Below are positions 1-41,016 of a stretch of 41,016 bases of DNA, piece after piece. Numbering within the stretch: the first letter of the stretch is position 1; each line of letters starts with the position of its first letter. Where the stretch lies: NCBI GenBank assembly GCA_900128585.1, contig LT642179.1:1-41016 (forward strand), in the 5' to 3' direction. This DNA comes from Stramenopiles sp. TOSAG23-3. Taxonomy: Eukaryota. The notes beneath the pieces are model-generated. The model was not told where the DNA came from. It did no database searches and saw only the letters and a program-made list of their open reading frames with translations. Position numbers and translations under genes: made by a program.

Positions 1-79
1 GAGATGTCGGGGGAGGGTCGTTTGCGGTATTTTCGATCGGCGGTGCAATAGCCAAGGTTCGGTGGCGTGCCTTCGTCCT
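1..79. repeat. Dispersed repeat, copy A (probably truncated by window edge); matches 32317..32395
   Basis: Gapless manual alignment to 32317..32395 gives 66/79 identities, same orientation. Confidence 0.9.
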
Positions 80-304
80 ACTTCTCTTGAGTAATTCTTA
101 CGTAAGATTTAGCGACTTATCATATTCTTAACATAGTAAAAAACGATACGTTCTTAGCATAATGGTTTATAAGTTAAACTGATTTAATTAAAACAGTACA
201 ATCTCACAAAAAGGTGCTAACTGACTTTAATACCCCCCCCCCCCCTTCAGATTAATTCTAAGAATCGTTTGAGTACCCAACCAACAACGCAACCGTCATC
301 TTCC

Positions 305-2155
305 CTACGAGGGTCTATCATCGTCTTGACGCTGCTGCACGGTCACGAGGACGTCCCCATAGTTTGCCAGCACTGACATGATTGCCTTCCTGGACACAGT
401 TTCCCGCCACATTATTTCCTCGATGTGGTGCTTTCCGTGCAAGTACGGGCAGAGCCTCTTAAAAAGTTTGTACACGGGTGTATCGTTTGCAATTTGTTCC
501 AAGTAAGACCTTTCATGAGGTTGCAAATGCAAGGACTTTTGCTGCTGGGACGCGATATCAAGCCACCCACTCGGACCACCACCACCCACGGAGACTCCGA
601 TTGGGGGGGAGACGCCGACGCCGCTCGAGGTTACGATATCTTCTCGCACTTTCGCACTGTAATCGTTCAAGCTCGAAATGTTCCCTCCTTGCCTGGATTT
701 GTTCCCTTTCTTCCCCCTCCGATTGTTCTTGACCGTTTTCTTACTGCTGCTCAAGATTCGCTTCGCCCTGGACTGTTGCGCGTCCCCTATCAGCAGGTGA
801 ATGTACGTGTGGATTTGGGACAGGAAGTCTTTTCTAAGGAGCCATATGAGCACGTGGATAAACCGCAGCTGTTTCTCGGAGCTCATCCCTCTCATGTGCT
901 CGCCGATGTTGGTCAATCGCGACGAAATGTGGTTCAGGGCCTGGTGCAGGGTCATGGGGCTGAATTTGTGGTAAAATTCCAAGGCATTCGTGGAGTTCGG
1001 CCGCAGGTCCGCCTTGGGATGCACGACGTACACGTTGTTTTTTGTCAGCGTGTCGATGATCTTTCCCTTTCCCCAGAACACTAGGTGCGCGGCCAGTCGA
1101 AACAATTGTGTCAAAGAAACCCCGGAGTCTACATGGAGCTCCAAAAAACTTTTCATGACGTTGGTCATCTTGACGAAGCTCTGCAATTGGGGAGACGCAT
1201 CCCTCGGCAAAGAAGCGAGAACAGAAGCTTCCTCGTCCAGCAGCATCAGGGTTTGGTACGGTCGTATTGGTATGGCAGGATGGCAAATCGGGTCCCGCAG
1301 TGCGATGGACAGTGGCATCCACAGGTTCAAAGAAAAATGCGCGGAACCTTTTTCGTTCAGCTTATGGTACACGTCCTTCAGTTCGCAGGCCAGCAGACTC
1401 CGCGATAGGCACACGTCGATGAGGGTCTGCGGGTCAGAATTCTTTTCCGAATCGGCCGTCCCCCCGGAACCATTAATCGTGCCAGTTTGATCATGCGGTT
1501 TCTTCTCAAGCTGCTCCCAGACGTTCAAGATCTTCGACGCTTCATTCGACACGTAATTGCAACGGGATTCCTCGTAGAACAAAGCATGCGCCAACCTCGA
1601 GGCCGCCAATCGATACCCGACTAAATGGGCCCGGCTGCTACTGGGGCGAGAGAGGGACCCCGGTGCCGACGTGCCCGCGGCCTCTTCGCCCGAGGTTCTG
1701 TCCGTGTCGGAAGGCACTGCAAAAACGACATTGAAAAAATTAAGACTATTGCCGCCGCACAAAACAGGGTGAGAAATAAACGTGACCTGATCAATTTCAA
1801 GCTCAAACGGTTTGTTGCATAGCGAGTTTTTCGGGCGAAAGAGCTGGGCGAAGAAGTCAGGTTCTAGGTCAAAGAATCCAGTCTTGAAGTCATCGCCATT
1901 ATTATTCGCACTGTTGTAGTTGCTGGAACTACTCTCTGACGCGTCTCTATACTCATCCTCGACGGAATTAAACTCGTAAGGGTTGTTGTCTATGTCTTTC
2001 TTCGACTTGGTGGCCCCCGGAACGTTCGTCTTCAAACTGGCCCCGCCCCGTTTCGATTGTGCAATGAGCCCCGAAGACCGCAACGAAGCCGGGTACCGAA
2101 AGGCCAACCGCACGCCTTGGCTCGCATCTTCCACAACCAGGGCAATCCCAATCAT
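305..2155 (-). CDS. NPRL3: GATOR1 complex subunit NPRL3 / nitrogen permease regulator 3-like
   Basis: First ATG at 2155 (MIGIALVVEDASQGVRLAFRYP). Recognisable NPR3 blocks: AQLFRPKNSLCNKPFELEIDQVTFISHP, LAHALFYEESRCNYVSNE, IRPYQTLMLL, LAAHLVFWGKGKIIDTLTKNNVYVV, LFKRLCPYLHGKHHIEEIMWRE. Confidence 0.92.
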   Translation of the reverse strand: MIGIALVVEDASQGVRLAFRYPASLRSSGLIAQSKRGGASLKTNVPGATKSKKDIDNNPYEFNSVEDEYRDASESSSSNYNSANNNGDDFKTGFFDLEPDFFAQLFRPKNSLCNKPFELEIDQVTFISHPVLCGGNSLNFFNVVFAVPSDTDRTSGEEAAGTSAPGSLSRPSSSRAHLVGYRLAASRLAHALFYEESRCNYVSNEASKILNVWEQLEKKPHDQTGTINGSGGTADSEKNSDPQTLIDVCLSRSLLACELKDVYHKLNEKGSAHFSLNLWMPLSIALRDPICHPAIPIRPYQTLMLLDEEASVLASLPRDASPQLQSFVKMTNVMKSFLELHVDSGVSLTQLFRLAAHLVFWGKGKIIDTLTKNNVYVVHPKADLRPNSTNALEFYHKFSPMTLHQALNHISSRLTNIGEHMRGMSSEKQLRFIHVLIWLLRKDFLSQIHTYIHLLIGDAQQSRAKRILSSSKKTVKNNRRGKKGNKSRQGGNISSLNDYSAKVREDIVTSSGVGVSPPIGVSVGGGGPSGWLDIASQQQKSLHLQPHERSYLEQIANDTPVYKLFKRLCPYLHGKHHIEEIMWRETVSRKAIMSVLANYGDVLVTVQQRQDDDRPS

Positions 2156-2673
2156 ACTTTTAACTGTGTGACGAGCGCACTTTAAACCCCCCAAATCGTT
2201 AATTGCATATATGCGTATACTTTGTTAGGCAGTGCAATAATAAAAACAGAACAAGAGAGAAGATTATGGATGGTGGTCGGTCGTAATAAGAAAGGAATTC
2301 AATTCAATAAACTCTTGTTTGTTAAGAATTGGATTAATTTATTATTATTATATTTTATTACAATTTTTTTAATTTTTTTTTAGTAGTAGTAGTATATAGA
2401 GTATAGTATTTAATAAAATACAGGAGGTACCAGTACAGGTATATTAATTAATAGGTACAGGTATTAATAGATTATTATTATATCCCACCACCACATATGC
2501 CGGTACGTAAATACCAAGTAAATCAAACCACTGTTTTACATAATACAGGCAGCAGCACTAATGGATATCATTCCATAGAAGAAGAATTCTATATTTTGAG
2601 ATATGATGATGAGTAAAAATTAGATTAGAATAAAATTATATTTTGTTCGCAAGCGACAAGTGCCCCAAGTTCA

Positions 2674-5600
2674 TCACAGTTTCTTCTGCACCCCCCTTCT
2701 TCTTGCAGATCGTGGCCTAGCAGATTTAGGCCGCGGTTTTTTGCCACTAGACCCTATAATTGGCAAGCTCTCGGTCTCGTCTTTCCTTGCACTCTTGCTC
2801 CCAGAAAGGGGCAAAGCAAGGCTGTTTCCTTTTCCCGCTGCTGCATCGCGTGGAGTAGTAATCATGCTCTTAAGGAATTTGCTCATGTTCTGTTCAATCG
2901 TGCGAGCGTTGTCTGTGTCTCGCTGCAAGTGATCAAACTTCCTCTGAAGAACAACTAAGCTCTTCCGCTTCGCCTCCAGCTCTTCCTTCATGGATCTATT
3001 TTCTCGCTCTAAACTTACTGCGTTCTTTTCGCATCGCTTCAACTCATGCCTCACGGACATCTCTCGCTCCTCTGCTTGGGTGGCTGCCCGCACCGCCTCC
3101 TGCCTGGCGACTTCCATCGATTCTACCTGCTTTCGCATCGAGCCAAATGCTTTATCGTTGACCTCGTCCCCCGACTGCAATTCATTCTGCAAGTCTTCGA
3201 TCGTCTTAACGGCGTTGGCCAAAAGTGACTGGGTCGTTTGCAGTTTTTCCCCCACCTCGTTTCTCTCGTCTTCTACCCGTTGAATTTCGTCGCTTAGCTC
3301 TTTCATTCGCCCTTTAAAGGCAAACACTTGCTGCGCTGCTTCGTCATTCATTTCTTCCAGCTCCTTCGTCAATTCTTGGTTAGCCTCTTTAATATTTTTT
3401 GATTCCATGTTTTTGGTTTCCATCCTTTCCACCAGCTCTTCCGTTCGGTTTCTAAATTTTTCACCGAATTCTGTTGACGCTTCAAGCTCCGACTGAAGCG
3501 TTTCAACCTCTTTTTCGTGTTCTTTCTCCATCTCCGCATTTTTGGCCTTCAAGACTTGCTCGGACTTCATTCTCTTTTTTAACTCTGAAGTCACCTCTTC
3601 CAGCTTTGTGAGCGTCGCCTCGAGCGACCTCCTCGATTTCTCGCACATTTCCTCGCTGCTTTGGAAGTCGGCGCTTGTGGTTTTCAGCGACTGCTTTAAA
3701 TCTATAATTTCACGCTCCATTTTCCCGTTGGCCTTTGTGGTATGGACGAGTTTTTCTTCAAGGCTGGCCATCTTGTTTCGAGAATCATCAACCTTTTTGT
3801 TTGCTTCCATCGCAACGTTTTCCACCTCCTCTTTCATTTTTTCTTCCATTGTTTTCTGCTTCTGAACCGACTGCTTCAACGATTTTTCAACGTCCAAGCA
3901 CGCTACACGTGCGTTCTCTGCGACTGCCCGCAGGGTTCGGTTCTCTTCTTCCATTTCGCGATTTGCTTTTTCCAAAGCAGAAATTTCCTCCGCCTGCCTT
4001 GAGAGTTGGTTCGTAGCGTTGGCTACCTTCTGTTGAAGGCGTTCTGTCTCATCTTTAAACGAGCTCACCCCTTTCTTCATTGCCTTGTTTGATTTTTTGA
4101 GTTCCTGGATCTTCTCCCGCTCTGCCTTGAGGTCATTAATATAATCTTTAACCCGGATCTTGCCGCTCCTGACCTCCTCTTCCATGCTTGCAGCGAGTCG
4201 GTCTTTTCTCTTCATCTCTGCTCTGTTGGCCCGCAGCTGTTCCTCCTGGGCATTTACTCGTTCAGTTTCTTCTTGAAATCGCTCTTGCAGGGACATGTAT
4301 TTGTTTTCCATGGCTGAAAAGTTTTCCTCTGCTCGTTCTGCGCGTTCAATTGCACCCTGAGTGCATTGTTCTGCGTGCCTGCAATCATCAATGGCCTGCT
4401 GCGAGGCCCCCTTTTCTTTGAGGTACTTGTCGTTTGCTCGCTGAAGCTCTGATCGGAGGTCGGCCATCTGGTTCGAGTGATCGTGCTTCAGACTTGAGAT
4501 CTTACTTCTCAGCTCAATCTTCTTCACGCCTTCCTGGTCCAGCGCCTCCTGTAGGGCAGATACTTCTTCCTCCAGAACCATCTGGTCCTTTTGGACGGAC
4601 TGGCCCCGTACACGAAGCTCTTTTAGTTCAGCCTCGGCGCCCCGAAATTTGGTGGCAATTTCAGTTCGGCCCGCGTCGCACTCTTTCAGTTCGTTCACCA
4701 AACGTTTCAGGTGACCTTCCATCTCGGACTCGTTGCTGCGCATAGCTCTCATCTGCCCCTTGGAGTCAGAGAGCTCTCTCTCTATCTCGGCAGCGCGAAC
4801 ACTTAGTTTGTCGCACTCATTTCTCGCATCCTCCAAGAGCTTGGACTCCCTGTCCCCTGTCGATTGGGACTCCTCCAATCTGCTGGTCAACCCCATGATC
4901 GTCTGGCTTTGCGAATTGATTTGCGCGCTAAACTTATCGCGTTCGGACTTCGCACGTTCCTGTACTTGGCGGGCGCGCGACCTTACGTTATCCAGCGCGT
5001 TTCTCATTCCTGCAATCTCGTTGGTGATGGTTTCGTTGGATTTTTTCAGCGCGAGTAGTTGTGCACGGCTCTCGGACGCTTGCCGCTTTGCCTCCGCAGT
5101 TTCGTTGCGTGCTGATTGCAACTGGTTTTTGTATGCATCTAAATGGTCTTTCATATTTTCTGTTTCGCTCTGCATTGTTTGGTGCAGGTCCCACGTTTGC
5201 TGCAAATGCTTCAAGAACACTTCGCTACTTGCCCCATGAGTGGAAAGAATTCTATGAGAAATGTTCGTACCTGCTTGGGCCGCGCCGTCGGTGGACGGGC
5301 TGGAAGCAAGGCTCCCGCTTGCGCGGTGCGTCGTTGCCTCGTTCGCTACTTGCCCAGGCCGGCTCGTGCTGGTGAAGGGCATGCCGGACGGAGTTGGGGC
5401 AGAGGCGTGGGGAATATTCACAACGTTTTCCGGGATGGTTGGAGGGCTACGATGCCGCGTTGGCGGGGGGACGGGGGGAGTGTTGTGGCGCTGCCGAGAC
5501 GCCATCCTGGTGGCCTTTTTGGATTTTGATTTTTGAGAAGAGCTCCCGTTAGACCCTTTGGAGAGCGTCGGCTGTTTGTTCCGCTTGCCGCCACCGTATT

Positions 5601-5763
5601 TTTTGGTCATATTCCTCTTCTTGCGATTCCCATCGTTTTCTTTGTTCATATTAAGCTGAATACTGCTCAACTGACTGTTTGCTTCTGCAAGCTGCGCCTC
5701 CAACGCCTTTTTTTTGCGCAGAATTTCTTCCTCGGAAGTTCGATGAGGGGGTTGACTGTACAT
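2674..5763 (-). CDS. Long coiled-coil protein of unknown function (1029 aa)
   Basis: Uninterrupted ATG-initiated ORF. Basic/Pro-rich disordered N-terminus followed by about 780 aa of E/K/R/Q/L-rich heptad sequence; no globular domain recognised. Confidence 0.85.
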   Translation of the reverse strand: MYSQPPHRTSEEEILRKKKALEAQLAEANSQLSSIQLNMNKENDGNRKKRNMTKKYGGGKRNKQPTLSKGSNGSSSQKSKSKKATRMASRQRHNTPPVPPPTRHRSPPTIPENVVNIPHASAPTPSGMPFTSTSRPGQVANEATTHRASGSLASSPSTDGAAQAGTNISHRILSTHGASSEVFLKHLQQTWDLHQTMQSETENMKDHLDAYKNQLQSARNETAEAKRQASESRAQLLALKKSNETITNEIAGMRNALDNVRSRARQVQERAKSERDKFSAQINSQSQTIMGLTSRLEESQSTGDRESKLLEDARNECDKLSVRAAEIERELSDSKGQMRAMRSNESEMEGHLKRLVNELKECDAGRTEIATKFRGAEAELKELRVRGQSVQKDQMVLEEEVSALQEALDQEGVKKIELRSKISSLKHDHSNQMADLRSELQRANDKYLKEKGASQQAIDDCRHAEQCTQGAIERAERAEENFSAMENKYMSLQERFQEETERVNAQEEQLRANRAEMKRKDRLAASMEEEVRSGKIRVKDYINDLKAEREKIQELKKSNKAMKKGVSSFKDETERLQQKVANATNQLSRQAEEISALEKANREMEEENRTLRAVAENARVACLDVEKSLKQSVQKQKTMEEKMKEEVENVAMEANKKVDDSRNKMASLEEKLVHTTKANGKMEREIIDLKQSLKTTSADFQSSEEMCEKSRRSLEATLTKLEEVTSELKKRMKSEQVLKAKNAEMEKEHEKEVETLQSELEASTEFGEKFRNRTEELVERMETKNMESKNIKEANQELTKELEEMNDEAAQQVFAFKGRMKELSDEIQRVEDERNEVGEKLQTTQSLLANAVKTIEDLQNELQSGDEVNDKAFGSMRKQVESMEVARQEAVRAATQAEEREMSVRHELKRCEKNAVSLERENRSMKEELEAKRKSLVVLQRKFDHLQRDTDNARTIEQNMSKFLKSMITTPRDAAAGKGNSLALPLSGSKSARKDETESLPIIGSSGKKPRPKSARPRSARRRGVQKKL

Positions 5764-6449
5764 GTCGTGAGTAGTTGGGCCACCCAGATGTAACGTTATT
5801 TGTTACCGCGGGCTTCTGGTTCAAAGCTGAAGTTCAATTGTGCAACACGATGGCCAATGTCTACCTTGAAAACACTTAGTATATGAAATCTGCAAATTTC
5901 TTTTTACACTTTAACTTTCATCCAGAAACTAAACACGGTACGATGGTGTACCCGTAGGGAACTTTATCTTCGATGTCTTTTTGATGACTTGTGTGAGGTC
6001 AGGTAATGATGGATTATTTATTTTTTACGACCCGCCGCCCCTACTACTACTACTACTAAAAAATAATAGAATCAATATAATTTAATAACATACGCACAAG
6101 ATAGAGGAAGAATACTTTTTCTTTTTGTTCTTTTTTTCGCAAGCCTCATCCATCATTTTTTCTACTTTTTTACGAGGAGGCTGTTGTATATTGTATACAT
6201 AATCATACCATAGGTTTTGAATGTTCATAATTATAACGGTCGATAAAAATAATCGAAAAGGGGAAATTGGCCTGTACTATTTATTGTATGTGTACTCTAA
6301 CGAGGAAATATGAGGCGCCATTCTATTATTTGTTTTTTTACTGTTTTGTTATTTTAATGTATGAGTCAATGGAGTAATAATAAAAATAAAATTCCGATCT
6401 TATCAGCAATATATAGAGTTACAATTAAGGTATACTAATTGATCAATCA

Positions 6450-8132
6450 TCAAATAGTGACGACAAGGCCAGCTTCGATTCGAAAGGCTGGGGCGATAAA
6501 AAATGGGCTATTACCCGTCGCACTTGAGGCTTTTTCGTGGCTCGTTTCGCCCGATTTAGAAGATCCATCATCACCGAAACCTACCGGATTACGAACAGGA
6601 TGTTCCAGTGCAAGCCCGCCCCAATCGTACCTTCCAACCTGCAGCTTGCACATCTCGTTCGCGCAACAGATCGGGCCAGACGATTTCGAAAGCTTTCCCA
6701 TCCACTCCATGGGCTCGATAAAATAGTGCTTACTCTCGCTCAAAGAAATCGCCCGTTGCTCGTCGAACCGGGCGATCACCGAGGGCCGATGGAGACGATC
6801 TTTCGGCCGTTCGGCGTCGCATTCCAGCGCTTTCATTTGAGACAGCCACCTTTGCTTTTCTTTCGACTGTGGGCGAAGCAACGACGTGTCGCCCACTACA
6901 TTATGTACAAAGTCCGATGGGGGGGGCGACGAATAATTTACAACCCCCCCTACCTCAGTCTCCCCCCCCTTTGACCCGGCCATCGCTTGGTCGTCGTCGT
7001 CTACGTCCATGGCCTCGCTGCCGTTGTCTCCTCCCGCCGCGGAGTCGGAGCGGGACCTGCGCCTCGATCTCGGTTCGCTCAAAGGAAAGGCGATCGCGGC
7101 GTCCTCCTCGGCTTCGCTGCAAGTGCTCTTCTCCTCGCCAAAAGGCTCGGCAATGGTTGCAGACGCATAGTACCGGCGTAGTCGCGGCGGTCGGTCCGTC
7201 AGGGCGGCTTGTTCGTCCGAGTACGCCGTCGGCAGGTTTTGGTCGGACTCCTGGCCCACCGTCGCACTGCTACTGTTTTGAGATTTCTTGCCCATCGTCG
7301 TCTGGTTCAAATCCAAACGCTTTCCAGCTATCAGCGGCGAATGGGTCGCCCCCGAGGACTCCGACGGGGAGATATTTACAATGCTGCAGGTCACGAACAA
7401 GGGGGTCCTGCATCGCCGGCACACGAACTTCATGTCGGCGCCCCGCAGGGAGGGGATGACCTGTTCCTCCGTGTTCCCTTTTGGCCGCGTTAAGCACAGC
7501 CTTACCGGGGTGTCCAACGCGCAGGATGCCAGGGGCCGTGGAGTGACGGACCCGTTCAACTTGTAGTTGTAAAGCGCTACCTCTAAATGTTGCCGCAGCA
7601 GCGCCTGGTGCGCGCGGTACACGTCCCAGCCAGCGGTGCCGTACGCGTTCAGCTGGAGTTCGAAGCCTTTGTTGCAGCTGACGACGCTGCGTTTCCGTTT
7701 GACCATTTTGTAGGCGTCGTCGAAGCCCAAACTCATCGTGGACATGAGAAAGGCGCACACGAACGCGGCAGAGCGGGAGCGCCCCCCCTTGCAGTGCACG
7801 AGCACATTCCCCCCGCTATCGATGCAGCTTTCGATAAATATGTTCGCCGCCGGTATTGCACTCAACAGGTTCGCGTACCCCTTGTCACGCATGGTGACTT
7901 GCAGGTACGTGAAATTCTTCGGGTACGTTGCCGGGACCCCGGAAATGTTCAGAATGTGGGTAATTCCATACTGCGCCAACGATTCCCTGTTAAACGCACA
8001 GTGAACAGAGCCTATGTAGATGCCGTCTATGATGTTCACCGGCACGTTGTCCTGCACGCAGTCGCTATCTAACGTCAAGCCCGGCCGCGGCTTTCTTAGT
8101 CGCCGTCCACCGCCGCCTTTGGCGTTGAGCAT
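6450..8132 (-). CDS. Dual-specificity protein phosphatase, YVH1/DUSP12-like architecture with split C-terminal zinc-binding domain
   Basis: First ATG at 8132. IIDGIYIGS..GITHILN, catalytic loop VLVHCKGGRSRS (HCx5R), AFLM, NKGFELQL; C-terminal FVCRRCRTPLF ... YFIEPMEWM ... C..C..VGRYDW ... IAPAFRI. Confidence 0.88.
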   Translation of the reverse strand: MLNAKGGGGRRLRKPRPGLTLDSDCVQDNVPVNIIDGIYIGSVHCAFNRESLAQYGITHILNISGVPATYPKNFTYLQVTMRDKGYANLLSAIPAANIFIESCIDSGGNVLVHCKGGRSRSAAFVCAFLMSTMSLGFDDAYKMVKRKRSVVSCNKGFELQLNAYGTAGWDVYRAHQALLRQHLEVALYNYKLNGSVTPRPLASCALDTPVRLCLTRPKGNTEEQVIPSLRGADMKFVCRRCRTPLFVTCSIVNISPSESSGATHSPLIAGKRLDLNQTTMGKKSQNSSSATVGQESDQNLPTAYSDEQAALTDRPPRLRRYYASATIAEPFGEEKSTCSEAEEDAAIAFPLSEPRSRRRSRSDSAAGGDNGSEAMDVDDDDQAMAGSKGGETEVGGVVNYSSPPPSDFVHNVVGDTSLLRPQSKEKQRWLSQMKALECDAERPKDRLHRPSVIARFDEQRAISLSESKHYFIEPMEWMGKLSKSSGPICCANEMCKLQVGRYDWGGLALEHPVRNPVGFGDDGSSKSGETSHEKASSATGNSPFFIAPAFRIEAGLVVTI

Positions 8133-9625
8133 TTCCACAGGAAAGAAGAAGGGAAGAAGAAGGAAAGAACAAAAAAAAGTTGACTTTCCGTGTGTGAATA
8201 AAAAAGGTACGTAACTCAGCGTTCTTCTGTGTGAATACAATGATTACTATTCTACTTCATTTGTGTATAAAATGTATTTGTTTTTTAATAAATATTAGTC
8301 AATAATGATTTGATTATTATCATATTATTATTTGTTTTATAATAATAAAATAATAATAATACGTATAAAAAAAAAAAAAAAATTATTTTTTTTTATACAC
8401 AACAATATTAATACACAATAATAGTCGGTCTAGCTGTATTATTTATTTAATATTATTATTATTATTATTCATAGTAGAAGAAGAAGAAGAAAAAAAAAGA
8501 AGAAAAAAATAGTCTATGAAAAATAGATATTTATTATTATAATACATTGGAGATTATAATACAAGGAGACAAGGAGGCGAGGGGTCGGTCGGTAATATTA
8601 ATACCAGGTACCGTACCTGTATAAATAATACAGGTATTAATGTATTAATACGGTAAAAGAAGAGATTGTGCAATGTATTATAATCACACTGTAATTGGAG
8701 TTTGTTTTATTATATTTATTATTTTTATTTTTGCAATAATGAATGAGTCCAATGAGGCTACACTAGTCTCTAATTGGACTATTAGTGGAATTAGTCTATT
8801 ATTATTATATTAATTATATTTAGTCGTTCTAAAAGTACGATAGATGGAATAGACGAACTACGAAGAGAAAAAATGAATAAAAAATAGAAAGACTTTTTAA
8901 TGAAGAAAGAAAGAACTTTCTCCATTATTGCCAAATAATGACATTGCGTATTATATAATTTAAATTATACTTTGTTTTATTATATACATTTTATTTACAC
9001 TATTCATCATAGAACGACTATTCTATTCTATTTATTATTATATTTTTGCCAATTATTCGTGTAATAATGTACAATGTGTTGTGTCGGTTACTTTTTGTAA
9101 TTTGTTATTTTATAGCTATACTAGTCTAATAGAATAGAAGAATAGAACTGACTAAACGGGTTCCGTTCGTTTAATACTACTGTGTATGATAAAAACTCAT
9201 TAGAAGGGTCGTCCTCGTATTAAACAAGTACAATATTGGTATACTATCTTCCTATTTTTGTTTTATTTTTGATGATATTTTATTAAATAATAGTACTATT
9301 CAATATAGCCTAATGTACAATATAATAAAAAATAATAATATAAAAAATACACTTTTTTTATTTAAAAAAATAATAAAATAATAATAATAAAATAATATAA
9401 ATAATAAAAATAATAATTATTATTGGAGAGAGTACGTACAAACAAAAAGAATAATGAATGAGAAACACACTGTTACAATCCGTTCTCATTCAATCAACGT
9501 AGGTAAATTAAAAAACGAGAAAAAATCAAGAGATAAAGAAGAAGATACATTCCACTACGGAAGAAGAACAATTCATTCGTTCACTCTCTCCTCTTCTTTC
9601 TTTCTTTACACATATAGCAAGCAGT

Positions 9626-9928
9626 ATGGCCAGCGAGGGTGGACCGCAGTACGTTAAGCTTATCAGTTCGGAAGACCATGTCTTCTACGTGGAACGGTCG
9701 ATAGCGATGGTGTCAGGGACGATCAAGGCAATGCTCATGGGGCAGTTCGCGGAGTCCAAAGGGGAAATACGTTTTCCTGAAATATCTAGTACCATTTTAG
9801 AAAAGGTCATACAGTACTTTCATTACAAGAACAAACACATGAACTCCACCAAGAAAATACCAGAGTTTAAGATTGAGCCCGAACTGGCCCTCGAACTTTT
9901 GATGGCAGCGAATTACTTGGACGCTTAA
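9626..9928 (+). CDS. ELOC: Elongin C (SKP1/BTB family)
   Basis: [63 protein letters not shown] are canonical Elongin C; 100 aa. Confidence 0.97.
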
Positions 9929-10296
9929 TCGGAGCGGGAGCACAGGGGTCGGAGAAACGCGCGCGCAATGTGTAGTAGATGGAAATAGATCTGCGCGCGC
10001 GTGGAAAGGAAGATCGTCGTGGCCGTGCCCTGCCGTGCCTGCCGTGATGGACAAAAGCAAAAATCGTTCGCCCGGCGGCGGGGGTGTTGTCGGCGAAAAT
10101 GTGCGCCACCACGAACACGTTGTGTAAGCGTATAATTCTTTAAATTTGTTTTTATAGTAAATGCTTTAAGCGTATAATTCTTATAAAAATATCGTACTTA
10201 AAAAACAATAAATCTTCCCCCCCCTTTCCTTTTTTGCCCCCTTTGCTTCTCTCTTCCAGGCCGAACGCCTCGTTCAGAACACGGGCAGCAGCCTGT

Positions 10297-11667
10297 TCAC
10301 CACCATTCGAACGATTTCTCCAGGTCGTTCCCTCGCTTGCCGTTTTCCGGTGATTGAGACACGCGTCTCTTATGGCTTTTCCTCGGTGACGCCGACCGCA
10401 GCTTTTTATGGGCCTCTTTGGTAGGCGAGTGGCGCAAATTGTCTTGAAAAGGCAACGCCGGTGGCGCTCGCCGTAAGCTGGCCCTTCGACTGTTTTCGGT
10501 GGGCTTTGCGTAGGCAGGGACGGGCTCCGAAAACGCTTGGTTGGTCTGACTATTCATCGACGTGGCCATGGCCTTCTGGAGGGTTTCTTCTGGTCGCTCG
10601 TCCTCCTCGTCTTTGAAGGATACGCTGCTTGCATTGTCCCCCGCTGCGCTTTGCGAAACGTAGCACTTGGTAAGCTCTTCTCTTAGCTGCAAATTGTCTT
10701 TCGCCAACAGGTCCCTTTGCTCTCGATAAAGCTCCAACAGCTGCATGCTGTGATTCAGCTGGCTCTTGGCCTGGCCAAGTTCGTCGTAAAGGGCTTGTTT
10801 GCTCCGTTCGACGGGCTCGCCGCCTTCCCCTACTGCCACGTCCATTTTAGACTCGTCGTCGTCGTCCTCCTCCTCCTGCGCGCCCTTGTCCCTTTTGACG
10901 ACGCCTCTGTTGTGCTGATCTTCCGCATCCTTCAAAATTCCCCAAATACGTTTCGTTATTTGCGTTGGCTGGTCGTGCTTTAACATTTGGCAACGCTTGG
11001 CCATTTCTCTAGCATACCTCAGGCAAGCCTTGGAGTCGCCCAGGCTCTGCTGAGATTCTTGGGCAGCGTATTTCACCATTCGTATTTGGTCTTGAAGCAT
11101 GTTCATGGAGGCAACAAAATGAGAGTGCATTTTGGAGATCCCAGCAAGACGGCGGTGCTCCCACTCTTTCTCGGACGCCAGGGTGCTATCCACCCAACCA
11201 CGAGACGTCACCAATTGTGGCGGCGGGGCTGCACTTCCGAAGGAGGTGGGGGACGGCTTCCGGTAGGAAACAGAGTGCAAACGGGCACTTTCCAAGCCGC
11301 CGCCGCTCACACTGCCCATCCCAACGTTGCCGAACACGCCCGCCCCACCTTCCCTTTGCAACATTTTCCTGTTAGTAACGGGCCCAGGCGATCGCTTTCG
11401 CATCGCCGCAACCACCTCTTCCGGGGTTGGAGTGGGCAGGGCGCTGACCTTTGACGCTTCAGTAGACTCTGCTGCGGGCATTGTACCACTCCCTTTCTCA
11501 GGGGTCATTCGTAGCGTACGCTCCACCTTGTTCAGCTCCTTCTCAAACGCCTCGCTGAAGGCAGAATCTTGCTTTTTGTATCTATTGTATTGCTGATCGA
11601 AACGTTTCTGCCAGTCGCCCAAAGATTCTGACGGCTGGCTCTCAGCTAGCGCTTGACCCGCCTCCAT
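10297..11667 (-). CDS. Hypothetical protein with coiled-coil segments
   Basis: Long ORF in a GC-rich block, first ATG at 11667; no recognised domain. Confidence 0.75.
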   Translation of the reverse strand: MEAGQALAESQPSESLGDWQKRFDQQYNRYKKQDSAFSEAFEKELNKVERTLRMTPEKGSGTMPAAESTEASKVSALPTPTPEEVVAAMRKRSPGPVTNRKMLQREGGAGVFGNVGMGSVSGGGLESARLHSVSYRKPSPTSFGSAAPPPQLVTSRGWVDSTLASEKEWEHRRLAGISKMHSHFVASMNMLQDQIRMVKYAAQESQQSLGDSKACLRYAREMAKRCQMLKHDQPTQITKRIWGILKDAEDQHNRGVVKRDKGAQEEEDDDDESKMDVAVGEGGEPVERSKQALYDELGQAKSQLNHSMQLLELYREQRDLLAKDNLQLREELTKCYVSQSAAGDNASSVSFKDEEDERPEETLQKAMATSMNSQTNQAFSEPVPAYAKPTENSRRASLRRAPPALPFQDNLRHSPTKEAHKKLRSASPRKSHKRRVSQSPENGKRGNDLEKSFEWW

Positions 11668-12323
11668 CCCGGTGGGGGCAGAACAAACAAGAACAAACAA
11701 ACTATTCGGACGGGCAAAACCCCTTCAGCCACACCGAAACGTTTTACTGAAAAGGGAACGTTCAATGCAAAGAAACAAACCAACGGTTGATTTTGTTCAA
11801 CCTTTCAAACACAAACTACCAAAAGCAAAATTTTCTCAATGAACAATTACATAAAAGTATGTAACGAATGGATGTGTTAGTTCCTTCTTCTTTCTCTTTC
11901 TTTTGGATGGTTTGGATTGGATTACATTGGATAGTCATCTACTATTTATCTAAATAAGTCTTCTATTATCTTCCGTGTTGTTCGTTCTGTCGTCTCTTCT
12001 CTCTATTATTATTATTATTCTTTCTTATTATTTGTATGTAACACACACAATATTAATAATAAATACGATGGTATTAATATTTAATATTATTTAATACAGG
12101 TAGGTACCATTCAATACAGGTATCAGGTACAGGTACGGTATTAATACCGGTACAGGTATTGAATAGTAATTAAAAATACTACAGCAGGGCTTTGTAGCTA
12201 TTTATTAATAATATGATAGACGACTACTATAATAAAACAAGAAAATTGACAACGAACTGGGTTCCGTTGTTCCGTTCGCAAAGATATTAAATTTAAATGC
12301 TTTTTCGTTCTATGTACTTCTCT

Positions 12324-13727
12324 TCAGGGCGTGCTTGAGCGTACGAATTTTATTCCGTGGTATAGGAACCCCCCCGGGGTTGTATGGACGCCATCGTTCG
12401 TGTAAACTCGCGCAGCACACCTGTTGCTTTTCGCCGGGGGTTGCGACTCACTAATAGTCAACGAATCCTGAAAGGCCCTGTGGGGAATGGTTGGTGGAGC
12501 TAAGTTTGTTACCATCGTCTTGAAGGTGTCTAGTTGAAGGGAACCAAAAACGAAAACTTCGTCAGAGGAAGAATTTTCGGCCTGGGCTGTACCTTCTGAT
12601 CTCTTGATCAGGGAAATAATGCAGCTGCCCTTGCACTTAATCTGAAACAGGTCGTACACGAATTTGTTGTCACGGTGCGACTTCGACCTTTTCTTGCCAT
12701 CCTCCCGCTTCAACCTCTGCTTCGAATCTTTTGATCGCAAATGAGGGTGCTTCCTCTTTACGTAAGAGTCCCACGCTTTTGCAGAAAACGTGCCGCTAGC
12801 AACGTACATATCGAATTCGGTTGAGACTAGCTCGGAATAGCTGTTGCTGTCCAAACGATCGGGACGTACTTTCCACGCTCTGCATACCATCCCCGGTCCA
12901 GTGCAAAACAGCTGCGGAAACGTGTCTTCAAAGCACCATTGCAAAGACTCCATTTTGTTCGCTTTTCCCTGCAAACGGTCAGGAATATCGATTTTGTTAT
13001 AGGAGCCGTCGGGATTCAAAATAACTGCCACTGGGCTGGTAGAATCTGACCCCAGTGGCTTCATGCCCAGCCCGCCCCCTTCGACTGCGGCAACTGTTGG
13101 TTTTACGGGCTGCGCCTGGTCGATTCCCTGAAACCGCTCGCCGGCTGCTTTCTTATACATTACATACCCCTTGTTTCCCGTGGAAAGCTGGGGTTGAGAA
13201 CCAAGGGTCTTTAAGGCAGCAGACATTTGTTTGCTGCGATGACGGCTACCTTTCCAAGAGGACGGTGCGCGCAAGGATTGCGGTGGCGCAGTGGGAGTTT
13301 CCCCCCAACCCCTTCCCCCAGAAGAGCTGGGAGTTTCCCCCCAACCCCTTCCCCCAGAAGAGCTGGGAGTTTCCCCCCAGCCCCCTCCCCCGGAAGAGCT
13401 GGGAGTCCCCCCCCAGCCCCCTCCCCCGGAAGAGCTAGAAGTGCCCCAGCCCCCTCTGCCAGGGGTTGTCGACGCTGAATTTTCTGGCGCTGTGTGTGGT
13501 CGGCCCCATCCCCCAACCGTCTCGTTGCCCCAAGACTGCTTGTTGCTGTTCGAATTGCCCCAACCTGAAGCGTCGTCTGGTGAGTTCCACCCATTATTAT
13601 TACTATTACGATTCCTACGATATTTGGTGTGTCCATTTCTCCTACCTTGTCTGTAATTTGAGTTCCGAGAGTGTCCACCATTTCCCCATCGATTGCCCCC
13701 GTTCCAGGGCCCACCACCGTCGTTCAT
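12324..13727 (-). CDS. Hypothetical protein with N-terminal GW/WG-repeat region and unassigned C-terminal globular domain
   Basis: ATG at 13727. Ten Trp residues in GW/WG context within the first ~145 aa; the C-terminal ~240 aa have mixed hydrophobic, globular-looking composition. Confidence 0.8.
   Translation of the reverse strand: MNDGGGPWNGGNRWGNGGHSRNSNYRQGRRNGHTKYRRNRNSNNNGWNSPDDASGWGNSNSNKQSWGNETVGGWGRPHTAPENSASTTPGRGGWGTSSSSGGGGWGGTPSSSGGGGWGETPSSSGGRGWGETPSSSGGRGWGETPTAPPQSLRAPSSWKGSRHRSKQMSAALKTLGSQPQLSTGNKGYVMYKKAAGERFQGIDQAQPVKPTVAAVEGGGLGMKPLGSDSTSPVAVILNPDGSYNKIDIPDRLQGKANKMESLQWCFEDTFPQLFCTGPGMVCRAWKVRPDRLDSNSYSELVSTEFDMYVASGTFSAKAWDSYVKRKHPHLRSKDSKQRLKREDGKKRSKSHRDNKFVYDLFQIKCKGSCIISLIKRSEGTAQAENSSSDEVFVFGSLQLDTFKTMVTNLAPPTIPHRAFQDSLTISESQPPAKSNRCAARVYTNDGVHTTPGGFLYHGIKFVRSSTP
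13293..13452 (-). repeat. Coding tandem repeat, 36-bp unit, ~4.5 copies (WGETPSSSGG[R/G]G)
   Basis: Units start at 13293, 13329, 13365 and 13401 on the + strand (gggagtttccccccaaccccttcccccagaagagct and variants). Confidence 0.95.
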
Positions 13728-14312
13728 CAATGGTTTAATAATTACAACCCAAACGTTTGACTGGGACCGTGATGATGATGATGACTAGAGGGACAGTAAA
13801 ATGAAACCCCGTTCTGCAATTTGTTTCGTCTTGCCTATTATGAAAATATTATATTAGCTACGGGTTGATACAATTGGTATTTTGTATCAGAATGTAGAAT
13901 CAATTGTGCCTAATAAGATTGATTTCAATACAAATGTTCATTGACGATCTTAATCACAATTACGTCGTTTATACGGAATGGATGAAAGAAAGAAGAAGAA
14001 CAACAACAACGAAAAAAAAAAATTATTATTAAAATATATTATTAGAGAAGAAGAAGAGAAAAGAAGAAGAACGAACGAAGAAGAGAAAGCAAGAAAGAAG
14101 AGAGAAAAGAAGAAGAAGAAAATGATGAAGAAGAATAATAATTTTTTAGAGGAGGAGAGCAGCTACTACCAAGTTAGTTAGAAGAAGAAGGGTTAACTTT
14201 ACTCTTGCTCTCTCCATAATAAATTGAAGCACAGCCAACTTTCCAGTTTATCAGTGTGCTGGTACTTCTACAATTCCACAGATTCCAGCTGCTGTAACGC
14301 AAAATATTGCCA

Positions 14313-14858
14313 ATGAATGTATATAAAAAAACAAGTAAAACGTGTTGCAATCGAGCCCATATTGAATTGCGGGAACTTGCACAAATACTTACACGTGCAA
14401 TGAAAACCACTAAGCTTGGGTGGGATGGTGGCGGTGGAAGACCTGGGAGACATATGCGTGTCGTATTGCGAGATGCAGCGAGGCAAGGTAAGATTAGAGG
14501 TACAAAAACGGTTTTTTCAGCGGAAAAGAGAAACCAAACAGAACGTCGCACCTGGTTTTGGCATTTATATGACGGCGATCTAGTGACTGTACAGCTTTTG
14601 TTGGCTCAGCATGCCAGAAAACGAGAAGATCAAACCGCATTGCCAATGCACGATGCTGAAAAGAAGACGGATGAGATTACCGACGCATGTAACAGTGAAA
14701 TTGAGAACGAGTGTTCCATATGTTTTGAAAATTTGTACGAAAACGACGGTGGTCTTATACACCAAACAACTCCATGCCAGCACACATTCCATTCATTGTG
14801 CTTACAACTCTGGCAGAAACAAAACAATTCGTGCCCACTTTGCAGGGGGGCCCTATGA
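14313..14858 (+). CDS. RING-H2 finger protein (putative E3 ubiquitin ligase)
   Basis: C-terminal CSIC..PCQHTFHSLCLQLW..CPLCR fits C3H2C3. First ATG at 14313; true start uncertain. Confidence 0.85.
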   Translation: MNVYKKTSKTCCNRAHIELRELAQILTRAMKTTKLGWDGGGGRPGRHMRVVLRDAARQGKIRGTKTVFSAEKRNQTERRTWFWHLYDGDLVTVQLLLAQHARKREDQTALPMHDAEKKTDEITDACNSEIENECSICFENLYENDGGLIHQTTPCQHTFHSLCLQLWQKQNNSCPLCRGAL

Positions 14859-14910
14859 ATTTTGTTGTTGTTGTATACACAGCGTGTAAGAATATTAAGA
14901 ACTAATATTT

Positions 14911-16752
14911 TTATATTTCACTTATGTGCTCGCTCAAATCGCAGCCACCTTGACTAATTTTGTCTTCGGCAAATTTGTTGTAATCCTTGTTCCGCTTCGT
15001 CAAACCGAAGCGCTGTCGTAGGGTCCCCCGTTGCTTGCGTTCTTTCTTGAGGAAGGTAGCATCGAGCCTGTCGATCGGCTTTCTCTTTCCCATATCATTC
15101 ATGTCTAACACCTCAGCATTGCCCCGGTATTTTGCGGGAGTCCTCTTCTTTTGGCTACTATCCAGTTCGGTGTCGCTATCATCTTCGTAGTCGCTGTCGC
15201 TGTCAGAATCGTCGTATCTCGAACTTTTTGCCTTTTTACTCCCGGAAGACTTGAACTCGCAGTGGTAGTACTTCAACCAATCCCCGCGCTCATTCTTCAG
15301 CTGCGAAGTGTCATAATCTAGCCCGCGCGCGAGGCGGCCTGCTGGGGAACCATAAGATTTCCTCGACAGTTCGACTGCGTCTCTCATCAGCTCACTTTTT
15401 CGGGAATCGTTGTCGGGCAGCGACAGCGCCTTCGACTGGGTGTACCCGGCTTTTCGCGAGAGCTTGTTCGACCGAGCCATGGCAGTCTCCTGGTCCAACA
15501 AGACCCATTTAATTGAGGGAGCGTCGCCAGAGTCCTTCTGGCTCGAAGAGACGGCGCCCCCTGCTTCTTCGCTCATGATTTCTTGCATCCCGAGAATGAA
15601 CTCATCGATCGACACTTTTCCCGAACTGTCCTGGTCGATCTCTTCGAAAAGTAGCTTAATGCTGCTGTCCGAGTCACCACTCAGCACCCATCCATAGTCT
15701 TCCATTTCTGTCAACACCCCCTTGACCTCTTCCAGATCAAGCTCACCCCCCCCGTCGTCGTCGTGGGCTTCAAACAGCTTCCTTAGCCGATAGATTTGCC
15801 ACGCTCCTAGTTCCATGTCGTCCCTGTTCTCTTCAATCTGTTTAAAATTAATCGCTTTTGGCAACACTGCTTGCCTCAATTTTTCGCCCGATAGTTCTTT
15901 TTGCTCTTCGAGGGCCTGCATGGCCTTTGCGTAAGTCTTTTTTTGATCCGCCTCTTCTTGCGCACTCTCTTCCCTCTCAATTCGCGCAAGTTCACGGTAC
16001 AAAATTTTTACCGTGCCGGACAGCCCTGAATCGTCTTCATCCTTCTCTTCTTCCATCAAGCTCAGCTTTGTTCTCGTGTTGCGAGTGTGCGACGAGCCGG
16101 CGCGAGACCCCGCACGGGACGCAGCGTCTCCGCCCTGGTGGGTCCCTGCATGCTGACTGCCTGCCTGGGAGCCCCGCGCAGAACTTCTTATGCTCTCCGC
16201 CTTGGCCCGCTTCTGCAACTTTAATTTCTTCTGGTACAGCGCTTCCGCCTGCGCCCTCTCGTCGTCCTTGACAATGTGTCGGTCAAGAACGTGAACGCTG
16301 GGGCAGGCTTGGATTACGCGCAAGCGATAGTTCGGCTCCTCGGCGCACGGATTGTTCCGCATGTCTAATTGTTCAAGCGTGTGAAGCTTTGAAATGCATT
16401 CGATCACTGCATTCAGGTTCGTTATTTGATTGTCAAACAAAGTCAAGCGTGTCAAAAAATTGCACGGCAAGCGAACCCCTTTCAACGAGGCCAGCTTGTT
16501 GTTGTGCAAATACAACTCTTTCAACCGAAAGTTTTCCTCCAACCCCCGCACGGAGGTGAGGTTGTTGTGGTTTAACCACACGACTTCTAAGTTTGCAAAC
16601 ACTTCAAACCCTCGAAGTTTGTCAATATTACGCTTTGCCAAGTACATTTCCAAGCAATTCTTGATGTATTTGGCATTCTGAATGGGCAACTCGTCCATAG
16701 GCTTAGAGTACACCGTGCGCTTCTTCCTGCCACGAGCTTTCCCCTCAGCCAT
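14911..16752 (-). CDS. Leucine-rich repeat (SDS22-type, LRRC72-like) protein with an EF-hand pair
   Basis: LEVVWLNHNNL, LKELYLHNNKL, LTRLTLFDNQI, LEQLDMRNNP plus LRRcap (PNYRLRVIQACPSVHVLD); EF loops DDDGGGELDLEE and DQDSSGKVSIDE. First ATG at 16752. Confidence 0.88.
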   Translation of the reverse strand: MAEGKARGRKKRTVYSKPMDELPIQNAKYIKNCLEMYLAKRNIDKLRGFEVFANLEVVWLNHNNLTSVRGLEENFRLKELYLHNNKLASLKGVRLPCNFLTRLTLFDNQITNLNAVIECISKLHTLEQLDMRNNPCAEEPNYRLRVIQACPSVHVLDRHIVKDDERAQAEALYQKKLKLQKRAKAESIRSSARGSQAGSQHAGTHQGGDAASRAGSRAGSSHTRNTRTKLSLMEEEKDEDDSGLSGTVKILYRELARIEREESAQEEADQKKTYAKAMQALEEQKELSGEKLRQAVLPKAINFKQIEENRDDMELGAWQIYRLRKLFEAHDDDGGGELDLEEVKGVLTEMEDYGWVLSGDSDSSIKLLFEEIDQDSSGKVSIDEFILGMQEIMSEEAGGAVSSSQKDSGDAPSIKWVLLDQETAMARSNKLSRKAGYTQSKALSLPDNDSRKSELMRDAVELSRKSYGSPAGRLARGLDYDTSQLKNERGDWLKYYHCEFKSSGSKKAKSSRYDDSDSDSDYEDDSDTELDSSQKKRTPAKYRGNAEVLDMNDMGKRKPIDRLDATFLKKERKQRGTLRQRFGLTKRNKDYNKFAEDKISQGGCDLSEHISEI

Positions 16753-17077
16753 GGTGACGACTACGGTGCCGGTGGTCAACTACTTTGATGCGCGAAAGAA
16801 CGGAACGTCTCTCTCAACGAAAGCAAAACTCTACAGTTTCACTATTATTCTTTTGGTATTAACAATGTCAACCTCTTCTGTTCCATCCAAACACAATAAT
16901 CAAAAATAGATATGCATTTGATCCAATCGTTTACGTAATAAAAACTTGTTTTGGTTTATTGGACCCCCGCCCCAAATATTTATATACGAAGGTATAGAGA
17001 TACCAGGCAGGCAGGCAGGCAAGCAGGCAGGTGGTTTTATTTTATTCTATTATTATTTATAGCGGATGATAATAGGA

Positions 17078-17398
17078 GGAAGGAAGGAAGGAAGGAAGGA
17101 AGGAAGGAAGGAAGGAAGGAAGGAGAGAAGGAAGGAGAGAAGGAATGATGAATGAAACGCCAGATTCCTCTGAAGTATCGTACTAGACTACGTATTATAA
17201 TACCGTACTGCAGTGAATGAAGTTCCATGGAAGAAAAAGAAGAAACGAAGACGTTATTCATTCGACTAAATAAGCGTTGGACTGCTGTTGGTCGCCTTCT
17301 ATTTTTAGTCATCAATCGGCTTGCTTTGTAGTTGTTCTTTGATTCCTTCCTTCCTTCCTTCCTTCCTTCCTTCCTTCCTTCCTTCCTTCCTTCCTTCC
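17078..17398. repeat. Inverted pair of tetranucleotide microsatellites: (GAAG)n at ~17078-17144 and (CTTC)n at ~17343-17398
   Basis: Directly visible; a short (GCAG)n run also lies at ~17005-17031. Confidence 0.95.
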
Positions 17399-17615
17399 TC
17401 GCTGTGCGTATTAATACCGTAGTGTACATTATTTACCTATTAATACTGATTATCTAACGAATACCTCTCTGTCAATTATTATATCGGTTCTAATAGAGCA
17501 TATGGGGGAATGTACTATATTTAGTAAAACTCGTATTATAAAAACAGTAGTTGAAAGAAGAAAAGAGACACTGTACAAATACTTTTACAAAAATTATCAC
17601 ACTCATTTTGGATTG

Positions 17616-19254
17616 TTATAGATCCTCTCCTCCTTCCTGTCGAATGTATTGCATGGTGAAAAAAGGTCTTTTTTTTACCGATTTGATATAAGAAACAACC
17701 TGTTCAAATGGCATTGACGCGATGCTTTCCCTGTTGACGTGGGTCAGGCGATCCCCCAACTTCAGATCGCGCAAGTTCTGCCTGGATGAGTCTACCGAGG
17801 TTACCACGATGACCAAACTATTTGTGGTTGTGTCCAATGCGTTGCCCAAACATATTCCAATGGATCGGTCACTCTTCGAGTCTATGGAGACCATGATTGC
17901 TTCTGGACGTTCGGGGTTGTTGCCATGGTTCGCAGCATGGCCACCGCTGTGGTTTCTGCTACTTTCCAGCGTTGGTGGTTGGGGAAAAGAAGAGAGCAGG
18001 TCGTCTTGCTCCACCAGGAATTCATCCTCGAGCACAAACGGTTGGTAGGCGGTGGCAGGCGGGTGCTCTTTTTGTTGGTCTTCTTTCGGGCGCTCGTGTT
18101 GGCCTGCATTCTTTGCACCCACGGCATCGGAACCCAGCTTAAATTTCTTTTTCCGCTTTCTTCGCTTCTGCTTGCTCCGTTTGGTGGAGAAAATGTTCGC
18201 CATGACCTTGTTTCGCTGCAGTCTTGAATTCTTCTCCCGCAATTCTATCCGGCTGTTGACTTTGTACCAATCCTTCTCCCCGCGCTCTACCCCACCCTTG
18301 TCTCTATTGCCGTCTGCCAGGCCTTTTCTGAGCAACCTTACGTTTAACAAACACTCTTCTACCGCCTCTTCGAGGTCAGGGTGAATGCGAATCTGGCCTT
18401 CGTTCGCGTCGATTAGAAGGCACGTTACAAGAAATGCAGACACTGCAAGGTTGCGAACTTTCGCTTCGTATTGATTTGCCTTGGCGCCGCGCCGCAAGCT
18501 CTGCTGGCACCGAAACGCGAAGCTTTCCCTCCCACAAACGTAAAGTATGGCCACGATGGTTTCCCAGCTAAAGAACCTTACTGCCGTGACCAGCCGATGG
18601 ATATTAAACGAGCAAAACGTTAGTCCCGTTTCGCGACCTTTCTCCAAGTAGTTGACCCGGGCCGATAAGAGGACGTGTTGCGTCTTGCTCAATTTAAAGC
18701 CTTTCACGTAGACCCTCTCAAATGGCAACCCAATGTCTTTGTTTTTTTTTCGGGCAAACCTTTTGCGGCGCTTCTTTTTGTTGTTGCCTAAATATGACCC
18801 GTATTTTCCAAGGATCGGTGTCAGCAACTTTCGGTGGATGTCCTTCTGGGAAGGCATCCCTAGCTTGTAGGCGCGCAACTCGCGACGGGTTTTAGGAGAT
18901 CGGTCTGGAGACCTGGACGATTTGTGCTTGGTGTCTTTCAGGCCATACTTCGTGGGGTTTTTGCCGCCAGTAAGGGGAACTTGGGTGAAATTCACCCAAT
19001 TGCGCTTCGTCCTCTTCGTGCTCGTACATTGTGACTTGGCTCCTTGAGAGTCCCCCCAACGTTGCACCGGCGTCCTCCTCCTCCTCCGATGAAGAATAGT
19101 CGCTTTTCCCATGACGGTGGGAAGAGGGCGAGTGCAAACCGTACAGTGTTGCACCTTCATCCCAGTGTTCTTCATCTATATCCTGCAGCTCATAATTAAT
19201 CGGAATCATGTCGTCCCCGGACAAATAGAAAGGATTTGTATCAGTACGCTCCAT
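17616..19254 (-). CDS. PDZ-domain protein whose reading frame is split (+1 shift near 18892-19000)
   Basis: C-terminal PDZ (SIGICL..IVVTSV..LKLGDRLTHVNRESIASMPFEQVVSYIK). The acidic ORF 18892..19254 begins near the edge of the GC-rich block and looks like the true N-terminus, overlapping ORF 17616..19175 in another frame. Confidence 0.7.
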
Positions 19255-19719
19255 CTCTCTCCAAAGGCATTACGGTGACATTCAGAAAAAGAAAGAAAGG
19301 GGAATCGTCGAAATGGTCGTGTCTATTGAACCAAGAACAAGAAAATGAAAATTTCCAGAAACTTTTCCAAATCCATGTGCGCACCTGTTCATTTTCCAAA
19401 CCGACATTGGAGTCAGTAAAATTTAAACAGGCATTACAAATTTTGAAACAGGTTCACTCATGATATAAATAATAATATAATAATAATAAATAAACTGATT
19501 ATTTTTTTTTAATAATAATATAACGGCTTGGCTGCTTGGCTGGTACCTGGATGGTGTACCGTAGTATAATAATAACATGAAACAGCATCTAGCAAATGAT
19601 TCAATTCCAATTATTGTAAAAAAATGGTGTCTTTTAGTAGTAGAGAGTTACATAAAAATGCTGTACTTTGGTATTAAACTCTTATAGTAAATTTAAAACA
19701 AATGTAATCATTACCTTCT

Positions 19720-22161
19720 TTATTGGATCAGCTCTTCGTCTTCTTCGCTTTGCTGTTCAAGATCCAGCATCTTGGCCAACTCAAATATGGATCCACCCTG
19801 CGACAAATAGTCAACGTACTCATCGTTCCCCTTCGCCACGATGACGACTTTGCTTTCATCGGTGGAATAACCTTTGTTAAGGTTTTCCACGGCAAGAGCC
19901 TTCCTTGGAACGGAAACTTTCTTTTCCTCGGCGGCTGCGTCTTCCTCGCTGCTGTTTTCCTTCGGTTTCGCGTCTGTTTTGTTCGCGCCGTTCTTGGTTT
20001 TTGGGTTCTCAGGCACGCTGGTAGCAGTATCGGTGTTCGCTTCCTTCTTTTCCTTAGCCTTCTGTTTCTTCTTTTTCTTCTTTTTCTTCTTCGCTTTCGC
20101 CTTGTTTGTTTTCTCCGAGGCTTCTTGGGAGTATATGTCATCCCACTGGCTCAACTGGTACGACAAATGGAAACGAGTGCAGTCGCATGATTTGCAAACG
20201 GTACACTTGCATTCTTGGCAGAAGGAGGTTTCCGGCGTATTCCGCGCGTACATCTTGTCGCAAATGGCACACGCAACGTAGTATCGTTTCCATAGCTTGG
20301 CCGCCCGTTTGGACAAGCCAGGGTTGTTCGATTGCTGGAGTTTGAGCATCTGCTCCGTGTCAATCAATTGAACGTGCGGGTTCACCGTGGCACTAACGGC
20401 AAGCTCTTTGTTGTTGTTCGAAGTTCCCGGCTTCTTCTTGTTACCCAGCGCTCCGGCGCGCTGCAACTTCGCCGCGTGAGCCTTCATTTGAAGCTCGTCC
20501 CCGACCAGCAAAATCTTTTCCAGCCCTTCCAGCGCCATCATCGCCATGGCAGAGTCCGTCAGTAGGTCGCACAGCACGCTTACGCAGCCCGCCTTTGCCA
20601 AAAATTCAATTTGTTCGCACGAACCGCAGGACGTGGCGTTCAGGAGTACCCAGCAGGCCTCAATCTTCACCTCCGCATCCGTTTGCGGCGACGTGGTCAG
20701 GCCGATAAGGGACGGGACGACGCCGGACTGTACCACCCGCTCGATCTGTCCCACCGTCCCCGCTGCTATATTCGACAGCGTCCAACATGCTTCCTTCTGG
20801 ATTTCACGATTGCTGTTGTTCACTAAACTTTTCAGTCTATCCACTGCGTTGAGCTTCACAATGTGCTCCGTGTAATCTTGCCGGTCGTCTTCCGCACACA
20901 CAATATTTCCAATGGTTCGCAGCGCCGGCTTCGACACGCGCCACGACCTATGCTCCAGCAAAGAAATGAGCTTCTCGCATACTTGGGAGTTGACGACCTG
21001 TTCAACGTACGGGCTTGGACCGTCGCACAGGTGGCTGAGCGCCCAGCACACGTGGCTGAGGACTTCCGTGTCGTCGTTCGCGTTCATGACCTGCACCAAC
21101 GATTTCAAAATAGCGTACAGGTCGAACTTGGATTTATTTACATACGCCTGTGGCTGCCCATCGCACATGTTGCTCAAGGCCCAGGTGGATATCCGCAGCA
21201 GTGACAGACGGGTCGTCCCGTTTACAATCTTCAGCAACGGCGCCATCGCCCCGTCGCTCAGCACCTCGTCGCGCGCCCGGGGGCCGTCGCCGGCAACGTT
21301 ACCCAAGACCCACACCGCCTGCTCCAGAACTTCGACGGACTTGGACTTCATTAAGCCTACCAACGCCGGGATCGCCCCCTTCTGGATAAGCACCCTCGTG
21401 TGCTCCGAACTTCCCGCCGCAACGTTCGTCAACGCCCACAGCGCTTCTACTTGCAACTCGCTCTCGTCGTCGCGCTTCAAAAAACCCAACAGCCTGGGGA
21501 TCAGGTCGTACGCAATGACGTCATCAATCAAGTACTCCCGTTCGACGCTGAGAAGCTGGCGAATCTTTTTGGTCGCTATTAGTTGCTCTTCCGGATCGCT
21601 ACTATACAAGGACTTTTCCACCGTTTTCAGCAGACCGCGCATTTCCGCCCTCGACAGTTCCTGCGGCGGGAGAGTTATGCTGCTCTCGGGGGCGGACGGC
21701 GTTGCGTTTCGTCTCCCACTATCTGAACTCTCGGCACTGGCCTTGTCGTTCGCTTGGTTCCCCGCCGGTCCGCTAAGATCACTACTAACACCACTGCTAC
21801 TACCACTACTACTACTATGGCCTCTGCCACCGCTTTCGCTCGTCGGGGGCTTCGGGCGCTGCTGGTCTATGTGCATCCCAGACCCGGCACTTCCTCGGCC
21901 GGGCAGACCCCCCTTGGGGTTGTCCGTTCCCGCTGCCTTATTGCTATTTTCAGCGTTCCCCACGGTCTGCTTGACAGAAGCCGGGTCGTGCGTGCCGCCA
22001 CCGCCGTCCTCGCTCCTTTTCTTTCGAATAGGACCTTTCCCGTGCCGCCGTTTACTGCTAGATATTACGGTCCTGCTGGTACCGTCCGTCTCGGGGACAG
22101 AACTGTCGTCCATACCCGCCGGTGCGTCGGGGGGGGCACCTTCCTTCAGCCCCTGCTCCAT
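19720..22161 (-). CDS. Importin-alpha-like armadillo-repeat protein with C-terminal Cys-rich module
   Basis: ARM repeats with WxxxN motifs: EALWALTNVA, QAVWVLGNVAGD, TWALSNMC, CWALSHL, ALRTIGNIV, KEACWTLSNIAAG, EACWVLLNAT; then CAIC..CQECKCTVCKSCDCTRFH. Confidence 0.92.
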   Translation of the reverse strand: MEQGLKEGAPPDAPAGMDDSSVPETDGTSRTVISSSKRRHGKGPIRKKRSEDGGGGTHDPASVKQTVGNAENSNKAAGTDNPKGGLPGRGSAGSGMHIDQQRPKPPTSESGGRGHSSSSGSSSGVSSDLSGPAGNQANDKASAESSDSGRRNATPSAPESSITLPPQELSRAEMRGLLKTVEKSLYSSDPEEQLIATKKIRQLLSVEREYLIDDVIAYDLIPRLLGFLKRDDESELQVEALWALTNVAAGSSEHTRVLIQKGAIPALVGLMKSKSVEVLEQAVWVLGNVAGDGPRARDEVLSDGAMAPLLKIVNGTTRLSLLRISTWALSNMCDGQPQAYVNKSKFDLYAILKSLVQVMNANDDTEVLSHVCWALSHLCDGPSPYVEQVVNSQVCEKLISLLEHRSWRVSKPALRTIGNIVCAEDDRQDYTEHIVKLNAVDRLKSLVNNSNREIQKEACWTLSNIAAGTVGQIERVVQSGVVPSLIGLTTSPQTDAEVKIEACWVLLNATSCGSCEQIEFLAKAGCVSVLCDLLTDSAMAMMALEGLEKILLVGDELQMKAHAAKLQRAGALGNKKKPGTSNNNKELAVSATVNPHVQLIDTEQMLKLQQSNNPGLSKRAAKLWKRYYVACAICDKMYARNTPETSFCQECKCTVCKSCDCTRFHLSYQLSQWDDIYSQEASEKTNKAKAKKKKKKKKKQKAKEKKEANTDTATSVPENPKTKNGANKTDAKPKENSSEEDAAAEEKKVSVPRKALAVENLNKGYSTDESKVVIVAKGNDEYVDYLSQGGSIFELAKMLDLEQQSEEDEELIQ

Positions 22162-22425
22162 GGCCTAAACTCAATACTTCCCTACCCCCGCAGAGCACAC
22201 GTATTTGAAGAGAAAAAAGGAGTGTCCTCACCTATTGCAAGGCTTGAATGTCTTACTTAGTCATCTGATGTCTGATGCATTTAAGTAAAATAAAAACGAA
22301 GAAATATTTGTATACTCTAATGTAAACAATAGAGTGTATGTCATTAAAGAATGGTGATGTTTTTTTTGATTATTTATTTTATTTATTATTATTATTATAT
22401 GTTAATAAAATATTGTTGGAAGGAG

Positions 22426-22455
22426 AAGAAAGAAAGAAAGGAAAGAAAGAAAGGA

Positions 22456-22527
<72 letters not shown>

Positions 22528-22600
22528 ANNNNNNNNNNNNNNNNNNNNNNNNNNNNNNNNNNNNNNNNNNNNNNNNNNNNNNNNNNNNNNNNNNNNNNNN

Positions 22601-22674
<74 letters not shown>

Positions 22675-22789
22675 GAAAGAAAGAAAGGAAAGAAAGGAAA
22701 GAAAGAAAGAAAGGAAAGAAAGAAAGAAATCTAAAAAAGAAAGAAATCTAAAAAAGAAAAAAATCTAAAAAAAAAGAAAGAAAGAAAGA
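22426..22789. repeat. (GAAA)n microsatellite containing an assembly gap (N run 22529-22600)
   Basis: Directly visible. Confidence 0.98.
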
Positions 22790-23136
22790 TATTTTATTAT
22801 TGATTGAGCATGTCGTCTATTATTATATACTAATATTTAATATAGCCTATATGGACTATACAATATAATTGCTATAATTATATAATTTAAAGGGAATTCT
22901 TTCATTATTAAAGATTTATTGACAGCAGCTATATATAATAGCTAAGTAGGGAGGGAGGAATGTAAAAAAGAAAGAAGAAAATTAAAAAATAATAATAATA
23001 GCCCCAGCAAAAAACATTAAAAAAATTTATTGGAAGGAAGACGAGTATTATAAGTACAATAATAGATTAATATTCTATATAGGGATTTAAATAAAGTCTT
23101 CTCTCTCTCCTCTTTTGGAAATATAGAAAAAGAAGT

Positions 23137-23252
23137 TTCTTTCTTCTTCTTCTTCTTCTTTTTTTCTTCTTCTTCTTTCTTCTTCTTCTTCTTCTTCTTC
23201 TTCTTCTTCTTCTTCTTCTTCTTCTTCTTCTTCTTCTTTCTTCTTCTTCTTC

Positions 23253-23275
<23 letters not shown>
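23137..23275. repeat. (TTC)n microsatellite
   Basis: Directly visible. Confidence 0.98.
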
Positions 23276-23284
<9 letters not shown>

Positions 23285-23657
23285 TTTTTTCATTATTATT
23301 ACGTATTTAAATAGACTCCTCGTAGACTATAGCTACGAATAGTTTTTTCAGTACTTCTTCTGTAGACTATTTTTTTCAATTTTTTTTTTTTTCAAAAAAT
23401 AATAATCTCACTATTCTTTTTTTGTGCGTGAATCGAAATGAATTGAAACGAAATGAATTGGTACGAAAATACGCGGGTGAATCAAAGAAAATAACAGACA
23501 CAACCTGTAGGACAAATTGTTAAACAGAAAATCATTACACGCGACATTTCTCTTTCATTGCACCCAATCACTACCAATAATCAATACCTGACCACCTACC
23601 TACGAAACCTTTGCAGGCGGACTGTTCCCCCCCTTTTTTCTTTCTTTTGCACGAACC

Positions 23658-25643
23658 ATGCCGGAATACAAACTTCTGTATGGTAAAATGAACGTCAAAA
23701 ACGATCCAAAGAAGATCGTTTTGGGGAAGTTCGTCAGCCATAATGGTGAATACGATGGAACGCCAATGCCCAAGTTCGACAGCATGGACCAGCCACTGAA
23801 GATGTTTTCGAAGAAAATCGATACAACGAAAATCAACGCCCCCAGGATCGTGATATCTGTGAAGCCTTACGGAAGCAACGACAAAGTAGTGCAAACCACG
23901 ATCTCCATGGCGGACACGATCAACAAAACCGTGATAGGCTGCCTTGTGCTGATGGCAGACACGGTCGTCCAGGAGGCGAGCGGGCCGCAGGACCGTGGGT
24001 ACGAGCATTACTTCAAGCACCTGGAGAAGGCGCACCGGATGCTGCCAGAAAAGGTTTTGTCCATGTTGCGGGAGAAATTCCCCGGTTGGTCGAACTCGTT
24101 GGAAAAAGCAGGGGAAGTGGCGGATGAGGCCGACTACGATACCCCCGTCCTCGCATGGCTCTGTCTGCCCGATGGTGGCTCCTTCTACCACCCGTTCAAG
24201 GCGTTGACCGATTATGTGATAGACGAAGAGCAGGAGGTTCGGTTTTCCTTGCGCACTGAAAAGCCGAAACGGCCGCACCGGAACAGGACAAACATGACGC
24301 GCTTGGGGAAAGAAACCCGCTGGTTTATTTCGGATTCGAACGGCAAGGAGAAGTTTCAAGGGGAGTACGAAAATTCCGACGCCGCCCAATCCTTTATCCT
24401 CCAGCTGGATCATAAGAACCTTATTGCGCGCATCCTTCCCATTGAGACGTGCTACAGGTTTGAAGTTTCCCGCGAAGGTGCGTCCGACACTGTTGCGAAT
24501 GCCTTGATCGAGATGGAGAAGGCCAAGAAGAAGCGCCAGGAGGAGCACGAAATGTTATGGGGATCTAAAGACAAGGGTGCGGGCAGTAGAAAAGTTAGAG
24601 CCAAGTCCGATAGGAGGGCCAATGGCGTCCCCCTGAACGTTCCGATGAACAGGTTCACGGAGGCCTTGTTTGGTCGGCGCGGCAAGTCCAAGCCCAAACG
24701 AGAGGGCTTCAGCGTAACAAAAAAGAGCTACCGAACGAACGACAACGTCGTCAAGAAGAAAAGGAGGGATCAAATTGACTATGATTCTGAAGACCGAGAA
24801 GAGGAAGAACGAGAGCGGCAACAGAACAACACCGAGGAATTCACTGGTCTGTTAAGAGACGCGGGCGCGGAACAATGGAAGCTGATGGAAGATCTGGACT
24901 ACCAGTACGATCGATCCGACGACGATGGGGATTTTGGCGGCGAAGACAACGCGGACAACGCAGAAGCAGGGTTCGACGATGATGACCTCTTTGGGGATGA
25001 TAGCAGCGATTCGGATTCCGGCTCGGAGTTGGAAGAGGGCTTTCGCCGCCGAAAAGTTGCCGAGTTGCCTAGCAGCGACAGCGATCAGTCTGCCAGCGAG
25101 TCCAGCGGCGACAGCGATCTGGATGTGAATGAATTTCTTTCTGCGCACTCTACCTACAAACGGATAGCAGAGAAGTTGGAAGAAAGGAATGCCGAATCGA
25201 AATCGGAGCAGGAAGCCGAACCTTCAGCACCCAGCGATTCCACCAAGCAGGTCGCCCAGCGTTCGCTGGACAATGCTGAAGTGAAGCAAGAAAACACCGC
25301 CGCCGCAGGCGGGAAAAGGAAACGTGAGGTAGAGTCCGCGGTAGCAGGGACGGCACCACAGAGTGCTGTTTCTCAAGCAAGCAGCGATGGGCAGAAACCA
25401 GCGAAACGTAGGAAAAAGGTGAAGAAGAAGAAGGCCAAGGTAGAGGAGGTGGAGTTGAACGAGGAAAATTGGCTTCGTATACTACGCGAAAACGGCGGCC
25501 GCATGGATTTCAGTAAGCTCTTGAAACACTTTCGTGACATTCGTGGCGCGCAAAACAAAGCTTTAGTCAGGTCGTTAAGAGATCGGTGGTGTGACGAACC
25601 TGTGAAGGTTGGAAAGAAACACTTCATTGGTCTGAAACAGTAA
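23658..25643 (+). CDS. GTF2F1: Transcription initiation factor TFIIF subunit alpha (RAP74/Tfg1)-like
   Basis: MPEYKL..IVLGKF N-terminus; WFISDSNGKEKFQGEYE..SFILQL..ILPIETCYRF resembles the RAP74 dimerisation domain; acidic DLDYQYDRSDDD linker; C-terminal winged-helix-like LNEENWLRIL..MDFSKLLKHF..HFIGLK. Confidence 0.78.
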   Translation: MPEYKLLYGKMNVKNDPKKIVLGKFVSHNGEYDGTPMPKFDSMDQPLKMFSKKIDTTKINAPRIVISVKPYGSNDKVVQTTISMADTINKTVIGCLVLMADTVVQEASGPQDRGYEHYFKHLEKAHRMLPEKVLSMLREKFPGWSNSLEKAGEVADEADYDTPVLAWLCLPDGGSFYHPFKALTDYVIDEEQEVRFSLRTEKPKRPHRNRTNMTRLGKETRWFISDSNGKEKFQGEYENSDAAQSFILQLDHKNLIARILPIETCYRFEVSREGASDTVANALIEMEKAKKKRQEEHEMLWGSKDKGAGSRKVRAKSDRRANGVPLNVPMNRFTEALFGRRGKSKPKREGFSVTKKSYRTNDNVVKKKRRDQIDYDSEDREEEERERQQNNTEEFTGLLRDAGAEQWKLMEDLDYQYDRSDDDGDFGGEDNADNAEAGFDDDDLFGDDSSDSDSGSELEEGFRRRKVAELPSSDSDQSASESSGDSDLDVNEFLSAHSTYKRIAEKLEERNAESKSEQEAEPSAPSDSTKQVAQRSLDNAEVKQENTAAAGGKRKREVESAVAGTAPQSAVSQASSDGQKPAKRRKKVKKKKAKVEEVELNEENWLRILRENGGRMDFSKLLKHFRDIRGAQNKALVRSLRDRWCDEPVKVGKKHFIGLKQ

Positions 25644-25790
25644 TTTAGGGTGTCTGTTGAGACATCTCGAGTATCTTATCATATCATATGAATACGTGCA
25701 ATTTATGTGTTCAAAATGAAAAATTTAAGATTAAAATGCTATGGTCCATAATTTAAAACTGAAATCTTAGGACAGCCCTTTCTCTCTCTT

Positions 25791-28700
25791 TCACTGAGGG
25801 ATTTTTTTCCCACCACCCTTGCCCTGCTCTTCCGCCTCCTTTACAGTACTAATGATCATACTTTTTGCAATTTCAATTTCCGCAGGGGTGCCTTTCATCG
25901 TAACATCCACAGTTTTCCCTTGCCCGCCGGCTTCACCCATGATGGCAATGCTGGCACCAGATTGTATCTCAAATTCTCGAATATTACTGAAACCTTTCCC
26001 TACAATAGTTCCAACCATGTTTTCTGGCAGGTTCAGGGAATCTTCTACGATGGCACCTTCTCGCTCCAAAATGGTTGACATTAAAATTTCTTTTGCTGCC
26101 TTCGTTCTCGTCAATGGCCCAGTTATTGAAAAAGTCCTCCAATGCTCTTCGTCCGCCTCCACACGAGGAAGCAGTTGAATCGTGGTTTCCGTAGAGTCCG
26201 AAATTCCATACACAACTTCCCCACCTTTTCCAAGCAGGTAGCCGACATGTTCCCGAGGAACCTTCAGAAACGATTCGTACGACGACGATTCGATCTCGTT
26301 AAGCTTCCGGACCAGTTGATCTTTCGCGGCTTTTATTTGCTGTGGTGTTCCCTGAATCTCGACGTGATTTGCATGCCAGTCAGCGTCAGTCTTGCTAATG
26401 ACAACTCGCGTGGCACCAGAACGGGAGCGGATTTCACGCAAATGCCGTCCTCCTACTCCGGTAATCTCCCCGATCCGATCTTTTGGAATACGCACACGCA
26501 CTGCTTTTTGACCATCTAGACTCGCTATAGTATTTTCGAGTTCTTTCACCGCTTCTTGCACCGACGATCTCTCTCCATGAACCTCTATGCTTTCCCCTCG
26601 AATGAGAATTTTTGTTTGCGTCTGTTCTTGGAGGCGCCGAATATGTTCCCCACTCTCACCCAGCAAAGCACCGGCAAGGTGCATTTTCCCAGCAAGCTGC
26701 AGCTTCTCAGTACTGAGGTCCGTGTTTTCTAGCAATTCCTGGATGCTGTCGACGGCGACGGCGACTTGCTCGGGGGCACCGTATGCCGTCAGGGTCTTGC
26801 TCCTTTCGTCCATGCCAGACTGGGAAAGTAGAAGTATTGTCCCAGTCTCAAACGATATACGCGAGAGCAAGTTCGACCCCCTGTCCTGGTCCCCATTCAT
26901 GTTGCCCATCAAAAGCCCAGTTCCAGCAACGGGGATGTCCACCGAGGCACCCTTCGTTGCCATGCTTTCCTGGGAAATTGCTAGCGCCTTCGACTTTATC
27001 AAGCGCTCTGCATGTTGCACCTGGTCCGACGGGCCCGCCAACGACAATCTTCCATTGTCGTACGAAATGGAAGCGCCCGTAAGATAATGCAAAAACTTCA
27101 TGTTGTTCCCGCCCCGACCAAGGATCTGCCCAATGGCATCGCTGGCCACCAACATTTCAGATCTTGTAGTGTCTTCGGCATGCTTGGAACGGCGTGAAAT
27201 ATATTCCCTTACATCGTCAATTACACGCTCGCTCGCGCCACATATGTTCACGTCCGTCCCCGAGGACGACATGTCTGTGACAGCACCAGTCCACCGGTGG
27301 ACGGTGGCCCAGTCGTAATCTACCCCGGGCACTAGGGCGGCTGTGCTTTCTATGCCAGGCTTGTTCACGTGCCTGTCGACAATGGTGTCAACACGGCGCT
27401 TAGCCTCGGTCATTTCGTCCACATTACCATAAAAATATACGGCATGGGAGGAATCACCAGAATCCACCACCGACGTCTTTGCACCAGTCTTGTCCACCAA
27501 TCGTTTGAGCCCAGCCCCGGATTTACCCACGACATACTTTATCAAGTCATTCGGGACGCGCACGGCCGTATCGGAATGCGCCCGGAGCCATTTGGAAACC
27601 CCCTTGATGTTTTCTCGAAGCCCGACCGCCTTCGTCGCGGTGGGGCCGTCCTCATCGAGCAGAGCGACATCGAAGCGTTCCAGCAGATATTTTTTCAACC
27701 GCAGCACAGCGTTCTCATCCTGCGAATACTGAGGAATGGCGATCGAGCGCTTGCGGACACGCGAGAGGAAGGCGCCTTCCAGCTCTGAACTCGCCAGTTG
27801 TGGCTGTTTGCCTGGACCGACAAGGGTTGCACTTTGGCCATCCTCAGAAAATCTACAGCTAACGCCGTACTTTCTCAGCACTTGCCCGGCCTCGCCCCTT
27901 GCAACGCTGCCGCGCAACCATGAGGATGCGGAGTTCGAACCATCGAGCGTTAAGGCAGACTCCGATCGTAGAATCATAGCCATGGCCGAGGATACTTGGG
28001 CCCTTGACCCGTATATGTCGATGTGATTCACAGCGCCGCTCGCATCCCTGTCCGCGCTCAGGAAGGCTCCGCTGGAAGAAGCAACTCGGTTAAAATTTTT
28101 AAAATTTTTTCCAATCACTATTCCCGCATCCTCCTTTTCAACAGTGACGCGTTCGTAATGGAACTCTTTGTCGCCTGCCAAGCTTCCAAGGTAGTTTTCG
28201 GTCAGCGCGATGGTGTCCGGCGAACCAAACAACTCGATGGGCACCGACCCGTCGCCACTGGCTTTGCCTGTTACCATCAATAGGTCACTCTCCAAGTCAT
28301 CCAGGACTTGCCTTCGTACATTTCCCCCGGGGCCAAATATTGCTCCCACCATGTTTTCGGGAAGCTGCACTGTGGTGGAGGCAACCGACTCGTCTCCACG
28401 ACCGTAAACGGAAACCACCTTTTCGAATTCCTTCTTCGCGACCTCCACGTTCTCGCGTCGTCCCGAAATGTTAATATGGCACAGGTTGCCTGACTTGGGA
28501 TTTGAAACCTCTATTTTCGTGGACGTTCTTTGCCTCAGCTGTGCCATGAGGCGCTTGAAACCAGCGCGAAGCTGCACGGTTTTGATAGTTTCGGCGTCAA
28601 CAACGAGCTCGGGCCTGACACGGCGTTTTCCGGTAGACCCCTTCGCGGACACGATGGCATCGGGGACAACCTGGCGCACCAAGCTTTCGGGCAAAGCATA

Positions 28701-29465
28701 AGTCGTCGGTATGAGGCCAAACTGCCTGGCTTGTTTCACCGCCCGGGCCAATTGGCGCTGTTGCTTGGCCGTCAAGCCAGTGACTCGCTTGGGTTTGATT
28801 TTTCCAGAGGACCATAAAAACTTTCTCAACGTGGCGACGTCGGTGGGAGAGAAGCCCCCGGCGGGAACATGCTGCTGGTATTCCGGGGCTTTTCCACGTT
28901 CGTACGCAGCGTGCTTGGCATCTTTTTCCGCTGTGAGCTTCTTCTTCCTTAGCTCCCTCAGGACCCGTGGGTTAACGTCCATTTTGTAACGAAGGAGACG
29001 ATTTTGGTAGTCCGGGTCTCCTCGCAGCGCCTGAGACGCCGTCGTCAGGACTCTGATGCCCGAGAGGGGTGTGGCAGCTTTGGAAGATATGCTCTCCTTC
29101 GCATTCTCGAGGGTGTCTTCGGAGTCCACAACTTCTGCCGACACCTGGGGCGGAGCACTCGTCTCCCTCGTCTCCCCCCGTGCCGTGTCTTTATTCCAGG
29201 TTCCAAAAACTTCGTCAAACTGTTCTGGGCTTTCCCCGGCGACGTCGCCCTCGCCCTCCGTGGTTGTCCCCGTCCCGGAGGGGCCCTCGTCGCCGTCACC
29301 TGTGCTGCTGAAACACCTAAACGACGCAGGACCCCCACCACTGTTGTTCCCAGGACCGAAGCATGCGCTCTTAAACGCACCGTTTCGTTTCAAAAATGGC
29401 ATGCATTGTTTGCACTGAGCCGCTGCGCTCTTCTTTGCCAATGAAAAGGTACGTACGGTGTGCAT
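25791..29465 (-). CDS. Putative mitochondrial protein: ribosomal bS18 domain fused to ~13 KH repeats (1224 aa)
   Basis: N-terminal basic/Ser/Ala presequence-like region with no acidic residues, ending RCFSS; S18 signature [47 protein letters not shown] loops IFGPGG, VIGKNF, VVGKSG, ILGRGG, LLGESG, ITGVGG, LLGKGG, IVGKGF. Confidence 0.88.
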
Positions 29466-30047
29466 TGGGCCGGTGTGTTCGCGCTGTCCACAACTGTCGA
29501 CGTGTTCTTCCTGCGTACTTTCTTCGGTAGTTGGTTTAACTTGCCCAGTTAATTGTAAAAAATCGATGGTCAGTTAATATATTTACGTACTCACTTCTGT
29601 TTGTTAATTAGTTACTTGTGTTTCTTTTCGCAAATCTTAATGTCTTTCTTTTTTGTTCTTTCTTTGTTTAGTTCTTCATTCATTATTTGTTGTAGAGCGA
29701 GTAGTTCTATCTTATTTTTTATAAAAAATAATAATAATACGTAGAGGAGACGAATAAAAAAAATTGTTTTTTTTAAAACTTTTTTTATTTTTTTTATTTA
29801 CTGTAGTACAGTATTATTATTAATTTTATTTTATTGCATTATAGTACATTATGCCTTCTTCTTCTTTCTTCATCATCATACCGTATCATCATTCTAGTCG
29901 TCTTTCTTCTTTGTCTTTATCTCTTATCTACTGGTAGGAATAGTACGACGTATTCCAGTGGAAGAATATAATTATTAAACGTGTACGAAGGAAATAGGAT
30001 AGAGATGGATGGATGGAGAGAGATAGGAAACGGATGGACGGACGGAG

Positions 30048-30081
30048 AATCTAACCCTAATCCTAATCATAACCATAACCT
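30048..30081. repeat. Short degenerate telomere-like hexamer run
   Basis: aatct aaccct aatcct aatcat aaccat aacct; only one perfect CCCTAA. Confidence 0.4.
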
Positions 30082-30785
30082 ATATCAACCATCAAAATAA
30101 GTGCAATAAGACTGACGACTACGAGACCACGAGCCCGTCCTAATAAATACGTCGTATGTGAATAAATATTTAATATGAGGAGTCCACGAAGAAGAAGATA
30201 AAAAAAGTCATCACATTTTAATAATTTTAACAGATTGGTGTGTTCATTGTACATTTTATGTGCGCCATTTTTATAAAAATAACTAATATAATATTATACC
30301 TTATTAGACTAACATACAACACAGTGTACAAAATAATAGCATTTTATTATTGTCTCTACGTAGACTAATAAATAATATAATAAAATAATAAATTTTATAG
30401 AATACGAGGAGTCGTCTACGCGTAGGTGGTACAGCAGTATTATTATTTTTATGATGAGCTGAACTCAAAATTACGGAATCTGTAGTCAGTGCCTGGCACC
30501 ACTCGTCGTATTTGTATTAATTAATACCGCCGCCGTGTATTAATTTAAATTATTTATGGTAGTAGTACGGGCACCTGCACGGTTGGTATGTTGGTAATTG
30601 GCGTCGGCGTAATAGTAATTGAACAAGAAGAATGAAAATTATTATTGTTGGGTTCGTTTGTTTTAACATTAGAATTCCTTTTTTCGAAGACAACAGCGTA
30701 ATTAATAATAGAAGAAGTAGAAAACACAGACGTAAACTCTTTGTTTCCCCTTTTTTGCTTACCCCAATTGAGTTCATTCTTCAGT

Positions 30786-32166
30786 ATGGCGAAACAACCG
30801 TTTGTTTTAGTATCTTCGTATACGAGTAAGTTTCCCCGCCGCCGCCGCCGCCGGCGGCCTTCCCTTCCCTACGATCTCCCTCTCTCAACTAACAGTCTCA
30901 TTACTTTTTCCCTTCTAAGCATTTTCGAATTTGGCGCATGGGCCAAGAGGGACAGAGTCCAAGTATTCTATGTGGACGTTTCGACTCGACCCCTCCGATG
31001 GGCAAATGACCCTGCTTTCCGTGAACGCCGATGACAAAACAACAGTCAACCCAGCGTTCTCAAGAGTTCACCCCACGAAGAACATTTTGTACGCATGCAC
31101 CGAATCCGTAGAAACTAACGGGGAGGTTCTGACTTGGAAGGTGAACCCAAAGACTGGCATGCTTAACCTTATCGGCCGCGCAGACGCGTGTGGCACGTCG
31201 ACCTGTTACATTACTCTCGATAGGCAAGCCAAACGGGCGTTGATAGTGAACTACTGGAACTCTACCATTGTAGTCCTGACCATTTTGCCGAAAATTGGTG
31301 CGATTTCGTCCACATCTCCGTTTATTTTTGATCCCAACAGGGGTCGAGTCATGTCAGTCAGCCACAAGTCCCATGTTAACCATTCGGAAAACGACGAAAA
31401 TGTTCAGAAAGAGAGGCAGCTTGACCCTCACTCCCATGCTGTGATTTTGGATCCGTTTTTCGGAAAGATTGTTTTCGTCCCGGACTTGGGCATGGATTTA
31501 ATCCGGCAAATGGTCTACGATGAAAACACCGGGATAATACAACCGCGGGGGTTTGTGAAGAGTGGCCCACCAGGGAAAGTGGCGCTGGGTCCTCGGTACA
31601 TTGAGTTCCACCCTTCTCTCCACGTGGCCTACGTGGTGAACGAGCTATCCTCGGAAGTGGCAGTGTTTGCGTTCGATAAAGCTATCGCACAGGAAATAAT
31701 CTCTTCGGCAAGTGGCCAAGGCAATGATGACGACGCGGTGAAGCAAACGCTCAGTCTTTTCCAAAACGTAAGGACAATACCGGAAGGGTTTCCACAGGAA
31801 ATGAATACGTGCGGCCGCATCACTGTGCATTCCAGTGGGCGGTTTGTATTGGTGTCTAATCGTGGTCATGACAGCTTGTCAGTTTTCAAAGTGGACAGCG
31901 TTACGGGTAAGCTTTACGATCCGAAGTTTTATCACACTCGAGGAAGCACCCCAAGGCACTTTCAATTCGACCCTTCTGGGCAGTGGTTAATTGTCGCCAA
32001 CCAAGATTCCAACTCCATTAAGGTTTTCCAATTTAATCTTAGCACAGGGGCAATCGACTATACAGGCAACACGTACGCGGTCCCATCCCCAAATTTTGTG
32101 TGCTGTTTTGCACCTCGCAGCCCTTCTGTCGATTCCGACGAACAAGTGCTAGCGTCGAGATTGTGA
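30786..32166 (+). CDS. Seven-bladed beta-propeller lactonase (6-phosphogluconolactonase Pgl/YbhE, cycloisomerase-2 family); exons 30786..30825 and 30920..32166
   Basis: Motifs LIVNY, RQLDPHSH, VFVPDLGMD, GPRYIEFHP, AYVVNELSS, FVLVSNRGHDSL, GSTPRHFQFDPSGQWLIVANQDS. Splicing gives in-frame MAKQPFVLVSSYTTFSNLAHGPRG. Confidence 0.9.
30826..30919 (+). other. Spliceosomal intron, 94 nt, phase 1
   Basis: GTAAGT donor at 30826, ACTAAC branch-point-like sequence at 30888-30893, pyrimidine tract and TAAG acceptor ending 30919. Its removal joins an ATG exon in frame to the lactonase ORF. Confidence 0.88.
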
Positions 32167-32316
32167 AAACAAAATGTTCAGATTCATGATTCAGTTCCGA
32201 TATCTCACTCGTAGGTGACTCAATCCTTGTACGATTTTCCAAGCAGCGGCTTAATAATTTTAGAGGTGCTCGTTGTCTGTCTTGTAAATCAGTCAAGGGA
32301 TTGTCATCTGTGGGTT

Positions 32317-32395
32317 GAGACGTCGGGGGAGGGTCGTTTGTGTCATTTTCGATCAGCGGTGCGGTAGATGTGGTTCGATGGCGTGCCATCGTCCT
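32317..32395. repeat. Dispersed repeat, copy B; matches 1..79
   Basis: 66/79 gapless identity with the window start. Confidence 0.9.
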
Positions 32396-32440
32396 GCTGG
32401 CAATGCTCTGATTCCCTGTGTCTTCCTCTGAGGATGAATC

Positions 32441-32791
32441 TTAAATTATTAAAAGCAAGAAAATTGGCTTAAATTATTAAAAACAAGAAAATTGGCTGTT
32501 ATTTAAATTATTAAAAACAAAAAATAAAGGGCTGTTATTTTTCTAAGTTAAACAAGAAAATTGGCTGTTATTTAAAGTAATTTAACTATAAGTTTATTTG
32601 AAATTTCCAATTCACCCTTCCTTGCAAATGTAAATTTGTGTTTTGTCCACCAAAGTTGTACTGCCTTCTTGGTATCATACTGCGATTTGTTTCTGCTCCT
32701 TTTTTTTCTATGAACCAAGTTAGGATTAGGGTATGAGGAAGCTAAATTTAATTACTTGAATAACAGCCAATTTTCTTGTTTTTTTCTATGA
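32441..32791. repeat. AT-rich direct-plus-inverted repeat structure (foldback/MITE-like candidate)
   Basis: About four direct copies of an AAACAAGAAAATTGGCTGTTATT-type unit in 32441-32583 and an inverted copy at 32759-32783, a perfect 25-bp complement of 32479-32503. Confidence 0.8.
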
Positions 32792-32863
32792 TAGATCGAT
32801 TTAACGTTACGTTCGCTTGACACAAGACCATCTCTAAAAAATTAAAGCACATTTTGTTTTTTC

Positions 32864-34612
32864 TTAATGTTCGCTAAAGCTCAACAGCTCGACATCATAA
32901 ATTAGAACCGCATTGGGTGGGACCAGACCGGGCAAACCAAACTCTCCAAACCCTAACGCTGGGGGGATGATAATTTTTGCCCGCTCGCCTACACTCAGCT
33001 GGGACACCCCATTGTTTATTCCCTTAATTACCTGTTCGGCTCCAATCCTAAAGCGCAAGGGTTTTCTGCGATCTCGGGAAGAGTCGAACATTGCGCCTCC
33101 CGATAGGTATGAGTTGTAATGGAGAATAGCCCAGTCTCCTTTTTTCGGATAATTCTTTCCGTCTCCAGCGCTAAAAATTTCAACATTGACCCTGGTTGAC
33201 TGCCGCAGCTCATTCATGCTTTTCCCTCCAGTACCCAACAAAAATTGTTTCGATAACGCCATTTTCTGCGACGGGGATTCAGGGTTAGGCGAATGAGGTG
33301 ATCCGACTCGCTGGTGCCCATCTTCGTGCCCGCCGTGAACATGAACAGGTCGATAGGAATTGGTGTTATGGAAAAATTGAGAGCAATAACGACAAATTGG
33401 CACTTTATCGTAGCATCGAGGCACCTTTGCCAACATCCCCCCGGCTTCACCGCCGTTCAGTCCCCATTTCTGTCGAAGGTCGAGGACCGCTTTAAAGGAA
33501 ATTTTTAACGGCAGGTTGACATTCAAGTATTCCAAGCGACACAGAGCACATTTCTTTTTGTTTTTACCACTGTATTTTTCTTGAGACCGGGCTATTGACA
33601 AATAATCTAAGTCTATTTCGTTCTTCTCCAGGAGATCTTCCCATATCGCAGTGTCTAACGCATTTTCCTTCTGAATCTTCATGTTTTTTCGAAGCATCTT
33701 GAACCGTACATCCCACGGCATCCAGCTCTCGTTCGAACGCCTGGACATGAACTGTCGCATGACGGTCGCTTCATCTAGGTCTTCTTCAAGGTCCATCATA
33801 AGGTGCGGGTCGTTCGTGTCGGACATCGGCGACCCGATGCCCCCCGAGCTTCCGGCGCCGCCCATGCGCCTCGTATCGTTCGCAGCAATGCCCATGTCAA
33901 TTTTCTTCTTCGCCAATTGCCGCTTGCGTTTCTCTGCTTGTTTTTTTCGTTGGCTGGGTCCTAAAGACCGCTCCAGGCTCATTTGCAGGTCATGGACGGA
34001 CTGAGACTTGAGCTGAAACTTCGACATGGCCTCTTGCGCACGTCGCGCCTCTTTCCTCGCGTCGTTTCGGATTTGCTTTTCAGCAATTATTCGATCTTTG
34101 GTGGACGTGACCTTAAGCTTGTCTTTCGGAACTTTTACGTGCGCCAGTGGTTCTAGCCGAGTCTTCGACTTGGTTGAGCCCTTCAAATTGGACATGGACG
34201 AACTCCCTATCGACGAAGAGCGCCTCTTACCACGCTTCGGCCCAAAACTCCCCAGTTTTGTTTCTACCATTTCTTGGATAAGAATTTCCAGCAGCGACGG
34301 GTACGACGGAGTTCGCCGTTTGTTCTGTTCGCACAGGGTCGCCAAGTCGAGGTAGGTGCTCATATCGTACCATGCCTTCACCGACGGCGCGTCATACTCA
34401 AGCTTCTTGAGTTCGGTGTCGAAAACGCTCAGCGTCCTTTCAAAACCGCGCTCTTGCAAAAAGTTACGAAGCATCGTTTGCGCAAAGCCTAAAACTACGT
34501 CGCTCTCTTTCGTTACCATGCTGGAAGACCCGTTCTTGCCAATATCTGCAGGCGATTCGCGTACAATTTTTCGCCGTGGCTTGAGCAAGGCGGCTGCCTC
34601 AGGGTTGTACAT
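32864..34612 (-). CDS. Multidomain protein: N-terminal LisH-like motif, central CxxC..CxxC module, C-terminal FKBP-type PPIase domain
   Basis: MLRNFLQERGFERTLSVFDTE (LisH pattern); CALC..CRYC; GDGKNYPKKGD..LHY..FDSSRDR..IGAEQVIKG..LSVGERAKIIIPPALGFG..VPPNAVLIYDVELL. Confidence 0.9.
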   Translation of the reverse strand: MYNPEAAALLKPRRKIVRESPADIGKNGSSSMVTKESDVVLGFAQTMLRNFLQERGFERTLSVFDTELKKLEYDAPSVKAWYDMSTYLDLATLCEQNKRRTPSYPSLLEILIQEMVETKLGSFGPKRGKRRSSSIGSSSMSNLKGSTKSKTRLEPLAHVKVPKDKLKVTSTKDRIIAEKQIRNDARKEARRAQEAMSKFQLKSQSVHDLQMSLERSLGPSQRKKQAEKRKRQLAKKKIDMGIAANDTRRMGGAGSSGGIGSPMSDTNDPHLMMDLEEDLDEATVMRQFMSRRSNESWMPWDVRFKMLRKNMKIQKENALDTAIWEDLLEKNEIDLDYLSIARSQEKYSGKNKKKCALCRLEYLNVNLPLKISFKAVLDLRQKWGLNGGEAGGMLAKVPRCYDKVPICRYCSQFFHNTNSYRPVHVHGGHEDGHQRVGSPHSPNPESPSQKMALSKQFLLGTGGKSMNELRQSTRVNVEIFSAGDGKNYPKKGDWAILHYNSYLSGGAMFDSSRDRRKPLRFRIGAEQVIKGINNGVSQLSVGERAKIIIPPALGFGEFGLPGLVPPNAVLIYDVELLSFSEH

Positions 34613-35995
34613 CTTCTTGACACGTGTGCTGGTGCGGGTTACTTGTTTTCTTTATTTGAAACACAAACAATATAAAAACAATTCCGGAGTTAAAGTGTCT
34701 TAATTATTCCAAACGCAGGTTGATTTGATTTATAAAATTAACGATTTCTTCTCCGATTTCAAGTATTAAAAAAGTTAGATATTTTCTTCTTGTTTAATTT
34801 TTATTGTTTGTTTTTTGTGTGTGATTGTTTTTTTCTTCTTCTTCTTCTTCTTCTTGGTACTTTCTTGTTGTTGGTTGTTGTTCTGCTGGGTCCGCCGATA
34901 GATCAAATGATGGGAGGAAGGGGAGGGGCATAGGGCGGGGGGCGGGAGGAATACAATAATAATAATACAATTGATCATTTTTTATTCTTCATTTTTTTAT
35001 TTATTTAGACTTATTATTATATTACAGTCTATACTACGTACGTACATAGCTAGTATAATATTCTATCAAGTACGTACGAGTGAATTAGTGTATTGTACGT
35101 AGTGTAACATTATTATAACTAGACGACTCTTCACAATCATCCCAACCCAACCCCCAAACCACAACGGACAAGTGGTTTTTTGACCAACAATTAACTAGAC
35201 GACTAGTAATACGAGGTAGTCGTCTCCTCAGCTGTATTATTACATACGAGGAGACTACGATAGTCTAATAAATAACATCGTACGAGAGGGAATGAAGATT
35301 AAGAGATGAAGAGTGACGGTCCTCAATCTTCATTCTCTTTTCTTCATTTCTTCTTCATTTCTTTTTTTCACATTTCTTCATTCGATTCATTCTTCTGAAC
35401 GTTGCCCCTTCCTCTGCCGTTTTATATTTCTATACTATTTCTATATTACAGTATGTTTTTATTTAACCCTCTTCCTCTATTTATTTTTACTACCTCGTAC
35501 TCCTCGGATGACAAAGTAGTAGCGCAGCGTAGCCTTGAAATATGTAGTATTTCGTATTTTACGTCTACGTAGTGATAGACGACTACGAGGTAAGAGGACT
35601 CCTCGTAATACACTTTCTTACCTATAGATAGTATTGGTATAATATAATAGTAGGTACGTAGAAGATTTGCTCTTCTTTTTAATTTTTATTATTATACTAT
35701 TATATACACTCTATACTACTACTACCAGTATTACATAATAATAATTACGACACTACTTCTTTTTTTTTAATATTAATTCGAAACAGCATTTGCCACATTC
35801 ATGAAAGGAGTTCAAACGTAATTTAAAGTGTAATGTCGATGAAAGATATTTATCATTTGTTATTTAGTTTTTAACCGACTGCTATTTATTGAATAGATCA
35901 CTCTTTAACAATCAAAATATTTTCACGAGAGAGTGTACTTTCAACAACAATTGAGAGCTCTGCTTGACGGGAGGGGTATAAAAAGAGCTGGAAAT

Positions 35996-38836
35996 ATGGG
36001 TTACAGCGACGACGAGGAAAACGTCCCAGTTTCTACCGCTGAAGTAAAAGTGCCACGGATAGCCTTTCCCCCGCAAGAGCACACCTTGTGGTCTGCCTGC
36101 TACTTTGGAAACGAACAGCTTGCTGAAGAGTTTATTGCCGAAGACCCTGAATGCATATTGGACATAGACGAGCACGGGAAGACGCCGCTGCACTACTCTC
36201 TTGCACGCAGTAGCATACGGACCGCGTCCGTTGTGCTTTCTGTTCCACTTGAGGAGCAGTGCACGATATACAAAGATAAATTATTAGAGTTAGCGAAACG
36301 CTCACACAAAATGGGACGTTCCATGGTAAACGAAGAGGACTTGCGCCTGTGCGAACAGTGGCTCAACGAAGAACGCAGTAGGTACGCGTCGGAGTTCCAA
36401 GCCCAGTGCTGCCAAGTAACGTTCGACATGTTGTGCATCATGGACAACAATGGCTTGGCGCCGCTGCACTACGCTGCAACGACTCGGGACAACACTCTAA
36501 GTAACATCGTACAGCTTTGGTCGACCTTTGCGCAGAGCCATATCCAGTTCCGTGACAACAAGCGGGCCTTTGGAGCCGGCTCTGCTGCTGACGAAAACTC
36601 GTTGGCAAACCGCCTGATGAAACATGAAAACAGCGTCGTCAAGCGGAAAACGAAGAAAATAGCGCTGAAGAATGTAAACGTCAAGGACAAAAACGGCAAC
36701 ACGCCGCTGCACTATGCTGCTGCGTCGGGGAGCAACAGTGCACTGCGTCTATTGGTGTCTTTAGGGGCGGACAAAATGATTCGAAACAAGAACGGGCAAA
36801 CCCCAACAGAACTGGCGAAAGATCGGTTCTGTCGAATGGCGCTGATGCAGATGGCCGAAGCTGCAGACGCTGCCATCGATCAACGATCGCCCGTAGATAT
36901 AAACGAGGGCGACGAAAGTGGGGACGAAAGCGGATCCACCAAAGACAGCGTAAAGTCAGTCAGTAAAATGCGAACGATGAAAAGTTTAATCGATCGGGGG
37001 GAAGATGTGAATGGTGTGTCTTCTATCCAGTCCAACACTGCACTCCACAGGGCAGCCATTCGCGGCCAGGTTGATGTGACAGAAACGTTGCTGAAGTCTG
37101 GCGCAGATGTTGAGCAAACAAACTGCAACGGATGGACTCCCTTGCATTGCTGCGCTTATTTCAGTTCTCGGGACCACCGCAGTGTCGCCGCAGCACTTTT
37201 GGATGCTGATGCAGACATAGACGCACGGACACTGAGAAAGCGCACGGCATTGCACATTTGTGTGCTTCAACTGAACGTGGACTCTTCCACGCCAAAACCC
37301 GCGGCAAAGCCGAACAAAACGTTAAAACAATCGTCTGAAAAGTGGCTCAGGGCACAATGGGGAAGCTACGATGAGAATACCAGAAGCAACCAGAGGTGTC
37401 CGCAGCGAAAAATTCGACAGTCCAAAGAAATCAGTGATTCAGTTATTGGAATGATTGGATTGCTAATTCGAAGCGGTTGCCGCATTGATGCCAAGGACGG
37501 CGATGGTAAAACAGCGTTGCACCACGCGGCTGAGTACGGTAATCCCAGAACGGTTTTTGAACTGATCCAATTGGGAGCCGACCTGTACGCAACATGCAAG
37601 CGTGGGTTCACTGCATTGCACTACGCAGCTACTCGTGGAAACGACGAAGTAGTGCTTTTGTTAGTAAAGTTAGATTGTGAAGATAGAAAGCTGAAAATGA
37701 TGAGAAATTGTGCTCACCAACGGCCCTTTGATGTAGCATCGACACGGAGAACTCGGGAAGCTATGATTAATTTGTGGGAAGCATGCGAAGATGGACAGCT
37801 GGAGCGTGTGCGGGGGTACTTGAGTAATGTGCCATCCATTGGCCGGAACGATTCCGGCGCAGTCACGGGAGAGGAGGTTTTATCAGCTCTAAAACCTTGG
37901 ATGCCCGTTACAGTCAGAGAAAAAACTCGAAAGTCGAAACGCTCGTGTTTACATTTGGTTGCCATTGGTGCGGGCGTTGCCAGGAGTGACATTGCAAACA
38001 AGTTGAAAAGTAAACGCAGGATTGACCGCGGTGTCAATAGCGATAAATTTTCCAAAAATCTGAAGCAGAAACTATCGAACTTTAAATTACTGACAAAATT
38101 ACTGCTGTCTAAAGGCGCCTCTGCAAACGAAAAGGACCAGTACGGAGCTACCCCGTTAATGTACGCAGCACAAGGGGGGATTTGCTCGATGATGAAAATC
38201 CTTTTTCGCGACGGGGATGCCGACCTGGAAATTCGCGACAAGTACGGAAACACGGCAATGCACTACGCGATTGCTTACAGCCAAATTGCAGCAGCCAATT
38301 TCTTGGAAGACCAAGGCGCAGATGCACTGGCTCTGAATGATAACGATGAGTCTCCAACGGATGTAGCTGCTATCCGGAAGGACCTTCTTCCTCACTTGAG
38401 CAAAAAAGCAATGAGACGTTTCGCAGCATCAAGAAAGAGTGCAAAAAAGAAGAAGTCGAGGAAATCAGATGACGATGACGATTATGATGATGACTACGAA
38501 GATGACGGCGATCAAACGGAAGACGGGTACTCAAGTTATTCTTCATCCGCGAACGACACCAAGGCAAGGACGAAGTCAAAGTCAGCGACGAAAAAATTGA
38601 CTGATATTGCAAAAGATGTAGATCGAAAGAAAAAGAGCAGTAGCTTGAAAGATATAGCCGATGAGGTGGATGAAGAAGAGAGTCAAGAAAAACCAACAAA
38701 ACCATCACGACCATCAAAAAGGAAAGGAAAACCAGTCGAAAATGCAAAACCACCAAGTGGTCGTCCCGGAGGACGCCCTGCTGGTCGCCCCGGAGGTCGT
38801 CCAGGGCGCGGAGGTCGCCCAAAACCATCAAGTTGA
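35996..38836 (+). CDS. Ankyrin repeat protein with acidic/basic tail
   Basis: Many ankyrin repeats (GKTPLHYS, GLAPLHYAA, GNTPLHYAA, NTALHRAA, GWTPLHCCA, GKTALHHAA, GFTALHYAA, GATPLMYAA, GNTAMHYA); first ATG at 35996. Confidence 0.92.
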   Translation: MGYSDDEENVPVSTAEVKVPRIAFPPQEHTLWSACYFGNEQLAEEFIAEDPECILDIDEHGKTPLHYSLARSSIRTASVVLSVPLEEQCTIYKDKLLELAKRSHKMGRSMVNEEDLRLCEQWLNEERSRYASEFQAQCCQVTFDMLCIMDNNGLAPLHYAATTRDNTLSNIVQLWSTFAQSHIQFRDNKRAFGAGSAADENSLANRLMKHENSVVKRKTKKIALKNVNVKDKNGNTPLHYAAASGSNSALRLLVSLGADKMIRNKNGQTPTELAKDRFCRMALMQMAEAADAAIDQRSPVDINEGDESGDESGSTKDSVKSVSKMRTMKSLIDRGEDVNGVSSIQSNTALHRAAIRGQVDVTETLLKSGADVEQTNCNGWTPLHCCAYFSSRDHRSVAAALLDADADIDARTLRKRTALHICVLQLNVDSSTPKPAAKPNKTLKQSSEKWLRAQWGSYDENTRSNQRCPQRKIRQSKEISDSVIGMIGLLIRSGCRIDAKDGDGKTALHHAAEYGNPRTVFELIQLGADLYATCKRGFTALHYAATRGNDEVVLLLVKLDCEDRKLKMMRNCAHQRPFDVASTRRTREAMINLWEACEDGQLERVRGYLSNVPSIGRNDSGAVTGEEVLSALKPWMPVTVREKTRKSKRSCLHLVAIGAGVARSDIANKLKSKRRIDRGVNSDKFSKNLKQKLSNFKLLTKLLLSKGASANEKDQYGATPLMYAAQGGICSMMKILFRDGDADLEIRDKYGNTAMHYAIAYSQIAAANFLEDQGADALALNDNDESPTDVAAIRKDLLPHLSKKAMRRFAASRKSAKKKKSRKSDDDDDYDDDYEDDGDQTEDGYSSYSSSANDTKARTKSKSATKKLTDIAKDVDRKKKSSSLKDIADEVDEEESQEKPTKPSRPSKRKGKPVENAKPPSGRPGGRPAGRPGGRPGRGGRPKPSS

Positions 38837-38916
38837 GTTGTGCAGCCCAAAATTTAAAAAAAGGTAATTAAATATTTTCCTGCGTAAAAAACTTTAATTT
38901 AGAAAAAATGTTTAAC

Positions 38917-39333
38917 TTACTTTCGGCGGGTTACTTCTATTATCTGCTTCGTTGCACAGTTCATTCGATTAAGAACAGCTTCCGCCATTGATGGCTTCAG
39001 CGCTGAATTCACACGGGGGTTTTCACAATACGTGCTTGGGTAATTTCGTTTTTCGGGTTTCCTCTTTTTGGTTTTATTTATTACAAACTTCTTAATTTTT
39101 GGTTTAGTTGATTTTTTCGGGGGTGCAACTGACTTTGTTCTATTTTTACTTTCACTTGGTTCGATTGATCGATGTTTTGCAGAATTATTCTCTCGCGTGC
39201 CCCATGGACCCCAGTCTTTCTTCTTTTTGTGCGTTTTTGGAGACCGAAGAGCTGTCAGTGTATTAGTGATTTCCTTTTCCGTTCTTCTTTTTGAGGCAGT
39301 ACTGGTCTTTCCTTGATTAGAAACCTTCTCCAT
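38917..39333 (-). CDS. Small Lys-rich hypothetical protein (138 aa)
   Basis: ATG-initiated ORF filling the space next to the convergent ankyrin gene; no domain recognised. Confidence 0.5.
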   Translation of the reverse strand: MEKVSNQGKTSTASKRRTEKEITNTLTALRSPKTHKKKKDWGPWGTRENNSAKHRSIEPSESKNRTKSVAPPKKSTKPKIKKFVINKTKKRKPEKRNYPSTYCENPRVNSALKPSMAEAVLNRMNCATKQIIEVTRRK

Positions 39334-39692
39334 TGCACAATACTTTCATCAATGCAAGGTATTACCACATTCGCTTCTTGTACAACTTGTGTTTATAATT
39401 TTATTGGCAAAAAACAGCCTTTATTCGAGTACCGGTACTACCGAACAGGCACATTTCGACCAGTACAAAAACAAACGACGACGAGTAATAGAGTGTAAAA
39501 AAAAGTTTGATTTTTTTGTTTTGTGAAAAAAAAAATAGTAGTTATATTACATTGTAATAGCATTGTAACGGATAAAACACCCACCACGACCAACAACCAA
39601 CAACAACGAGGACGGTACCGGTAAGTACAATGGTTCGAGGATCGTGATGAGTGATGTCCTCGTCGTAGTATATATACGATGAGCAAGACATC

Positions 39693-40474
39693 ATGGTGTA
39701 CATGATGCTGAAATTAAATCACAAGTTTTTCGTCTTCGCTAACGAATTGTCACTTGCTGGTGATCCTTCTTTAAAATCCATTAGGGGCAGATTTTCATAT
39801 AAGGGCACGAAATTATTGTTGCAAAAGGAAATAGACGATAACCCAGACCGTGGTTTTTCAAAAACTTTAAAAAAATGGCGACGATGGAAACATTTCGCGA
39901 AGCCTACTATTGGATGGTTGAGCAAAAGAAGAAAATTAAGAGAAAAATATTAGGCCCCAATAGTGAAACCATTTCGGGAATATACTTTGACATAGAGGAG
40001 GGCATATCAATGGAGGCTGCAGCTTATCTGGAGCTGGTGAAACTTGGGAAACATTTGAAACCTGATAAATTTTATTCCAGGAAGATGTGGCTCGAAGCTT
40101 GCTTTTATGGTCGTGTAGAAATGGTCAGATTAGGATACGAGAATTATAAAATGCAGCGGGAGAAGAAACAAAGCCATGTTGATTTTTGGGAACGTGTTGC
40201 AAACCAAGCGATGATTGAAGTGTTAAGGTGCCCGACTCCTAACGTGGAAATAATAAAAATATTAGTTGAACAATTGGGAGCAGACCCAAACTATCATGAC
40301 AAAAAAACAGCTGACACACCTGCGACTATAATATGCAGGAAGGAGCCGCATGATAGTCCATCAACACTATCAAAAAAGATTGCCATCTGCGAGTATTTTT
40401 TGCAGAGTAAGAGGGTCAACTTTCTGTACACCGTTCCGTGCTTCCTACCGCGGGACACTCATCCTCCCATCTAA
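39693..40474 (+). CDS. Ankyrin-repeat-containing protein, apparently split (ORF 39693..39953 plus ORF 39875..40474); possible pseudogene
   Basis: Ankyrin-like WLEACFYGRVEMVRL and NVEIIKILVEQLGADPNYHDKKTADTP in the second ORF; the two frames overlap at an A7 run (39869-39875). Confidence 0.55.
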
Positions 40475-41016
40475 TTCGTACGGACTGTGTTGGGATATTC
40501 TTGGCGTGATCAAGGCGATCCCTCCAGCCGTAAACACCACAGTCATCAAACGTAAAAGACAAATGAAGAATATCCGCGGTAGGCGGAGCGCTGGAAGAGA
40601 TTAAATTTCGCTCGCGTTGCGCAGCATATCTCATAAATCCAAAATTACGGTCCATGTTCCTTGCATCATCTAGCTTGCTAACAAAAAAGTTGAATCTGAA
40701 TGGCAAGTTCATTTTTGTTGGTATGGAGTTCTTTATGGCGAGCCTCCGCAAGACGTCCTGTAATTCGTCAGTTTCGACACTTTCATTTCTTTCCCCCAAT
40801 CGATGTTTTATAACTTCACAGATCTTAATTGCACGAACTGAATGTATCTCGACCGCAGCATGAGAACAACTTTTGACAAAGTACCGAGTGGCCATCTTGA
40901 TGTTTCCCGCTTTAGCCAAAGCATTTCCATAGGCGGAAAACACGCGCCACCAATTCATTGGCGAATGGGCACTGTCGAGGTTCTCAAGTTCATTAAAATA
41001 ATACAATGCTTTGTCC
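40416..41016 (-). CDS. Hypothetical protein, likely 5'-truncated by the window edge; TPR-like helix pair
   Basis: Open frame of at least 196 aa; VFSAYGNALAKAGNIKMATRYFVKS fits a TPR pattern. Confidence 0.55.
   Translation of the reverse strand, partial: DKALYYFNELENLDSAHSPMNWWRVFSAYGNALAKAGNIKMATRYFVKSCSHAAVEIHSVRAIKICEVIKHRLGERNESVETDELQDVLRRLAIKNSIPTKMNLPFRFNFFVSKLDDARNMDRNFGFMRYAAQRERNLISSSAPPTADILHLSFTFDDCGVYGWRDRLDHAKNIPTQSVRIRWEDECPAVGSTERCTES

Follow-up and report, generated by a model that had tools for sequence, protein, structure and literature searches.

The 41,016-nucleotide stretch of DNA analysed here (the window) encodes a protein, P0001, that joins a ribosomal protein S18 core to an array of 13 KH or KH-derived modules, and this S18-KH fusion is real and rare. 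Proteins of the same build, collinear with it along the full length, were found in three other lineages (P0003, P0004 and P0166, with 61%, 41% and 25% identity, respectively), and both Pfam S18 and KH_1 were present in each; the nearest named relative, P0004, carries the EukProt label stramenopile MAST-4. The preliminary description of S18 fused to a vigilin-style KH array is therefore upheld, with conservation in four lineages. As no region is better conserved than the S18 core, the protein is most likely a mitochondrial bS18m anchored on the small-subunit platform with a KH arm of ~100 kDa. That it is this organism's bS18m (mature ~126 kDa) on the platform, with an imported arm that holds RNA, we put at about even chances.

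The gene and its RNA-library coverage

The gene is a single intronless CDS of 1224 aa plus stop that reads without an internal stop, as the preliminary description had it, and no ATG precedes the one at 29465 within the 99 nt of upstream sequence for which an RNA-library contig provides cover.

25791..29465, minus strand: CDS of P0001 (open reading frame; RNA-library contigs of at least 99% identity; exact protein on 5 ENA contigs)
29466..29564, minus strand: 5' untranslated stretch of at least 99 nt, without upstream ATG (RNA-library contig X8 record 21, which covers 29333-29564, and sequence reading)

Contigs of at least 99% identity from all four RNA libraries compared (four studies, one oligo-dT) tiled 25748-29564 without joints; they are not strict proof of transcription, as such libraries can contain DNA. 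One contig (X8 record 20) bridged the S18 core into KH unit 1, and another (X6 record 13) covered all 13 KH units. The proposed check of RNA sequence across ~28400-28900 thus found the S18/KH junction spanned with no joints. RNA-library cover, compared for the RNA runs alone, was absent from some stretches between genes, for example at 25696-25728 (all four runs) and beyond 29565, gaps to which we attach no meaning. One oligo-dT contig had a 1-nt deletion with T>G at 28784/28785 (depth 3.1, 46 nt from the contig end), which we treated as an error or strain difference.

The sequence also recurred in independent collections. The exact 1224-aa protein was present on 5 ENA contigs, a member of the same 90% cluster (also 1224 aa) was present on a JGI contig, and the ESM Atlas held the identical protein sequence, without a model or usable neighbour. 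Of the 24 sequencing runs listed, 18 contained half or more of the gene's sampled words; among the runs listed, the 20 rows with any such words represented 13 studies, one of them possibly the source. The runs that contained the window sequence were marine metagenomes and metatranscriptomes. The gene's neighbours are eukaryotic (Arm, Ank, DSPc, EF-hand/LRR and FKBP), and it is assigned to a eukaryotic nuclear context.

Misassembly of two neighbouring genes, or a missed stop or intron, could in principle create such a fusion, and the first 14 residues of P0002 (1156 aa), the EukProt model of this locus, differ from those of P0001, indicating that automated gene models disagree at the 5' end. 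However, the same collinear ORF in four lineages, the ENA and JGI contigs, the breadth of runs and studies, and the contigs that bridge the junction all argue against an artefact. Given the collinear proteins in three other lineages and the joint-free RNA contigs, we consider an artefact hardly credible, and the assembly chimera for which the preliminary description had allowed is ruled out.

A presequence-like N-terminus and a near-bacterial S18 core

Four regions precede the KH array.

29298..29465, minus strand: presequence-like N-terminus, residues 1-56, ending F-R-C-F-S-S (composition; conserved motif R/K-x-F/L-S/T)
28866..29297, minus strand: acidic N-terminal extension, residues 57-200, pI 4.9 (conserved blocks VFGTWNKDT and another of 12 letters, not reproduced here)
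28686..28865, minus strand: bS18 core, residues 201-260, pI 11.5, no Cys (PF01084; TIGR00165; alignment with E. coli bS18; conservation)
28611..28685, minus strand: basic linker, residues 261-285, pI 12.0 (Arg cluster then Pro, kept in all four lineages)

Pfam PF01084 matched residues 208-252 (nt 28710-28844) with 62.8 bits (cutoff 21; E-value 3.2e-17), rising to 65.8 bits with the KH part left out of the scan, and TIGR00165 scored 55.7 bits against a cutoff of 38.75. The alignment of residues 208-255 with chains of E. coli bS18 spanned 48 residues (E 1.8e-11). PDB sequences matching the core at E<=0.01 numbered 79, and among the 60 matches listed, solved chains named bS18m matched less closely (8a22, E 2.5e-5; 9evs, E 3.2e-5). 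By curated thresholds, the S18 core qualifies as a bona fide bS18 family member. The preliminary description had placed it correctly (~28700-28860) and had also been right that it lacks the Cys ligands of zinc-binding S18, Cys being absent from residues 57-285.

Identity of the S18 core to P0003, P0004 and P0166 was 88, 85 and 68%, respectively, compared with ranges of 46-79, 21-59 and 12-28% for the KH units, a pattern in keeping with a functioning ribosomal core and not with a relic in decay. The acidic extension and the S18 core together aligned with P0156/P0166 (E 9e-29). In the linker, sequence outside the Arg cluster and Pro varied among lineages, and the P0166 linker is long, basic and presequence-like.

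Residues 1-56 lack Asp and Glu (the first is residue 57) and contain 8 Lys/Arg and 10 Ser/Thr, extending by a residue the ~55 acid-free positions noted earlier; given 12.7% Asp plus Glu overall, the chance of 56 acid-free residues is ~5e-4. R-C-F-S-S occupies residues 50-54, again as first described, and the R/K-x-F/L-S/T motif is kept in P0003, P0004 and P0166 as in P0001. This composition is that of a mitochondrial presequence, suggesting import as a prediction. Plastid targeting was set aside by eye, as we saw in the N-terminus no hydrophobic stretch resembling the signal peptide that stramenopile plastid proteins need.

Thirteen KH or KH-derived modules

The 964 residues that follow the S18 core contain 13 tandem modules of ~70 aa each, the number that the preliminary description had estimated.

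28392..28610, minus strand: KH unit 1, residues 286-358, no GxxG (KH_Vigilin 34.2 bits, threshold 27; KH_1 24.9 bits; beta-alpha-alpha-beta-beta-alpha in model)
28170..28391, minus strand: KH unit 2, residues 359-432, GPGG (KH_1 E 9.4e-4, 19.3 bits; hhalign E ~1e-8 against unit 13)
27963..28169, minus strand: KH unit 3, residues 433-501, GKNF (KH_1 30.1 bits)
27744..27962, minus strand: KH unit 4 by predicted fold, residues 502-574, GEAG, divergent (no Pfam match; best hhalign E 5e-4; full beta-alpha-alpha-beta-beta-alpha in model)
27573..27743, minus strand: unit 5, predicted KH-derived, residues 575-631, no GxxG loop (beta-alpha-beta-beta-alpha, model only; hhalign 2.5e-3)
27360..27572, minus strand: KH unit 6, residues 632-702, GKSG (KH_1 34.4 bits; model)
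27174..27359, minus strand: unit 7, predicted KH-derived, residues 703-764, no GxxG loop (no Pfam match; hhalign 8e-4; beta-alpha-beta-beta-alpha model)
26958..27173, minus strand: KH unit 8, residues 765-836, GRGG (KH_1 34.7 bits)
26718..26957, minus strand: KH unit 9, residues 837-916, long insert replacing the GxxG loop (weak Pfam E 0.039; hhalign E 1e-7 against unit 3)
26511..26717, minus strand: KH unit 10, residues 917-985, GESG (KH_1 36.6 bits)
26286..26510, minus strand: KH unit 11, residues 986-1060, GVGG, pI 10.6 (KH_1 46.1 bits; most conserved KH unit; GxxG in all four lineages)
26055..26285, minus strand: KH unit 12, residues 1061-1137, GKGG (KH_1 39.7 bits)
25818..26054, minus strand: KH unit 13, residues 1138-1216, GKGF (KH_1 46.7 bits)

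Across the whole protein, KH_1 (PF00013) matched nine stretches with an E-value of 4.4e-77. When units were scanned singly, nine of the 13 matched at E<=1e-3 (units 1, 2, 3, 6, 8, 10, 11, 12 and 13), eight exceeding the 21.5-bit cutoff and unit 2 falling below it. Profile-profile comparison (hhalign) added unit 9, with an E-value well apart from the shuffled-control minimum of 0.038 (96 comparisons), and was marginal for units 4 and 7; for unit 5, sequence support was not found with either Pfam or hhalign. The hhalign 'probability' stayed below 10 even between clear KH units, and E-values and the shuffled control were used instead. Ten units are KH by sequence, and units 4, 5 and 7 are assigned as KH or KH-derived by predicted fold only.

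An AlphaFold2 model of residues 502-764 (pLDDT 78.9) showed beta-alpha-alpha-beta-beta-alpha order in units 4 and 6 and beta-alpha-beta-beta-alpha order in units 5 and 7. The best Foldseek matches of this model in the PDB were KH tandems, the nearest folds being those of IMP1 and Nova, and KH assembly factors of the 90S/pre-40S and rRNA-bound archaeal Dim2p were also among the fold matches (ranks 11, 21, 29, 36 and 37). By sequence, the nearest solved relatives of the KH modules were IGF2BP, FUBP, Nova and hnRNP K, and the modules are classed as type I. The full-length model (pLDDT 54, pTM 0.24, with the S18 part and unit 5 below pLDDT 50) was used for secondary-structure order alone and is uninformative on how the arm is arranged; in it, the beta-alpha-alpha-beta-beta-alpha order was complete in units 1, 3, 4, 6, 8 and 10-13 and partial in unit 2. 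Unit 9 had beta-alpha-beta-beta-alpha order only in this low-confidence model.

Canonical GxxG loops were present in six of the 13 units (GPGG 378, GKSG 647, GRGG 783, GESG 936, GVGG 1003 and GKGG 1079) and near-canonical variants in two (GKNF 452 and GKGF 1156), whereas units 1, 4, 5, 7 and 9 had no canonical GxxG-type loop; this inventory agrees word for word with the one first reported. The loop was kept in at least two of the three closer lineages at units 2, 6, 8, 10, 11, 12 and 13. In P0166, the most distant lineage, units 1-3 were absent and GxxG occurred only in unit 11, indicating that RNA binding cannot be obligatory for much of the arm. Seven of the 13 units have an acidic pI (<6), the whole array has a pI of 6.15, and unit 11 is the sole strongly basic, universally conserved KH unit.

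Distribution and novelty of the fusion

A search of residues 140-420 against a library of 1.84 billion representatives returned 881 matches at E<=1e-3, of which not one reached E<=1e-10. Among the best 150 of these 881 representatives, 139 were S18-only, 11 were KH-only and none had both, and a KH tail was found in none of the 139. The library evidently lacks even the known orthologues and so sets no limit on the fusion's distribution. A profile search with a three-sequence alignment recovered the same three fused proteins, one KH-only protein and nothing further, and two conserved-motif scans of JGI metagenome contigs gave 69 and 294 pattern matches, of which tblastn confirmed none. The fusion appears to be carried by few lineages, with four sequence clusters so far, which limits its relevance.

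No description of an S18 plus multi-KH architecture was found in the literature searched, which included the main texts of two mitoribosome surveys (PMC7947838; bioRxiv 10.64898/2026.10.06.756942) whose supplements could list the protein. The initial view that the architecture is undescribed therefore holds for that literature but not for databases, where orthologues are already present and automated pipelines name them only "ribosomal protein S18".

Comparison with known systems

Like bacterial bS18 and bS18m, the fusion has a ~50-residue core above curated thresholds, and like other eukaryotic bS18m it is nuclear-encoded with an N-terminal extension. Many of the 139 S18-only matches (best 150 of 881) were 200-374 aa long with S18 near the C-terminus. 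In contrast to the 964 post-core residues of the fusion, the nearest 139 S18 representatives had tails of at most 141 aa. In the human mitoribosome, Cys ligands of bS18m link it to bS6m through a metal or Fe-S centre; the S18 core of the fusion lacks these ligands.

The array resembles vigilin/Scp160 (HDLBP): both are long series of type I KH modules, repeat every ~70-75 aa and contain GxxG-less units among canonical ones. Unit 1 passed the KH_Vigilin threshold, and units 10-13 aligned in register with the vigilin-like protein P0005 (hhalign E 1.4e-11, 26% identity). Vigilins lack both an S18 domain and a presequence and act in the cytosol or at the ER. Identity as a vigilin orthologue was rejected, as P0005, the sole vigilin-like match, covered 17% of the query and P0001 has S18 and a presequence-like N-terminus.

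Pno1/Dim2 and Krr1, which were among the Foldseek matches, are KH tandems on the small-subunit platform, where Dim2 holds the rRNA 3' end; unlike the fusion, they are transient cytosolic or archaeal assembly factors with two KH domains and no fusion partner. Among mRNA-handling proteins, mS39 lies at the mRNA entry side of the mitoribosome, and both mS39 and LRPPRC-SLIRP differ from the fusion in being PPR helical repeats on separate polypeptides. In the part of bioRxiv 10.1101/2022.06.20.496763 that concerns them, they are lineage-specific added proteins that bring mitochondrial mRNA to the small subunit or keep it there. With bS1, a chain of single-stranded-RNA-binding modules, the likeness is a working analogy only, with no sequence relation: bS1 consists of OB-fold S1 domains bound reversibly via uS2, whereas the fusion carries KH modules covalently on a core ribosomal protein. 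In the portion of PMC7797042 on the mRNA exit, bS1 sits beside bS18, bS21, uS2 and uS11.

Proposed role and alternative explanations

We propose that in this marine heterotrophic protist a nuclear intronless gene gives rise to a bS18m precursor whose basic, acid-free presequence would direct import into the mitochondrion. The near-bacterial S18 core would bind platform rRNA beside bS6, as its family membership and strong conservation suggest, and the 13 type I KH or KH-derived modules (~101 kDa) would form a permanent C-terminal arm beside the small-subunit rRNA 3' end and the mRNA exit. The sections of PMC7797042, PMC13000457 and PMC9976891 on this region describe a groove for the 16S 3' tail, lined by bS18, bS6 and bS21 and located by the mRNA exit channel, with bS1, uS2, uS7 and uS11 binding near it. 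Single-stranded RNA is most likely held by the six to eight modules whose GxxG is intact or nearly so, the candidate ligands being 5' parts of mitochondrial mRNAs, which would make the arm a bS1-like built-in recruitment platform, or the rRNA 3' tail; loop-less modules would act as spacers and protein contacts. The ligand of the arm as a whole may be mRNA, the rRNA 3' tail or proteins. In its most specific form, the proposal is that in a group of marine heterotrophic stramenopile-like protists the 13 KH modules on bS18m capture mitochondrial mRNAs and thread them at the exit side, taking over a role that bS1 has in bacteria and helical-repeat proteins have in other mitoribosomes; in this form it is tentative and rather doubtful. 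A pure mRNA-binding reading is weakened by the five loop-less units of the 13 and by the loss of loops and units in P0166.

The protein could instead be a mitoribosomal protein whose KH arm is mainly architectural, serving as a protein scaffold, rRNA binder, assembly factor or membrane tether; for example, unit 11 might hold the small-subunit rRNA 3' tail as Pno1/Dim2 does on pre-40S particles. The five units without a canonical loop, the P0166 arm with its single GxxG and missing units 1-3, the standing of unit 11 as the only KH unit both strongly basic and universally conserved, and the fold matches to 90S/pre-40S KH assembly factors and archaeal Dim2p on rRNA are consistent with such a role, as is the groove bordered by bS18, able to hold the rRNA 3' tail according to the relevant part of PMC7797042. 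However, P0001 has six canonical loops and seven units keep one in at least two of the three closer lineages, a retention that is hard to explain without nucleic-acid binding, and the closest sequence and fold relatives are mRNA- or ssDNA-binding KH tandems. We consider a mainly architectural arm unlikely, if a serious candidate.

Two further alternatives question whether S18 and the array act as one ribosomal protein. Mitochondrial fusion precursors that are cut internally by the processing peptidase exist, such as yeast Arg5,6, and P0001 might likewise be a polyprotein cut in its basic linker after import, yielding a small bS18m and a free multi-KH protein that share a presequence and promoter. 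In all four lineages the S18 core is closely followed by an Arg cluster and then Pro while the rest of the linker varies, and the high pI of the P0001 linker and the presequence-like linker of P0166 point the same way; however, a basic tail after S18 could equally be an rRNA-binding extension, and strict collinearity in four lineages fits one functional chain equally well, leaving this explanation improbable. We give a similarly small chance to a non-ribosomal paralogue, in which the S18-like module is an extra RNA-binding domain of a mitochondrial RNA-handling factor and a canonical short bS18m is encoded elsewhere. Animal S18 paralogues did acquire new roles, mS40 and mL66 being paralogues of bS18m according to the part of bioRxiv 10.64898/2026.10.06.756942 that treats them, but no part of the fusion is more conserved than the S18 core, which is, among the 60 matches listed, nearer to E. 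coli bS18 than to the bS18m chains 8a22 and 9evs. A second S18 of the same organism did not emerge either, in searches that by their nature could not single one out by organism.

Implications

Lineage differences among mitoribosomes consist chiefly of added proteins, and the finding of mRNA without Shine-Dalgarno pairing has been solved differently in each mitoribosome lineage studied. In the literature searched, we found no structure of a stramenopile mitoribosome; ~100 kDa of KH modules on a core platform protein predicts a large unseen density adjoining the mRNA exit. If the mRNA-capturing reading is true, a multi-KH array would be known on a core ribosomal protein for the first time, and mitochondrial mRNA recruitment would have a third, independent solution. 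The fusion is a testable candidate for the handling of mRNA or of the rRNA tail. It also provides a clean case of a bacterial-derived ribosomal core joined to a eukaryote-type RNA-binding array, and the loss of modules in the P0166 lineage illustrates the evolution of such an arm.

S18 and KH domains in one gene

Profile searches of the 1224-residue window protein placed it in both the bS18 and the KH_1 families. The regions of the gene that bear on the S18 part are:

25791..29465, minus strand: S18-KH gene, one ORF of 1224 codons
28710-28844, minus strand: Ribosomal_S18 match, residues 208-252 (Pfam E 3.2e-17, 62.8 bits against a cutoff of 21)
28611-28685, minus strand: basic linker, residues 261-285, with an Arg cluster then Pro in four lineages and the remainder variable

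NCBIfam TIGR00165 scored 55.7 bits (cutoff 38.75), so that the core noted in the preliminary description is a significant match over both cutoffs, and E. coli bS18 aligned with it across 48 residues (E 1.8e-11). Residues 57-285 contain no Cys, bearing out the description of a core without Cys ligands. The S18 core is also the most conserved part of the protein, with 88, 85 and 68% identity to the three orthologues described below versus 46-79, 21-59 and 12-28% for the KH units, a pattern that, judged from the alignment, fits a working rRNA-binding core.

That S18 and KH domains share one ORF, as first described, was upheld by both orthologues and RNA-library contigs. A word-indexed search of 5.8 billion clusters returned three fused proteins, namely P0002 (the EukProt model of the window locus), P0003 (1223 aa, 61% identity) and P0004 (1196 aa, identity 40% in this search and 41% in the alignments, labeled 'Stramenopile-MAST_4' in EukProt), together with one KH-only protein; a profile search added no members to this set. 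Searching for shorter proteins with residues 80-290 identified P0156, whose 90% cluster includes P0166 (1016 aa), a protein with a presequence-like N-terminus, S18 (E 1.5e-15) and KH_1. P0166 represents the most distant fusion lineage, in which units 1-3 are absent and a long basic low-complexity linker stands in their place, and the four proteins (window protein, P0003, P0004 and P0166) align collinearly. The cluster of P0156 and P0166 also includes shorter members (128-550 aa), which resemble fragments of the same gene. No further members of the fusion group emerged from the ESM Atlas or from two scans of JGI metagenome contigs.

The exact window protein is present on five ENA contigs, and two cluster members carry the name 'ribosomal protein S18' in JGI pipelines. 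Of the 24 public runs listed, 20 contained the stretch or part of it (13 studies, one of which may be its source). All 21 RNA-library contigs, from four libraries in four studies and indicating presence in an RNA library rather than proving transcription, were at least 99% alike to the window, with no joint reported in the S18-KH gene. Contigs from run X6 (record 13, 25774-28708) span all 13 KH units, and those from run X8 cross the S18/KH junction, linking the S18 core with unit 1 (record 20, 28567-29209), and take in the start codon (record 21). One contig from an oligo-dT library (X18) lacks 1 nt and has T>G at 28784-28785, within the S18 domain, at a depth of 3.1 and 46 nt from its end; the probable cause is misassembly or strain variation.

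The start ATG at 29465 is the first ATG within the 99 nt upstream covered by an RNA-library contig. P0002 (1156 aa) opens with 14 residues missing from the window ORF, implying a predicted intron at the 5' end of the gene (region 29183-29564). Because the contigs show no joint and the P0003 N-terminus matches that of the window ORF, this automated model is unsupported and looks wrong.

Composition of the KH array

The C-terminal 939 residues were split into 13 units at repeat boundaries. Scanned singly, nine units (1, 2, 3, 6, 8, 10, 11, 12 and 13) matched Pfam KH_1 at E<=1e-3, unit 2 scoring 19.3 bits, under the 21.5-bit cutoff, and unit 1 also passing the KH_Vigilin threshold; unit 9 reached only E 0.039, and units 4, 5 and 7 had no Pfam match. 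In profile-profile comparisons built from the four orthologues (minimum E of 0.038 in 96 column-shuffled control comparisons), unit 9 gave a firm KH match (to unit 3, E 1e-7), units 4 and 7 gave marginal ones (E 5e-4 and 8e-4), and unit 5 was unsupported (best E 2.5e-3, against unit 4).

AlphaFold2 modeled the full-length protein at low confidence (pLDDT 54, pTM 0.24), and in this model units 1, 3, 4, 6, 8 and 10-13 were predicted to follow the order beta-alpha-alpha-beta-beta-alpha. A second model, of residues 502-764 from five aligned sequences (pLDDT 78.9, pTM 0.61), predicted the same order for units 4 and 6 and one helix fewer, beta-alpha-beta-beta-alpha, for units 5 and 7. Its top Foldseek matches in the PDB were KH tandems, with IMP1 KH1-2 first (E 2.9e-5), followed by Nova-1, IMP3 and KSRP, and 22 matches at E<=1e-3. 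Thus, ten units are KH by sequence, unit 4 is KH by predicted fold, and units 5 and 7 are, as modeled, KH-derived modules without the GxxG helix pair. The array contains six canonical GxxG words plus the variants GKNF and GKGF, exactly those listed initially, and the early count of about 13 repeats (six intact, two variant, about five degenerate) was accurate. The protein does not belong to the vigilin family: units 10-13 alone aligned with a vigilin-like protein (E 1.4e-11, 26% identity), a match spanning 17% of the query.

A probable mitoribosomal protein and the role of its arm

The N-terminus has the composition of a mitochondrial presequence, as had been claimed: Asp or Glu first appears at residue 57, after residues that include 8 K/R and 10 S/T, and R-C-F-S-S occupies residues 50-54. 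Given 12.7% D+E protein-wide, a 56-residue acid-free run has a chance of ~5e-4. An R/K-x-F/L-S/T motif in the N-terminus, of the form described by the R-3 cleavage rule for presequences, is common to the four lineages. Inspection by eye revealed no signal-peptide-like hydrophobic stretch in the N-terminus. The gene lies among ORFs of an ordinary eukaryotic nuclear kind (Arm, ankyrin, dual-specificity phosphatase, LRR/EF-hand, FKBP and lactonase), and in eukaryotes an S18 of bacterial type functions in an organelle. Together with the conserved core, the presequence-like composition and the lack of a signal-peptide-like stretch, this suggests that the window protein is probably a mitoribosomal bS18m with a KH arm. 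The KH extension is 101 kDa, and the putative mature protein ~126 kDa with a pI of 6.9.

Four other long ORFs lacked any Pfam family at E<=1e-5:

2674-5763, minus strand: ORF, 1029 aa
12324-13727, minus strand: ORF, 467 aa
17616-19175, minus strand: ORF, 519 aa
23658-25643, plus strand: ORF, 661 aa

The 661-aa ORF is convergent with the S18-KH gene, their stop codons lying 147 nt apart. Both strands carry long ORFs, at which G+C is ~50-60%, compared to 28-43% between them (1-kb windows). RNA-library contigs were compared with the S18-KH gene alone and revealed no splice joint there.

Bacterial bS18, bS6 and bS21 line a groove able to hold the 16S rRNA 3' tail by the mRNA exit channel, and bS1, uS2, uS7 and uS11 bind close to it (PMC7797042; PMC13000457; PMC9976891). 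By analogy, an arm from the bS18 C-terminus would begin at this groove. The KH units are of eukaryote type I, and the closest relatives with solved structures have single-stranded RNA or DNA as their ligand; since, in addition, GxxG is retained by seven units in two or more of the three closer lineages, RNA binding is favored, and the candidate ligands are mRNA 5' regions or the rRNA tail. The functional reading as an arm that binds mRNA at the exit is plausible, and the more specific proposal of a bS1-like role in mRNA recruitment is possible but doubtful.

Three observations weigh against RNA binding by the whole arm: the loop is missing from 5 of the 13 units, seven units are acidic, and P0166 keeps a canonical GxxG in unit 11 only, so that part of the arm has to act as spacer or protein-contact surface. 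Unit 11 also ranks first among the units in conservation and in basicity (pI 10.6), making it a reasonable alternative that the core function is a conserved contact by this unit, perhaps with rRNA. The Arg cluster and Pro directly behind the S18 core may belong to an rRNA-binding tail or mark a site of internal processing; in the second case the precursor could be cleaved after the core to yield two proteins.

Comparison with known proteins

When 1.84 billion representatives were scanned in full with HMMER, the best 150 matches comprised 139 S18-only and 11 KH-only proteins and none with both domains, counts that set no bound on the distribution of the fusion because its known orthologues are absent from that library. 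The longest tail behind the S18 core in these matches was 141 aa, compared to 964 aa in the window protein. Neither an S18-KH fusion nor a mitoribosomal KH array is described in the literature searched. The term 'KH domain' is absent from the main texts of PMC8998825, PMC7947838 and PMC7326499. In the main texts of these three papers and of bioRxiv 10.64898/2026.10.06.756942, bS18m comes up only in a table row or, as the last states, as the paralogue of mS40 and mL66.

The window member of the fusion group was found in marine sequence libraries. In sum, a multi-KH extension on a putative mitoribosomal core protein is unprecedented, and it is conserved by a small group of lineages.
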